Below are positions 1-64,000 of a stretch of DNA of 64,000 bases, one piece after another (the stretch's first letter is position 1; each line of letters opens with the position of its first letter). Made by a program: the position numbers and the translations under genes. The notes beneath the pieces were generated by a model. It was given only the letters and a program-made list of their open reading frames with translations, did no database searches and was not told the origin of the DNA. Origin of the DNA: a virus (Duplodnaviria > Caudoviricetes); IMG/VR virus record IMGVR_UViG_2687453420_000002, positions 1 through 64,000 of that record. One strand, written 5' to 3'.

Positions 1-1776
1 CTATCTATATATAATACCAGTAATATAACTAACATGAGTTCCTATAATCTGTGATGGATTATCCTTAGTACCCTTAGACCATTCATCTAGTTCTCTTAAA
101 TATTCTACGTACTCTTCTAAGTTTTCACTTTGATTCTCTGGGATGGTGTCTATACATTCTTTTCTAAATTTATGATTTTGCAGTATTTTAAATACATCTT
201 TAATAGCTCCATTATTTATAAATGCAACTAAACTAGCTGCAGTTAAATACCTCTCCATCTTAGGAGTAAAGTCACTGCTAGAGACATTAATAGAGTTTAC
301 TAATGTAATTAATTGACTTGTTTGCTTTTTAGCACTTTCATATTTTATAAATATATTATCACTATCAGCGACTGCCTCATTATATCCTAACCCTTGAAGC
401 TTAGTATAATCATATAGATTAATTTCTAATACCTTATCATGAGGAATACACTTTTTTATATCTTCACTCAAAGAACAATTTTCTATATAATCTAAAACTA
501 TGACACATTCTCCTGCATCTATGCTATTACTTGCTATATTACCCATGAATGAAGTCTTTCCACTTCTAGTTGGTCCCACTACTGTTACTGCTAAATTTTT
601 ATAATCTTTATCTATAGTTAAATAAGCATTTTGTTTACTGCCTTTATATTCATTTATGCCTATCAACTTAGTACCCTTCCTTAATTCTTCCGGAACTTTT
701 GTTTCTAATGTATTTATCTTTTCTATAACACTATGCTGTTGAAGCAAATCTCTTCCTGGAAGCTGTAAAAGGTTTTGACATTCTTCTGTACTTAATTTAT
801 TTTCTTCCGCTCCCGCTATTTTAAAGTCTGTAACATAAAAGTTATTCTTTTTAGGTATTTTTTTATATATTAATTCATTATCTTCTGATATAACGTTGTA
901 ACTTTCTAATACCGCTACAGCGTTATTTTCCTGCCTTTTAATATCTGCACTATCTGATAACACAACCATTTGTGTATTAAGGACCATAGCATCTTTTTTA
1001 TTCACTGTGCTTCTACTTAATTTTTTCTTATCATCCAGCATCAAAGAAGTTATAGCCACTTCTGCTATTGTTGGACCCTCTTTCTTTTGTTCCGCTCCGA
1101 AAAAGTCTCCTATAGTATCTAATAAATCCTGTATTAAATTAATCAATAAGATTAATCCTTCCTTTACAATATACTTAATATTAAATTTTTCACGATCAAT
1201 AGGTTCATTGTTTTTTATTTTATCTATTGTATCTTGATATTCTTTTCTCCAACCTCTTTGAACTGCAGGCATAAAATTATAAAATATACCTACTCGATCT
1301 CCTTCTTCTAAAATATCTAAAACGTTAAGTATAGAGTTTAATGGTTCATTGATTTTTTTATCTACATTAAGACTAAGAGCATCTTCTTTATTATATTTAA
1401 GTTGATATTTAACTGCATCTTGTGAAAATGGAGTAATATTTGTAACTAATTCTATAGTAACTTTTGGCCATGTTTCTGTAATCTTTTCTTTTATTAATCC
1501 CTCATATCTTTCTGGAATTACAAAATAAAAATTTACATCATTTTTTTGAATGTCTATCATATAACTACATTTTACTTGGGTTTCTATAAAGAATTTCTTT
1601 TCTTTCCTATGAATTCTTTGAGTTATAGATCTGTACATATATTGAATAGCTTTAGCTATATTACTAGAATTGTAGTTTCTTATAGATGTATCTGGTGTAA
1701 GTTTTAAAATTTTATAAGTAGGTTTTTGTATTTGAAAATAATCTTTTAAAGTCATGGATTTTATTTTATTGAACAT
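1..1776 (-). CDS. VirB4/HerA-FtsK-like P-loop ATPase (3' end beyond window edge)
   Basis: Walker A GPTRSGKT; clearly paralogous to 60554..62938 (TPDTS.RNY, KEDALSL, LPGRDLLQ, LDYI.NC.L). Confidence 0.75.
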   Translation of the reverse strand: MFNKIKSMTLKDYFQIQKPTYKILKLTPDTSIRNYNSSNIAKAIQYMYRSITQRIHRKEKKFFIETQVKCSYMIDIQKNDVNFYFVIPERYEGLIKEKITETWPKVTIELVTNITPFSQDAVKYQLKYNKEDALSLNVDKKINEPLNSILNVLDILEEGDRVGIFYNFMPAVQRGWRKEYQDTIDKIKNNEPIDREKFNIKYIVKEGLILLINLIQDLLDTIGDFFGAEQKKEGPTIAEVAITSLMLDDKKKLSRSTVNKKDAMVLNTQMVVLSDSADIKRQENNAVAVLESYNVISEDNELIYKKIPKKNNFYVTDFKIAGAEENKLSTEECQNLLQLPGRDLLQQHSVIEKINTLETKVPEELRKGTKLIGINEYKGSKQNAYLTIDKDYKNLAVTVVGPTRSGKTSFMGNIASNSIDAGECVIVLDYIENCSLSEDIKKCIPHDKVLEINLYDYTKLQGLGYNEAVADSDNIFIKYESAKKQTSQLITLVNSINVSSSDFTPKMERYLTAASLVAFINNGAIKDVFKILQNHKFRKECIDTIPENQSENLEEYVEYLRELDEWSKGTKDNPSQIIGTHVSYITGIIYR

Positions 1777-1994
1777 ATTGCAGCTACCACCCAGTAAATT
1801 ACTAAACTGAATTTTGTAACTTTTCCACCCTTTTTAAATCCTGATATATATGCTAATATTCCACCTATTCCCACAAACATACATATCCAATATGCATTTA
1901 CAGATAGAATATCTAATAATTTACTTCTAAATATATCTGTATTTTGTGGCGCATTATATTGACCTCTCTCTATAAATTTTTGTACCCATTCCAT
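1761..1994 (-). CDS. Small 2-TM membrane protein (VirB3-like position)
   Basis: Two hydrophobic helices; paralogue of 62949..63275 (WICMF...AYI.G.KKG). Confidence 0.7.
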   Translation of the reverse strand: MEWVQKFIERGQYNAPQNTDIFRSKLLDILSVNAYWICMFVGIGGILAYISGFKKGGKVTKFSLVIYWVVAAICSIK

Positions 1995-2005
1995 ATATAT
2001 TCCTC

Positions 2006-2410
2006 CTAAAAAATTGTTCTAATCAAATTCAACATCCACGGAAAAATATAGAGCGCTGCAAAAGCCAAAGCGTACTTCATCATTATTTTGGCAATACTTT
2101 TGGTATCTCCTTGCATAAGAGATCTTATAATATCTATTATGCATCCTATTATACACACCCAATATCCTATTTTTCTAGCTATTCCCAATATGGTATTTCC
2201 TGCTTTATCTATTTTCGCTAAATCTCCTGCAGCAGAAACTACATCTTGAACATAAAAAAGACTTCCTAAAACAAATACTGCTTGTTTTTTTAATTTATTA
2301 TCTGCATTTATATGTTTGGCAACTAATTCCATATTAAAATTATGTTTAATCTTTTGTTTCTTTTTTAAATCCTCTACTTTAGCATTAGAATAAATAACAC
2401 AAACTTTCAT
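2006..2410 (-). CDS. TrbC/VirB2 pilin-like membrane protein
   Basis: Leader then two C-terminal TM helices ending IRTIF; paralogue of 63286..63720. Confidence 0.55.
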   Translation of the reverse strand: MKVCVIYSNAKVEDLKKKQKIKHNFNMELVAKHINADNKLKKQAVFVLGSLFYVQDVVSAAGDLAKIDKAGNTILGIARKIGYWVCIIGCIIDIIRSLMQGDTKSIAKIMMKYALAFAALYIFPWMLNLIRTIF

Positions 2411-2420
2411 ACTTCCTCCT

Positions 2421-2449
2421 GAATAAAAATAATCATTTTGTGAATACTA
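2421..2449 (+). promoter_or_regulatory. Sigma-G-like promoter for the micropeptide
   Basis: GAATA-N17-AATACTA upstream of 2481. Confidence 0.4.
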
Positions 2450-2480
2450 TAGATAAATAAATTTGAAAGAAGGTCTTAAC

Positions 2481-2546
2481 ATGTCTCCACTATTTTGGCT
2501 TGGTGCAGGTATGATAATTGCAACACATATAATTGAAAAATTTTAA
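2481..2546 (+). CDS. 21-aa hydrophobic micropeptide MSPLFWLGAGMIIATHIIEKF
   Basis: RBS GAAAGAAGG; positional equivalent at 63792..63863. Confidence 0.5.
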   Translation: MSPLFWLGAGMIIATHIIEKF

Positions 2547-2594
2547 ATGTAAATTAAATATTAATATTTGTATAAATGCACCTTAAATACACAA

Positions 2595-2708
2595 CTTTCC
2601 TAATCTGTTTGCATAAGCTAGAAGTGTAGTGTAGCGTAACACAAGTAAGCGTAGCACACTTTTAGCGACCTGGGATAAGTCTAGCTATCTGCTAGGCTTT
2701 ATTTTTTT
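2595..2708 (+). ncRNA. Putative sigma-K-type promoter plus ~85-nt structured RNA/DNA element with TAGCG motifs and terminator
   Basis: AC-N16-CATAAGCT; GTGTAGCG motif also at ~63942; hairpin AGTCTAGC/GCTAGGCT followed by T-tract. Confidence 0.4.
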
Positions 2709-2727
2709 CAAAATTTCATATCATTTT

Positions 2728-2955
2728 TCATTTTTTAAATCTATTTTCTAAATATTTAATGTAAAATTCTAGAGCTCTTTTTACAAATTCACTTTGTTCT
2801 TCCTGTCCTTTTACAGTAGTATATAACTTCATATCTTTACTAGTTTGCTTAAAGGATACATTGACTTTAGGCACTCTTGGCTCCTCCTTTTTGCCTGATT
2901 TACTAATACTATATGCATTCTTGGCGTAAAAGTTTCCAATTAATTTGGAATTCAA
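2728..2955 (-). CDS. Ribbon-helix-helix-like DNA-binding protein
   Basis: KVNVSFK strand then helices with SEFVKRAL. Confidence 0.5.
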   Translation of the reverse strand: MNSKLIGNFYAKNAYSISKSGKKEEPRVPKVNVSFKQTSKDMKLYTTVKGQEEQSEFVKRALEFYIKYLENRFKK

Positions 2956-2994
2956 TAAAATTATTTGTATTATTCAAAATAAAAAAATATGGCA

Positions 2995-3201
2995 CTAGTC
3001 TAAGTACCATATATCTTCTACTTTCTTATTTAATTTTCTAGCGACCTCTAAAGCTATTTCTAATCTAGGTCTACTCCTATTACTTTCCCAATTATTATAA
3101 TTTTTAATATCAGTTCCTATTAATTTAGAAAATTCTCCTGGATCCATCATATATTCTCTCATTCTTATTTCTTTTAATCTATTTCGAACCACATACACCA
3201 C
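2995..3201 (-). CDS. XRE-family HTH regulator
   Basis: NRLKEIR...NNWE...P.LE.AL.VA..L...VEDIW. Confidence 0.85.
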   Translation of the reverse strand: MVYVVRNRLKEIRMREYMMDPGEFSKLIGTDIKNYNNWESNRSRPRLEIALEVARKLNKKVEDIWYLD

Positions 3202-3222
3202 TCCATTCCAGTATATGTAATT

Positions 3223-3247
3223 ATTCTATAAATGGGGTGTAAATCCT
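3223..3247 (-). promoter_or_regulatory. Sigma-H-type promoter of the XRE gene
   Basis: AGGATT-N13-TAGAAT, same spacing as the nine array cassettes. Confidence 0.6.
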
Positions 3248-3277
3248 TTTTAATTACTTGTCCAAAAAGACTTATAA

Positions 3278-3307
3278 GCATATATTCTTTTAAATTTGGG
3301 AATAATT
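3278..3307 (+). promoter_or_regulatory. Sigma-F-type promoter
   Basis: GCATA-N15-GGGAATAATT matches consensus GYWTA-N15-GGNRANANTW. Confidence 0.55.
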
Positions 3308-3330
3308 AATAAAGGAAAGGAGTTGAATTT

Positions 3331-3468
3331 ATGAACATAAATAAAGAGATTCTATCGAAAAAGAATCTTTTAATGTTAGTTCTATTTATAATGACATTAT
3401 TGGTCACAATAGATTTTAATTTCAGAGGATATATATATATCTTTATATTGCCTTTAGAATTAAAATAA
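3331..3468 (+). CDS. 45-aa membrane peptide MNINKEILSKKNLLMLVLFIMTLLVTIDFNFRGYIYIFILPLELK
   Basis: Strong RBS GAAAGGAG, TM segment, downstream terminator ~3483-3516. Confidence 0.6.
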   Translation: MNINKEILSKKNLLMLVLFIMTLLVTIDFNFRGYIYIFILPLELK

Positions 3469-3540
3469 AACTTTATTTTTTAGGAACGGTATATTTATCC
3501 TATATCGTTCTTTTTTATTTTAATGATTAATATATTTTAC

Positions 3541-3723
3541 TAATTATTTTATATTAAATTTTATTTCTTATCAAATTGTTTTATATTAATATAATAACAA
3601 CTTTGAAGTGGTTATATACATAATTGATTTATAAATTTTATCAAATTGTTTTACATTGTATTTATATTTTAGCCTTATTACATTATTTTATTCAAATTTT
3701 TTAACAAATTATTTTATATTAAC
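3541..3723. repeat. Four dispersed copies of CAAATTRTTTTAYATT in an AT-rich intergenic region
   Basis: Copies at ~3541 (degenerate), 3570, 3640, 3704. Confidence 0.5.
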
Positions 3724-3920
3724 TCTTAGCATAAAATATTTAGATAATTAGGTATATAACTATTACCTATATTTTTACTATACATAAATAGGTAGGGTAA
3801 CTAAATGTCATTAAAGCTATATATAACAATGTTTATACTATATTTAAACATATAACTAAGTTTCAAAGAGCACTCGACTAAAGTACGTAACTTTATAGTA
3901 AATAAAATATTACAAAAAAT

Positions 3921-4025
3921 AAAAAATGGCAACTCCAATTAAGGAACTGCCTTTTTTGTATTTTATTTAGGATGGTAAATAATATCTATACTATTAACCT
4001 TCTATGTAATTAACAATATTCCTTT
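3921..4025 (-). ncRNA. sRNA cassette A (sigma-H promoter, CCAUCC body, terminator)
   Basis: AGGAAT-N13-TAGAAG; body ATTATTTACCATCC; hairpin GGCAGTTCC/GGAGTTGCC plus U-tract. Confidence 0.55.
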
Positions 4026-4085
4026 AAATAATTAAAATTATTACATATCAATATAATAAAAACAAAATATATTACTAAATTATAT

Positions 4086-4200
4086 AAAAAAGAGCTCTAT
4101 TTATTAGAGCTCTTATGAAACAAGGAGGCGTATGATAATTTATATTTAAGTCATGGAATAACCTTATATTAACATTCCACATATGTTGATATATTCCTCC
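4086..4200 (-). ncRNA. sRNA cassette B (anti-SD CGCCUCCUUG)
   Basis: AGGAAT-N13-TGGAAT; hairpin AAGAGCTCTA/TAGAGCTCTT plus U-tract. Confidence 0.6.
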
Positions 4201-4297
4201 TAAATTGTAACAAATAAATTTTGATTGAATATAATATAAATATATCTATAAAAAACTTATTTGAAAATGGCTTTATTTTTTCGTTAACTTCTTCCTT

Positions 4298-4400
4298 AAA
4301 AGACCCTAGATTATTCCAGGGTTTTAAAATTAAAACTAAGTCGTGGGATATGCAAGTATTTTCATTATATATTATTCTACAAATTAATAAAAATCCCTTT
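4298..4400 (-). ncRNA. sRNA cassette C (CAUAUCCCACG)
   Basis: AGGGAT-N13-TAGAAT; hairpin ACCCTGGA/TCTAGGGT plus U-tract. Confidence 0.55.
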
Positions 4401-4476
4401 ACATATAATTATTTTTTTAAATTTGGATATAATAAAATTGAATTTAATTATTACATCTACACTGGAAAAATCCTAT

Positions 4477-4585
4477 AAAAAGAGCCCATGTTATATTCAA
4501 TAAACGGGCTCCTTATCCTATTAACTTGGATGGAAATAATCTTTGCACTAATAAGTCTTCTATAAAAATTTAAATAGTCCTCCTA
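4477..4585 (-). ncRNA. sRNA cassette D (CCAUCC, same seed as A)
   Basis: AGGACT-N13-TAGAAG; body ATTATTTCCATCC; hairpin GAGCCCGT/ATGGGCTC plus U-tract. Confidence 0.55.
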
Positions 4586-4669
4586 AAATATTATAACAAA
4601 TAACTATTAATTGAATATAATATACTATACCTGTTAAGTACAGTCACTAGTTCTGTATAATTTACCTAT

Positions 4670-4779
4670 AAAAAGGCCCTGGATATTATTCCAGGGTTTT
4701 AATATGATCGAGTGTTTATTGATTAAGCATAGTTACGAAGTTAATTTATATCATTCCACATATATTACATAATTCCTTC
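4670..4779 (-). ncRNA. sRNA cassette E
   Basis: AGGAAT-N13-TGGAAT; hairpin CCCTGGA/TCCAGGG plus U-tract. Confidence 0.55.
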
Positions 4780-4857
4780 ATATGATTAAAATCCACATAC
4801 CCTGGATATAATAAAAACAGACCAAAACATAGCACCAATATATAGAAAATTCCATAC

Positions 4858-4963
4858 AAAAAGAACCCTTTTTATTGGGGTTCTTTTTTTGGGAGATATA
4901 CGTTTAGCTTATCGCAAACTATTATATTTAATTAATATTCTACATATGTTAAAAAATTCCTTT
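4858..4963 (-). ncRNA. sRNA cassette F (AUCUCCC)
   Basis: AGGAAT-N13-TAGAAT; hairpin AAGAACCC/GGGTTCTT. Confidence 0.6.
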
Positions 4964-5260
4964 AAAATTAAAAAATGATAGCTATAGCATAAGCTATTAT
5001 TTATCTATATGTAACTATTTTAATAATAACTACCTACTGGAACATTTTTTACTAAATCAACTTTGAAATTTATGTGTTTCTGTACTAAATTTTTATACAA
5101 CTATTATAATAAATGAATATCAATAATACACATGTTATTTTTTAACACGAAAGTTTTTCTCCTTTATACTAGCATTATATACATTCTAAATTAATATATT
5201 TAGAATATAGGTCTTAAAACTAAAGTTACTTAAAATTTAACTATAAAAGGAGGAAAATTA

Positions 5261-6385
5261 ATGAATTTAAAATTTAAAAGTGTGTTTTCTATTTTTATTG
5301 CTATAATGATTGTATTCTTATTAAATTCAATAGCATATGCAGAAGATACCAACGGAGTTTCTTCATATACTCCTATTAGAGGAAAAGTTTTAAAAGTTAT
5401 AAAAGAATATGATGAAATTCAAGGTCAAGGCAAAGAATCTGAAAAACTTAAAGTGCAAAATTTACAAATTGAAATATTAGAAGGAAAATATAGAGGTAAG
5501 AAAGTATCTATAGATAACCACATATCTACTTCCAAACAAAATGGTACATGCTATGCAAATAATGATGAAGTCCTTTTAATCGTGGAACCTGGAGAAAAGG
5601 GTGAAATATCATCTGTAAGTATTTATCAATTCGCAAGGGACAAGTATTTAAAATATTTTTTAATAAGTTTTTGTATAATAATGGTTTTAATTGGAAGATG
5701 GAAAGGAATAAAATCTTTATTAACCTTAGGTATTACTGTATTTTTTATTGTGAATGTATTCTTAAAATATATTTTAAAGGGATATAATCCATTCATGATT
5801 TCTATTTTTGTATGTATATGCATTACTACTGTCACTTTCGTAATAGTAAGTGGCATAAACAGAAAAACCATATCTGTTATATTAGGAACTACTGGTGGGG
5901 TCATGATCGCAGAACTAATAGCTGTCTTTGTAGGTAATTTATGCAAAATAAATGCCATAAGTTCTGAAGAAGCCCAGGTACTTTTATATTCTAATCTAAA
6001 TAATCCATTAAATTTTAAAAATATTTTTTTTGCTACAGTACTTATAGGTGCTTTAGGTGCTGTAATGGATGTAAGTATGTCCATATCTTCTTCTATGAGC
6101 GAAATAAGAGAAGCTAATGGAAATATAAGTACTGCAAAATTAATGAAATCAGGCATGAATATAGGAAGAGATATAATGGGCACAATGTCTAATACTTTAG
6201 TACTTGCCTATGCCAGTGGTGCAACTTTTCTTATTTTAAGTTGTATGGCCAATGGAGTTACTTTATTAGATATGATAAACCAAGATATGATAACATGCGA
6301 AATAATAAAAACCTTATCTGGTAGTATAGGCTTAATATTCACTATACCCTTTACTGTTATTATAAGTGGTATATTAGATAGATAA
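5261..6385 (+). CDS. YibE/F-family membrane protein
   Basis: IGALGAVMDVSMSISS and IGRDIMGTMSNTLVLAY motifs; multiple TM helices. Confidence 0.85.
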   Translation: MNLKFKSVFSIFIAIMIVFLLNSIAYAEDTNGVSSYTPIRGKVLKVIKEYDEIQGQGKESEKLKVQNLQIEILEGKYRGKKVSIDNHISTSKQNGTCYANNDEVLLIVEPGEKGEISSVSIYQFARDKYLKYFLISFCIIMVLIGRWKGIKSLLTLGITVFFIVNVFLKYILKGYNPFMISIFVCICITTVTFVIVSGINRKTISVILGTTGGVMIAELIAVFVGNLCKINAISSEEAQVLLYSNLNNPLNFKNIFFATVLIGALGAVMDVSMSISSSMSEIREANGNISTAKLMKSGMNIGRDIMGTMSNTLVLAYASGATFLILSCMANGVTLLDMINQDMITCEIIKTLSGSIGLIFTIPFTVIISGILDR

Positions 6386-6406
6386 AAATCAAAAACTTAC
6401 TTGAAT

Positions 6407-6440
6407 TACATATTAAATTGTGTGCATAATTTAATATGTA
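6407..6440. repeat. Perfect 13-bp inverted repeat with 8-bp asymmetric spacer
   Basis: TACATATTAAATT-GTGTGCAT-AATTTAATATGTA. Confidence 0.8.
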
Positions 6441-6653
6441 TTGGTTAATCTTGTTATAAAAATATGTTATACATAAGGTAAAAGGGCTGCACCCATTTTT
6501 GAGCACAGCCTCTTATTTTAAGTTTTATTTATCAAAATATGTAATATATTTTCATGAACTTAAGCAGAAATTTCTCCATTAATTTATTAATTGTAGAATC
6601 ATTTCCTTTTTAAGCTTATACAAATTTAATTATCTATATAATTACTCCTAAAT

Positions 6654-7046
6654 TTAACAAGAAACCCCATCTACCTCATCATTATTTTTTTCAATAGTAA
6701 TTATAAGTTTATGGGGAAGGCAAGCTGCTGTTTCCCCAGGTTTTCTCAATACTCCTGATTTTATACAAATCTTATTACGACAATTTGCTTCTATAAATCT
6801 AATAGATCCCTTATCTACTTCTATAATATTATACCCTCTATAGCTACCTTCACTATAGTTAATTCTGAATTGTCTTTTTTCTTTTACTTTAGATAAATCA
6901 ATTTTTTCTATAATTTTACCATCCTGCTTTATTACAGCTACAGCCTTTTCAGATTTTGAAAAGAATTTAAAGAAAATTACACTTACTATACTTAAAACCA
7001 ATAATGTAGTAACTATATACATTACTATTTTATCACCTTTTTTCAT
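6654..7046 (-). CDS. NusG domain II-containing (Lin0431-like) exported protein
   Basis: MKKGD..TM; N.IEV..G.IRF.EANC.NKIC...G......ACLPHKLII. Confidence 0.85.
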   Translation of the reverse strand: MKKGDKIVMYIVTTLLVLSIVSVIFFKFFSKSEKAVAVIKQDGKIIEKIDLSKVKEKRQFRINYSEGSYRGYNIIEVDKGSIRFIEANCRNKICIKSGVLRKPGETAACLPHKLIITIEKNNDEVDGVSC

Positions 7047-7113
7047 TAGCCCCCTCCTATTAAACTATAAATATAATCAATATATTACATCAATCCATAT
7101 AAAAAATCCATAC

Positions 7114-7219
7114 AAAAAAGAACCCTATTTATTAGGGTTCTTTTCTTAAGCAAGGAGGTTGTCTAAATTATTGGTAAGCCGTTATATTTAATATTCTATA
7201 AATGTTAAAAAATTCCTTT
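7114..7219 (-). ncRNA. sRNA cassette G (anti-SD ACCUCCUUGC)
   Basis: AGGAAT-N13-TAGAAT; hairpin AAGAACCCTA/TAGGGTTCTT; close paralogue of cassette I. Confidence 0.6.
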
Positions 7220-7621
7220 AAATAATAAACATAAAAACTCTAAAGGTTAATCCCTTAGAGTCTTTTTATCTATATGTTTAAGATTGTTTTTCTTCTTCAT
7301 CTAATACTTTTGCTGCATTGTTATCATATAGCTTTAGAAGTGATTTTGTAAATATTTTTGAAGTATTCTTACCCATTATTACCTTTGCTTTTATATTTTT
7401 TTTATTCGTGATTACCTCCTATAAATAAATTTAAAATTTATTACATTAATATAATCATTTATTTTTCTTTAATATTTATTAATTACTGATATTTTATTGT
7501 TTTAAATAACTATTAATTATAAAATAGTTATTTTAGTATTAGTAATCTTCTGCACTGTTATTTGTGGTAAATGGCATGGTAAATATTCCTATGTCTAATT
7601 CTGTTTTTGCCATTTCTTCCT

Positions 7622-7849
7622 TCAAATGACCCATGCTGTAAGACCACAATTGCTACACTCTCTAAACGCTAGTTTGCCTTTGTGATCATAAAATGAATGG
7701 AAATCATGACCTAAATAATCGCAACATTTATGATTTTCTCCTCGCCCAACCGTAGCACCACATTTTGGGCAAGCCTCTGCTGCATAAGTACTAGATACAT
7801 TCATCCCAAGTATCAATGCTGTTAAGAGACCAATTACAATTTTTTTCAT
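7622..7849 (-). CDS. Small secreted Cys/His-rich peptide
   Basis: Signal peptide MKKIVIGLLTALILG..TYA; CxxC, HxCCDYxGHD, CxxC; paralogue of 13041..13289. Confidence 0.8.
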   Translation of the reverse strand: MKKIVIGLLTALILGMNVSSTYAAEACPKCGATVGRGENHKCCDYLGHDFHSFYDHKGKLAFRECSNCGLTAWVI

Positions 7850-8052
7850 TTAGTCATCCCCCTTTAAATTATTTTATCTGTTAAATTATTTTAACTTAAC
7901 AGATTCTTATTATATAATTTCTACATTTATACAATTTCCCCTTTATAATTTTTCCCAAAAATTCAGACATTTCACATCATTTTTCAATGAAATAATACAA
8001 AACGTGGTATTCCCAAGAGAAAGTACCTTTCAAATTAATATATTATATATTT
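7790..8052. repeat. ~260-bp direct repeat of 13230..13495 (signal-peptide exon, upstream region, terminator, endolysin 3' tip)
   Basis: Near-identical text, e.g. ccccctttaaattattttatctgttaaat...cccaaaaattcagacatt. Confidence 0.85.
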
Positions 8053-8130
8053 CTGGTTGATTAACTTTTCTACATCTGGATATAATAAAAATAGACCAAA
8101 ACATAGCACCAATATATGGAAAAATCATGC

Positions 8131-8239
8131 AAAAAGAACCCTAATAAATAGGGTTCTTTTGTTTAAATAAGGAGTTTTATGTGTAACATATAGAAAACTA
8201 TTATATTTTATAATTCTACACATGTAAAAAAATTCCTTC
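8131..8239 (-). ncRNA. sRNA cassette H (anti-SD AACUCCUUAU)
   Basis: AGGAAT-N13-TAGAAT with overlapping TTTACA-N17-TATAAT; AAGAACCCTA hairpin. Confidence 0.6.
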
Positions 8240-8416
8240 ACATTTGATTTAATTTATTTTTCCTGGATATAATAAAAATAAGCTAAAATAAAGCACCAAT
8301 ATAAAAACTCCACAATAAAAAAGGTATTCCCATAAATGAATAGCACCCTGTCAAGTAGACACATTAAAAAATAAAAAATGTTATCTCCAATCATCAAAAA
8401 GTGATTGGGGATATTT

Positions 8417-9337
8417 TTATACTACCTTTTTTTGTAAGTAATTTCTATATTCTAAAGGGGTCATACAGTTTAAACGTTTTTGATAACGACTAGAATTATA
8501 ATAATCTATATATTCTTCAACTGCTTCTCTTAATTCTTCATAAGTGTTAAAAGTCTTTAAATAATACATTTCTGACTTTAGCATACCCCAAAAAGCTTTC
8601 ATTGGCCCATTATCAATACATCTTGAAACTCTAGACATACTTTGTGTCATTCCCGCATCGTCCAGTTTCTTTTTAAACATCCTGGATGTATACTGGAATC
8701 CTCTATCACTATGAAATATAGGTTTAGATTCAGGATATTGACCATGAGCTATATCAAATGTTTCAAATACAAGTGCATTATTATTTGAATGTCCGAGCAC
8801 AAAAGCTACAATACTTTTATCGCTAAGATCTAAGATTGCACTAAGATAAGCTTTATTGCTTGCACCATATTTAAATTCAGTTACATCAGTTAACCATTTT
8901 TCCCCGAATTTATTTGTTGTGAATTCTCTACCTAAAACATTTTCGGCAGTTATTTCTGGTATTGATTTTATATAAGTCCGCTTTTTCTTCCTGCATACAG
9001 ATTTCAAACCAAATATTTGAATTAATCTATAAATACGTTTTCCATTCACGTGAAAATTATTTTCTCTATTAAGCTTTATTGTCATCTGACGATAATCTAA
9101 AATACCATTCCTTTCTTCATATGCATCTTTGATTAATGGTATTAAAGACTTATTAAATTGCTCATTTGCCCCTTCTTTTCTATTAAGCCATTTATAATAA
9201 GCAGAACGTGATATCTCAGCAATTCTGCATAATTCTGAAATGGTACAATTTTTATTGTTATGTATTTCTTGAATTGCCAAATAAATTGTTTCATTTTGAA
9301 CTTGGCTTAATATCGCCCCCTTTCTATCTCTTCCCAT
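8417..9337 (-). pseudogene. IS3 OrfB DDE transposase, probably inactive
   Basis: WLTDVTE, FHSDRGFQY, DNGPMKAFWG (usual catalytic E replaced by K). Confidence 0.8.
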
Positions 9338-9988
9338 TTTTTAAGAGAATATTTTCTAATTCCACTCTTCGTTTTTCTGCCTTTAAAAGTTTGTTTTCCA
9401 CACGAAGTCTTTCAATTTCGGACATTTCATTCTCTGACTTTTTACAACCTCTTTTATCAATAAGCCCTTCAATTCCTTTTGATTCATATTTTTTAAGCCA
9501 TGTATAAACCTGTTGATAAGATACTTTATACTTAATTGCAGTTTCCGTATAATTATTTTCATGTTCTATGCAATATTTAACAATTTCTACTCGTTCTATA
9601 TATGTAGTTTTACGCCTTTTAGTCATGATACTATACCCTCCTGTTGTAGAAGATTTTAATTTATCAGACTATTATACTTCATAATCCAGCTTTGGAGTTG
9701 AGTACAACTTCTGATTTTATATTTTTTACATATATCTAGCTGAGAACCCTTACCATTTAAGTAATCCAAAACTGCTGCTTGTTTCAACTCAGAAGAGTAA
9801 GCATAATTTCGGTTGATTGTTTTTAATCCGTCGACTCCTAATGAATCATATCTAGCAATCCAATTTAAAACAGACCGAGGAGTTACTTCTATTTCTCTTG
9901 CAACTTGATGAGCAGATTTTCCATTTTCTTTTACATCAAGAACGCACTGATAAATAATTTCAAAAGGTGTTTTAGCTTTTCTTCCCAT
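9324..9988 (-). pseudogene. IS3 OrfA (HTH repeats) split by a frameshift near 9660
   Basis: ORFs 9656..9988 and 9324..9626 are consecutive HTH repeats of one OrfA. Confidence 0.75.
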
Positions 9989-10224
9989 AAAAAATATGCC
10001 CTCCTTATATCAAACAAGTTTTTATTATTTTACTTGTCTACCCATAAGGGAGCATATCAAAAGGGAGTACCTTTAAAATTAATATCTTATATACTTTTTA
10101 TTGATTAATTTTTTCTACACATGGATATAATAAAAACGCCCCAAACACTACACCAACATGTGTAAAAATCTGTATGTAAAAAGAGTCTTAAATAAATGAA
10201 ATCTCTATTTTATTTATTAATATT

Positions 10225-11547
10225 TTAGATTTGACTTATATTTACTATTTCAATTATCCAGTTAAGCCAACTTTTTATTGTTTGAGCTCTTCGTTTATAC
10301 ATTTTAGCAGTATTTATATTTTTAACTTTATTTTTTTTCATTAATGTTACAATACAATTTATGCTTGGCATTTCTACATTATTTAAATATAATCTCATGA
10401 CTTCATTAAATACTTTATGAGATAATATTAATTTAAATATTTCTAAATATTTTTCAGTACTCCTATTATTTAAAATCTTTCTACCTTTTTCAGATAGCGA
10501 AATAGTTCCCAATCTAAATTGTCTATCCGCTAATCCAAGATAAGCACATGCATTTGAATAATAATGAGCTTGTCTATTAACAACCCCGATTTCTATACTT
10601 ATCTGTTCTTTGCTAATGTAATCTAAATCAGTATAAAGCCTATTTACTATGTACATTATGTTCTCAAATGTATCAGCTTGAGGAAATGGAATGTCATTAG
10701 GTTCATCAACTATTTTAACTGTGCCCAACATCTTTTTTATATCCTCAAAAGTTATATAAAAATCATCAATCATAAATCTTCTAACTTTTTTTAACTTTAA
10801 AGAATTATAACATTTTTCATTTTCTACTTCATAAATATAGAAGCTAAAAATATTATTAGAATATGTTAAAAAACACGGAATAACCTCTTTACTAACTCTT
10901 TCTTTTATTAACCTATATGGATAATATAATTGTCTTATTATAAAATCTGTAAAAACATTATTTTTTGCTTCCAATAAGAGTATTTTATTTCTACTTTCAA
11001 AAGCCCCATCTATTTCACATTGTGCTTTTGAAACATTTATAATATGTTTTTTATTGTTTGAATCACTTATTTCAAAATTAAATTCTCCTGAACTCATTCT
11101 TCCATTAAATGTTGGATATATTTCATTATCCTCTAAAATTATATTAAACATTTTTGACGCATAAGCACAGTTTATAGAATTTGCTTCTGAATAAATATTT
11201 TTATAGTCAATTCCTTCTATCCATTCTGGAAAAGAAAGTCTTTCAATCTGAACATTTGAATTTTCAAAGGATTTATACACCTCAAAATTTCCAATTATAT
11301 AACTTCCCCGTGTTATAGGTAAAATAGATAAATTATTTTCTACAAAAATACTAGGCAAACTATCTCTATAATCAAATTTTGTCATTAATCGTGGTTCATG
11401 ATATTTTTTGATTTGATTAGCTTGAATTATAAAATATCCTTCTCTTTTTACTGCGGTTAAAATTTGGAGCTCATCAAATATTGAACTCCAAAATTTATCT
11501 ATTTTTCGTGTTTTATTGTCATTACCTTTTTTCTTTTCATTCCCCAT
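10225..11547 (-). CDS. Putative restriction endonuclease (PD-(D/E)XK fold, C-terminal winged-helix-like region)
   Basis: EIDGAFE..LLLEAK..IRQLYYPY motif; 13 bp downstream of the MTase. Confidence 0.6.
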   Translation of the reverse strand: MGNEKKKGNDNKTRKIDKFWSSIFDELQILTAVKREGYFIIQANQIKKYHEPRLMTKFDYRDSLPSIFVENNLSILPITRGSYIIGNFEVYKSFENSNVQIERLSFPEWIEGIDYKNIYSEANSINCAYASKMFNIILEDNEIYPTFNGRMSSGEFNFEISDSNNKKHIINVSKAQCEIDGAFESRNKILLLEAKNNVFTDFIIRQLYYPYRLIKERVSKEVIPCFLTYSNNIFSFYIYEVENEKCYNSLKLKKVRRFMIDDFYITFEDIKKMLGTVKIVDEPNDIPFPQADTFENIMYIVNRLYTDLDYISKEQISIEIGVVNRQAHYYSNACAYLGLADRQFRLGTISLSEKGRKILNNRSTEKYLEIFKLILSHKVFNEVMRLYLNNVEMPSINCIVTLMKKNKVKNINTAKMYKRRAQTIKSWLNWIIEIVNISQI

Positions 11548-11560
11548 TTAATCTTTCCTC

Positions 11561-12394
11561 TTATATCTCATAATTTCTTATTAATACTTCTTCTACTTCT
11601 CCTCTTTTATTAGAATTGCTATTTATAGACCTATTCGCATTAACAACAACAATCTTATAATCGGAATAAAGATTTCTAATAAAACTTGTATTACTATTAG
11701 ATAAAAGAAACTTTACTCCTTTTTTATCTAATTTATCACACAAATTTTTTAATCTTATTTGTTCTTTCCTATTAAAACCATTAGCAGTATATCCCGTAAA
11801 ATTAGAACTATTACTAATTGGGTCATATGGTGGATCAAAATAAACAAACGAATTTTTCCCTATTCGCTTTAATGATTCTGAATAATCACCACACTTAATT
11901 TCAATATTATTTTCATTTAGATACTTGTTTACTGCTCTTAAAACAGTCTCATTTAATATATTAGGATTTTTATATCTACCAAACGGTGTATTAAAATATC
12001 CTGATGAATTCACTCTATAAAGTCCATTATAGCAAGTTTTATTTAAATATAAAAATCTACTAGCTTTTTTCACATTACTCCAATTTTTATATTCTTCTTC
12101 TCTATCAATAGCTCTAATTTCATAATAATAACCTTCTGTTATTTGATGCTTAGATAAGTCTACTAATAATTCTTCCAAATTATCTTTAATAACATTGTAA
12201 ACATTAATTAATTCTTCATTCAAATCGTTAATAACAGCTTTTTTAGGTTGCATATGAAAAAGAACTGCTCCTCCACCAATAAATGGCTCATAATATTTAT
12301 AGGTTCCTTTTGGTATATATTTTTTTATCTCATCAAGTAATTGTCTTTTTCCACCGACCCACTTTAATACTGGTTGGACTAGCATACTTCTCAC
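11561..12394 (-). CDS. Dam-like (D12 class) N6-adenine DNA methyltransferase
   Basis: LKWVGGKRQL, YYEPFIGGGAV, FLYLNKTCYNGLYRVN, FDPPY. Confidence 0.92.
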   Translation of the reverse strand: MRSMLVQPVLKWVGGKRQLLDEIKKYIPKGTYKYYEPFIGGGAVLFHMQPKKAVINDLNEELINVYNVIKDNLEELLVDLSKHQITEGYYYEIRAIDREEEYKNWSNVKKASRFLYLNKTCYNGLYRVNSSGYFNTPFGRYKNPNILNETVLRAVNKYLNENNIEIKCGDYSESLKRIGKNSFVYFDPPYDPISNSSNFTGYTANGFNRKEQIRLKNLCDKLDKKGVKFLLSNSNTSFIRNLYSDYKIVVVNANRSINSNSNKRGEVEEVLIRNYEI

Positions 12395-12432
12395 ATAATC
12401 ACCTTCTCTGATTAAATATATTATTTAAAATA

Positions 12433-12473
12433 ATATTATCCTTAAATTTATAACAAGTCAAGAACATTAGTTC
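12433..12473 (-). promoter_or_regulatory. Sigma-A promoter with abutting LexA/DinR box
   Basis: TTGACT-N17-TAATAT; perfect GAAC-ATTA-GTTC at 12462-12473. Confidence 0.65.
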
Positions 12474-12829
12474 AAATTATACACATATAATCCTGAATTA
12501 TTATTTTAAATGATATCTTTTACGTACTTAATTTCATTATTTTATAATCTTACTATCATTGCAATTAATTATTATAGCATAAAATCAATATTGTAAATAG
12601 TATAAAATATAACAATTAATTATAAAAAAAATATTTATATACAATTACTTAAGGATTATTTTATAAATATAACAGAATAGAACTAAGCCAAAAACAACTT
12701 TAACACATTTTTGATGTAAAATAAAAAGCTTTAAATATTAACTTTCTAAATTTTTTTAAGGATTAAAATTAATATACCTGGATATAATAAAAATGATCCA
12801 ATACTACGCTAACCTATATATAAATCCAC

Positions 12830-12941
12830 AAAAAAAGAACCCTATTTATTGGGGTTCTTTTTGCTTAAGCAAGGAGGTCTATAATTAACCTATTGGGAAG
12901 CCATTATATTTAATATTCTATAAATGTTAAATAATTCCTTT
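12830..12941 (-). ncRNA. sRNA cassette I (anti-SD GACCUCCUUGC)
   Basis: AGGAAT-N13-TAGAAT with overlapping TTAACA-N16-TATAAT; AAGAACCC hairpin. Confidence 0.6.
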
Positions 12942-13040
12942 AAATAATAAAAAATAAAAATAGGTAGCCTAATTAAATGCTACCTATTTTTGTTTAAATA
13001 ATCTTTTTTTATCTAACAAATTTCTAACTTAATTAATATT

Positions 13041-13289
13041 TTATCTAGGCGGTCCTACCCATGGTTTTGTTTTTGCATCACAACGATTGCACTCTTTCCA
13101 TAAAGTAGTTCCACCAGGTTCAAATCTAGAATATGCCTGCCAATCATGACCTATATAATCACAACATGAATGCTTTTGTCCTGGCATAACCCTAGTATCA
13201 CATACATTGCAAATAAATGCTGCATGAGCAGTAGACACATTTACTCCAATTATCAATGCTGTTAAAAGACCAATTGCAATTTTTTTCAT
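13041..13289 (-). CDS. Small secreted Cys/His-rich peptide
   Basis: Signal peptide ending AHA; CNVC, HSCCDYIGHD, CNRC. Confidence 0.8.
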   Translation of the reverse strand: MKKIAIGLLTALIIGVNVSTAHAAFICNVCDTRVMPGQKHSCCDYIGHDWQAYSRFEPGGTTLWKECNRCDAKTKPWVGPPR

Positions 13290-13478
13290 TTAATCTTCCC
13301 CCCTTTAAATTATTTTATCTGTTAAATCATTTTAACTTAACAGATTCTTATTATATAGTTTCTACTTTTATACAATTTTCCCTTTATAATTTTTCCCAAA
13401 AATTCAGACATTTTACATTGTTTTTCAATAAAATAATACAAAAGGGTACTCCCTATAAAAGAGAGTACCCTTAAAAAT

Positions 13479-14252
13479 TTAATATCTTATATATTTAGCA
13501 TAAACATAACCTCCATGTGGTGGATAATAAATGTGTATCCAATCTCCCTCTTTTCTATATAATTGTACTTTTGCCCCATTAGGTAAAGCCCCTAATATTT
13601 TAGCGCTTGTAGATTTCTTTTCCCTAACATTTACACCACTTGGTGTATTTATTGTACCTGTTTTACCATCTAAATTAATCCAACTACTATTATTTGTAGA
13701 TGGTTGACTTGGTGTAGGTGTTACATTTGAAGATACCCCTAACACACCATTTACTATTGCTTTGGCAATTCCATTCATTCCATATTTATTAAGTATAGCT
13801 ACATCTCCAGAACTATCTATAAAACATACTTCTATATAAATTGTTTTGGCTTTAGTTCTTTTAGTTAGTGCTAAAGGTTGGTCTTTAATTCCTCTGTTTC
13901 TAAATCCTAAATTATTTAACTGTTTTAATACTCTATCTGCTTCTACTAAATATTTACCACTATAAGTATATACCTCTGATCCATAACCACCTACTGTAGT
14001 ATTAAAATGTATACAAATATTTAAATCTGCATTTACTGAATTACATAAAGCTACTTGTTTATTTAAACTTTCTTGCAATGTTGATGCATAATCTAATCTA
14101 CATATATTGGTTCTATGTCCTCTACCTCTTAATTCCTTATCTATTTCTCCTACTAATTGCCTTGTTAATACTTCTTCTTTTAATCCATTTATTCCTCTAG
14201 TTCCTACATCTCCACCACTTAATGTGTGTCCTGGATTTAAATTAAATAACAT
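13479..14252 (-). CDS. Endolysin: Amidase_3 plus SH3b
   Basis: PGH...E, IHFN, IYIEVCFIDS; C-terminal VNVRE...G.W SH3. Confidence 0.92.
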   Translation of the reverse strand: MLFNLNPGHTLSGGDVGTRGINGLKEEVLTRQLVGEIDKELRGRGHRTNICRLDYASTLQESLNKQVALCNSVNADLNICIHFNTTVGGYGSEVYTYSGKYLVEADRVLKQLNNLGFRNRGIKDQPLALTKRTKAKTIYIEVCFIDSSGDVAILNKYGMNGIAKAIVNGVLGVSSNVTPTPSQPSTNNSSWINLDGKTGTINTPSGVNVREKKSTSAKILGALPNGAKVQLYRKEGDWIHIYYPPHGGYVYAKYIRY

Positions 14253-14296
14253 AAAACATCCCTCCTAATTATTTTAATAATAAAAAAGAACAGGCA

Positions 14297-14491
14297 TTAA
14301 TCCTGCTCTTTACTTTCTTTTACCGCTTGTCTAGCTGAACTTTATCCAAAGTAAAACCCTATTATTAATGTAAATACACTCAAAAATTCTGTACTTGATA
14401 AACTACCTTTTGCACTTAAAATGCAAAATACTATAGTAGTTAATAATGCTATTATTTTTTTAATCTGTAGAAATTGTTCTAAAAACTTCAT
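14297..14491 (-). pseudogene. Holin with in-frame TAA at 14342-14344
   Basis: MKFLEQFLQIKKIIALLTTIVFCILS...IIGFYFG*SSARQAVKESKEQD; RBS GGAAGTG; directly upstream of the endolysin. Confidence 0.75.
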
Positions 14492-14506
14492 TCTATCACT
14501 TCCTTT

Positions 14507-14761
14507 TTACTTAAATAAATTGTGCTGAATTGCATAAAAAAAGAAGCTTACTAAAGCTCCTAATGTTAATCCTACATACCACTTCATAATACCTACAAGT
14601 TGTTTTAATTGGTCACAAAGATTTTCAATTTTTGCATCTGTTCTAGATTGATTCTGTTCTATTTTATCAATTCTCTTTCCATGATCGTTAAGCCTAATAT
14701 CATGTACATTTATTTTTTCTTCTAATCTTTTATGCTTTTCTTCACAGACTTTTAATTCCAC
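14507..14761 (-). CDS. XhlA-family lysis protein (GTG start)
   Basis: RLN.HG.RIDK.EQ coiled coil plus C-terminal TM; RBS GGAGGT before GTG. Confidence 0.8.
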   Translation of the reverse strand: MELKVCEEKHKRLEEKINVHDIRLNDHGKRIDKIEQNQSRTDAKIENLCDQLKQLVGIMKWYVGLTLGALVSFFFYAIQHNLFK

Positions 14762-14984
14762 ATTACACCTCCAGTAATTAAAAATAGGCAAAATAAAAAG
14801 ACCTATATGGTCCTTACTTTGCCTTTATAAATTATTTTGTTGTGTCACATTATTTATCTATTACCAATTATATCCATTTACACTTATAAGCCCTTATTTA
14901 TAGCCATTTACAAGTATTTATATCTATAAATACTCACTATTGGGAACTAAAAAAGACACCTTATTAAGTGCCTTCCAGTTCTTA

Positions 14985-15347
14985 TTATATTATTCCTAAT
15001 TGTTTATTTACTTCTTTATTTGTCCTATTTGAAGCTTCTAATATTTTTCTATAAAGTAAATTACCAGTGTATCCTTGTTTTAAATATTTATTTTCATAAT
15101 ACTCAAATGGTAAATTAGAATTATTAATATTCAAATATGCTGCTAACTCTCTATCTTTCATTAATTTTCTAGCTTGCATTCTATATTTGTTTCTTAATAA
15201 ATGAGCCTTTATAGCTTGCTCTTTTATTGCTAATGATTTATCTATTTTATTAACAATGTTTTTATCATGATAAATATACCATTCTCTTACTTTTGGATTA
15301 CTTAGTTTTCCAATTAAATTTTCATATTCTTCAAAATTAATATCTGT
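14985..15347 (-). CDS. Stand-alone domain resembling MuF/Rhs C-terminal extensions; lacks canonical start
   Basis: Open frame extends 56 codons above the listed ATG to ACA-GAT-ATT after AGAGG; motif LRN.YR.QAR.LM.DR..A...I..AS.RTN..VN..LG. Confidence 0.45.
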   Translation of the reverse strand, partial: TDINFEEYENLIGKLSNPKVREWYIYHDKNIVNKIDKSLAIKEQAIKAHLLRNKYRMQARKLMKDRELAAYLNINNSNLPFEYYENKYLKQGYTGNLLYRKILEASNRTNKEVNKQLGII

Positions 15348-15454
15348 TCTAACCTCTTAAACCCTTCTTTTTAATATTTGCATCATTTATATAGTATATA
15401 TGATATATGAAAATTTGTCAATCTGAAATCAAAAATGTAAATTTTATACACATC

Positions 15455-15610
15455 TTATCCTTCTATAACCCTTTCTTGTTCTTCTTCTATAAACTCTTTC
15501 ATTTTTGCATTAATCCATGTAGACATCCTTATTCCTTTTCTTTCAGCTATCTTACAAAAATTTTTATATATTTCAGGATCTAGTGTAATATTTTTTCTTA
15601 TAGTTGCCAT
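15455..15610 (-). CDS. 51-aa CopG/RHH-like protein
   Basis: MATIRKNITLDPEIY..F...A...GI.MS.WIN; RBS AGGGGG. Confidence 0.65.
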   Translation of the reverse strand: MATIRKNITLDPEIYKNFCKIAERKGIRMSTWINAKMKEFIEEEQERVIEG

Positions 15611-15694
15611 ATGCAATCCCCCCTATTGGAAATTATACAATACATACTATAAATTATAAATACACACTAATAAGTATAAATGTATATAATTTAT

Positions 15695-15817
15695 CTATTT
15701 TGTCTTAATTATATCTTCTTTTTCTTCTATAGTTATCCATTTAGCTTTAACAAATATATCTAAATCACTTTCAGTATAAAGTCCCATTACATAATATTCT
15801 TTAATATAACTAAGCAT
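15695..15817 (-). CDS. XkdX-like protein
   Basis: MLSYIKEYYVMGLYTESDLDIFVKAKWIT.EEKE.I. Confidence 0.75.
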   Translation of the reverse strand: MLSYIKEYYVMGLYTESDLDIFVKAKWITIEEKEDIIKTK

Positions 15818-16178
15818 TTGCATTACCTCCAACTTGTGCTATTTTTAATAATAAATCTGCATTTAATTCTTTTTGTTTATTTAGTTCTATTTGTATCTTT
15901 GCATTATCTTTCAGTAATTTTGCATTTAATTCTGCTTGTTGTTTTTGTTGCTCTAATTCTTCTTTAGTTTCTTCTTTTATACATATTTCATATGACTGTT
16001 CCTTTGTTAATGGATTTACATAATGTACTGCACATTCATTTTCTTTTAATTTTGGTTTTGGTAAAATATCGTCTACTACTATTCCACCTGTTTTGTCTTT
16101 AACCATGTCTGGGAAATTGTGTATTGTATAAACTCTAGCCTTATTTTCTGTTATTTTTTCTATCCATAATAATTTCAT
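15810..16178 (-). CDS. Tail-fibre-associated (XkdW-like position) protein
   Basis: Between fibre gene and XkdX; C-terminal coiled coil. Confidence 0.5.
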   Translation of the reverse strand: MKLLWIEKITENKARVYTIHNFPDMVKDKTGGIVVDDILPKPKLKENECAVHYVNPLTKEQSYEICIKEETKEELEQQKQQAELNAKLLKDNAKIQIELNKQKELNADLLLKIAQVGGNANA

Positions 16179-16192
16179 TTTTCCTCACCATC

Positions 16193-18067
16193 CTATTTTT
16201 TCATGTATATTTTATCTGTTAGTTTTCTTACCATATCATCACATCCAACGTATATATAACCATAGTTATCTACTACTATTGACTTTAAATATCTATCACA
16301 ATCACAATTATATTTCCATATCTCATGTCCATCCGAACTTATTTTTCTTATAATTTCATCAGGAGAATCAGTTGCTACATAAACATAATCATAGTCATCT
16401 ACAGCTATTGAATCCCCACTTTTATTAAGACCAAGATCAGCATGCCAAATTTGTTCTCCATTATCTGGATTTATTTTAGCAATACCGTAATAAATAAATC
16501 CAATATAAATATAACCATTGTTATCTATTGCTATTGAAGCTATACTTCTACCGAAATCACGTATCCATTCTTCACCGCCATTTGAACAAAGTTTTACTAA
16601 TCTATTACCACCACCACTATAAATATAACCATTTCTATCTATTGCTATTGCCTTTACATCGCTTTTATGTTTATCATACGTCCAAATAACATTACCTGTA
16701 GAATCTATTTTTATTACTTTTCTGTTTTCAGTTCCAGCGTAAATAATATTATCATCATCTATTACTATAGATAGTATACCGTATTTACTAGAATAATAAT
16801 TATCCCATACTTTATTACCAGATGATGATATTTTAATTATATGATTATTATATTGTCCAATATAAACATAACCATTTTTTACTGCTAATGATTGCACAAT
16901 ATCACTACACTCATATTCCCACAATATAGATCCATCATTTAGTTTTCTTAATTTTTTATCACCACTTATAGTATATATATATCCATAAATATCTAATGCT
17001 ATTTGTCTTATATCATTTTTATTAGTCGTAATTGAAGTAAATCGCTGTATTTCAACAGCTAAATTAGCCGGAGTGTATGCTGGAATTTGTTTAATTTTAT
17101 TTGATAAAGTGTCAAATGAATCAGTATTATTTGCTACTATACCTTTGCCAGTAATAGCAGTAACTATTTTGTTTTTTCCATTACTGGCAGATGTAAAAAG
17201 TTCCTCTAAAGCACCTTTAACATTTTTAGATTTTATATTAGAACTATTTAATGTAACTTTATCTGCACTTAAATCTATATTTTCTATATCTGTCGCAATA
17301 TCAGCCAATTGTGAAGTTGTATCCTCTTTAAATTTATTAAGTTCTTCGCTAGATGCTTTAGTTTTTATGCTTTCAGTATTAGTGTTTATAAGATTAAGCA
17401 AATTGCCAGCAATATCTCCGCTTAATGTTTCCTTTAGTCCATCAAACCAAAGCATAAAATCTATTTCTAAATGTTTCTTTATGTTTTGTAATTCCTGTTC
17501 TGTTTTCCCTGTTATATTCTTATACCATTCCAAATACTGATTAAATATAGTAGTTGTATCTACTTGGTCTATAGTACCATGCACTATTCCACACAATTCT
17601 TTGCTTAATCGCAAATCTGTTATATTGCTTTGAATAATACTTATAACTCCTGCTCTTACATATATATCTGCAATTCCTAATTCATACATATCAGCATTTC
17701 TGGTCAATTGTGGTGCTTTAGGTTCACTAGCAAACTCACCTTTTTTTATCTTTACTCTTATTTCTCTTTCAACAACATCATATCGCAATACTATTTTATC
17801 TATCCTATGCAATACACCATCTGCAACATCTACAGGTAAAATTAAATCATCTGTATTTTCATATAAATAACCATTAATCCAAGCCTTGCCTGGCTTAACT
17901 ATTACCTGTATTTTATCTGTTCCTATTACCTGTAACTTCGTAGCTGGGTTAGGAAACACACCATTTCCAATAAAACTAGCAAAATACTCTGCATAATTTT
18001 CTGCCTTATATACCCTATCCCATGTATCACCTACTTTCATAGCATTAAAAAAACCTGATTTCTCCAT
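16193..18067 (-). CDS. Baseplate/tail-fibre receptor-binding protein with C-terminal beta-propeller
   Basis: N-terminal DRVY.A..YF..FIGNGVF; repeats IAID.NGYIY.G...K....G...W. Confidence 0.8.
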   Translation of the reverse strand: MEKSGFFNAMKVGDTWDRVYKAENYAEYFASFIGNGVFPNPATKLQVIGTDKIQVIVKPGKAWINGYLYENTDDLILPVDVADGVLHRIDKIVLRYDVVEREIRVKIKKGEFASEPKAPQLTRNADMYELGIADIYVRAGVISIIQSNITDLRLSKELCGIVHGTIDQVDTTTIFNQYLEWYKNITGKTEQELQNIKKHLEIDFMLWFDGLKETLSGDIAGNLLNLINTNTESIKTKASSEELNKFKEDTTSQLADIATDIENIDLSADKVTLNSSNIKSKNVKGALEELFTSASNGKNKIVTAITGKGIVANNTDSFDTLSNKIKQIPAYTPANLAVEIQRFTSITTNKNDIRQIALDIYGYIYTISGDKKLRKLNDGSILWEYECSDIVQSLAVKNGYVYIGQYNNHIIKISSSGNKVWDNYYSSKYGILSIVIDDDNIIYAGTENRKVIKIDSTGNVIWTYDKHKSDVKAIAIDRNGYIYSGGGNRLVKLCSNGGEEWIRDFGRSIASIAIDNNGYIYIGFIYYGIAKINPDNGEQIWHADLGLNKSGDSIAVDDYDYVYVATDSPDEIIRKISSDGHEIWKYNCDCDRYLKSIVVDNYGYIYVGCDDMVRKLTDKIYMKK

Positions 18068-19161
18068 TATCTCACTTCCTTTTTAGATATTCTTTTTATG
18101 CTGTCTATAATAGTAGGAATATTATTCCCAAAAATGCATTCTAAGTTAAATCCTCCTACCTCATAAATTTCTTTAACTTCTGTTACCCTTGTATTTAAAG
18201 TAATGCCCCATTTTCTATCTATTACAGTTACTATATCTCCTAAATCCCAATCTTGCATATAATTAAAGGAACCGAAAGAAATTACACTAGATTCAAATGT
18301 TTCTGTTATATTAAAATCATCAAGCTTATGTTCTCCCATAGTTTTCAGTTCAGTAATATCATCAGCCTGACTACAATCTATAAAAGTTTCTTTCCTTGCC
18401 CAACCTTTAGCATTGCCTGCTTGTTGTATTAATCTTTTTTCATCTTCACCTTTTCCTCCAACATAAGCTACATTTTTATAATTAAGTAAGATCTTCACAG
18501 AATGCTTATTCTTTATATTATCAAAGTCAACGGAAAATATAACTGGTGGCAGTTGCTCTTGATCTGCAGTAAGGTTTCTTCCTTCTATTACATCAAATAC
18601 AAATTTATTATTGTCAGTATCTAATGTAATATCCCAACCTAAATTACTATATTCAGCTATTTCAGTAATCTTATCTGCTAAGTTTTCATAACGAGTACGC
18701 CAAGCATCTTGTTTTCCTCTTTGTTTATCTTTAGCAATAACTAAATTAGGAATAATTCTATCTTTATCTACTGGATTGACAGCATTATTATCTACAAATT
18801 TTTTTATTATAGTTTCTTGTGTGCCTGTTGCATTGTCGTATCCTTGTCCTATAGGTGGTACTGTTGTTCTGTCTTTAATTTTCCCCTTTAAAGTAGCTCC
18901 TTTAATAACTAACTGTTCTTTACCATCTTCACTCGTAGATTTATCCATAAACTCTATAATTCCTACTTTATTAAAATAAGCTCCTAAAAGGATTAGGTTA
19001 TCCTCCTGGAGCTTATCTACATTATTTTTTTCTAAATTTATGTGAAGCTCAAATTCTCCTACTCGGCTAAATCTTCTTATAAATATAAGAGATTCATAGT
19101 CATCTATTTCACCTAATAAGTTAAAATCTTTATCAATAATTCTAATTGGTACCTTATTCAT
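18067..19161 (-). CDS. Siphovirus Gp37-like tail protein
   Basis: LLGEIDDYESL..RRF..VGEFEL; DWDLGDIVTV. Confidence 0.8.
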   Translation of the reverse strand: MNKVPIRIIDKDFNLLGEIDDYESLIFIRRFSRVGEFELHINLEKNNVDKLQEDNLILLGAYFNKVGIIEFMDKSTSEDGKEQLVIKGATLKGKIKDRTTVPPIGQGYDNATGTQETIIKKFVDNNAVNPVDKDRIIPNLVIAKDKQRGKQDAWRTRYENLADKITEIAEYSNLGWDITLDTDNNKFVFDVIEGRNLTADQEQLPPVIFSVDFDNIKNKHSVKILLNYKNVAYVGGKGEDEKRLIQQAGNAKGWARKETFIDCSQADDITELKTMGEHKLDDFNITETFESSVISFGSFNYMQDWDLGDIVTVIDRKWGITLNTRVTEVKEIYEVGGFNLECIFGNNIPTIIDSIKRISKKEVR

Positions 19162-19164
19162 AAA

Positions 19165-20034
19165 CTACACTCCTATATAAAGTGGCTTATAGTATAAAGC
19201 CATTTCTAAGTTATCCAATCCTTTTTCTGCATCATACCTTAATAAATTATCTCCAACTTTTAGCTGTAAAAATTCACTTGCTAAATCTATATAATTAAAT
19301 ACATTTATTTTAGTTCCATTGCTTTTTATCATTTCTACTCTTTTATTACCAAAAGATGTATTTATAACTAACTTATCTCCAGCTTGCAGTGTCCTTTTAA
19401 CTTTAATATATTTTCTGGTATATACATCAAATAAAGAAGGACTAACCACAGTGGCTAATGCTCTAAATTCAATCCTCATTCCACATTCTACATCCCCTTT
19501 ATTCTTAGCATTGACTATTAAATTACTTATTCTATGTCCCATAATGATTCCTGTTTCTTCTGGGATTATTAAAGGGAAATGAAAATCTCCTACCCAAAGA
19601 GCTATTTCTTCTTTTTCTTCTATTAAATCCATCCATAAAGGATTAGGACAATAAAATTGTATTAGAAACTCTTGCATATCATCTATTTGTTCTCTAAATG
19701 TTGGAGAACTATCTACAATACAATTTATAACATGCTCACTAGCATTATTGATATAGGTAAGAGTACCATTTATCTTAGGATTAAATATACTACAAAGCTT
19801 TTGCCTCTTTCTATACATATCTTCTACAGTATCTCCTACTATAGCTCCCTCTATTGGTAAAATTCTCTCATCTAAAAAAGTTCCATGGTGTGTCTTACCA
19901 TCCTGTCCAGGAGATTTACTTGTCAATATTGTTGTTTTAGGACTTCCTATCTCAATTTTAGTTAAAATAAAAGGAGCAGAGTTACCTAATTCTATACTCT
20001 GTCCCCTTTCATTTTTAAATATAATTTTTTGCAA
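19165..20034 (-). CDS. Distal tail protein (Dit)
   Basis: Follows tape measure; GQDG, F.CP.P.W, FLQL.VGDN.L.Y. Confidence 0.8.
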   Translation of the reverse strand: MQKIIFKNERGQSIELGNSAPFILTKIEIGSPKTTILTSKSPGQDGKTHHGTFLDERILPIEGAIVGDTVEDMYRKRQKLCSIFNPKINGTLTYINNASEHVINCIVDSSPTFREQIDDMQEFLIQFYCPNPLWMDLIEEKEEIALWVGDFHFPLIIPEETGIIMGHRISNLIVNAKNKGDVECGMRIEFRALATVVSPSLFDVYTRKYIKVKRTLQAGDKLVINTSFGNKRVEMIKSNGTKINVFNYIDLASEFLQLKVGDNLLRYDAEKGLDNLEMALYYKPLYIGV

Positions 20035-20047
20035 CTTCTACTCCTCC

Positions 20048-23000
20048 TTAAGATGTACTAAAGTTTAAATTCCTTATCATTACTTCATTCTTTCTCATCA
20101 TTTCACTTGGAGATAATGCTCTAGGGCTATTAAAAGTAAAACTATTGTGGTTTACTACACTCCTACTATTATCAATACTAGTTGAACTTGCATTACTAGA
20201 GCATTGCTGAATTGAATTTATGGCAGAAGATCGAGCAGCCATTGAATTTAAAGCTGAATTTCTAGCAACTTCAAAACTTTCCTGTATACTAGCTATCATG
20301 TCCTTAAGTTCCTCTATTTTAGGCTTAAAGCCCTCTACAAGTTTTTCTCCAAGACTTTGTCCTGCTTGTTGATAAGCTTCCTCATAAGAATGTAACAATT
20401 CAATAATTTCCTTTTGATTATTATCCATTATAATTCTTTCGGCTTCAGCCTGGAGTGCTGCATCATTAGTTTTTTTAGCACAAAAACTTCTATAATCCTC
20501 AAGTTGTTTTCTAAACTTTGTCTATTGCTTTCATATATAGAATTAATATTTTTTAATTCATTTTCTTTTCTTTCTGTAACTGCTCTTTTGTTCTTCTAAT
20601 TGTTCTTTATGAATCCTTTTTTCTCTTTCTTTAAGAAGATTATTGAGTTCCTTCTGGATTTCAATTTTGTTAAATTCATTATGTTCATATTCTAATGCTG
20701 TCTCAAGTTGGTTTATTTTTTTTAGTTCTTCTGCATTCTTATCAACTTTATCTTCTTCTGTAAGTTGTTTATCTATAGCTTCAATCTTAGCATCATAAAA
20801 GCTTTCTATTCTTTTTATAGATTCATCTTTCCATCTATCTAAATTTTTAAGCTCATTATTTATGTGATCTTCTTGTGCCTTTAGTTCATCTTCATATCGT
20901 TGCTTTAATGCTGACTTAATTCTATCAACCATATTATTGATACTATCAGATACTTTTTTATCTGCTTCTTTTTGAGCATCTATAATCTTTTGTTTTGCAT
21001 CATCAACTGCATTCCCCATGTTGATTAATTCAGTCTTAGCCTCTTCAAGAGCTTTCTTAGCCTTTACAGTTTCCTCTGCTGTATATCCAAAAGTCTTCGC
21101 TAATTCTTTATATCTATTTTCAAGTTCTTTTATTTTTTCGCCTTGAAGGATGACTATTGCTTGATGGTTTAATAAATTTTTATTTAAATCTTTAGTATCA
21201 ATTTGTAACCTTTTTATAGCTTCATTATATTCATTTATTGTATTGTTAAATATATTTTCCTGTACTTTAAGAGATTTTTTCACTTCTTTTTCTCTTTTAT
21301 CTAATAAATTTAATCCATCTTTATAATACTCTTCTAGTGCTTTCTTAGACCTTTCTAAGCTATCTACCTGTGCCTTTTGATTCGCTTTAGTAGTATTTAA
21401 TACCTGTTTTTGATATTGTCTTAGAGCAGCTATTTGATTAGCATAATTAGCCTTAGCATTTTTATCTTTAGTACTTCTTTGTAGCTTTTGATAGTAAGCT
21501 ATTTGAGAATCTATCCTTGATTTTTCTGTTTGTAGCTCTATACTATTTTCATTTTTAAGAATTCTTAGCCTATCTTCTATGCTCTTAGATCTATTATCAT
21601 AATCCTCCTTCAAATATTCCTTACTTTTTTCAATTTCTTCTTTATTTAATCGATCTATGAACTCCAAATACCTCTGATATTCCTTTTTACTATTAGCTCC
21701 CCAATTTAGCTGTCTTGCTAATCTATCTTTCATTACACTTTCTGACACACCAGTTCTAGGGCTAACAGATACACTTTCTTTAGCTTGTGATAGGGTTTCT
21801 CTTGCAATATCTTCAGGTTTATTATTATTATTCTCTAATAATGATGTTAATATCTTTTTAGATTCTCGATTATTAAATACTTTTTCTCCACCGTTAAATA
21901 ATCTATACTGCCTAGATGCTACTATTTCAAAACCGTCCTCAGCGACCTCATGTAGTCCTGCTTCTGCAAAATCTGTACCCGCAGCATACCCTTTCTGGTT
22001 TTTCACTTGTTTTTTAGACAATCTTTCTTTCATAGAGTTTGATTGTGTATTGTTGAATATTTTAGTCCCTTTAGGTAAATCTACTAGTTTAGGTCCTTTA
22101 CCTGGTAATTGTATTAACTCTGATCCATCCTCATCAACCCAAGTTAAACCACCTTCAAAATAGCTTGTTCCTGTCCATTTCTCTCCTATACTAGCTATTT
22201 TGCTAGCTGAGGTACCTACAACTATTGGATTACTTCCTATAGTACTTTTAATAGCGTTATAAGTTTCATATATCCAATCAAAGATACCATAATTTTTTTC
22301 ACATCGTGCTTTTAAAGCATTAATCCAAACATTATCTTTAGAATTATAATATTTACCTTCAATTTTTTGGAATGGAACACCATTCTTTAAATCTTTGTCT
22401 ATATCTTCTCTTGCCTTAATAGGATTCCCATATATCTTACCAGTACTTAAATCCCAAGAACCTACTATTTTTCCAGTTGTTTTATCTACTTCTACATAAC
22501 AATTATGCATTTGACCAGTTACTCTGTCTTTGATTCGATAATATCCTGTTTTGGTTATGCCATCCATTTTATCCATCTTATTTACATATTCAACTAATTC
22601 TTCTTGGTTATGTTGTTTTTGTTTATTTAACATTTTACCATTATGCACATCTATATTTTGCAATAATAATGGTTGCTGCTCTAATGCTGTATTTAAAAAG
22701 CCTTTATATTTTTCATTTTCGACACCTATTTCTTTCTCTTTTGCACCTTCTAATTGTTTTATTTTATCCTCAATTAACTTTTGTGTTTCCTTATCAGCAT
22801 CTTTAGAATACAATTTTAAATATTCTATTTGCTTATCATAATTTTCTTTTATTTTCTTTATTTCACCATCTCTAGCTTTTGCCTTTGATTCCATCAACTT
22901 AGATATTCCTTCCATATCTAAGTTTTTCATGCGAGCATTAAAATCCGCTTGAGCTGCTAAAAGTTCCTCCTTAGATTTAACAGTGTTTTTCATTTCTATA

Positions 23001-26000
23001 TTTCCAATTTGTTGAGTTAATTTTTCAACTTCTTTTAATGTATTTTGCCTTACAGCTCCAGTTTCTTTACTAGCTTTTTTTTGCAACTCTAATATTTTCG
23101 CATGTAACTCTTGCACTTTTTTTATTTGGTCATTTCCACTTTTATTAAGAGAGTCCAATATTTTTTTCTCATTTGCATCTAATCCATCAGCCTTAAAGCT
23201 ATCCTCTAAAACTTTTTGTATTTCAGGTTGCTTAGATTTTATTTTATTAATAGCACTGTTACATATATCATCCAGTTTAGCATTAAGGTTTCTTCCAGTT
23301 TCCTCATCCGCTAATTTATCTAGTTTAGCAGCTCCATTAAGTTCCATTTTGTAATTGGCTATTTTGTTAGCTATATTATCTAAAGCTTTTTGGGATTCTG
23401 GGCTTACTTTTTTGCTCCACTCTCTATGTTTTACATTCATTCTTTCTAATTCTTTATTAGTATAAACCGTATGTCCATTAAGTCTAGCCATTGCTGTTTC
23501 CATAACTCCCATATCTTCAGCACTTTTTATACAGCTATCATTTAAATATTGTGTATTTTTATGTGCTAAATATATAGCTCCTCCAACTGCTACAATTCCT
23601 GCCGCTACTGGTAATGCTATACTACCAACTGCTCCAAGTCCACCTGCAAATAAGCCAAGTCCTCCTGAACCTCCAGCAACTTTTGCAGCTGTTCCTACAC
23701 CCTCAACTGCAGTAGCTACAGTCGAAGCTTCCTTAAATATTCCAAAAAATACTCCTACCTTTTTGCCTGTTTTAATCAAAGTATTTATGCCTTTAAAAGC
23801 ACCACCTAAACCACTTATAAATGGTCCTAATGTCGCACTTGCCAGTGCTGTTTTTATTATAAACTCTTGTGTAACAGGGCTTAATTTATTCATTCGGTCC
23901 GCAAATTGTGATATTAAATTTATCCCTTTTTCTACAATTGGAAGTGCCTTTATACCTAATTCCATAAGAGAATTTTTAGCCTTATTCATAGCCTTTCCAA
24001 ATTTAGCTTCTGTAGTTTCAGCCATCTTTTTATATGCATCATCAAGTGCATGGGTATTAGTTTGCATTTCTTGCATAGATGCATTATATTTTGCCACACC
24101 ATTATCACTGGTTAGCATTAATATACTATTTAATCCTTCTACTGAACCAAACATAGTAGCCATAGCACCTATTGGAGAATCTGCTGCTTGTGCCATTCTC
24201 TCCAAATCTTTGCTTGCATTTTTTTGTGCTTTGCTTAATTCCTTATATTCTTTAGTACCTTTCTTTCCTGCATTTTCTAGTTCTAACATTTTACGAGCAT
24301 TATCGCTCATGCTTTGACTCAATTTATCAAATTCAGGACTCGCATTAGATAATCCCGATTTTACATCTTGTAGAAATCCCATCCAGCCTTTACTCTGTAG
24401 AGCTGAAACAGAAAAGTCTATACCTAATTGTTCTGCTGCTTCCCCTGCTTCTTTTGAAGGTTTTATTATATTAGACATAGCTGCTTTAAGTGCTGTAACT
24501 GATTCTGCAGTAGCAAGACCTTGTGCAGTTGTACTTGCTAAACTAGAAAATAGTTCATTAGTTGTAACTCCAAGTGAAGCAGCTATAGGAGTAACTTTAC
24601 CTACAGCACTTGCAAGCTCTCCGAAAGTAGTCTTTCCTAAATTTTGACAAATTAGCATTTGATTTGAAATATCTGTAGCTTTATCTGCTTCTAATCCATA
24701 TGAATTTAAAACAGTAGTTAATCCATCAACCGCAGTAGATGTTTCTGTGAAACCCATTATTTTTTATTTCATAGGCTCTTTAACCTATTACTCCTTATAA
24801 TTTCTTATAAGATAAGACTATATCTTTACCCTCGTCTTTCCGTTAGGGTAGTGGGTGCTCGTGTTGGTATTATTGTTTGTCATAACTCAACCATTAGTCG
24901 TTACACCTTCCTACTACTTTTATTGACTTTAATAGGCTCGGCTCGGTATTGACATATTTTAAGTATAATAAAAGAGAGTGCTATGGTAAAACACTCTCTA
25001 ATATAGTTTCTATATTATCAAACTCCCAATATGGTATCCTTAAGAGTTTTATATTATTATTTTTACAATAATTATTTTTAAATATATTCATCGCTTAATA
25101 AATCACAACCGGCATTTATTTTTATATAATTTTTAATATACTCATAATCATGCTTTCTTTTTTTAATCTGATTTAATCTACCACATTTTGAGCATTGTCT
25201 TTTGTTTCGATCTTTAAATTTAGCAAAAGAAGTTTCAAATTCATCTCCACATATACATTTAAACTTCATTTTAGTTGAATTATTAATGTATTCAGTAGAT
25301 AATAATTCACATTCCGAATTGTTTTTTACAAAATTCCGTACTTCTTCAATATTTAATTTTTTAGGCATAATAAATAACCTTCCTAACCCATCCAATATTT
25401 ACATTGTACCATATTTCTCTTATTTTCTACACTTAAAACTTAGTTTCCACCGAATTCTCCCACTAGTTTATACTACAAGTTTCCTTATAGCCGGGCAGTT
25501 TTGTTTACCCTTTGCAGCTTTAACTGCAACATCTAAGAAATCAACCGCCTTAGCTGTATCTACTGAACCTGAAATAGCTTGATATAAAGATTCATTTAAT
25601 TCTTTAGTACTCATTCCCGTTTTATTAGAAAGGTCAATTACTCCTTTTTTAAGAGTTTCTATTGGAACTTTTGTAGTATCTGCAATTGTACTTACCTTAG
25701 CAGCACCGCTTTCAAAATCAAATGCAAATTTAGTAGCTGCAGTACCAGCACCTATAATAGGAAGGGTAACATGAGTTGTAAGTTTATTACCTATACCTTG
25801 GAGTGTATCTCCTACTTTATCAAATGTTTCATATTTTTTATCTATCTTTTCAAATTCATTCCCTAATATTTTCAGCTTACCAGCAAAAGTAGTAGCTTCT
25901 TTTTCTGTCTTTTTTAATTCAGAGCCAAGTTCTGCATGAGCTATTTTTAAATCTAGTATTTTGCCTTTATATTCTTCAACTTCTTTAGAATCTTTACCAT

Positions 26001-26658
26001 ACTCCTGTTCTACTTCTTTTAAAAGAGATTCATGTTTCTTTATTTCACTATCTAGTAAAGACATTTCTTTTTTTAGTTTATTCATCTTTTCAGAATTATC
26101 AAATATACCTTTGCCGCTTTTTTCTTGAGTTAAATCAAGCAGTTTATAAGATTTTTCTAAGTTACTTATTTGAGTGCTTGTTTTTTGATAACCTTCATCA
26201 AGATTTTTCAATTTATCAGCTACAGTAACTGTAGTTTTACTAGCTTTCTCTAGTTCTTGTGACAATTCTGAGTGCTTTAATTTTAAATCTAATACATGAG
26301 ATTTATAATTTTCATATTCTTTTGAGTTCTCGCCACATTTTTTGCCTATGTCTTCTAAAGTCTTTTCAGACTTTTTAATTTCATCATCCAGTAACTTCAT
26401 ACTAGATTTATAAGCTTCAATTTTTTTACTATTGTCTTCTAAGCTTTTACCACTGGCTTTATTAGCATTTTCCCAAAGCTTATAACTTTTCTCTATATTA
26501 GATACTGCAGTATAAACTGACTTATCCATTATAGAGCTAGATTCTTGAGCTTTAGTTTGTAACTTATAAAAGCCCTGTATCGCTTTTGATACAGAGCTTT
26601 CAAATTTATCTAATCTTAAATCTATACTTGAATATACACTTCCTAAATCAATGCCTAT
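20048..26658 (-). CDS. Tape measure protein: exon 1 25507..26658, exon 2 20048..24754; ATA start and 3' frameshift near 20570-20590
   Basis: Splicing restores AVKAAKG-GFTETSTAVDGLT; TP901-type TMP core; frame open upstream to ATA-GGC-ATT-GAT-TTA after AGGAGGTGA. Confidence 0.85.
24755..25506 (-). ncRNA. Group I self-splicing intron (752 nt)
   Basis: 5' exon ends in U; P1 GGGU/GCCC with U-G; P3 TAGTGGG/CCCACTA; P4 CGGTG/TACCG; P7 GACTA/AAGATATAGTC; terminal G; in-frame exon ligation. Confidence 0.92.
25078..25368 (-). pseudogene. Truncated intron-encoded endonuclease (Zn-ribbon repeats only)
   Basis: LLS.EYIN....KFKC.CG...C..C repeat; stops at start of second repeat; no nuclease motif seen. 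Confidence 0.6.
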
Positions 26659-26734
26659 ATTTCCTCACCTCCTATTTTGAGGTATAAAAAAAGAACCGCA
26701 TAAGCGATTCTTTAGAAATTATTAATTTTATTTT

Positions 26735-27355
26735 TTAATTTAATGACCCTGATGCTTTTAAGTATGGCAATGCTGACTTGGCCTCTTCATTGTTTGGATT
26801 TAATTTTATAGCTTCCTCTAAAAGACTAATAGCTTTGTTTAAATCTTTTGTTTTATTTCCTGTACCATACATATACATGCGTGCTAACTGAGTTAAATCA
26901 TTGCTAGTTAATTGTTTAATTAGTTTCTTATTTAAGTATATTTTCCACTTACCATTATCATTTACAACATACATTTTATGTTTTTGCTCCACTTCTTTAT
27001 TTTCATAAAGATCTTTAACTTTTTCAGTTGCATTAAATTCTACAATATTTTTAAATTCTATATTTTCTAAACTACCTTTAAATTCATTAACTTTTTCAAT
27101 TTTTGTCTCTTTTAACTCACATACTTCTTTTTCTGTATTTCTCCACTTTGTGAAGTCTTCCTCTGTGAAATCTTTTTTACTTTGTTCGCATAGTGTTTCA
27201 TAAGCTTCCTCTGATTTTCCGTCTTTTATACTTTGATAATAAGTATTTAATACTTCCTGTGGATCTTCTTTCGGAGCACAGCCTACCAATGCTATTAATG
27301 TAAAAGATAAAATAAGTACAAATAACAATGAAATTTTATTAAATATTTTCTTCAT
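26735..27355 (-). CDS. Lipoprotein moron with C-terminal TPR-like repeat
   Basis: Lipobox LVGC; AI.LL..AI.LNP; own terminator ~26688-26715. Confidence 0.75.
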   Translation of the reverse strand: MKKIFNKISLLFVLILSFTLIALVGCAPKEDPQEVLNTYYQSIKDGKSEEAYETLCEQSKKDFTEEDFTKWRNTEKEVCELKETKIEKVNEFKGSLENIEFKNIVEFNATEKVKDLYENKEVEQKHKMYVVNDNGKWKIYLNKKLIKQLTSNDLTQLARMYMYGTGNKTKDLNKAISLLEEAIKLNPNNEEAKSALPYLKASGSLN

Positions 27356-27418
27356 GCAATCCCCTCCAATATGTAAATATATATCAATTATATAATATAT
27401 ATTACAATATTGGAATAC

Positions 27419-28004
27419 TTACCCTAAAAGCATCTTTAATCCTGGATTATCTTTTCTATCTTTGTTTTTAATTTCAAATCGTGGTTTTTCTCCATTCTCT
27501 ATTCTATATATAAACTCTGTCATGGCTTCATCAAGGCAATAAGCTATATATTCATCATTTATTTTTAGTATCTCGCTCGGTGTCTTGTGATACATCTTCA
27601 CCATTGTCATTAGACTTATTATCTTCTGGCTTTTTACGAAATGGTTCCAAGGTTCTTACCCCGTGTACTACAAAATTATATATTATAATTTTTTGTTCAT
27701 CTGTCATGCCTATAACTTCTTGAACTTCTTTAAATGTTGGTTCAACCATTGTTGTTTCACAAAATAATTCAGCAAGCTCATTAACAGTTTTTAAACTATC
27801 TTCATCTTTTCCTCCTGGTCCTTTACCTTGAAATAAATCTATTACAGGTCCCATAAGTGGATTAGGTATCTTACCTTTAGCTGCTAAATCTAATAAATTA
27901 ACTCTTTGTAATTTAACTGTAAATGTATCTTCTATATCCCATCCAGATAATTCTACTTCTATATATTTTTTAGCCTTTAATTCCTCTATATTTGTTACTG
28001 CCAT
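27419..28004 (-). CDS. Tail assembly chaperone (27555..28004) and +1-frame extension (to 27419)
   Basis: Between major tail and TMP; overlapping +1 ORF open from CCA-TTT-CGT at 27636-27644. Confidence 0.75.
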
Positions 28005-28060
28005 ACTAATTCCTCCTAAAATTTAAATTTAAAAAGAGAGCATATTATAGCCCTCTATTC

Positions 28061-28687
28061 TTAAGGTTGTTGATTATCTGTAATAATGGATTCTTTTTTA
28101 CTCTCTTCTGCATCTTGTGGTAATGAAGACACAAATTCTATAGATTTTATAGGCAATTTAGCCTTAGTATTTTCCCTACACTTAATCTCAAACTCTGGAG
28201 CATAGTAATCTTTTTTAAGAGACATTTTAAATGCTTTTCCTGTACATTTGTTTAATGTTATTTTAGCATAATTTTTTACATCTTCTCCTTCGTAATTTTC
28301 TGCATATATTTCTGCCATAAAAGGTTTTATTTTAGAACCTTCTGAAAGCATTGGTGTGTCATATCCTATAATTTTTGCAGAATCATCTTTATCATATCTA
28401 ATTATTCCACCTTCTATAAGAGCTGCTACGGCCAATTCAAGAGTTGTATTCTTAAGTTTTAATTTATAACCATACAGCAAATCTGGTGTACCCGCAGTAG
28501 CTAATATTCTTTCATCGTCTCTTAATTGTTTCTCTTGCCCTTGGCTTATCTCTGGGTCTATTTCTATTTCACTGTCACATTTTATATTTATTTTTTCCAT
28601 ATCAGTTGCTGGTAAGCCTGTTAGTTTATCCAGCGGTGTTAGAATAACCTTTTTAACATTATATAAAATTTCTCCTGTTGTACTCAT
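28061..28687 (-). CDS. Major tail protein
   Basis: Position and size. Confidence 0.7.
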   Translation of the reverse strand: MSTTGEILYNVKKVILTPLDKLTGLPATDMEKINIKCDSEIEIDPEISQGQEKQLRDDERILATAGTPDLLYGYKLKLKNTTLELAVAALIEGGIIRYDKDDSAKIIGYDTPMLSEGSKIKPFMAEIYAENYEGEDVKNYAKITLNKCTGKAFKMSLKKDYYAPEFEIKCRENTKAKLPIKSIEFVSSLPQDAEESKKESIITDNQQP

Positions 28688-28690
28688 ATT

Positions 28691-29065
28691 TTAAATTACC
28701 TCCTTTGGTATTCTGTATTTTAATCTTCTAAAATAAGCTTTCTTTTCATTATCTATAAGTTCTGGTGCTATATCTCCTGTAAATTCTAATTTTTCATTTA
28801 AGAGTTTCTGGACCTTGTTTAACATTTCATCAAGTATAGTTATATCTCCTAAAGGAGCATATAAAAAAACATGAACAAACTGCCAACCACATTGACTGTT
28901 ATTCATGCTTGATAATTGATTTTCAAATTTTAAAACCACGTAAGGCTCTGTACACTCTCCTTCATGTTCCCCTATTGCATAGCAAGGATATAAAGGATCT
29001 ATTAAATCAAATATTTCTTTTCTTGTCATTAAATCACTCCTGCCGATTGGACTATTTTCTTCCAA
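28691..29065 (-). CDS. Tail completion/terminator protein
   Basis: Position; PYVVLK motif. Confidence 0.55.
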   Translation of the reverse strand: MEENSPIGRSDLMTRKEIFDLIDPLYPCYAIGEHEGECTEPYVVLKFENQLSSMNNSQCGWQFVHVFLYAPLGDITILDEMLNKVQKLLNEKLEFTGDIAPELIDNEKKAYFRRLKYRIPKEVI

Positions 29066-29403
29066 CCTTCCATGAATTGTGGAGCAAACTCTTGTATTGC
29101 TCTTTCTAAAATAGCATATCTACCTTCATTGCATAATTCAAGATAGACTCCATAGTCTACTTGATGGCTTAATGCAACCATTAATGTATTTGTATTTGCC
29201 CATTTTACAGTAGATGTTATAAATAATCTTGCATGAGCTGTTCTATCTGTCCATACTACATTTTCTTTAGCCCATTTTTCCATCTGCATGGCTATATTTT
29301 GAGCATCTAGTGCAAGAGCCGCTTTAAGCTTTGGAGTAAATTCCTTTAACTTTTCTATAGCTTCATCTAATCCATGCATTTCTAGTTTACAACCATCAGC
29401 CAT
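29029..29403 (-). CDS. HK97 gp10-like neck protein
   Basis: AK....WTDRT..AR; VDYGVYLE. Confidence 0.7.
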   Translation of the reverse strand: MADGCKLEMHGLDEAIEKLKEFTPKLKAALALDAQNIAMQMEKWAKENVVWTDRTAHARLFITSTVKWANTNTLMVALSHQVDYGVYLELCNEGRYAILERAIQEFAPQFMEGWKKIVQSAGVI

Positions 29404-29767
29404 TCTTAATCACTTCCAAATCGCTATTATAGACATCCTTAATAATCATTCCTGGATAAGTTACTCTATATTTATAACCGTTAGCTTCAAAGTGATCTCC
29501 CTCTTTTATTTCTATACCTTCAGTTACTACTGCAAACATTGAAATACCTCTAGTTTTTTTAACAGTTCCAGATTCTTTTACGTTATCTAAAATCAAATTG
29601 TGTTTAGTATCATCAAGGAAGATATCTAGCTCACCTACTGTTATTTCTTTTTCTCTACCACCATGCATCCCATTACTAACAAATTCTTTTCTCATAAGAG
29701 TTATATGAGTTGGGCTTTTAGCTATACTCCTCTTAGCTTGCATTTTTATTCTTTCTCCATTTATCAT
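29396..29767 (-). CDS. Head-closure protein
   Basis: Position; I.EGD.F...G..Y.V. Confidence 0.5.
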   Translation of the reverse strand: MINGERIKMQAKRSIAKSPTHITLMRKEFVSNGMHGGREKEITVGELDIFLDDTKHNLILDNVKESGTVKKTRGISMFAVVTEGIEIKEGDHFEANGYKYRVTYPGMIIKDVYNSDLEVIKNG

Positions 29768-30072
29768 TGTCCATCAACCCTTCTCATTGATGTTTTATAG
29801 CCTGTTGTAGTTCCATTATTAGACAAACTTCTTTCATAATCACTTTTATATTGTTCCGCAAGTCCTAACCAATAATCTCTATTGCTTTCAGTTTTAAGAG
29901 GGCCAAGATTTGTTCCATCATCAGCAGTAGCTTTTAATAGACAACCTTTCCAACTAGATTTAAGTACATTATTTTCATTATTTTCTATTAACATTTCAAG
30001 TTCAGCATCCTCAAAATAAGGATATTGTCTTTCCTGCAAATTAAATCTTAAAACCTCTAAAGGTGTGGACAT
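29764..30072 (-). CDS. Head-tail connector
   Basis: Position; PYF.D.EL motif. Confidence 0.6.
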   Translation of the reverse strand: MSTPLEVLRFNLQERQYPYFEDAELEMLIENNENNVLKSSWKGCLLKATADDGTNLGPLKTESNRDYWLGLAEQYKSDYERSLSNNGTTTGYKTSMRRVDGQ

Positions 30073-30074
30073 AC

Positions 30075-30284
30075 TTATTCACCTTCCTCAGCTGATTCTC
30101 CCATTTCTTCTTCATTTTCCTTTGGTAATTCTTCTAAAAGTTCGATATGTTCTTTTTCAACCATATCTAATGCATCTTCTATTCTAACTTTTAATTCATC
30201 ACCTATCTTAAAACAATCTTTATCATATTTTAAGTTTACTAAAGCTTTAGCTTTTACTGTTCTTTTATTTGCCATATTAATCAT
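30075..30284 (-). CDS. Small phage structural-region protein
   Basis: In operon after capsid gene. Confidence 0.5.
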   Translation of the reverse strand: MINMANKRTVKAKALVNLKYDKDCFKIGDELKVRIEDALDMVEKEHIELLEELPKENEEEMGESAEEGE

Positions 30285-30327
30285 CCTTTCTGCTTAAAAT
30301 CTAAAAGAGTGGCTAAAATAGCCACCC

Positions 30328-31362
30328 TTAGTTAACTGTAGCAAAGAAACATTCGTCAGCTCTTTCAAATGAAGGCATACCTAATTGAGACACCTTTGTT
30401 TGAACTGTTACAGGATCATCTTTTTTCATTGTCATAATTGCTACACCTGTTCTTACTATTTCTACACTAGAACCTTGTGAGAACATCTTATCAGCCTCTT
30501 CTGGAGTTGTACCATAATAGGTTGCTCCTAATGTTCCTGTAGGTATTAATGTAAATTTTCCACTTGGAAAATAAGGTTCTTCTGTTCCATCTTCTAATTT
30601 ATAAGAACCACTTACTACTGCTAATGTTACACCTGTTTTCTTTTTAATATATTCCTTAATTTCATCATCTGAAGCTAAATAATTTGGATTTTGTGGCCAT
30701 CCTGATTTAACTATATTTTTATTAGCTGTAATCCATCCAAATGTAGTTGCATCTAATACTGCCCTATCTACAATATAACCTTCGTTTTTCATTAATCTAG
30801 TCCATCTAATCATGTCTAAAACAGGATTTGAATTAATAGTATCTGACCATTTAGCAGTACCAGCTAATACTTCTTTATGTTTTTCAGAAACACCAAAATC
30901 AAATACAATATCTCCATCCTCAGAAACAATAGATATAGTTCCCGCATCAGAAAGTAATTGCATGCGCATACGCTCCATTTGCATATCTCCACCATCTACA
31001 AGATCCTTGTAATTATCAAAGATTTTAGTAATAATCATATCAATAACATTTTTGTTTTGAGCCTGTGTAGCTAGTAGTAAGTCTTGTCTATCTTTTTCAT
31101 TAACAAGCACTGATTCTTTAAAAAATGGCATTTGTTTAGTAACTTCATCTACTTGTGCTTTTAATGCTCTAATTTTTACTGCTACATCAAAAGCAGATTG
31201 TTTTAATACAACTGGTTTTTTCTTTGCACCTTTAATATATTTTAATTCCATTCCTAATTGTTTTTTTCTAGGGAAAAGAGCTTCACCTATTACTACTTCT
31301 GGTGGAAGCTCTTTAATATAAGTTGCTATTTCTTTTACGTTTATAATATCTCTCCAATCCAT
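30328..31362 (-). CDS. Major capsid protein (lambda gpE-like)
   Basis: LFP.K, PFFKES, ERMRMQLL, G.T.YGTTPEE, DPV...K.S....PSF. Confidence 0.85.
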   Translation of the reverse strand: MDWRDIINVKEIATYIKELPPEVVIGEALFPRKKQLGMELKYIKGAKKKPVVLKQSAFDVAVKIRALKAQVDEVTKQMPFFKESVLVNEKDRQDLLLATQAQNKNVIDMIITKIFDNYKDLVDGGDMQMERMRMQLLSDAGTISIVSEDGDIVFDFGVSEKHKEVLAGTAKWSDTINSNPVLDMIRWTRLMKNEGYIVDRAVLDATTFGWITANKNIVKSGWPQNPNYLASDDEIKEYIKKKTGVTLAVVSGSYKLEDGTEEPYFPSGKFTLIPTGTLGATYYGTTPEEADKMFSQGSSVEIVRTGVAIMTMKKDDPVTVQTKVSQLGMPSFERADECFFATVN

Positions 31363-31382
31363 TTACTCATTCCTCCTTCTAA

Positions 31383-31739
31383 TTATAAAAACATAAGCAT
31401 CTTCATAGCTGTTTTAGCTTCTGATGAAACAATTTCAGGTAATGTTGATTCTTTTATAAATCCAAAAATAGTTACTGGAACAGTCTCAGCACCATGTGAA
31501 TATGTTAAATTTACATCCCTATAAACTAATCCAAAAGCCTTATCATTTGTAACTGTAGATCCATCAACTATTTTTCCATCTTTACTTATTACTGTACCTG
31601 CCTTAAGTATTCTTTTACCTTCTACTTCTTTTACATCAGTTTTTTTAACCTTTACCATTGCATTTTGAAATAATTCTCCTGCAAATTGTAATATTGTTTT
31701 GTTTTCACCCATATAGGACTGACTTCTTTCAATACTCAT
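31383..31739 (-). CDS. Head decoration protein
   Basis: ILKAGT..; G.V..DV; position before capsid. Confidence 0.65.
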   Translation of the reverse strand: MSIERSQSYMGENKTILQFAGELFQNAMVKVKKTDVKEVEGKRILKAGTVISKDGKIVDGSTVTNDKAFGLVYRDVNLTYSHGAETVPVTIFGFIKESTLPEIVSSEAKTAMKMLMFL

Positions 31740-31752
31740 ATCTTTCTACCTC

Positions 31753-32391
31753 CTATGAAAAAAATTTATTTTGTGCTTCTGTTACTTTTGTAGTTTCTGT
31801 TCTTTCTTTAGCTAAGCGAGCACCTAAACTTAACTTTCCTTCATCATTATCAATTACAGAAGATGAATCACCTCCTATATTTCCAGTACCTCCTGGAATT
31901 TCTGTTTCAAATAAATAAGCATCACTTTCTTTTAGAGACTTTACCTGTTCCTCTAGTCCTATGAAAGTATCATCAACAAGTTTTACTTTATCCATGTCCA
32001 AAAGAGCTCTTAATGCTTTAGAATTCTTAGTTTTATATTCTGCTATAGCTTTTTCAAACTTAGTATCAAAATTAATCTGATTAAGTTTAGCTTCATAATC
32101 CTTAGTTGTTTTTTCATTATCAGCTTTAAGATTTTCTATTTCTTGTGAAAGTTCTTCACTATCTTTTGCTTTATCCTTTAAATCATTAAGTTGCTTATCT
32201 CTATCTTTTAATTGTTTTTTATACTCTTTGATAGAATTATTTGCGGTATCTAATTCTGACTTTTCTATATACTTGCTTTCTTTTTTAGAATCAACTAAAA
32301 GAACGTTATCTTTATCTTTTGAAATTTTATCATAAGCCTTCTGTCCTTCTTCATCTCCCAATATTTTCTTTAAATATTCTAGTAATCCCAT
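31753..32391 (-). CDS. Scaffolding protein (GP20-like)
   Basis: Coiled coil; GL.EQ...LKESD.YLF. Confidence 0.8.
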   Translation of the reverse strand: MGLLEYLKKILGDEEGQKAYDKISKDKDNVLLVDSKKESKYIEKSELDTANNSIKEYKKQLKDRDKQLNDLKDKAKDSEELSQEIENLKADNEKTTKDYEAKLNQINFDTKFEKAIAEYKTKNSKALRALLDMDKVKLVDDTFIGLEEQVKSLKESDAYLFETEIPGGTGNIGGDSSSVIDNDEGKLSLGARLAKERTETTKVTEAQNKFFS

Positions 32392-32441
32392 ATTTCTTTA
32401 CCTCCTATTTTAAAACAAAATAAAAAGACATATTTCTATGC

Positions 32442-32660
32442 CTACAATAATTCTGCTATATTTTTAATTGAATATCTTAACTTTCTGATTTGATCTCTAA
32501 GTTTATTATTTTCCTGTTCCATTTTAGGATAATCTTTATTAAACTTACCAACTGCATTTTCAAGAGTAATAATATAAGCTTTCATTTCACTTATCTGTGA
32601 TTCATATTTTTTATTCATATCTTCTCCCTTTTCATTCACAAAAATATACTTATCTTCCAT
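32442..32660 (-). CDS. Hypothetical protein
   Basis: ORF in operon. Confidence 0.5.
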   Translation of the reverse strand: MEDKYIFVNEKGEDMNKKYESQISEMKAYIITLENAVGKFNKDYPKMEQENNKLRDQIRKLRYSIKNIAELL

Positions 32661-32946
32661 TAATCCTATTCATCTCCTTTTTGAACTCCTTTTGAATATT
32701 ATCTATCTCCTTGTCAGCTACTATCTTATCTACATCATTAGTATCTTTAAATTTTCTTGATATCCTTATTTCCATCTTTCTTTTTAAGTGCCTACATTTA
32801 GCGTTCATAACACATACTAAATGTTTTTTATTACACTTAGGACATTCATAATATACTACTGTATACATTGCGCCTAAATACTTTTCCTTAAGTTTGTCTT
32901 GTGACATTTCAAATTCTCTTTTACAGTTATCACATATTGCTTTCAT
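32650..32946 (-). CDS. Zn-ribbon hypothetical protein
   Basis: CxxC...CxxC. Confidence 0.55.
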   Translation of the reverse strand: MKAICDNCKREFEMSQDKLKEKYLGAMYTVVYYECPKCNKKHLVCVMNAKCRHLKRKMEIRISRKFKDTNDVDKIVADKEIDNIQKEFKKEMNRINGR

Positions 32947-32956
32947 TATTTCCCTC

Positions 32957-33892
32957 CTATACAGCTATTCCGTATTCTTTTCCATATTCATTGTACCACT
33001 TGTCTAACTTACTATTACCTTCTCCATTAAGCCATGCTATAAGTTCATCTCTTGCCTGTTCTATAGGTACTGTTTCAGTAGTAAAAAAACATAAACAATT
33101 AGGATGTTGAATAGGAACTTCATTAGGTTTAAATACTTGTCCTGCATATTCATCACAAATATCCGTTTTCCCATGCATTCTACTGCTATGACTAGGACTT
33201 AGATTCCATTTAAGCCCTTTACAAAATGGATTTCTCTTACTACCTTGAATATATGTTTCTGTACTAGCATGAGTTAAACAAGTTCTAGATAACCTTTGCG
33301 CTTGATATGAAATATTTTTACTCATACCAGCTTTTAATGTTTTAGAATCAATTCTTTTATATGGATTAATATAAGCATCTAGTTCTTTAGCTAATTCTCT
33401 AGCATTAGCACTTTTGGCTACATTAATTTTTATAAGAGTATCAATATCCTTTGAATTTTTTTTAGTTATATTCCAGAGTCTTTTATCTAATGTTTTAGCA
33501 TCTTCATAATAATTACCACTTATAAGCTGCTTAGTAATATTAGAAGGCAACTGAGTAAACATCTTATTAAAAGTAGCTTTTATATCTTCTCTAGGAACTA
33601 TTCTATCAAAATAACTTGCCTGTACTGAACTTGCTATCTCTGAACTTGATTCTATACTTGCTTTGATAGATCTACTTAAATTATTTCTTAATTCTAGTAC
33701 ATATCTATCAATGGATTTATCTAATTCATTTAAATATCTAGCATTTATTCCACCCGGCTTAGCTTTAGAAAGTTTATATGATATCTGTCTACTAGCTTCT
33801 TCATATATTTTTAGCAGTTCTTTTTCTTGTTTCTGTACTAATTTTAAAAACTCTTTTCTACCTTCAAATATTCTCCTTTGATACTCATTCAT
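32957..33892 (-). CDS. Minor head (MuF/gp7-like) protein
   Basis: A.RL.RT, DICD.Y, P..HPNCLC. Confidence 0.75.
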   Translation of the reverse strand: MNEYQRRIFEGRKEFLKLVQKQEKELLKIYEEASRQISYKLSKAKPGGINARYLNELDKSIDRYVLELRNNLSRSIKASIESSSEIASSVQASYFDRIVPREDIKATFNKMFTQLPSNITKQLISGNYYEDAKTLDKRLWNITKKNSKDIDTLIKINVAKSANARELAKELDAYINPYKRIDSKTLKAGMSKNISYQAQRLSRTCLTHASTETYIQGSKRNPFCKGLKWNLSPSHSSRMHGKTDICDEYAGQVFKPNEVPIQHPNCLCFFTTETVPIEQARDELIAWLNGEGNSKLDKWYNEYGKEYGIAV

Positions 33893-35367
33893 TATGAATC
33901 ACCATCATGATTGTTTACCTCATCATCTATACCTTTTAAAAATTGGTCCTGTTCTGCTGCATTAATTGTTGTTATATCTTCTATAACTTCATTAAAGTGT
34001 TCTTCATAATCTTCATCATTGGAGAAATCTTTGATATAACTTCTATGGCTTCTTACATTAGTATTAACCTCTTCTAATGCCAGCTTTTTCTTATCTTCTT
34101 CATCTTCAGGGATAGGGTAGCGCTTATCCAGGACTATAGAATACTCTAAATTATTCCATTCTGGCTTCCATAATTCATAGCATTTAAACTTACTGCAAGC
34201 TTCTACTAATAATCTAAGCATACTCCTAATGTTAGGTTCCCAATCATGCCATTTTTCTTCACTTCTAGCTATTAAATCATTGTATATATATTTAATAGTT
34301 TTTGCTGAAGGTACATTTTTAAGCCTGTCATCAGTAGGTATACTTAATTTGTCATGCATACTTTTATCTAAAATATCAAGAAACATTCTAACTGGTTCAG
34401 CATTACTAAATGAGCTTTCAACTCTTTGAGCTGAAGCTTGTTTCCCATCTATACTAACTAAAGCCATCAATGCATTAGGAGCTATTCTACAAGCATTTAC
34501 TGTTTCTTCTGTAGCATCTATTACAGCTGTCTGCCCAAACATTAAGAATCTCAGAGCATCATTAAAATCTGATAATCTTTGATTATAACTATTTTGTAAT
34601 GGTTTTAAATCTGTAATATCACTTTTCCCATTCTTATTCATTAAGTCCTGCTCATTAATCATTATCCAGCAAGGTATCTTACTTAATTTTGTATCTATAG
34701 TTTTTGTTTCTATAGGATTTTCTAAATCTAAATTATTAAATGTTTCTATAGTTAATAAACATGTTTCTTCTAAGCTTTTTTTACTTGCCTTTCCCATTTT
34801 GTAAGTATATCTATTCCATAGTTCAGTAGTATCTGTTTTTTCTTTTAATCTAACAAATGTAACTGACAAAAGTTTTCTTGAGTCTTTTGGATCTAGCTCA
34901 TAATTAAAGTCATTTACATTATGGTAGTATAATCTTATGCTTTCTTCAGGATTGGCTTCCATTCTTAAAAGTACTCTCTTAGTTACAGTTGCTAATCTAA
35001 AAGCTTTCATTGTTTCACTCCAAAACTGGCTACCATTAAGAATATCATCTATAAATACTCTTAATTCTTCACATGTACTTTTATCTTTACTATCTCTTGG
35101 CTTAAATAATAAAATAGGCTCTTTTCCTAAAAAGAAACGTGCCTGCTTATGAATTAATGGTTTTATTTTATTATCTATAACTTGTGAAGGAATGTAATCC
35201 AAATCATCAGCATTTATCCAACTTTGACCTAATAGAATTTCATCTAACAAAGCTTTATCTTTATCAGTTACTGCACCATGATAAAAATAATAATTAGTCT
35301 TAATTTTTTCTAATTCCTTCTTTTGCTCGTTGGTAAACTTTAATAAGGTTTGCTTTATATCTTCCAT
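33892..35367 (-). CDS. Portal protein (SPP1 gp6-like)
   Basis: Follows terminase; G.SDI..L..LQ..YN...SD. Confidence 0.8.
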   Translation of the reverse strand: MEDIKQTLLKFTNEQKKELEKIKTNYYFYHGAVTDKDKALLDEILLGQSWINADDLDYIPSQVIDNKIKPLIHKQARFFLGKEPILLFKPRDSKDKSTCEELRVFIDDILNGSQFWSETMKAFRLATVTKRVLLRMEANPEESIRLYYHNVNDFNYELDPKDSRKLLSVTFVRLKEKTDTTELWNRYTYKMGKASKKSLEETCLLTIETFNNLDLENPIETKTIDTKLSKIPCWIMINEQDLMNKNGKSDITDLKPLQNSYNQRLSDFNDALRFLMFGQTAVIDATEETVNACRIAPNALMALVSIDGKQASAQRVESSFSNAEPVRMFLDILDKSMHDKLSIPTDDRLKNVPSAKTIKYIYNDLIARSEEKWHDWEPNIRSMLRLLVEACSKFKCYELWKPEWNNLEYSIVLDKRYPIPEDEEDKKKLALEEVNTNVRSHRSYIKDFSNDEDYEEHFNEVIEDITTINAAEQDQFLKGIDDEVNNHDGDS

Positions 35368-36824
35368 TAAAACACCTTTTCTCCTTTCTTTTTATATTGT
35401 TTAAGATTATTATTCTTAAGTCCTATACCTTTGTTGTATACTTCTTTGTTATAAGTAACAGTTCTATCATAGAATGTTAATACAACTGCATCCGCTCTAT
35501 CCGGAGAAGTTAAGCCTCTTTCTTTCATATCTTTCTTACTTTCTAAAGCTATTTTCCCTCTACTTGTAATTCTATATTTTCTAGTAGATAGCTGGCTTAT
35601 TAATTTTTCATCTTCTGGAAGTTGTATTTTACGTGTCTCATTTCGCATATAAGCTGAGAAGTTTTCTTCAAGTATGTCTTTAACTTCTCCCCAAGTACAT
35701 GCTCCTAAGTTTTCAAAATGTTCATCATATGAAGCACTACCATTATTTACTGGAATAACTTCTATAGGTAGGTTTTGTTCCTTTACTACTTCTTTTAATC
35801 TATCTGTTACCCCTCCACCTACTCCAGTATCATCTATCTTAGCTTTACACTTTTTTAATGAAGGAAACTTTTCCATATATTCTTTAAATGTAGTAATTAC
35901 GTATCCTACTGTAGTCATTGTATCTTGTTTACTATAACAATTAAGTTTAAATACTTTATCACCTATTCTTGGAGCTATAACAGTTTCATCATCACCAAAT
36001 CTAGATACATCCACACCCAAATGAAGAATATCACCTACTGGATCTAATATAAATTTAGTAGCAAGTTCTGCATATTCTAAAGATATAAATGTATCAAGTT
36101 CCCCTTTAGGAAATTCGCCTAAAACTCTTACCCTATAAACATCACTATTCTCATGGTATTTCTCCTTAAGCATTTCAATGTTTTCTTTTGAAGTTCTAGG
36201 ACTGTCCAAGCTACTAACTTTATGTGTTTTGTAGTGAGATCTATCTCTATTATGACTATCATAAAAAACTCCACTTGTTTTATTTGGGTTTCCACACATT
36301 AAGAGTTTATTTTCTGCTCCTGATAAAGTACCAAGTATAGCTTCCATAATAGGATCAGCAACACCAGAAGCTTCATCAACTATAAAAAGCATATAATCTT
36401 CATGGAATCCTTGCATATTCTCTGGCTTTGTTGCAGTTTTAGCAGTAGCAAACCATCTTTCCTCTTCACCAATCATATATATTTTAGTCTTGGTCCATTT
36501 AAGAAAATCTTTAACTTTGCTTTTGTTAAGCCATTTAGCAACCTCTGCCCAAAGTACATCATATAATTGCTGCATTGTTGGGGCTGTTGCCACTACTTTA
36601 GGAAATGGTCTACAACATAAAAACCAAATAATAATAGCAGCTTCCAGACCTGTCTTTCCTACTCCTTGACCACTTCTTACTGATACTTTAGAACTATTAG
36701 CTATATCCATCATTACTTTAGATTGCCATTCATCAGGGTGAAAATCTAACATATCTTCAGCAAAAGCTACTGGATTATCCCAATAAATATCTAATAACTC
36801 AACAAATATATTAGAATCATCCAT
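35367..36824 (-). CDS. Terminase large subunit
   Basis: [34 protein letters not shown]. Confidence 0.92.
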
Positions 36825-37512
36825 TTGAATTCACCTCAGATTGCTGCTTCTTCTTTTCTCTACGTTTAGCAATCTCCTGAATAGCTGATTTCCAATCCTT
36901 AATTCCAGCCTTAGATTTTTCTTTATCTAATCCTTCTAATTCTAAATAGTTTTTAACTAAACTTCTTAACTCTGATATAGCTCTACTTTGAGCATTAAGA
37001 AAAGTAGCCTGTCTATCCCATGCAAATTGAAATTCATATTCTACTTCTTTTGATGAGCTTTTATCGCCCCATGAATCTTTTGTCTTTTTCAATTCCTTTA
37101 TCATTTCTTCTTTTTCTGTTACATACATAATTCTTTGAGATCTTACTATTGCTGCATACTGTATCATTATTTGATCCCATAATATATCTAAAGGTTTCTT
37201 AGTCTCTATTTCTTCCATTATCCCTAAAGTTTCCTCCGGTAAATACTTAGAGAAAAATCCATGTTTCTCCGCATTCTTATTCTTTGCTGGAGCTCCATGT
37301 CCTACTGCATTCTTATTATTTAAGGGTGCACCCTTTTTATTTTTGTGTGCACCCTTCTGTTTTTTCTCTTCTGACCAACCATATCTTTTCACCCAAGACT
37401 TAATTGTATTTAAACTAACTGAATACTTTTTAGCTAAGTCTTTATATTTCATACCTTTAAGATAATCTTTCTTAGCCTGTTCTTTAGTATCTGGTCCTCT
37501 TATACTTTCCAT
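36817..37512 (-). CDS. Terminase small subunit
   Basis: N-terminal HTH; [17 protein letters not shown]. Confidence 0.85.
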
Positions 37513-37608
37513 ACCACCACCTCATTGCTAGTTGCTTTGTTTGTTTTGTATATAAAAAAGAGCCCTTATGAGCTCTTTGTTAAATTAATATGTTTTACTA
37601 CAATTTAA

Positions 37609-37848
37609 TTAATCAAAATCCCTATCAACTTCAATTACCTGTCCTGTGTTAGCATTTATTTTTACTTCATAAATTCCAGCAGTGGTTCTAATGCTAACCT
37701 CGTAAACTAATATGCCATCTTCAACATCTAACTCAACTCTTACTACCTGTCCTGGAACCTGCTGTAGTGCAATTTGCACAGCTGCTTCACTACTAATGCG
37801 ATAGCTTCTCCAGTATCCATCCCATAAAGCATAATAATTAGGTATCAT
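37609..37848 (-). CDS. PepSY-domain protein
   Basis: IS.E.A..IAL..VPG.V..VELD.....YEV......EV.I.A.TG.V. Confidence 0.8.
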   Translation of the reverse strand: MIPNYYALWDGYWRSYRISSEAAVQIALQQVPGQVVRVELDVEDGILVYEVSIRTTAGIYEVKINANTGQVIEVDRDFD

Positions 37849-37963
37849 TATAAAATCATCTTCCTTTTCAATATTTACATGATTATTATATTCAATTATT
37901 TAAAGATTAGTGACTTTTAGCAATATATACTTTTAAGTTATCTCCTTACTTAACACTCTTATT

Positions 37964-38173
37964 CTATTTTCCCCATGTTCTCTGCTTTATACTGCCACCC
38001 TTACCCCTACAATAACTATCATGGCTCATAAGATCCATAACATCAGAAAAGGAGAGGTCCTCTTTCTTACCTCTCCTAGATTTTTTCTTATTCTGCTTTC
38101 TATTTTTATTCAATTTCTTGTGCATTCCTGGTTGTTGTATTTCTATTATTTTTCCTACCTTCAAACCTCTCAC
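37964..38173 (-). CDS. Small basic hypothetical protein
   Basis: ORF; M.HDSY..GG.I.Q motif. Confidence 0.55.
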   Translation of the reverse strand: MRGLKVGKIIEIQQPGMHKKLNKNRKQNKKKSRRGKKEDLSFSDVMDLMSHDSYCRGKGGSIKQRTWGK

Positions 38174-38319
38174 CTCTTATCTATGTAATATGAATATAAT
38201 CTCCTAGGCTGTTTTAGGTATGTAAAAAGCACCTAAGGTTTATATTCCTTAAGTGCTCATACACAATATTATATTATCAATATTTTTCCTCTAAATATAT
38301 TTATTTTAATATTTAGCGT

Positions 38320-38757
38320 TTATTCTAAAACTGTTGGTTTTATTTTCTCTTGTCCTCTTAATACCTGAAGTGCTTCTGCTACCTTTCTAGCAAAGTTTAA
38401 AGGTCTATCTATTGATTCAAAGTGAATATACATAAGTCTTGGATCATCAAATAACCAATGATTATGAAGTGCAGTAACTAATATTCCATTTTCTCTTAAA
38501 ATAGATATAAAATCATTTATTTCTTCTTGAAGAATAACTGTTTCACCTAAATTAAGAGTTCTACCTGCATTATCAGGAGCCTCAAATGAAAACATCGCCA
38601 TTAAAGCTAATGGTGAATGAGTTCGTCTCCTCAATATTTCTGCATCAATATCTCTAATAAACATTACTGTACAAACATTATCAGCTGTACTTAGAATTTC
38701 AGCTCCAAGTATATCAGCAAACTTTGCACAGGTTCTACAAAAATCTCTCATAATCAT
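38320..38757 (-). CDS. DUF1259-like metal-binding protein
   Basis: LNLGETVILQEE, VTALHNHWLFDDPRLMYIHF. Confidence 0.75.
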   Translation of the reverse strand: MIMRDFCRTCAKFADILGAEILSTADNVCTVMFIRDIDAEILRRRTHSPLALMAMFSFEAPDNAGRTLNLGETVILQEEINDFISILRENGILVTALHNHWLFDDPRLMYIHFESIDRPLNFARKVAEALQVLRGQEKIKPTVLE

Positions 38758-39362
38758 TTCCTCCTATTTTTTTATCTTAAGCTTTTCAATATTATATAGA
38801 TAGCTTGTCTCTATATAAATATAATATGAAACTTATTTATAAGCGTGCATAAATGTTATTTTATAGCTAAATAATAGGAGATTAAAAAACACCCAGAAAT
38901 TAATCTAAGTGCTTTTTAGTACATACACAATATATTATATTTTTTTATTTTAACCCCTAGTGATAAGCTAGGAATTATTGCTATCGTTCCCTTTTAAATG
39001 GCAGTTCTTTTCCATCTACTAAGTTATCAGCTTAGATTTTTGCACTGTGGATAGCTCACACTTTAGATTATAATAAGATTCTTCTTAAAACATATATTGC
39101 ATATCAGAAAACATAATTTATAAACTCCATTCTTTTCATAAAAAAGTAATTTGTTTATTCCTTATATTTTGTACTAATACACAATATATTCTACTGTTCT
39201 TACAACTTGGTAAGTCAGCTTAATGTTATCAGCAAGTGCTTGTAGGCTAAGTCTTACCCATGCAATAACATTATCAATATTTCACTCCTCTTATGCTACC
39301 TACTGACACATAAGAATCATAGCTACTATTTCTACTACTTTGTTATGGGCATTTATCCCCAT

Positions 39363-39447
39363 TGGCACCGGCGGAGGAATTGAACCTCATTCTCCAAGTC
39401 ATGTTATCGCTAGCTTCTTGGTGCGTTACCATTACGCTACAACCGGC
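39363..39447 (-). tRNA. tRNA-like RNA with encoded CCA but 18-nt anticodon loop (no assignable anticodon)
   Basis: D-arm GCGT/ACGC with TGG, stem CCAAG/CTTGG, T-arm GAGG-TTCAATT-CCTC, acceptor GCCGGT/GCCGGT, 3' GCCA. Confidence 0.7.
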
Positions 39448-39580
39448 ATAAATAGGAAGCACCCAAATTAATGGATGCTTTGCAGTTGCGCTTTATTTAA
39501 TTTGTACGATAAAATCCTCTTTCTATTATAACTTTCCTTAATACCATAATAACACATATAATTCGGTATTTTCGGTGTAA

Positions 39581-40081
39581 TTATAAATTATTTAAATATT
39601 TATCATGTATTTCTTTTCTAGGATAACTTTCATGACATTTTCCGATTCTTATAGCTATTGCCTGCCAACTTAATCTATCAATATATCTATATTGAAACAC
39701 TCTTCTTGTTTTTGAATCTGGAATAGTGTTTATGAATTCTTCTATCTGTAGTTTCATATCTTCACATTTATTTTTTCTTTTGCTTAATAGATTATTTAAT
39801 TTAATTAATCTTTCTTCTTTTTTATCTGCTTCCGGATAATTATACCCTTCAATAGTAAATTTTCTTTCTGTATAAGGAAAAACATTGCTAGATCCTTTAA
39901 CACTGTCTTGTTCAATTTTAATCTTTTTATTCTCTAATTTCTCAATTCTATTTTCAAGTTCACTTATTTCTACTTTTAAATCATTGTATTGTTTTAATAA
40001 AAATGTAGTATCCTTCATGCTTGTCCTCCTACTCATAGAATCTATTTTTTCCCCACATTTTAGTGCGAGGCTTATTTTCAC
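39581..40081 (-). CDS. RinA/ArpU-like late transcriptional activator (true start probably MKDTT)
   Basis: IEEFI..I.DS..RR.F.YRYI..LSW..IA. Confidence 0.7.
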   Translation of the reverse strand: MKISLALKCGEKIDSMSRRTSMKDTTFLLKQYNDLKVEISELENRIEKLENKKIKIEQDSVKGSSNVFPYTERKFTIEGYNYPEADKKEERLIKLNNLLSKRKNKCEDMKLQIEEFINTIPDSKTRRVFQYRYIDRLSWQAIAIRIGKCHESYPRKEIHDKYLNNL

Positions 40082-40247
40082 CTAATTTCCTAGCTAAGGC
40101 TGCTAATTCATTTAGCTTGTCTTTGTTGAATTCACCTAATAGGTTAGCAATCTGCATCATATCTGCATCAAATTTTCTAAATTTATTCTTCTGTTCTTCT
40201 GTTAATTTTAATCCAGCTAAATCAAATTCATCTAACGTACCATTCAT
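40029..40247 (-). CDS. Hypothetical protein
   Basis: ORF in operon. Confidence 0.5.
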   Translation of the reverse strand: MNGTLDEFDLAGLKLTEEQKNKFRKFDADMMQIANLLGEFNKDKLNELAALARKLGENKPRTKMWGKNRFYE

Positions 40248-40435
40248 ACCGCCTTCACCTTCCTAATTTCTTTTCCTTTTAGGTTGTAGACTATTCCATG
40301 TTGAAAATCTATCTTTGCTTTTATTCTTTTTCTGCCTCTCTTTAAAATGCATGGATAAGTTATTGTATAATTTTCCTCAAATAGCTTTAGTTCCCCATTA
40401 AAGTACTTGTCCAATTTATTTCTCCATGCTTCCAT
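40244..40435 (-). CDS. Hypothetical protein
   Basis: ORF with RBS GGAGGG. Confidence 0.5.
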   Translation of the reverse strand: MEAWRNKLDKYFNGELKLFEENYTITYPCILKRGRKRIKAKIDFQHGIVYNLKGKEIRKVKAV

Positions 40436-40827
40436 GATTAATCCCTCCTTTGTATTATTGTTTTAATACTCTAGTACAGTTAAGGTGCAGAAATGCATAG
40501 TTTAATCCCTACACCTATTTAGTTTTAAAACTGTCTTTTCCAAATAACTCTTATATTCTTATATTTTTCTTGTAGTTTTTCAAATAATTCAGTTACTTGT
40601 AATCCAGTATTTCTCCATTACAGAACCAAACTCCATACTCACTATCTTTACTAGGCTTTCTATATCTTAATTGGAGCTTTTTATCATCACATTGTAAGTT
40701 AACATTGCAATGTGTCATTAGCACTAAATAAACATTATCTCTTTTCGCCACTATTTTCCCTCCTTACTTTTAACCCCTAATACTCTTTTTCTGCTTTCTC
40801 TATTTCTTTTGCAAGTTCTGGATTATT

Positions 40828-41823
40828 TTAAGATATTTTCTTATATTCATGTTTTATGTTTTCTTCTGATAATTCTGCATATATCTGTGTAGTCGCAGGA
40901 TTTTCATGCCCCATAAGATGTTGTATAACCGGCAATGGCATACCTGCATTTAGTTTGCTGGTAGCAAAAGAATGTCTAAATAAATGAGGATAAATAGATT
41001 TGTTTATGCCTGCTCTATCCGCAATTTTTTTAATCTCTCTTTGAACACTTCTACCACCCAATCTATTATGTGGACTTTTTGAAGTAACAAATAATGCTTC
41101 ATTATTATCTTTTCTTCTATTTAAATATTTTTTCAAATATATTTTGGTTTTAATATTAAAATAAACCTTGCGTTCTTTATCACCCTTACCTATTACATTT
41201 AAAGACATTTCATACCAGTTTATGTCATCTTTATTTACTCCAACCACCTCTGATAATCTGCACCCAGTAGATATTAAAAATTCTACTAGTGCCTTTTCTC
41301 TATCTGTTTTAGAAGCCTGCCTTAAAAGTTCTACTTCCTCTTCTGTCATAGCATGTCTTAATCTCTTTGGTTCTTTAGTTTGTTTTAGCTTCTTTGCTGG
41401 ATTTTTAGGTATATACTCTTCATCTGCAAGCCAACCAAAGAAACTTTTTAGTATAGAGATTTGTCCATTTACACTAGTTGCTCTCATGTTCTTGCATCTA
41501 ACCGCTAAGAACATTCTTAAATCCATAGTAGTAATAGTTCCCAGTGGTTTTCTTAAGTGATCTGCAAATATTGCTAAATTATATTGATAGTTTTTTAATG
41601 TTTTTAAGCTTAAGCCATCCAGCTTCTTAGATGCTAAGTATATTTGTAATTTTTCTTCTATATCACTTGTTACTAGACCTGTCTCCTCTGGCAATACACG
41701 GTATTTATACAATACTTCTTCTGCTATAGTTCTAACCTTCCGCTGGTCTATTTCTGGAAATTCTAAAGATAGCTTGCCCACTAATTTAATTACAACTTCT
41801 TCTTTACTACTTGAACTGTACAT
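40828..41823 (-). CDS. XerD-like tyrosine recombinase
   Basis: TGCRLSE, GKGDKER, PHLFRHSFAT, LMGH, TTQIY. Confidence 0.92.
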   Translation of the reverse strand: MYSSSSKEEVVIKLVGKLSLEFPEIDQRKVRTIAEEVLYKYRVLPEETGLVTSDIEEKLQIYLASKKLDGLSLKTLKNYQYNLAIFADHLRKPLGTITTMDLRMFLAVRCKNMRATSVNGQISILKSFFGWLADEEYIPKNPAKKLKQTKEPKRLRHAMTEEEVELLRQASKTDREKALVEFLISTGCRLSEVVGVNKDDINWYEMSLNVIGKGDKERKVYFNIKTKIYLKKYLNRRKDNNEALFVTSKSPHNRLGGRSVQREIKKIADRAGINKSIYPHLFRHSFATSKLNAGMPLPVIQHLMGHENPATTQIYAELSEENIKHEYKKIS

Positions 41824-42138
41824 ATAAATACCTCCTTGTATATTGCCATTAAGTCCAGTTTAATTTTTATTTATATCCTGGATCTAATCTTTATTTCTGG
41901 ACCTTATATTTGCAACGCGATATTAAAAACTTAATCTTCTAATATAAAACATATAGGATCACCATGTTTATGTTTAACATCACTAGGGCAAATCAAAGCT
42001 TTCCTATTTACTATTCCTTCATTTATAAATTCAATAGTTTTCTTTTTATATGGACATGTATATCTTCCATTTTTAAGCTCCATATATTTGCAAATGTACT
42101 TTAGCATAAATTCCTCCTTAATATCTTTGAATTGCCAA

Positions 42139-42954
42139 CTAAACCATTCTTTCTTCTGACTTTTTATATATTTGTTTTACTTCTGATTTAGGTATTTTCA
42201 CATAATGTTTTCTAAATAACATTTTTTCTTCTTCATCTTCTGGCTCATAAATATCAAAATTTTTACCTCTGACTTTTTGCTTATGCATAGTGTAAAAATC
42301 ACCTTTATCAGCATAACCTTCTAATGGATTTTCATTTCTATCATCCCAACTATGATCAAATTCAACTATTTCTCCATCATTGAATTCCATATACCATTTA
42401 TGGAGTGTATGTTTAAATTTTCTTATTTCACATTGAATTAAAGAGTTATAGTCCTTAAAATATTCTTCTGTATAGCCATAATACAATCTACAAAGGCTAT
42501 CACAATATCTAATCCACATTTCATTATCACCAAAATTAGGCATCCAATATTCTTCAACATTTGGATTAAACCCTGGAACTTCACCATCAATAGAATATTT
42601 TAAATACATTTTTAAAATATATCTTGATTTATCTGCACAACATGCCGAACCTTCTCTTAATTCACATAAATTTCTTATATGATTTTCTAAGAAACTATAA
42701 TTTACATAAATAAAATTAGGTTTATTTTTATCTTTACAAATAGATGGTTCATGCAATGTACTTGCTAATAGTTTCATACCTTTTTTCAATCTATAATTGA
42801 TAAAGCAATCAAAATATTCAGGATTGTTTATTTTAACCTTACTTTCTTTTGCATGATTAATCGCTTCTCCAAATATATTTATTGTTTCCTCTTCCGATTT
42901 TGCGTTTAATGCATCAAATAAACTTGTAAGGCATTTAGTCATTTCAGTATCCAT
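42139..42954 (-). CDS. Hypothetical protein
   Basis: 271-aa ORF with RBS. Confidence 0.6.
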   Translation of the reverse strand: MDTEMTKCLTSLFDALNAKSEEETINIFGEAINHAKESKVKINNPEYFDCFINYRLKKGMKLLASTLHEPSICKDKNKPNFIYVNYSFLENHIRNLCELREGSACCADKSRYILKMYLKYSIDGEVPGFNPNVEEYWMPNFGDNEMWIRYCDSLCRLYYGYTEEYFKDYNSLIQCEIRKFKHTLHKWYMEFNDGEIVEFDHSWDDRNENPLEGYADKGDFYTMHKQKVRGKNFDIYEPEDEEEKMLFRKHYVKIPKSEVKQIYKKSEERMV

Positions 42955-43009
42955 AATTTCACTCCTTCACATTAATTTCAGCTCCTGCGGCTGCTCTTTG
43001 AATTGTGAC

Positions 43010-43225
43010 TTATTTAGTGATGACAACATCTAATCCAATACTGACAACACTCTTTATTATGTTATTAATGTTTTTATCTATATTATCAACATTCATAGTG
43101 ATTTCGTCTAATACTTCATTATCTTTCAAATTATTTTCTTGCCCTACTGCATTGAATAATTCTTGTGCATCTTTTTTATTTAGTTGTAAACTGCTAAAGT
43201 CTATTAATATTTTCATTTTCTCCAT
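43010..43225 (-). CDS. Hypothetical protein
   Basis: RBS AGGAGG region. Confidence 0.5.
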   Translation of the reverse strand: MEKMKILIDFSSLQLNKKDAQELFNAVGQENNLKDNEVLDEITMNVDNIDKNINNIIKSVVSIGLDVVITK

Positions 43226-43271
43226 CCTCCTAATGCTTTGTACTTATTTCTGAATTACGTCATATTGCAAT

Positions 43272-44078
43272 TTAAACTATAGATAACTGTTCACATTCAG
43301 CTTTATTTTTTATTAGCATTTGCTCTTGCGCTTTTTTATAAAATTCTTTAGATACTTCAAATCCGTAACTACTTCTATTTAGTTCCATACAAGCCCTTAA
43401 TGTACTTCCACTCCCTGCCACGGGGTCTATTACAACATCCCCTTCATCAGTAAAAATTTCTATAAGTTGCTTTAATAAAGCTATTGGTTTTTGTGTAGGA
43501 TGAACTTTTGGATATTCTTTTTTACTATCGCGTTTCCACTCAAACCAATTAAAAATCATTTTCCCTTTTCCTGTTTCTTTTTTACCATTGTTAAACTTAG
43601 GTAATTTATCTCTATATAATACGACTGCATGTTCCGTAGCTCCAACTATTTTCATATTTGCCTTTAATACCTGTGCTGAATAATTTTTAATAAAGAATAA
43701 TGGATAACTGTTTTTAAACCCATGCTTTTTACCATATTCAATAACTGTAGGAATTTGTTCAAAAGAACAAAATACAATCATAGCAGGTGCTTTTCCTCTT
43801 TCTTTTGGCTCTTTTATTAATAATCTGTTACAAAAATGAAAGTATTCAGCTATGTTAAAATTCTCATCTGTATTAAAGAATGTCTTTCCAGCTTTCTTAC
43901 TTTCTCCATTCTTGTTATTTCCTCCTATATACCATTCTGGATTACTTCCATATGCATTCTTTCCTATGTTGTATGGAATATCTGCTATTACTAATTGTGC
44001 TTTTGGAATATTGTATCTTTTATAGTTTTGAAAATTATCATTATATAATTCTGTTTTAATTTTTTTATTATTTTCCAT
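43272..44078 (-). CDS. N4/N6 DNA methyltransferase (beta class)
   Basis: ADIPY, HPTQKP, VIDPVAGSGST. Confidence 0.88.
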   Translation of the reverse strand: MENNKKIKTELYNDNFQNYKRYNIPKAQLVIADIPYNIGKNAYGSNPEWYIGGNNKNGESKKAGKTFFNTDENFNIAEYFHFCNRLLIKEPKERGKAPAMIVFCSFEQIPTVIEYGKKHGFKNSYPLFFIKNYSAQVLKANMKIVGATEHAVVLYRDKLPKFNNGKKETGKGKMIFNWFEWKRDSKKEYPKVHPTQKPIALLKQLIEIFTDEGDVVIDPVAGSGSTLRACMELNRSSYGFEVSKEFYKKAQEQMLIKNKAECEQLSIV

Positions 44079-44337
44079 TGTTCTTGTTCCTCCTCGTCAG
44101 GAGGCACGGCCGTGCTTTTTATCTAGAATTACTCCATTTTATTTTTTAAAATTTAGTTCGTCCAATTTTCATTCTTAGACCTATTTTTGAAATACGGCTA
44201 TTGAATTTTCTAAATCATCTTTGCTTATTTTTGATATATTAATTACTGTCCTATATTTTTGTATATAATTTGTTAAATGACTATATTTATTGAATAAAAA
44301 AGCATCCAGTGCAAACAATATAAAAGGGTGATAAATT

Positions 44338-44490
44338 ATGATAGTATCTTTTAAAAGAAATCTAGGAAATACTGATAGAACAGTAAGAATAATATTAGGT
44401 TCATTGCTTTTAGTAGAAGGAATACTTGGTTACTGAATTATTTTAGATATGCTAGGTTGGTCAACCTATAAATCTGAAAATAAAGGTTAA
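44338..44490 (+). CDS. 50-aa DUF2892/YgaP-like membrane peptide with in-frame TGA (candidate Sec)
   Basis: NLG.TDRTVRIILG...GY*IILDMLGWST; RBS AAAGGGTG; hairpin directly after TGA. Confidence 0.5.
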
Positions 44491-44832
44491 ATAATCGTCC
44501 ATTTCTAGTATTTTTTATTAAGCAATTTTTGTTATCCAAGCACTATCTCTAATGTATTTGTTAGTGTATAACCATGAACACCAATAAATGTAAAACAAAT
44601 TTATTTGCTAACATCACATTATTCAAATTTCAAAGAACATTATCCTTATCTGCATTTTCAAGAGTTACGTCGCTTTAATTTCAAATTATCCCTCCAATAT
44701 TAGTATTTCTATTATTCTTCTCTATCGCTTAAACACTCTTCACAAAACCCAAGATGCTCAAGATAACAATCTTTACAAAGCGTTACCTCGCATATATCAC
44801 AACTAAATTGGTCATACACTGCTAATGTATTA

Positions 44833-45021
44833 TCAATTTCTTTTCCACAATCCCAACAAATCATCTTTATACCTCCAATATTTCAACTTTTCAATTATAT
44901 TTAACTGTTCTTTCATTTCCTTTATTAATTCTTTTACAATATCTTTTTTATTTAATTCAGCATAAGTCTGAATGTTCTCTGCTAATAACTTTAAAGATTC
45001 AAAATCCTCTTTATATAACAT
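44833..45021 (-). CDS. Hypothetical protein
   Basis: ORF with RBS. Confidence 0.45.
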   Translation of the reverse strand: MLYKEDFESLKLLAENIQTYAELNKKDIVKELIKEMKEQLNIIEKLKYWRYKDDLLGLWKRN

Positions 45022-45255
45022 TTATTTACTTCCCTTTCCTGTTTGGAATGTGACTTAATTCAATATTGCTTCTAATTCTTCTTTTAATATTCCCTTTAGC
45101 TCGTCAGATTCCTGTATCATATTTTCAAGTAAAGTTATCTTTTGCAACATATCTCTTTTTTTGTAATATAACTCACATGAATCTTCCTTTAATTCATTTA
45201 TTATCTGTTCAACAATATTCATATATGATATTCACTCCTTCGCCTTAATTTCATA

Positions 45256-45660
45256 TTAATCCCTTACCAACTCTGGGGTTTCATATATATTTCCTTTTAC
45301 TCTTAAGTAGTTGCATTCTCCCCAAAGGCTTTTAGCTCTGCACTCTTCCTCGTTATCTACCCATCATGCACCCTCATGAAAAACTACCACTCCGTCTAAT
45401 GGCTCTTCATTACTAATTAACATGTTTTCAATATGAACTATATCTCCCTCAAAGATTTCTTTTCCATTTCTATCCTTTACACCTGTAGAAAATATAGGCT
45501 TTATATGTTTTGAGTATTCTGTTCCTTCCCATTCAACACAATCATTCTCCTCTGATTCATGGTAAATTAATTGTGAAACCTCTCCATTACAACCAATTGC
45601 AAAGCTTGAAGTATTTTCATACATGATCTTGTTTTTCATGTCCCAAAATTTTATATTCAT
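45256..45660 (-). pseudogene. YopX-family protein with in-frame TGA at 45364-45366
   Basis: IKFWD...TG.KD.NGKEIFEGDIV; frame continues to V.GNIYE.PEL. Confidence 0.75.
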
Positions 45661-45926
45661 ATGCTCCCCTCCATACATTCAATTTTTTCTTGCAACTCTT
45701 TTAATCTATTCATTTTTTCCTCATAAGCTTGAGTTTCTTCTTGGATTTTTTTATTGATAACAGAATTAATACATACTAAAAACTTTTTAGATGGCTGTTT
45801 ACCTTCTTCTATATTCTTAAATGCATTGTGGATCCCTTGCTTTGTATATCCAGTTAACTTTTCAATTTCTACACCCTTTAAACCAATCTCTTTTCTAAAA
45901 TCAGAATAGCTTTTCACTCTCGCCAC
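45657..45926 (-). CDS. Small HTH-like protein
   Basis: TGYTKQGI helix-turn-helix pattern. Confidence 0.5.
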   Translation of the reverse strand: MARVKSYSDFRKEIGLKGVEIEKLTGYTKQGIHNAFKNIEEGKQPSKKFLVCINSVINKKIQEETQAYEEKMNRLKELQEKIECMEGSI

Positions 45927-46013
45927 CTTCTTTTACCCTTTTAATTTATTCTGTAATTTCTTTTTACGTTTTTGTTTATTTTAGTCAATTATTTGTGTCG
46001 TATAAATTTCAAA

Positions 46014-46361
46014 TTACGTATTCTTAAGCTCTACACGCTCCCATGTAAGAAAGCTTCTATACGCTTCAAGTTCTAACCTCAAATTTCTCATAGCTTCTAT
46101 GCATACACTATAGTTAGTTTCTGCTATGTCTCTATTTAATCTTAATTTTGCAATCTCTTCTTTCCCTTTTGCTAAATCATTTATTAGTGTTGCTGGCTGT
46201 TTCTCTAACTGTCTTAATCTTAAAATTTCTTTTCTAAGAGCTACTTTATAGTCATACTCTGCTGCAGCTTTCTTTACTCCTAGAGTTTTTAATTCTGTAT
46301 TACCTCTAGTTAATGCTTGCTGACATACTCCTATCTTTTTCATTATTTCAACTGGTGTCAT
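46014..46361 (-). CDS. Hypothetical coiled-coil phage protein
   Basis: ORF with RBS. Confidence 0.55.
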   Translation of the reverse strand: MTPVEIMKKIGVCQQALTRGNTELKTLGVKKAAAEYDYKVALRKEILRLRQLEKQPATLINDLAKGKEEIAKLRLNRDIAETNYSVCIEAMRNLRLELEAYRSFLTWERVELKNT

Positions 46362-46385
46362 ATTATCCTCCTTATAATCAATGTG

Positions 46386-46787
46386 CTAAACTTCTTCTAA
46401 AACAAGCTCTACTCTTGATTCTTCTCCATACCATTTTTCAATCCAGCAATCTACTATTTGTTTATCATCATCATAAGCAATAGCATTTAAGCTATCTAAG
46501 ATTATTTTGGCTATATTATCCACATCAGGCTTCTTAGTAGGTCTTATATTACCTTTTATCATTTCTTCTCTTTTCTTCTTACTAATACTTTTAGGTATTG
46601 AATAAAAAACTTTCATATCTGCTCTTATTGGGCCTTCTAATCTTTTTTTATCCTTAGTTAATAGATAACATTCCTTTACCCAATTCTCATACTCTATTGT
46701 CTTTTTAGGTGTATATGCTACACCAGTTTTAGTACTCATTCTTGGTCTAGCTTTACCTTTTGGTTCTCCTGGTATAATTATTTTCAA
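46386..46787 (-). CDS. rusA: RusA-family Holliday junction resolvase
   Basis: P.GKARPR, KPDVDN..K.ILD.LN...Y.DD.QI. Confidence 0.88.
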   Translation of the reverse strand: MKIIIPGEPKGKARPRMSTKTGVAYTPKKTIEYENWVKECYLLTKDKKRLEGPIRADMKVFYSIPKSISKKKREEMIKGNIRPTKKPDVDNIAKIILDSLNAIAYDDDKQIVDCWIEKWYGEESRVELVLEEV

Positions 46788-46851
46788 TCTGCTTCCTCCT
46801 TTATTTATGAGACAAGCAGTAATTTATAATTTTACTGCCTGTCCATGTTTG

Positions 46852-47565
46852 CTAAGATATTATATTAATGTTTTGTATTCCTTTTAATTCTTCTTGTAGG
46901 TATGCTTTTATACTTTGCATTGCTTGATTTCTCCAAGCCCCGCCATCAGCTTCATATAATGCTGCTTTAGGTCCTTGTTGCATTCTGAATATAAACTTAC
47001 TTAAAGGTTGTTCAATTTCTGGGAATGTTCTATATGGTGCTAATGTTACTGGATTAGGCACTACCGCTTGTCCTACACTTGCTACACCAGTTTTAATTGT
47101 TACTGCTTGAGATACACCATCATCACCTGTGCTTTTTACTGCTTCATCTTTTATTAAACCTGTATATTTTAATAGGACCTCTTTATCTCCTATATCTACA
47201 AATGAACTTTGAAGCATAATGTTGAATTCTTCTGTGCCTATGAATCTGTCATAATAAATATTATTTGGCAAAATAGCCTCTGCTCTTATATACTCTTCAC
47301 GTTCTCCATCTGGATTTAAAGGACTATATAATCTAACTTCATCATATGATTTAACTTGAACTAATAACTGCTCTGGCAATATATCAATATTGGCCTTTAT
47401 ATAATCTACTAATCCTGTAAGTGTTGATACTGTTAATGTGTCTGCTAATGGTCCTGTAACTCTACTAAGTCCTTTGGTTGAAAAAGTTCCTTGATCCAAC
47501 TCAATAATTGGGTTCTTTTCCTCTCCTAAATTTACTAAGTATTCTAAAGCTTCTTTATTTATCAT
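46852..47565 (-). CDS. Conserved phage protein
   Basis: DDGVSQ, LAPYRTFPE.EQP.S.F.FR, EADGGAW. Confidence 0.65.
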   Translation of the reverse strand: MINKEALEYLVNLGEEKNPIIELDQGTFSTKGLSRVTGPLADTLTVSTLTGLVDYIKANIDILPEQLLVQVKSYDEVRLYSPLNPDGEREEYIRAEAILPNNIYYDRFIGTEEFNIMLQSSFVDIGDKEVLLKYTGLIKDEAVKSTGDDGVSQAVTIKTGVASVGQAVVPNPVTLAPYRTFPEIEQPLSKFIFRMQQGPKAALYEADGGAWRNQAMQSIKAYLQEELKGIQNINIIS

Positions 47566-47591
47566 TTTTCATTCCTCCAATTTTATTTTTA

Positions 47592-47984
47592 TTATTTTAC
47601 TAATTTGATGCCTTTAAGATCTACTTCTTTTTCCTCAGCAGTAGTTACTACTTCGCCAGTTTCTTCGTCAACTCTCATAGTGCTTTGTCCTGGAATTTGC
47701 TTCTTATATTCACTGGCAAGTATTCCACCTTTTCCATCTGTACCAATTACAATCTTAGCTGCAAGTGGTTTCGTTGGAGCTAATTTAGGTTTTGCTACTA
47801 TTGATACTTCTGTTAATTCTCTGTCCTCTCCACTAGCAAATGTCATATCTACAGTTAACTTTCTTTTTGTTTTATAATCTGTGTTTGGATCCGCAATGTT
47901 TTCTAATACCTCCTTTAAAGCCATATTGATTTTTTCTGCCAATGCTCCATCAGCGAAGGTTTCTAGATTAATCATCTTTTCCAT
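47592..47984 (-). CDS. Conserved phage protein (partner of 46852)
   Basis: GAL.E......V..NI.DPNT....RK.T. Confidence 0.65.
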   Translation of the reverse strand: MEKMINLETFADGALAEKINMALKEVLENIADPNTDYKTKRKLTVDMTFASGEDRELTEVSIVAKPKLAPTKPLAAKIVIGTDGKGGILASEYKKQIPGQSTMRVDEETGEVVTTAEEKEVDLKGIKLVK

Positions 47985-48077
47985 AATATTGTTCTCCCTT
48001 CAGTATTAGTGTTTTATTATACTCATACACTATAGGTATAGAAATGCCTAGAATAAGCCTATGCCTACAGCATTTAG

Positions 48078-48275
48078 TTAACTAATCATCTTCTTTTCTT
48101 TCCAATTTTTTAATATATCTATGGGTTCATTATCCTTCTTAGGATATTGTTGAAGGATTGCGGTTGCCATTCTACTTCCTAAATGTCTCTTAAAATATTT
48201 CATATGGTCTACAAAATCTTTCATAGTATAAGTTACTTTACTGCCATCTTTACAAGTTATTATTAATTTTTTCAA
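48078..48275 (-). CDS. Hypothetical protein
   Basis: ORF with RBS GGAGGG. Confidence 0.45.
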   Translation of the reverse strand: MKKLIITCKDGSKVTYTMKDFVDHMKYFKRHLGSRMATAILQQYPKKDNEPIDILKNWKEKKMIS

Positions 48276-48302
48276 TTACATCCCTCCATTCCACTTTCTA
48301 AT

Positions 48303-48683
48303 CTAAAATGCTTTACCATGCTTATATGGTCTATTTCTATTCTTCTTCATTTTCTTTTTAATCTCTTTTTCTATGTCAACTGTATCTCCTAATGCAGTAT
48401 CAGATGTTCTTAAAATTATATCTGCAAGCTCTTCAGCATAATTTTCTTTATCATCTTTTCTTAATGCATTAACTGCTTCCGATACTTCACTCACTATAAG
48501 CATTAATCTTTGACACATAAAGGCTCTTTTTACAGCTTTAATTTCCTCATCTTCAAATTCTTTTACACACATTTTAGTTAGTATATTCTTCTCTTCTTCC
48601 CAAAACCCATGATCTATTGCATTCTTATGTGCATCCTTTACCATTTCTTTAATATCCATATTTACATAATCTTTAATGCTCAT
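48303..48683 (-). CDS. MazG-like nucleotide pyrophosphohydrolase
   Basis: LIVSEVSEA..EELADIILR..D; N..RPYKHGK. Confidence 0.8.
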   Translation of the reverse strand: MSIKDYVNMDIKEMVKDAHKNAIDHGFWEEEKNILTKMCVKEFEDEEIKAVKRAFMCQRLMLIVSEVSEAVNALRKDDKENYAEELADIILRTSDTALGDTVDIEKEIKKKMKKNRNRPYKHGKAF

Positions 48684-48924
48684 TATTTACCTAACTCCTT
48701 TAAACAAATCTTACAAATATTTTTCCCTTTGAAGTTTATAACCTCTTTAGCTTCTCCGCAGAATATGCAGCATGGCTCGTACTTCTTTAAAATTATTTGT
48801 TCTCCTTCTGTGTAAATTTCTAATGGTGTTTCATTGTCTTTAATGTTTAAAGCCTTTCTAAGCTCCTTGGTAAAACTATTCTTCCTAATGAATCTATCTT
48901 TCTTACTATTCCTGTATTTTTCAT
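48683..48924 (-). pseudogene. abrB: AbrB-family regulator with 1-nt frameshift near 48867
   Basis: MKNTGIVRKIDSLGRIVLP / ELRKALNI..PLEIY.EGE.IILKKY..CIFCG. Confidence 0.85.
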
Positions 48925-48926
48925 AA

Positions 48927-49256
48927 TTACATCTCTCCCTTATTTTTATTTAATTCATATAACATTATTTCTTTTCCTACTGCTCTTAAAGCCTTGTCTA
49001 AATTTTCAGTTATAAAATACTGCTTGGCTACTTCATCTGCCCACATATTAGCTCTTATCTTTAAATTTGATACTTCTTCCTGATACTTGTCCAGCAAATC
49101 CAAGCTCTCTAGTAGCAAATCCTTATAGTCCATACTTTTCTTTACATATTCCTTTAGAATAAATTTTAAAATTGTATTTTCTTCTTTAAGTGTTTCTTTG
49201 TTCTCCATTCCTTTAACTAATACAGTTATCATACTCATCCTCCCAATATTTATCAT
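48927..49256 (-). CDS. Hypothetical protein
   Basis: ORF in operon. Confidence 0.5.
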   Translation of the reverse strand: MINIGRMSMITVLVKGMENKETLKEENTILKFILKEYVKKSMDYKDLLLESLDLLDKYQEEVSNLKIRANMWADEVAKQYFITENLDKALRAVGKEIMLYELNKNKGEM

Positions 49257-49261
49257 AGTAA

Positions 49262-50257
49262 CTACATTACCTCTTTTAATGCTTTAAGTTCTTTTATAAA
49301 ATCATCAATTTCGTTAGCATTTAAGACTAAATTAGTTGTACCAGTAATGTTCTTTATAGAAAAACTATTTTCTTGAACTCTATATTCCATTACCTTGCCT
49401 CTTAAAACTAAAGGCTGTAATATCTTATTTGGTTTTGAAGCTTCTTTTATGCCTTTATTATTTTCTTTATTTGAACTATTTCTAGTTTCAGCAGATTTTA
49501 TATTATTCAATTTATTTTTAATACCATATCTTCTTAAATAACTATTTATGGTGCTTTCTGCTAAACCATATTTTCTACTTATTGCTACTATAGCTTCTTT
49601 CCCGATTCCAAGCATTTTAGCTTCTTTCATAAGCTGTTCCTTAGTTATCTTAGGCTCTTTTGTGAACATCTCATTTTCCCCCTCATATTTATTTTTAATG
49701 GTATTAGGTATCTTTTTGAGAATTCTACTTATATAACTTTGTTTTAACCCTATTTCTTCTCCTATCTGTTTTTGAGTTTTATTATTAAAATAGAACTCTT
49801 TAATAATTTTCTTATCTCTTTCATTTAAATTTTCTATTATTGCAGCTATTTCTTTGCACGTTACATTAAAAATACTTCTATCTTCATAATTTGTTTTATC
49901 TGATATTAGATCTATTAAACTTAAATTTTCATTATCTTGTTTTTGATTCAATATAGGTTTATCTAAACTATCTACATCTAAATGCTTTTCTTCTTTTCTG
50001 TTAAATATTCTTAATTCATTATTTACTACAGCTGCTAAGTATGTCATGAATAAAATATTTTTATCAGCATTATAAGCTGTGAATGCTTTAGTCATACCTA
50101 AAAAAGCTACTTGAAATAAATCTTCTTGTTCGAATTTACGTTTCCATGACTGTATCAACTTATATAAGAATTTTTCAAACTTAAAATAAACTTCTTCTAA
50201 ACTCATTAATTTCAAGCCTTCATCTTTGGTGAGAATTAATTTTTTCTCAGCCACCAT
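49262..50257 (-). CDS. Phage sigma-70 factor of sporulation type, with extra C-terminal domain
   Basis: EDLFQVAFLG..KA...Y...F.TY; TQKQIG..IG..QSYISR. Confidence 0.8.
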   Translation of the reverse strand: MVAEKKLILTKDEGLKLMSLEEVYFKFEKFLYKLIQSWKRKFEQEDLFQVAFLGMTKAFTAYNADKNILFMTYLAAVVNNELRIFNRKEEKHLDVDSLDKPILNQKQDNENLSLIDLISDKTNYEDRSIFNVTCKEIAAIIENLNERDKKIIKEFYFNNKTQKQIGEEIGLKQSYISRILKKIPNTIKNKYEGENEMFTKEPKITKEQLMKEAKMLGIGKEAIVAISRKYGLAESTINSYLRRYGIKNKLNNIKSAETRNSSNKENNKGIKEASKPNKILQPLVLRGKVMEYRVQENSFSIKNITGTTNLVLNANEIDDFIKELKALKEVM

Positions 50258-50269
50258 AAAAATATACTC

Positions 50270-50518
50270 CTATTTATCTGGCATCTGAAATACAAAATCT
50301 CTTGTTTTTCTTTTTCCATTTTGTATTTCATCAAATCGGCTTCCTTGCATAATTCTATCCTCTATCATGTCTAATACTTCTATTGCTCTTTCACCAGAAC
50401 TATATTTTCCTAATTCCTCATATCCACTAAAGACTATATTTTCAGATGCATTGAACATATTTGCATTTATTAATAAATTTTTGTCTTGACTTCTAATCCA
50501 CATTTTACGTTCCCCCAA
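50270..50518 (-). CDS. Hypothetical phage protein
   Basis: MWIRSQ..LG.Y....A.EVLD.I..F.MP. Confidence 0.55.
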   Translation of the reverse strand: MGERKMWIRSQDKNLLINANMFNASENIVFSGYEELGKYSSGERAIEVLDMIEDRIMQGSRFDEIQNGKRKTRDFVFQMPDK

Positions 50519-50667
50519 TTCTTAATTTTCTATTTGTTTTTCTTTAGTTATCAAAAACTCTATTAATCCTTCTTTTACTTCTTCCGCCGATGTTTGTTCT
50601 ATTTCTCTTATATTTATTTCTTTATTGCCTTTCAAAGTTTCATATATTCCCCATCTATTCAAACTAA

Positions 50668-51981
50668 TCACCTCTTAAACATCTCTGTTATAAGTTGATA
50701 TTCTTCTTTATAAATAAACTTCAATGCTCCTGTTTTACCATTTCTTTGTTTAGCTATATTCACTTCTAATATTCCTTTATCCTCACTTTCCACATCATAA
50801 TATTCATCTCTATAAAGAAACATTATAGTATCAGCATCCTGTTCTATTGCCCCTGATTCCCTAAGGTCTGAAAGCATTGGTCTTTTATCTGATCTTTGTT
50901 CTACTGCTCTTGATAGCTGGCTTAATAATATTACTGTCACATCTAACTCTTTAGCTAAGAATTTTAAATGCATTGTTGTATCTGCTACTTCTAGATCTCT
51001 TCTTTCTTTTTTAGCCATTTTCATAAGTGTTAAATGGTCCACTATTATTACATCTAATCCATATTTTTGTTTTATTTTTTTACTTCTAGCTTTTATATCC
51101 TGTATGGAAAGATTAACTGAACAATCAGTAAACATATTATTTCTTCCAGCTATTTCACCAGTTCTATACCCCAATCTTTTCCATTCATCATCATTTAAGG
51201 AACCTCTATTTAACTTTATTGAATCTATATATGCCTTAGCTGCTAATCTTCTCATTCCTAAAGCTTCTGGTGTCATTTCCATTTCAAATAATGCTACTTT
51301 GTATTCCTCTGCTGCTAATCCATCTGCTACATTTAATGCAAATACTGTTTTACCCATTGATGGTCTACCAGCTATAATATTTAATTCTCCTCTTTTAAGC
51401 CCGTTTATTGCATTGTCTAATAGTTTTAATCCTGTTCTCATTCCTGGTATTTCTCCACCACTTTTATATCTTTCTTGTATTGCTTGAAGTGTACATGTCA
51501 TAAGTTCATCATCTGTATAAATTAATTTATCATTGGTATTTGTTGTTTCTAAAAGCCTATCCTGTGTTTTATTTACTATATCTTGTATTTCTATTTTTTC
51601 ATCATAGGTTTTGTCTATAAGATCCTGTGCCGCTTTAATTAATTTTCTTCTATTTGATTTTTCTTTTATTATTTCTGCATAGTTTGTTATATTTGAGCCT
51701 GATATCCCACTATCTATTAACTTACTTAAATATGTCACTCCACCTATTTTAGTTAGTGTTTCTTCACCTATTTCATTAGAAATTGTTACTATATCTGCTT
51801 TTATATCTCTCATATACAATTTAGTTAGTGCTTTATATATTATTTGATTAGCTGAATTGTAGAAATCCTCTATTTCTAATATGTCTATAACTTCATTTAT
51901 TGCATCTTCATTAACAAATAAGGTCCCGATTAAATCACATTCTACTTGTAATGAAAATGGTAAGGCTTTATTTTCTGTCAT
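50668..51981 (-). CDS. dnaB: Replicative DnaB-like helicase
   Basis: GRPSMGKT, IVDHL, LSQLSR, DLRESGAIEQDAD, KQRNG. Confidence 0.95.
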   Translation of the reverse strand: MTENKALPFSLQVECDLIGTLFVNEDAINEVIDILEIEDFYNSANQIIYKALTKLYMRDIKADIVTISNEIGEETLTKIGGVTYLSKLIDSGISGSNITNYAEIIKEKSNRRKLIKAAQDLIDKTYDEKIEIQDIVNKTQDRLLETTNTNDKLIYTDDELMTCTLQAIQERYKSGGEIPGMRTGLKLLDNAINGLKRGELNIIAGRPSMGKTVFALNVADGLAAEEYKVALFEMEMTPEALGMRRLAAKAYIDSIKLNRGSLNDDEWKRLGYRTGEIAGRNNMFTDCSVNLSIQDIKARSKKIKQKYGLDVIIVDHLTLMKMAKKERRDLEVADTTMHLKFLAKELDVTVILLSQLSRAVEQRSDKRPMLSDLRESGAIEQDADTIMFLYRDEYYDVESEDKGILEVNIAKQRNGKTGALKFIYKEEYQLITEMFKR

Positions 51982-52724
51982 AGAATATCACCACCAAAAT
52001 CAAACTCTTTATGAGAACATGAATTCTTTTTAGTCTGTTGTTCTTTTTTATCTTCTTTAGGATAGCCTTCTTTCATCCATGTTTGTAATATCCCATTTAT
52101 ATACTGCATACTACATTTGTTAAGAGCTATAGCTTTTTCTATAGCTAACTTAGTGTGTTTATATCCATGTTTCATTATTGAAATTTTTACTGCTGCTAAA
52201 TTTAAAATTCCTGGCATAGAAGTTACCTCTTCAACATATTGGCATAATTTCATTGCTTCAAAGTGAGAGTCTCTTTCTCTCTCTTTATTTAGTTTAATAT
52301 CATTATTTAGTAGTCCGCCATTTCGCCTAATAGGCGTTTCGCCAGATAGGCATTTCGCCGAATAGGCATTTTGTCGTTTCGGTTCTTCTTTTGTACAAGT
52401 AGTTTCATAACTTTTTATATTTTGAGGTATTTCATATATTGTATAATCATATCCTCCAATTAACTTTCCATTAGAATCTCTCTTAAGTAATCTTTCTATA
52501 TACCCATTAGTTTCAAGTTCTTTTATTGCTGTTCTTATAGCCTTTTCTCCATCTTTGCAATTTTTTTCTATCTCTGAACTATAAAACTCCCAATTATCTG
52601 GCCTACTTAGAAAATAACTCATTAAACCTTTAGCTTTTAAACTTAATCTACCATCATAAACAAAGTACTTATTTAGCATTACATAAGGATTTTCTTTATC
52701 CTTAATAACTCTAAAAACTGCCAT
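51978..52724 (-). CDS. Phage replication initiator (N-terminal wHTH, DnaD-like C-terminus)
   Basis: LSLKAKGL..Y.LS.PD.W; YI.GIL..W. Confidence 0.8.
   Translation of the reverse strand: MAVFRVIKDKENPYVMLNKYFVYDGRLSLKAKGLMSYFLSRPDNWEFYSSEIEKNCKDGEKAIRTAIKELETNGYIERLLKRDSNGKLIGGYDYTIYEIPQNIKSYETTCTKEEPKRQNAYSAKCLSGETPIRRNGGLLNNDIKLNKERERDSHFEAMKLCQYVEEVTSMPGILNLAAVKISIMKHGYKHTKLAIEKAIALNKCSMQYINGILQTWMKEGYPKEDKKEQQTKKNSCSHKEFDFGGDIL
52320..52367. repeat. Three tandem 16-bp iterons (probable phage origin)
   Basis: RTTTCGCCnnATAGGC x3 inside the initiator gene. Confidence 0.75.
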
Positions 52725-53445
52725 TATATCACCTTCTTTTGTTTTCTTTTTTATCTATAGATAAAGTAAGACATTACTACAAAACTCCCAAAAATTATTG
52801 CTGTTGCTATAAGTAAAATTACATTAGCCCAAAACTTAAATCTATACTCTTTTAAAATGGATTTTTTAGCTACTTCTAAAACCTTTTTATCCTCTCCTAT
52901 ATTTCTCTCTAACATTAAATCTATGTGATACAGAACATCTCTTCTTTTCATTTTTTCCATCCCCCATGTATATTTTTCTACTTTTGTCCATATACTAATG
53001 TTGAAATAGCGTGTTTGTACGTTGTATAATGGAGACAAGAGCTTTGCAGAGCTCTTATCCAGCTTTTAAATCAATCAATTTCCAATGGGTGCTTTGCAGA
53101 GCACCTATTTGCTTTTATCTTCCATAGTTTCAAATACTACTTCATCACTGTTGCTGTCATATTTCACACTACTTATAAAGTATTCTGGATTCTCAATATC
53201 ATATATTGAATATCCATTTTCATTTAGTACAGCCAGTTGTGCATTTATACTTTGTATTAAAGTTTTAAAAGAATTATCCACACTCTAACCTCCTTTCTAA
53301 AATGGAACTACTAAGTCATAGTGATTTATTTCATCTATAAGGCTTTCCACTTCATTTTTTATGTTCTCTATCTTTCCTTCTTCAGCATATTTTAAAACCC
53401 AATTTAAACGATATATCAATGCATCTTTATCGCTTTTATCCATAA

Positions 53446-54302
53446 CTATACCTCCTGGTCTTGTAGGAATGGTGGTAAATCTTCTTCTTTTGTTTCTGGT
53501 GTATCTTCTTTTTTACTTAATCCTTTATCTACTAATATTTTGCAAGCTTTTTGTATTACCTGGTCTTTAGCATTTTTCATAAGCCAATCTATATAGTTAG
53601 GAGTTTCTTTCATTATCTGGCCTAAAGTTTTGCCTTTATTTTTACCAAAATTTATTTTAATGTTCCCAGCACTATTTTCATCAATATTTTGTACATGCTC
53701 TTGTTGTAAAAACTCTTGCATTTCTTCTAGGTCCTGTGTAAATACATCACTTAAACTTGCTACTTGTAATACTGCATCTATAAATGCTCTTTTCTTAGCC
53801 ATCTTTAAAATAGTATTTACTAAATCAGCTATATGTGGGTTTGGTATTTTATATTTAACTGTTCCATACCTAGTAGTTATTTTTCTACCGTACTAGGATC
53901 TATTCCATCTGGTACTGCATCAACATTTATATATCTATATTTCTTTTCCATACTGTTACAATTCCCCACACCTTGGCTTACTGGATTGCCATTTCTATAT
54001 AGAGTACATTTTATGTTATAAGCAAAGAACCCATCTTTGTAATCCTCTGTTCTTTCTAAAAACTCATATTCAGGATTAAGACCAAACATCATGCAAATCT
54101 TTTCTCCACCTGGCTTTAAAAGTGTTGGTTTGCTCCCTGCTCCTGCAACTACTCCAAAATCATGGCCATCTTTTAAATTCTTTTGAATTACTGCTTGAAA
54201 TGTTGCTATTTTTTGCATAGTACCTTGTATAGTTCCTATATCTACACTATCTATAAGGCTAGTAACTTGATTATTTTTAACTATTTCTAATTGATTTTCC
54301 AT
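53446..54302 (-). pseudogene. Phage recombination-module protein split by frameshift near 53880
   Basis: KPTLLKPGGEK... ORF continues in another frame to NTILKMAKKRAFIDAV and FGKNKGKTL domain. Confidence 0.65.
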
Positions 54303-54313
54303 TATTCTTCCTC

Positions 54314-54880
54314 CTACTTAATTTCTAAAGTTTCATTAGTTTCTTCTACTGTAAGACCTTCTATATCTAAAATTTCTCCTGTAGTTTTATTTATTATTTG
54401 ATTGTCTTTAATTTCTAAATCTTCTTTCATCTCACCCCATTTCAACTTAGGTTCTTTTTTAATGTAGGTTTCATCCTTAGCACTTAATAAATGTTCTAGT
54501 ATCTTTGTATCATCATGATTTAACTTAATCTTAGATTTCCTTATAACAAGTTTTCCACTTAATAAGTTGTAGCTTCTTTGCGTTTTAGTTTCCTTCATCT
54601 TCAAATTTTTTGTATAAGCCATAAGTTGTTCTTTATTAAAATCTATTTCATTATTTATTTTTTCTGTTTTTATTCTTAGTTGTTCTTTTATTGCTGCTAT
54701 TCTATTTTTAGCTATCATTTCAATCCTTGTTTTTTCTTCCTCAAGCTCTTTTATTTCCTGTATCTTTTCATCTGCATGAGTATCATTACCTATTACTGAA
54801 ACTTGAGCTTTTTCTATTCCTTCATCTAGCATTTCATCAAATGTCAATGGTATTTCATAATCCGAACATCTTATTTCCAT
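54314..54880 (-). CDS. Mu Gam-like host-nuclease inhibitor
   Basis: Coiled coil; KETKTQ.SY.L.SG.L..RK. Confidence 0.7.
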   Translation of the reverse strand: MEIRCSDYEIPLTFDEMLDEGIEKAQVSVIGNDTHADEKIQEIKELEEEKTRIEMIAKNRIAAIKEQLRIKTEKINNEIDFNKEQLMAYTKNLKMKETKTQRSYNLLSGKLVIRKSKIKLNHDDTKILEHLLSAKDETYIKKEPKLKWGEMKEDLEIKDNQIINKTTGEILDIEGLTVEETNETLEIK

Positions 54881-55366
54881 TATTTTTCCTCCTTCATTCC
54901 GTACCTCTTCACCTCCTTGTAACTAAATCAACTAACTGTTATCGCAGTGGCCATACATTTTATTGTGGTGTGGCTCTTATCTTCGCCTACTCCCGCTCTA
55001 ATTAGTTCATTTAGTTACAAGGATTTTGGTACTAATTGTAATGTTATTGCATATACATAGACTAGAGAAGTATATGCATTTTTCCTGTAGTAAAATTTTT
55101 TAAAAAGGCTTTTCAGCCTTAATTTTTCTTAAGCTTTCTCTCTTTATATACTTTAATAAGTTCCTCAATTTGTTCCGGAGGTAAAGTTTCTATAAGAACT
55201 TTGGCTACTGCTTTTCCTACTCTTTCCTCATATGCTTTCATATGTTCTGGAGGTGGGTAATTTATTCTTATATTAAATTTAGGTTCTTTAGCCATCAGTT
55301 CTTCCTCCTCTCTTTACTTAGTTATTATTCATCTTATGAGAAATCGTATCTATTTGTTAAAATTAT

Positions 55367-55735
55367 TTATTGTATTTGATATTCTTTAAAAGCTTTAACT
55401 GCACAATAATGAATGCTTAACTCTCTAGTATCAATTTTCTCTTCTATTTCAAAACATAGATGTACTTCCTTATAATCCCATATGGCAACATTCGCTATTT
55501 CTTTATTCTTATTTAAAAAGCAAAGATTCCAACTTCCATCATCTTCATTTTTATATGCTTCGACTCTGTCAATTAATGTGCCTACATGTAAAACATCAGT
55601 TACTACAAAACATCCTGTATCTCCATTTATCTGTTTCTTATTCAGTAATTCATTTATCGCTGATACATTTCCAGCAATTTTTTCTTCATCAAAGCAATCT
55701 CTAAAAACAAAAGTCTTTGTATAATCACACCACAT
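55367..55735 (-). CDS. Hypothetical protein
   Basis: ORF coupled to antirepressor. Confidence 0.55.
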   Translation of the reverse strand: MWCDYTKTFVFRDCFDEEKIAGNVSAINELLNKKQINGDTGCFVVTDVLHVGTLIDRVEAYKNEDDGSWNLCFLNKNKEIANVAIWDYKEVHLCFEIEEKIDTRELSIHYCAVKAFKEYQIQ

Positions 55736-56530
55736 TTAAATTACCTCCTCATTAAGTGAATATAAATTTTTAGCAAGTTCTCTTACATCATTTTCATAAA
55801 GCTTACAAGCTATTTCATAAAGTTCAGGTATCTTATTCATGACCTTATCAATGTAGTCAACTTTACTTTTTAGCTTTGGTTTATGTTTTTTGTTGTATTT
55901 CTCTAGTTTATTTTTTATACTTTCAATGTGATACTTCATTTCAAATTGTTTATATAGTTCATTCCAACGTTCCCTATAATTTGCACCTTTGTATCTAACA
56001 ACTCTATTTAATATCTGTCTTTTCTCTGCTAGTGATATTTCATCAACTAAACCTACAATTACATCTTCTTTATGTTCTATTTCTGTCTCTTTTAATGCTA
56101 TAATCTCATTTTGCTTCCTTATAGTTTCTAAGGTGTTCCTGAAAACCATTTTACTTTGATCATCCAAATAAGGTAGGTAAGTATTAATAAATAGGTCTTC
56201 GCTTGCAACATAACCACCAGTTTTCCTTATAGTTGGTAACACTTCATCAAAAACCCAAACCTCAAATTTTTCTGCTGATGGTAAATGTGAACCAGTAATT
56301 AATCTATAAATGTCACCTTCAGGTATTAAATTTACTTCAACTCCATTAACTTTTAACCCGTTACATTTTGTAACGCATTTACATTTTCTTGATAAAGTCG
56401 TTCTCCAGCTACCTTCTGCATAACCTAATGCTTTTAAAACGTCATTCGCTACGGCATAAGGTTTATTGTTTATTTCTGTCATTTTTACCATTCCAAACTC
56501 TTGATTTTTAAAAATCTGTAAGTTATTCAT
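55736..56530 (-). CDS. BRO-N antirepressor
   Basis: LQIF.N.EFG; IPEGDIYRLI..S.LPSAEKFE.WVFDEVLPTIRKTGGY. Confidence 0.88.
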   Translation of the reverse strand: MNNLQIFKNQEFGMVKMTEINNKPYAVANDVLKALGYAEGSWRTTLSRKCKCVTKCNGLKVNGVEVNLIPEGDIYRLITGSHLPSAEKFEVWVFDEVLPTIRKTGGYVASEDLFINTYLPYLDDQSKMVFRNTLETIRKQNEIIALKETEIEHKEDVIVGLVDEISLAEKRQILNRVVRYKGANYRERWNELYKQFEMKYHIESIKNKLEKYNKKHKPKLKSKVDYIDKVMNKIPELYEIACKLYENDVRELAKNLYSLNEEVI

Positions 56531-56582
56531 TCCCTCATCACCCTTTTGTTCACTAATTTAATTTTCAAAGAAAATGTTTAAA

Positions 56583-56813
56583 CTATTTATTAAGCAGTTC
56601 CTGTTGTCGTTTTGACGTCATACTTTGCAAAAAAATTTCTTCTATTGTACTGTTATATTTTTGTGATATTTTATATGCTTCATTAAGAGTGAAATCAGTT
56701 TTGCCATTTTCTTTAAAGTTGAATGTAGATACTCTTACGCCTAAAAAATCAGCTAAATCTTTTTGAGTATCTCCATGTTTTGCTCTAAGTGATTTCAATT
56801 TACGATTAATCAT
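56583..56813 (-). CDS. Cro-like HTH regulator
   Basis: TQKDLA..LG......KENG..DF; divergent from repressor. Confidence 0.85.
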   Translation of the reverse strand: MINRKLKSLRAKHGDTQKDLADFLGVRVSTFNFKENGKTDFTLNEAYKISQKYNSTIEEIFLQSMTSKRQQELLNK

Positions 56814-56930
56814 ATATAATCACCTCCTTGTTGTCGTTTTGACTACTTGTATGCTTTTATTATAGTTGTCATTATGTCGTTTGTCAATACTATTTTTACT
56901 CTTTTTTTAAAAAAATATTCATTATGACGT
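56602..56930. promoter_or_regulatory. Probable switch operators
   Basis: TGTTGTCGTTTTGAC exactly at 56602 and 56829; variants GTCATTATGTC and TTCATTATGAC in the cI/cro intergenic region. Confidence 0.6.
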
Positions 56931-56984
56931 TATTTATTTTTAAAACAACAAAATGTGTATAATAATATATAGGAGGTAGTCAAT

Positions 56985-57419
56985 ATGAAAACTATTGGTG
57001 AAAGAATAAAAGAATTAAGAGAAGAAAAAGGAATAAATCAGCTTGAATTATCTAAAATATTAAATGTTCATAAAGGCAGTGTTTCTAATTGGGAGAACAA
57101 CAAACGAACTCCTGATGCAGACATGCTTACAAAAATTGCTGATTTTTTTAATTGTTCAGTAGATTACTTATTAGGCAATACAGATATAAAAAATAAATTA
57201 AATATGTCAAAATTATTTAGTGGAGCTGGAGGTTTAAAACTAGATTCATTTAAAGAATTAATACAGGAAAATGAATCTAATAACAATACTTTATTTAGCT
57301 TTATGCTAGAAGATAAACTAAAAGAGGCTGGATTGTATAATGAAAATATGAGTAATGAAGAAAAAAACAACCTCGCTAATAAAATTCTTGATATTTTGAA
57401 AATTATGCAAAAAAAATAG
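56985..57419 (+). CDS. CI-like XRE repressor (no peptidase domain)
   Basis: IGERIKELR..Q.EL......VSNWE...R.PD...L..IA.FF..SVDYLLG. Confidence 0.88.
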   Translation: MKTIGERIKELREEKGINQLELSKILNVHKGSVSNWENNKRTPDADMLTKIADFFNCSVDYLLGNTDIKNKLNMSKLFSGAGGLKLDSFKELIQENESNNNTLFSFMLEDKLKEAGLYNENMSNEEKNNLANKILDILKIMQKK

Positions 57420-57429
57420 GAGCGAACAA

Positions 57430-57624
57430 CTAATAAGAGTTGTCCTGCTCCTTTTCTTTTTTTAATATATTTATTATTTTTTCTACTGTATCACACATAT
57501 CAGTATTTCTAATAATAATTGATTCTTTTTTCATGAGTTCACTTATTATTAAATTAAATTCCATTTTCATTCCCCCATTATCTATTTTAATATATCTTAT
57601 TGTTATAATAATTTTTTTAAACAT
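57430..57624 (-). CDS. Small protein downstream of a LexA-like box (start probably MKMEF)
   Basis: RBS GGGGG before ATG near 57570. Confidence 0.45.
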   Translation of the reverse strand: MFKKIIITIRYIKIDNGGMKMEFNLIISELMKKESIIIRNTDMCDTVEKIINILKKEKEQDNSY

Positions 57625-57766
57625 TTATACAATATAATTTTTAAATATTTTTCACAAAAATTATAAACATTTTATAAATGATTCTGATCTATAAAAATTT
57701 CCAACCTATGTATTATAATTTAAAAGTCATTTTATACAACTAAAATTTAATTTTTTTATTCCCATC

Positions 57767-57778
57767 AAACATATGTTC
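57767..57778 (-). promoter_or_regulatory. LexA/DinR-like box
   Basis: GAAC-ATAT-GTTT just downstream of a TTGAAA/TATTAT promoter. Confidence 0.5.
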
Positions 57779-57986
57779 TGTATTAATAATAAACCTTTTG
57801 GTAAATATTTTCAAGCACATGTACAATAAATATTATAAACCTAAAAGTTAGCTCCGCCCGAGCTAGTTTTATATAAAAATTTACATAATTGGACAAACTA
57901 TAAAATTATACCAATAATATAATAATGCATTTAAATAGCTCTATAAGTAATAATAAAAATAAGTTGCTAATTGAGGAAGGAGAGCT

Positions 57987-58238
57987 ATGAAGCATAAAAT
58001 AAATGTCGAAGAATATAGAAATAAAAATTTTATAAGTCAGAATAAACTTGCTAAAAAAATTAATATTAGCCAAAGTTATCTTTCTTCTGTAGAAAGAGAA
58101 ATAAAAAGTCCTACATTGAGAATGTTGTATCGTATTGCAGAAGAATTAGATGTTTGCCCTCGATTGCTAATTAAATGTACAATAGAATGTAGTGAATGTA
58201 AAAAACAATACAAATGTATTTGTGAGGGGGAAGACTAA
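57987..58238 (+). CDS. XRE HTH protein with Cys-rich tail
   Basis: SQ..LA....ISQSYLS..E...SPTL. Confidence 0.85.
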   Translation: MKHKINVEEYRNKNFISQNKLAKKINISQSYLSSVEREIKSPTLRMLYRIAEELDVCPRLLIKCTIECSECKKQYKCICEGED

Positions 58239-59857
58239 TGAAGGCAGGAATTTACAGCAGAAAATCAATGTTCACAGGTAAAGGTGACTCTGTAGAAAAT
58301 CAAGTCCAAATGTGTAAAGATTATGGAAACAGATTAAATGTAGATGAATATTTAATATATGAGGATGAAGGGTATTCAGGAGGTAATATTAATAGGCCTA
58401 AATTTCAAGAGTTATTACAAGATGTTAAAAAGAAAAAGTTTGACGTGCTTATATGTTATAGATTAGACCGTATAAGTAGAAATGTAGCAGACTTCTCTTC
58501 TACTCTTGAACTACTTCAAGACAATAATATAAGTTTTGTAAGCATAAAAGAACAGTTTGATACTTCTACACCGATGGGTAAAGCTATGGTTTATATAGCT
58601 TCTGTTTTTGCACAGTTAGAACGTGAAACCATTGCTGAACGTGTAAGAGATAATATGTTAGAACTCGCTAAATCTGGAAGATGGTTAGGTGGTCAAACTC
58701 CTTTAGGATTTGAATCTGAAAAAATATCTTATTTTGATGCAGAAATGAAAGAAAGAACTATGTATAAACTTTCTCCTGAACCTAAAGAACTAGAATTAGT
58801 TAAATTAATTTATAATAAATACTTAGAAACTGGATCTATACACCTAACATTAAAATATTTATTATCTAATAATATAAAAGGTAAAAATGGTGGAGAATTT
58901 GCATCCATGTCTATAAATGATATATTAAGGAATCCTGTATATGCTAAATCTAATGAAATGGTACTTAATTATCTTGAAGATAAAGGCATGAATATATGTG
59001 GTACCGCTAATGGAAATGGTATCTTAATATATAACAAAAGAAACTCTAAGTATAAGAAAAAAAGTGTAAATGAGTGGATAGCTGCAGTTAGTAAACACAA
59101 AGGAATTATACCTGCTAATACATGGCTAGAAGTTCAAAAAACTCTAGATAAAAATTCTAAAAAAGATACTCCAAGACAAGGAACATCTAAAAAGGCATTA
59201 TTATCTGGAGTTTTAAAATGCAGTAGATGCGGTGCTCCTATGCGAGTTACTTATGGCAGGAAAAGAAAAGATGGCACTTCCATATATTATTATACATGTA
59301 CTATGAAAGCTCATAGTGGCAAAACTAGGTGTGATAATCCTAATGTACGCGGGGACTATTTAGAAAAAAACATTATTACAGAATTAAAAAACTTAAATTC
59401 TGATGTAGTCATTAAAGGGCTTGAAGAACATAAAAAACAACTAGCTGCAACAACAGAAAATTCAATTATAAAAAATATTTCTAAAGAAATAGAAGAAAAA
59501 AAGAAAGAAATGGATTCTTTGATTAATAAACTTTCTAAAATAGAAAGTGATATAGCATCTGAATTTGTATTATCTAAAGTAGATTCTTTAGGAAAAGAAA
59601 TTAAAGAATTGGAAGTTAATTTATTAAAAAGAACCGATAAGAAAAAAGAAAACTGTGATATTGAACTTAATATTGAAATAGTGTTGCAAGCAATAAAAGA
59701 ATTTAATGATTTTTTCAATAGTGTTGAGAGTTTTAAAGATGATGAATTAACTATACAAAGGAAAAGATATCTTCTTGAAAGAGCTGTAGATGAAATTAGA
59801 ATAGATGGAGAAACTAATAGAATAGATATTGATTTATGGAGGGCTAAAAAAAAATAG
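58238..59857 (+). CDS. Large serine recombinase (integrase)
   Basis: YSRKS, DEGYSG...RP, LDRISRN, recombinase domain, LLSG.L.C..CG Zn ribbon, coiled coil. Confidence 0.95.
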   Translation: MKAGIYSRKSMFTGKGDSVENQVQMCKDYGNRLNVDEYLIYEDEGYSGGNINRPKFQELLQDVKKKKFDVLICYRLDRISRNVADFSSTLELLQDNNISFVSIKEQFDTSTPMGKAMVYIASVFAQLERETIAERVRDNMLELAKSGRWLGGQTPLGFESEKISYFDAEMKERTMYKLSPEPKELELVKLIYNKYLETGSIHLTLKYLLSNNIKGKNGGEFASMSINDILRNPVYAKSNEMVLNYLEDKGMNICGTANGNGILIYNKRNSKYKKKSVNEWIAAVSKHKGIIPANTWLEVQKTLDKNSKKDTPRQGTSKKALLSGVLKCSRCGAPMRVTYGRKRKDGTSIYYYTCTMKAHSGKTRCDNPNVRGDYLEKNIITELKNLNSDVVIKGLEEHKKQLAATTENSIIKNISKEIEEKKKEMDSLINKLSKIESDIASEFVLSKVDSLGKEIKELEVNLLKRTDKKKENCDIELNIEIVLQAIKEFNDFFNSVESFKDDELTIQRKRYLLERAVDEIRIDGETNRIDIDLWRAKKK

Positions 59858-59865
59858 CCTCCTCT

Positions 59866-60381
59866 ATGGAATATGGTTCCAAAATGTTGCAATTACATAA
59901 AGCATGTACATGCATGATTGATATAATTGCGACAATTCCTCCAAATATTAACTTTACCTTAGATAAATTATACACTATATCTGAAAATGATACTATAGGA
60001 GAACGTATAAGAAAATTAAGGAAACTGAAAGATATGACTACTAAAGAGCTAGGAGAAAAAATAGGAATAACATCTGCTGGAATAATTAACTATGAAAATA
60101 ACAACGCATATCCCTCAGCTCCAATAATATTGAAATTGTACACATTACTAAGTAAAAATATAGCTTGCGATGATTATAGTAATTTTATAATATCTAAGTA
60201 TTGGGAAAAATTAAAAGAGTGGAGAATAAATAATAAACTAACTCAAAAAGATGCTGCTACATTTTTACAAGTTGCTGAACGTACATACTATTCTTGGGAA
60301 AAGTGTAATTCTTATATAACTAGACATACATTTAATAAAATAAAAAATAAATTAATTCAATTAACAACTAAGGAGCCTTAA
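59866..60381 (+). CDS. Double-HTH XRE protein
   Basis: TIGERIRKLR...YE; WR....LTQ.DAA......Y.SWE. Confidence 0.75.
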   Translation: MEYGSKMLQLHKACTCMIDIIATIPPNINFTLDKLYTISENDTIGERIRKLRKLKDMTTKELGEKIGITSAGIINYENNNAYPSAPIILKLYTLLSKNIACDDYSNFIISKYWEKLKEWRINNKLTQKDAATFLQVAERTYYSWEKCNSYITRHTFNKIKNKLIQLTTKEP

Positions 60382-60392
60382 TTGGCTCCTGT

Positions 60393-60545
60393 TTATAATT
60401 TTAAAACTATCACATATATAATTATTAATAAACTATCCGCTATACATCCCCATTTCATAGAGTTTTTATTACTATTATCTTTTTTATTGAAAAGTTTATT
60501 GCCAGTAAATCCTATCATACAAGACATTATTATATATTTAACCAT
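60393..60545 (-). CDS. 50-aa membrane peptide ending the ATPase operon
   Basis: RBS AGGAGG; MVKYIIMSCMIG...LLIIIYVIVLKL. Confidence 0.55.
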   Translation of the reverse strand: MVKYIIMSCMIGFTGNKLFNKKDNSNKNSMKWGCIADSLLIIIYVIVLKL

Positions 60546-60553
60546 ATATCCTC

Positions 60554-62938
60554 CTAATTTAATGGTTTAGGTAATTTAGTTATAAATTTAGCATAACCTT
60601 TTTCATATTTTATTAGATTCAAGCTATGAAATTGTTTTAAGTTTAAAAGATCCTCAAGTTCATAAGGATTCATTTCTTCCCTAAGTTCTTCAAAATTCTT
60701 TTTATCCGCTCCTTGTAACAACATATAAGAAGCTCCACTGGCTTTAATTTCATTCTTGAGTTGTGGAATAAGTTGATTCATATAGTGAGCTGATATAATG
60801 ATCTTAGTTCCAAATTTTCTTAATTGAGATAATACTGAACAAATAACATTTTCTGCAGTAGGTGCCTGATATAATTCATCATAAAACACATTACATCTAG
60901 AAGGTTTTTCATGAAGTGCTCCTCTTAACTTTGTAGCCAATACTATTTTAGAAGTAAAAAAAGTAACAAGTACGTTTTTGACCATTTGATTATTAAATGA
61001 ATCCTCTGGCATCTTAATAAGAATTACCTTGCCTTGATCCATAGCTTCAACAAAATCTATATTATTGCTACAACTCATATTAAACATATATTTAAGGTAT
61101 ATATTTTCTTGAATAAGATTTACTCTATCTAAAATTCCATCTATCTTACTTTCTTTTGTCCCTACTATTTCTCTGCTTATTACTTCTTTTGTCTTTTTAT
61201 CTTTTTCTTCTTTAATATCATCCAATTCCTTTAATGTAGTTATCATATCAGAAAAGTAATTTTCACCATCTTCACTCAATTTATTTATATGGTTGATATA
61301 ATAATCTCTTTTTTTAAAGTCCTGTAGACACTTTATAACATCACCTATAGAAGTATCATCATGAATATAGACAAGATTGGCTGCTGCGCTTAAATACCTT
61401 CGCATTTTACTTGTTAAAGGTAATCCATCAGTATTTATAGCATCTATAAAAGACATTGTCTGCTCTGCTTTCATATTAGCCATTTTAAACATTGTAAATT
61501 CATCTTCACCTTCTGATTTAACTTCATTAAACCCTAGCCCTTGAAAACATTCTTTCTTAGATAAATCCAATTCTATTACATCTTCTTTTCTTACACTTCT
61601 TTTTACTGTATTAGCTAATTCACAGTTTTTAATATAATCTAAAATTATTACAGATTCTCTTTTATCATTTGCATTTTTACACATATTTGCAATAAAAGTT
61701 GTTTTCCCTCCACCCTGTGGACTTAATAAAAGCAATGCTAAATTACCAAAATTATATTCATCTCTCATGTATGCTTTGTATTCTTTACCTTTATAATTTG
61801 AAGGTCCTAAATAAACATATCCCTTTTGTAATTCTTCAGGAATAGGATTTTCAAGTACATCTACCTTTGTATTAATCTTAAATCTTTGTAGTAACTCTCT
61901 TCCTGGAATCTGCATAAAATTATTACATTCTAAAGTACTCATTCTATTAATATCAACCTTTTTAAACTTATAATCATAAGGATCTATCTTTGATTTGCTA
62001 TTTACTTTTTTATATTGTAGCGAGTTATCTTGACCTAAATTTTTATAAGATTCTAACACTGCAAAAGCATTGTTTTGTTGCCTTAATTTATCTTTACTTA
62101 TACTAGAAACTAATAATTGTGTATCTAGCACTACAGCATTTTCTTTTCTTCTTGTTATAGTTGAAAGATTAGTTAATTTATCTATAGATGTAATCGCAAT
62201 TTCCGAATGTGTTCTAGGTGTCCCATCTCCAACAAAGTCATTGAACACATCAAAAACTAAATCTATGAATTTTATTGCTCCTATACCTATATATTTAAGA
62301 ATTACAAAGAAGTCTAATTTTTCTTTATCTATTGGAAAACCCGCTTGTATTTTCTTCATAGTTTCCTTATAGTTGCCCTTCCACTTGCTTTGATTAACAG
62401 GAATAAAATTATACAAAATATCTATTTTATCTTCTTCTTCTATTATATCTATTACATTTAATATGTTATTTAAAGGGTCATTAGTTTTTTTGTTAACCTT
62501 TAAACTTAAAGCATCTTCTTTATCATAATATAATTGGTATTTTAAAGATTTATTAAATTCTTTTTCATCCATTGGTATAGTATCAACTTCTTTTACAGTT
62601 ATTCTTTTCCATGTTTCTGTGCACTTTTCTATAAATAAGTTTTTATATAATTTAGGTACTACCATATAAAAAGTACAATCTTCTTTAGTAATGCTAATTT
62701 GAAATAAAACCTTTGCAGGCAATTTATATACAACTTTAAAACCTTTATTTTTCACTTCTTTCATTATTCTCTGATATGGTATCCTATACATATTCGCTAT
62801 TGTTTTAGCAATAAGTTCAGTATCATAATTACGATTACTTGTATCTGGTGTAATATGCAATACTGAATATTTGGGTTTTACTATTTCAAACCAATCACTC
62901 ATTTTATAAGTTTTTTCCTTTTTAAAAAAATCAAACAT
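60554..62938 (-). CDS. VirB4/HerA-FtsK-like ATPase
   Basis: Walker A SPQGGGKTT, Walker B VFYDE, RKFG..I.SAH. Confidence 0.75.
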   Translation of the reverse strand: MFDFFKKEKTYKMSDWFEIVKPKYSVLHITPDTSNRNYDTELIAKTIANMYRIPYQRIMKEVKNKGFKVVYKLPAKVLFQISITKEDCTFYMVVPKLYKNLFIEKCTETWKRITVKEVDTIPMDEKEFNKSLKYQLYYDKEDALSLKVNKKTNDPLNNILNVIDIIEEEDKIDILYNFIPVNQSKWKGNYKETMKKIQAGFPIDKEKLDFFVILKYIGIGAIKFIDLVFDVFNDFVGDGTPRTHSEIAITSIDKLTNLSTITRRKENAVVLDTQLLVSSISKDKLRQQNNAFAVLESYKNLGQDNSLQYKKVNSKSKIDPYDYKFKKVDINRMSTLECNNFMQIPGRELLQRFKINTKVDVLENPIPEELQKGYVYLGPSNYKGKEYKAYMRDEYNFGNLALLLLSPQGGGKTTFIANMCKNANDKRESVIILDYIKNCELANTVKRSVRKEDVIELDLSKKECFQGLGFNEVKSEGEDEFTMFKMANMKAEQTMSFIDAINTDGLPLTSKMRRYLSAAANLVYIHDDTSIGDVIKCLQDFKKRDYYINHINKLSEDGENYFSDMITTLKELDDIKEEKDKKTKEVISREIVGTKESKIDGILDRVNLIQENIYLKYMFNMSCSNNIDFVEAMDQGKVILIKMPEDSFNNQMVKNVLVTFFTSKIVLATKLRGALHEKPSRCNVFYDELYQAPTAENVICSVLSQLRKFGTKIIISAHYMNQLIPQLKNEIKASGASYMLLQGADKKNFEELREEMNPYELEDLLNLKQFHSLNLIKYEKGYAKFITKLPKPLN

Positions 62939-62948
62939 AGTTTTCTCC

Positions 62949-63275
62949 TTATAAAGAACTATTAAACATCATTATTATAATGTAAGTTATAATACTTCCT
63001 TTTGCCCATAATTTTCCCTTCTTCCAACCTATAATGTAAGCTATAATACTAAAAAGACATATAAACATACATATCCAAAAGCTATTTTTAACAACACTCA
63101 CCCAAACAACCGCTGAAAATTCCTTAGGGTGTTTTGTGTAATATATAAAATTAGATATAGATTCAAAGAAAGCTTTAGTATTGGCATTAAATTCATTTAT
63201 GCTTTTAACAATTTCAAAATTAGATATATCCAAATGACTATTTATATTACCTTGTAAAAATTCTTGTACGCTCAT
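62949..63275 (-). CDS. Small 2-TM membrane protein
   Basis: Paralogue of 1761..1994. Confidence 0.7.
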   Translation of the reverse strand: MSVQEFLQGNINSHLDISNFEIVKSINEFNANTKAFFESISNFIYYTKHPKEFSAVVWVSVVKNSFWICMFICLFSIIAYIIGWKKGKLWAKGSIITYIIIMMFNSSL

Positions 63276-63285
63276 TTGTTACCTC

Positions 63286-63720
63286 CTACATAAAAATACT
63301 TCTAATTAATTGGAACCCTTCTGGTATTAAATAGTTCATTATACATATTAAAAATCCTGTTCCTACTTTCTTCCATGTTCCTTCGCCCTTAACTGCCAAT
63401 TCCAATAGTGCTTTAAAAGCGTAAATCATAGAAGCCCAGAATATAACAGATTGAGCTATTCCCACTAACCTCCAACCACCTTGATCTAATTTCGCTATTC
63501 CAGTTTTAGGTACTGCCATAACTTTTTCTGCATACATCAACCCTCCTAATGTAAAAGCTAATGCATTGTATAATTTATCTCCTTCTTTTAAATAAATACC
63601 TTCATCATTAAGTTTTTTTACCATTGTACAACTTAATTTCTCTATTTTAGTTTCATTAGTTTTTTTTATAACTTTTAAGCCTTCTTCAAATGTATAAACT
63701 TTCTTTTTATTTAAAAACAT
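63286..63720 (-). CDS. TrbC/VirB2 pilin-like protein
   Basis: Paralogue of 2006..2410 (AKLD..G..., P....LIR.IF). Confidence 0.55.
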   Translation of the reverse strand: MFLNKKKVYTFEEGLKVIKKTNETKIEKLSCTMVKKLNDEGIYLKEGDKLYNALAFTLGGLMYAEKVMAVPKTGIAKLDQGGWRLVGIAQSVIFWASMIYAFKALLELAVKGEGTWKKVGTGFLICIMNYLIPEGFQLIRSIFM

Positions 63721-63791
63721 ATAAACCTCCTGAATAATATTAATTAAATTGGTAAAAATAAAGATATAATTTATGAAGGGATTTGATATTA

Positions 63792-63863
63792 ATGGAATTT
63801 TTATTTTTTTGTTCTTCTACTTATGTTGTTCTAGAATTGCTTAAAACTATATGCTGTAAATAA
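63792..63863 (+). CDS. 23-aa micropeptide MEFLFFCSSTYVVLELLKTICCK
   Basis: RBS GAAGGGA; sigma-F-like GGTAAAAATA upstream; same position as 2481..2546. Confidence 0.45.
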   Translation: MEFLFFCSSTYVVLELLKTICCK

Positions 63864-64000
63864 ATATTAATATATTGTAAATAATCTAGATTTTAATTAA
63901 AATTAGTAAACTTTTTAAAAATTATTGCATACACTGCTAATGTGTAGCGAGTGTTAAAGAGTGATAGCTCATTAACCGAGCGAAATATTAAGCAGTGAAT

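Follow-up and report, generated by a model that had tools for sequence, protein, structure and literature searches.

Are the short, repeated units without reading frames that lie behind the lysis genes of a temperate Clostridium phage RNA genes in their own right? The question is raised by a stretch of 64,000 nt (positions 1 to 64,000 of the IMG/VR record IMGVR_UViG_2687453420_000002), referred to here as the window. A first-pass annotation had described nine minus-strand units of one layout, and this description is borne out. The motif AGGRMT-N13-TRGAAK has nine exact matches in the 64-kb window, all on the minus strand, whereas 100 dinucleotide shuffles gave a mean of 0.39 and a largest value of 2, none of them reaching 9. 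The looser form AGGA-N17-GAAT hardly exceeds chance: it has 10 matches, whereas the shuffles average 4.25 and 2 of the 100 attain 10. Over the whole 99-kb record we found 11 matches on the reverse strand, none on the forward strand and none for the control motif read backwards. An ORF-less stretch, a hairpin and a T-run follow each of the nine.

Six of the units are packed together: A (3921..4023; promoter 3999-4023, CATCC in the body, terminator hairpin about 3921-3957), B (4086..4198; promoter 4174-4198, CCTCC, terminator 4090-4114), C (4298..4398; promoter 4374-4398, ATCCC, terminator 4303-4322), D (4477..4581; promoter 4557-4581, CATCC, terminator about 4479-4514), E (4670..4777; promoter 4753-4777, no C/U core, terminator 4677-4696) and F (4858..4961; promoter 4937-4961, CTCCC, bidirectional terminator about 4858-4888). 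Together they cover 3921-4961, i.e., 1041 bp, in agreement with the figure of about 1 kb first given. The others are more widely spaced: G (7114..7217; promoter 7193-7217, CCTCC, terminator about 7114-7146), H (8131..8237; promoter 8213-8237, CTCCT, terminator 8132-8160) and I (12830..12939; promoter 12915-12939, CCTCC, terminator about 12832-12862). The positions under which the units were originally listed (3921, 4086, etc.) are their 3' ends. Second copies of the F and G promoters lie at 65170-65194 and 67426-67450 of the record. Counted from an assumed start 6 nt past the -10 element, the bodies measure 35–53 nt before the hairpin, within the 35–60 nt previously estimated. A 3' hairpin followed by a T-run is present in all nine, with whole-RNA minimum free energies of -11 to -20 kcal/mol. 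A stricter terminator scan flags only A, B and E, the other hairpins missing its criteria; those of F–I apparently do so because their loops, read by eye, exceed its 8-nt limit. Units F–I did not arise independently but are homologous repeats, and no Rfam family attains threshold for the units. Motif, spacing, strand bias and terminators confirm that the minus-strand pattern is real.

The window belongs to a prophage of the Clostridium botulinum/sporogenes type, so that the units are prophage-encoded as had been proposed, and they occupy the cargo region after the endolysin gene, up to the last operon. The pattern used to collect our first set of related loci included the promoter, and the invariance of the promoter in that set is thus by construction. 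An independent sample was made up of proviruses picked by endolysin homology only, giving 59 loci with at least 600 nt past the lysin gene. Units were present in 29 of the 59, with a terminator in 26 of these, and the remaining 30 were without the strict motif. Downstream of the lysin gene this sample held 47 motifs on the lysin strand and none on the other; upstream there were only 3 in 354 kb, counting both strands. The promoter is common to the body families (GI, E, A, F, H and '6'), all of which also have a terminator, and every array brings them together in another combination; the E-type family, for example, is conserved in 6 distinct versions. Homologues of unit A occur in two of the related loci (L011 and L015), their terminator stems showing compensatory changes. 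The first-pass annotation had expected a conserved promoter and terminator and a variable body across Clostridium prophages; in the related proviruses promoter and terminator are kept, compensatory changes occur in the terminator stems, and there are several families of bodies. The idea of a modular system with a conserved scaffold and an exchangeable body stands insofar as cassettes recur and are reshuffled among related proviruses, but the scaffold consists of promoter and terminator only: no body structure is conserved, and in the consensus fold the body remains single-stranded. Recent common descent may explain much of the conservation.

The surroundings of the units suggest that they might instead be transcriptional punctuation for the cargo genes, that is, sigma-H-timed promoters with a leader terminator (attenuator) before moron genes, plus terminators that would insulate the late operon at its end; on this view the short RNAs would be by-products. 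The lambda PR'-tR' 6S RNA was long regarded as a by-product. Units flank cargo modules (Dam/DUF6997, small Cys-rich secreted proteins, NusG_II/YibE-F), and a NusG_II-domain gene starts (7046) 68 nt past unit G with no clear promoter between. An ORF lies within 150 nt downstream in 9 of 79 distinct units, which could be leaders, and at 151–600 nt in 25. A tenth sigma-H-like site (AGGATT-N13-TAGAAT, 3223..3247, minus strand) directly precedes an XRE-type HTH gene (2995-3201). One account of a short terminated phage RNA also treats it as a possible by-product of antitermination control (PMC7547250). Against this, the six tandem units have nothing to express between them, for 41 of the 79 the next feature is another unit or there is no ORF within 600 nt, the body families are conserved and enriched in a C/U motif, and the units come after the lysis genes and not ahead of the late genes. 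We consider this explanation unlikely.

Which RNA polymerase would read the units? The motif has the sigma-H architecture that had been recognized in it: its spacing agrees with a published description of SigH promoters as AGGA and GAAT separated by 17–18 nt (PMC12456013), and it resembles the spo0A and spoVS promoters of related hosts. Two related host genomes have AGGAAT-N13-TCGAAT upstream of spo0A. AGGAWT-N13-TRGAAT totals 22 and 24 sites in these genomes, the backwards-read control 7 and 4, and the same motif stands upstream of spoVS, hfq, mraZ and dapB. The likeness to these members of the host sigma-H regulon extends to the -35, the -10 and the spacing, the difference being that the spo0A and spoVS promoters drive host protein genes and those of the units would drive ORF-less phage units of 70–82 nt.

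A phage protein of the sigma-70 family, or plain sigma-A, could be the reader in place of host sigma-H. The phage does encode a candidate (49262-50257; 331 aa with regions 2 and 4, nearest to the SigF/G/E/K models, though scoring under the cut-offs). Sigma-A would act through an overlapping TTAACA-16/17-TATAAn, or with TAGAAT as a -10 element; in F–I such a sigma-A-like sequence overlaps both the bodies and the sigma-H-like motif, and a promoter scan gives 11-of-12 matches at units H and I. But just 2 of the 23 records with units encode a full-length close homologue of the phage sigma factor, and among the 10 complete proviruses with units 4 show no match to it. Only 9 of 40 distinct promoter windows have the final T that a TATAAT would require, and a sigma-A promoter makes no use of the GG of AGGAAT. 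Host spo0A and spoVS share hexamers and spacing with the units. We regard a reader other than host sigma-H as very unlikely, and reading by host sigma-H is supported indirectly.

As for the bodies, a C/U-rich core had been reported in eight of them. The pentamers named at that time do occur in eight of the nine, 7–23 nt ahead of the hairpin, and unit E has none, although the list was chosen after the fact. Their background is 3.8% of 52-nt minus-strand windows, and 2000 shuffles gave a mean of 0.54 of 9 with a maximum of 4. The independent sample has them in 11 of 29 distinct bodies (shuffle mean 2.2, maximum 7), and the E-type and '6'-type families have no C/U core. Neutral spacer DNA would likewise be AT-rich and without structure. 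Proposed targets among host sporulation genes or the phage's own genes fared less well. Antisense matches to 2201 host start regions were not beyond shuffles for eight of the nine bodies; the phage's own 149 start regions gave no antisense match beyond chance for any body, nor did the host spo0A leader (z -2.0 to +0.7). The one lead is marginal and concerns unit H: a stretch of 18 nt (positions 21–38) in its assumed RNA shows perfect complementarity to the start region of an AraC-family gene in a related genome (about 0.04 after correction).

The first-pass annotation lacked a component on the plus strand. A conserved sigma-A-type promoter faces 28 of 54 distinct units, 41–52 nt past the T-run (background 1.9%), its -35 and -10 conserved around a variable spacer. 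The body that follows keeps a CA-rich core over 26 distinct versions. The partner of F (4784..4893, ends approximate; -35 TGATTA, -10 TATAAT at 4807-4812) has a predicted CA-rich RNA of ~70 nt ending in F's terminator, that of H (8057..8160; TTGATT-18-TATAAT at 8057-8086) a predicted RNA at 8093-8160 ending in H's terminator, and that of I (12759..12866, ends approximate; -10 TATAAT at 12783-12788) one ending in I's terminator. Units C and E are also faced by plus-strand promoters, GTAACA-17-TATAAT at 4207-4235 leading into C's terminator (4207..4326, end approximate) and, of a different type, ATAACA-17-TATAAT at 4593-4621 leading into E's (4593..4700, end approximate). An orphan promoter of the partner type (8244..8413, plus strand; TTGATT-18-TATAAT at 8244-8273, terminator 8382-8413) adjoins an IS3 insertion. 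The terminators are bidirectional because A-runs precede and T-runs follow the stem, and judging from this layout, transcription from the partner promoter would yield a further short RNA that stops at the shared terminator.

The functional RNA could then be the plus-strand sigma-A transcript, silenced at transition phase from the sigma-H promoters by convergent transcription or by antisense pairing at the 3' end, with minus-strand bodies that are mostly spacer. The fixed offset, the CA-rich core, the bidirectional terminators and the independent sample, in which a strict sigma-H motif lies opposite 22 of 36 partner promoters, all speak for it. However, the main partner type is absent from E-, A- and '6'-type units (0 of 11), 9 of 34 partner-type promoters have no facing unit, and the minus-strand bodies are no less conserved than the partner bodies and hold the enriched C/U motif, making this decidedly unlikely.

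The same convergent layout recalls type I toxin-antitoxin loci, in which a toxin mRNA and an antisense RNA would overlap at their 3' ends. Such modules are common in clostridial prophages, and convergent pairs with overlapping 3' ends occur in other Firmicute prophages. Like those loci, the cassettes lie in a prophage and have two short units converging on one terminator region, which makes the 3' ends complementary, and the box after the terminator can be read as short hydrophobic ORFs. But the longest of these are in frames 0, 1 and 2 in 7, 7 and 8 cassettes, 6 of the 28 have no ORF of at least 12 aa over the box, the only "SD" is the G-run of the terminator, and neither predicted RNA contains a consistent ORF. 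Type I modules are reported to pair a small hydrophobic toxic protein with an antisense RNA antitoxin and to abound on both plasmids and chromosomes of bacteria (PMC6563280); the units have no toxin ORF, and one promoter of each pair is of sigma-H type. The reading fails its defining test, with no consistent toxin ORF, frame, start codon or SD, and is extremely improbable. By eye, the length of a TA repeat differs among copies, which may account for the shifting frames.

The units are probably an unannotated family of prophage small-RNA genes whose function we infer. That all nine are stand-alone genes of this kind ("RNA morons") in the cargo region, and act as proposed, has in our estimate about an even chance. 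This reading draws on the motif with its spacing and strand bias, the terminators, the lack of a conserved reading frame, the recurrence and reshuffling, and the likeness to host promoters; transcription, dependence on sigH, anti-SD action, targets and the interplay of two RNAs are its conjectural side. The promoter being of the host sigma-H type, firing would be expected at the transition to stationary phase and the onset of sporulation. Each unit would give a predicted RNA of 70–82 nt, its 5' part poor in G and free of structure and its 3' part a Rho-independent terminator, and in most families the C/U-rich stretch of the 5' part, 7–23 nt before the terminator, could pair with the Shine-Dalgarno regions of mRNAs and block translation, by analogy with LhrC-type RNAs. 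In most F/G/H/I-type cassettes the convergent sigma-A promoter would add a second C- and A-rich RNA of ~65–75 nt. As both would end in the same bidirectional terminator, their last ~30 nt would be complementary, and an RNA of the growth phase and one of the transition phase could thus counteract each other.

The statement that no system of this form had been described was too strong, as multi-copy C/U-rich anti-SD RNAs are known. The LhrC family of Listeria monocytogenes (LhrC1-5, Rli22, Rli33-1) comprises multi-copy "sibling" small RNAs from a number of short genes, each of which has a regulated promoter and a terminator to itself; their single-stranded CU-rich regions pair with AG-rich Shine-Dalgarno regions (PMC5880928). 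An alternative regulator of stress or transition type appears in both systems. Unlike the units, for which pairing with the SD is suggested by analogy, the LhrC RNAs belong to the core genome, are near-identical siblings (the unit bodies form at least six unrelated families) and depend on LisR or sigma-B, the unit promoters being of sigma-H type; there is no homology of sequence or structure between them, and many units have a predicted convergent partner transcript that LhrC does not. Another parallel is the lambdoid PR'-tR' cassette, in which a phage promoter is followed immediately by a terminator and the resulting short RNA (6S RNA; StxS of Shiga-toxin phages) is reported to be capable of regulation itself (PMC7547250). 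That cassette is single, lies before the late genes and is controlled by the Q antiterminator, whereas the units described here occur in numbers behind the lysis genes, and most of them lack a gene into which transcription could continue.

The window belongs to a temperate phage whose genes, read on the minus strand, run from replication and sigma-70-family genes through terminase, head and tail to XhlA and an Amidase_3/SH3 endolysin (13479–14252), with a stretch of cargo genes directly behind it. The small units described here are confined, within the window, to this cargo stretch. Their strict promoter motif, AGGRMT-N13-TRGAAK, has nine matches in the window, all of them minus-strand and lying between 3999 and 12939, compared with a mean of 0.39 and a maximum of two in dinucleotide shuffles. 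Over the whole 99,125-base record there were 11 matches on the reverse strand and none on the forward strand or for a backwards-read control. A looser form, AGGA-N17-GAAT, was near chance in the window (10 matches vs a shuffle mean of 4.25). Downstream of each minus-strand site there is a short stretch without a usable ORF and then a G+C-containing hairpin with a T-run. The array of nine minus-strand units (A–I) described in the first-pass annotation is thus borne out; its sites are real, although the positions it gave are those of the units' 3' ends. Six units are packed into 3921–4961. Counting from an assumed start 6 nt past the -10 element, the predicted unit RNAs are 70–82 nt long, of which 35–53 nt (the body) precede the hairpin. 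The units have a promoter and a Rho-independent terminator of their own and no conserved ORF, and we infer from sequence that they are transcribed.

The cargo stretch also holds two paralogous small Cys-rich secreted proteins (7622–7849 and 13041–13289, minus strand; 75 and 82 aa), which begin like signal peptides and belong to no Pfam family; their homologues adjoin units in at least eight related loci. A MethyltransfD12 Dam-type methylase followed by a DUF6996/DUF6997/DUF7226 protein (10225–12394, minus strand) may be a restriction-modification or defence pair among the cargo, and an IS3-family element (8417–9988) is inserted beside it. Further on, a NusG_II-domain gene is convergent with a YibE/F gene, and at the far end are an XRE-type HTH gene and genes for small membrane proteins and a TrwB-like protein. 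The final operon of the phage arm (1–2410 and 60554–62938, minus strand) encodes membrane proteins of small size together with one large protein whose match to TrwB, the type IV coupling protein, is weak; this set is odd for a siphovirus-like prophage and is kept beside units in related loci. Just past unit A, the noncoding stretch 3746–3967 shares 75–80% identity with parts of seven C. botulinum plasmid records, mostly without an annotated gene there, and contains a minus-strand TTGAAA-18-TATAGT. Two recombinases were found, a tyrosine recombinase in mid-genome (40828–41823, minus strand) and a large serine recombinase beside a CI-like repressor (58238–59857, plus strand). The complete record consists of two related prophages in tandem, with an offset of 60,233 bases. 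The module bounded by units F and G, with YibE/F and NusG_II inside it, shows 98.97% identity between them across 2436 bases (4797–7229 vs 65032–67463), while their structural genes are only 82–94% identical, which suggests a recent exchange of that cargo module.

The closest public records are plasmid-type prophages of C. botulinum and C. sporogenes, and genome matches were found to Clostridium sp. FAM 1755, Clostridium sp. Marseille-Q2269 and C. botulinum ATCC 25763. The array had no match in the phage collection searched; in the plasmid collection eight C. botulinum/sporogenes records matched it in part, and the one of these that was scanned (L001) has no strict motif. Scanning viral contigs with the F/G/I-type promoter gave a first set of 23 loci with 45 strict motifs and, together with the record itself, 56 units representing 45 distinct transcripts. 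Typed by their bodies, the distinct members fall into families GI (19), E (6), A (3), F (3), H (4) and “6” (4), the last not present in the window; the window units B, C and D were assigned to none of these families. The combinations vary from phage to phage (F-E-GI, GI-E-A and F-E-GI-6, for example), and wherever a first-set locus has units as well as an endolysin homologue (12 of 12), the units are downstream of the latter. As these loci had been fetched by the promoter itself, which makes them circular evidence for it, a second sample was drawn by the endolysin protein alone. This gave 73 new loci; in 59 the sequence past the endolysin gene is 600 nt or longer. At least one strict motif was present downstream on the lysin strand in 29 of the 59, with a terminator as well in 26 of those 29, and the strict motif was absent downstream in the other 30. 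In the 221 kb downstream of the lysin gene we found 47 motifs on the lysin strand and none on the opposite strand, compared with only three on both strands in the 354 kb upstream. The first unit begins 39–116 nt past the lysin gene in 16 of the 29 unit-bearing loci. A recurring promoter and terminator with variable bodies is what the first-pass annotation had expected of a motif search across Clostridium prophages. Cassettes in about half of the sampled related proviruses would amount to an unannotated RNA family, missed by genome annotation and by Rfam. The 14 remaining loci had less than 600 nt past the endolysin gene, and many IMG/VR provirus records stop within a few bases of its stop codon (L193, L197, L199, L200, L211, L212, L231, L241, L261 and L264), so that provirus callers trim off exactly the cassette region.

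In a consensus fold of the 19 GI-type sequences the terminator, with two pairs showing compensatory changes, was the only conserved structure and the body was unpaired. The bodies are poor in G (17% C and 10% G in the independent sample). The C/U pentamers listed in the first-pass annotation as anti-Shine-Dalgarno-like cores occur in eight of the nine window bodies, 7–23 nt before the hairpin, compared with 3.8% of minus-strand windows and a shuffle mean of 0.54 bodies out of nine. In the independent sample they were found in 11 of 29 distinct bodies (shuffle mean 2.2, maximum 7), and more of these bodies have related stretches beyond that pentamer list. The complementary GA-rich pentamers were found in none of the nine window bodies and in one of the 29. 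C/U-rich cores are thus present in eight window bodies, and the body is unpaired in the GI consensus fold; the E and “6” types have no such core. Reading the complementary GGAGG as a plus-strand Shine-Dalgarno sequence was ruled out by inspection, there being no start codon at a usable distance. Rfam gave no family at its gathering score; with E allowed up to 5 there were only 12 weak matches (E 0.7–4.8), at chance level and all far below the family thresholds.

With regard to the sigma factor, spo0A in two related host genomes is preceded by AGGAAT-N13-TCGAAT, i.e., the same -35 hexamer and spacing as in the units. AGGAWT-N13-TRGAAT has 22 and 24 sites in these two genomes, vs 7 and 4 for a backwards-read control, and the genes behind the non-phage sites in one of them include spoVS, hfq, mraZ, dapB, an EF-G-like gene and ybjQ. 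The unit promoters thus resemble those of the host's SigH-type genes spo0A and spoVS. Both genes are SigH-controlled in B. subtilis. All nine window sites read AGG(A/G)-N17-GAA(T/G). PMC12456013 gives the SigH consensus as AGGA and GAAT with spacers of 17–18 nt and lists spo0A as SigH-controlled. The phage itself encodes a sigma-70-family protein (49262–50257, minus strand; 331 aa, regions 2 and 4) with a C-terminal extension holding a further HTH-like match, next to a DnaB helicase gene. It is closest to the SigB/F/G and SigE/K models, far below their cut-offs. Only two of the 23 records with units have a full-length close homologue, and four of ten complete ones lack any match to it, which makes it an unlikely driver of the units. 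The promoters of units F–I can also be read as sigma-A promoters, TTAACA-16/17-TATAAn, but the final T of the would-be -10 is found in only nine of 40 distinct promoter windows. Spacing, likeness to host spo0A and spoVS, the patchy distribution of the phage sigma factor and the missing -10 T together make host sigma-H the best candidate for reading the unit promoters. In the related host genome the sigma-H-type motif at hfq lies 55 nt before the start of the gene (locus L044, G024:2482456–2483730), and this RNA chaperone may therefore be co-induced with the unit RNAs.

Past the terminator of most F/G/H/I-type units we found a conserved box, which on the plus strand reads as a sigma-A-type promoter with a -35 TGATTA and a -10 TGGATATAAT, both conserved around a variable spacer and directed back into the unit's terminator. 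The first-pass layout of one RNA per unit had missed this facing promoter. With an A-run ahead of its stem and a T-run behind, the terminator would work in both directions, and the predicted partner RNA is about 65–75 nt long with an unstructured CA-rich body (26 distinct versions). Of the 54 distinct units, 28 have this convergent promoter (24 of the 33 of the GI, F and H types), at 41–52 nt past the T-run, compared with 1.9% of random windows; in the independent sample, 22 of 36 partner-type promoters face a strict sigma-H motif. Units C and E have convergent plus-strand promoters of another type, (G/A)TAACA-17-TATAAT, at 4207–4235 and 4593–4621, respectively. With promoters facing each other over one terminator, a cassette would consist of convergent small transcription units whose RNAs are complementary across the shared terminator. 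Partner-type sigma-A promoters without a facing sigma-H unit were seen on the plus strand at 10126 and 8244–8413; both adjoin the IS3 insertion and look as if cassettes had been split by insertion or recombination.

This arrangement recalls type I toxin-antitoxin loci, in which a small toxin peptide would be encoded. The convergent 3' overlap of such loci is predicted here (the shared terminator of those 28 units), and short ORFs of hydrophobic character can be drawn across the box. However, relative to a fixed anchor these ORFs are in frames 0, 1 and 2 in 7, 7 and 8 cassettes, six of the 28 cassettes have no ORF there, and neither predicted RNA carries a consistent one. Lacking a small hydrophobic toxin ORF with start codon, Shine-Dalgarno sequence and conserved frame, the toxin-antitoxin or small-peptide reading fails its defining test. 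By eye, the length of a TA repeat varies among box copies, which may account for the frame shifts. As to whether the units are leaders of downstream genes, another unit comes next in 18 of the 79 distinct ones; the nearest ORF is within 150 nt in nine and at 151–600 nt in 25, no ORF lies within 600 nt in 23, and four lack a T-run. Most units would accordingly be classed from sequence as stand-alone, and a minority could serve as leaders too, e.g., unit G, which precedes the NusG_II-domain gene.

The first-pass annotation had also envisaged targets among phage and host start regions; here nothing was found beyond shuffles, except for an 18-nt match of unit H. Against 149 phage start regions, the best duplex energies were inside the range of 15 shuffles for seven of the nine units, and slightly outside it, with weak pairings, for units A and B. 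No unit paired with the spo0A leader better than shuffles (z -2.0 to +0.7). The host search covered 2201 start regions from 2.8 of the 3.85 Mb of one related genome. For eight units the longest perfect antisense match was only 11–13 nt, equalled in each case by at least 194 of 400 shuffles. Unit H has a perfect match of 18 nt at -10 to +7 of a gene for a 325-aa AraC-family protein, covering Shine-Dalgarno sequence, spacer and start codon; two of 400 dinucleotide shuffles reached this length (a chance of about 0.005 for unit H alone and, over all nine units, of about 0.04). The two sequences are alike only over those 18 nt. The gene has an ordinary chromosomal context, before two ABC-exporter genes; its nearest counterpart in 30 relatives, at 44% identity, is no close orthologue. 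No H-type unit was found in its genome, whose resident units reach 12 nt against its start regions, i.e., chance level. We take the match as a marginal lead and not as a finding. An 18-base seed of unit I, allowing up to three mismatches, had five matches in two related host genomes (one in G024 and four in G025), and the backwards-read control had four. Of the five, one is unit I's own DNA, two are found in G025 only, and the remaining three-mismatch site is common to both genomes.

Should these RNAs be real, the host's sporulation-entry sigma factor would set the timing of a group of prophage regulatory RNAs, which would link lysogeny directly and testably to the sporulation decision in clostridia that include toxin formers. 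The cassettes are compact, modular and combined differently from phage to phage. Convergent sigma-H and sigma-A promoters over one terminator are an unusual layout that could serve as a natural growth-phase switch. A more far-reaching proposal, which we regard as improbable, is that two-promoter RNA cassettes form a library that recombines among temperate phages of the C. botulinum/sporogenes group. In it a sigma-H-timed RNA, its antisense “guide” part variable, would face a sigma-A-timed RNA over the common terminator, and each cassette would be a growth-phase toggle reprogramming the translation of host regulators or rival elements as the lysogen commits to sporulation, with unit H and the AraC-family gene as the first guide-target pair.

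Among known systems, the short RNA of lambdoid phages made between PR' and tR' bears some likeness to the units, yet these exist in many copies and in the wrong place, downstream of the endolysin rather than directly upstream of late genes that read-through would reach, and 41 of the 79 have no ORF to read into. Type I toxin-antitoxin loci have a similar layout, but the units are without a toxin. A literature search at the level of listings and abstracts turned up no paper on Clostridium prophages with arrays of small RNAs under sigma-H-type promoters. By analogy, the units are predicted to be most like the Firmicute small RNAs with CU-rich seeds, the closest model being the LhrC family of Listeria, described in PMC5880928 as several copies with their own promoters whose CU-rich single strands bind Shine-Dalgarno regions. 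The units share with LhrC their own promoter and terminator, the absence of a conserved ORF and a single-stranded C/U region (in eight of nine), but are not members of LhrC or of any Rfam family. What is new compared with known CU-rich small RNAs is that the units lie in prophage cargo, that their promoters are of the sigma-H type, that unrelated bodies are combined in modular arrays and that there is a convergent sigma-A partner.
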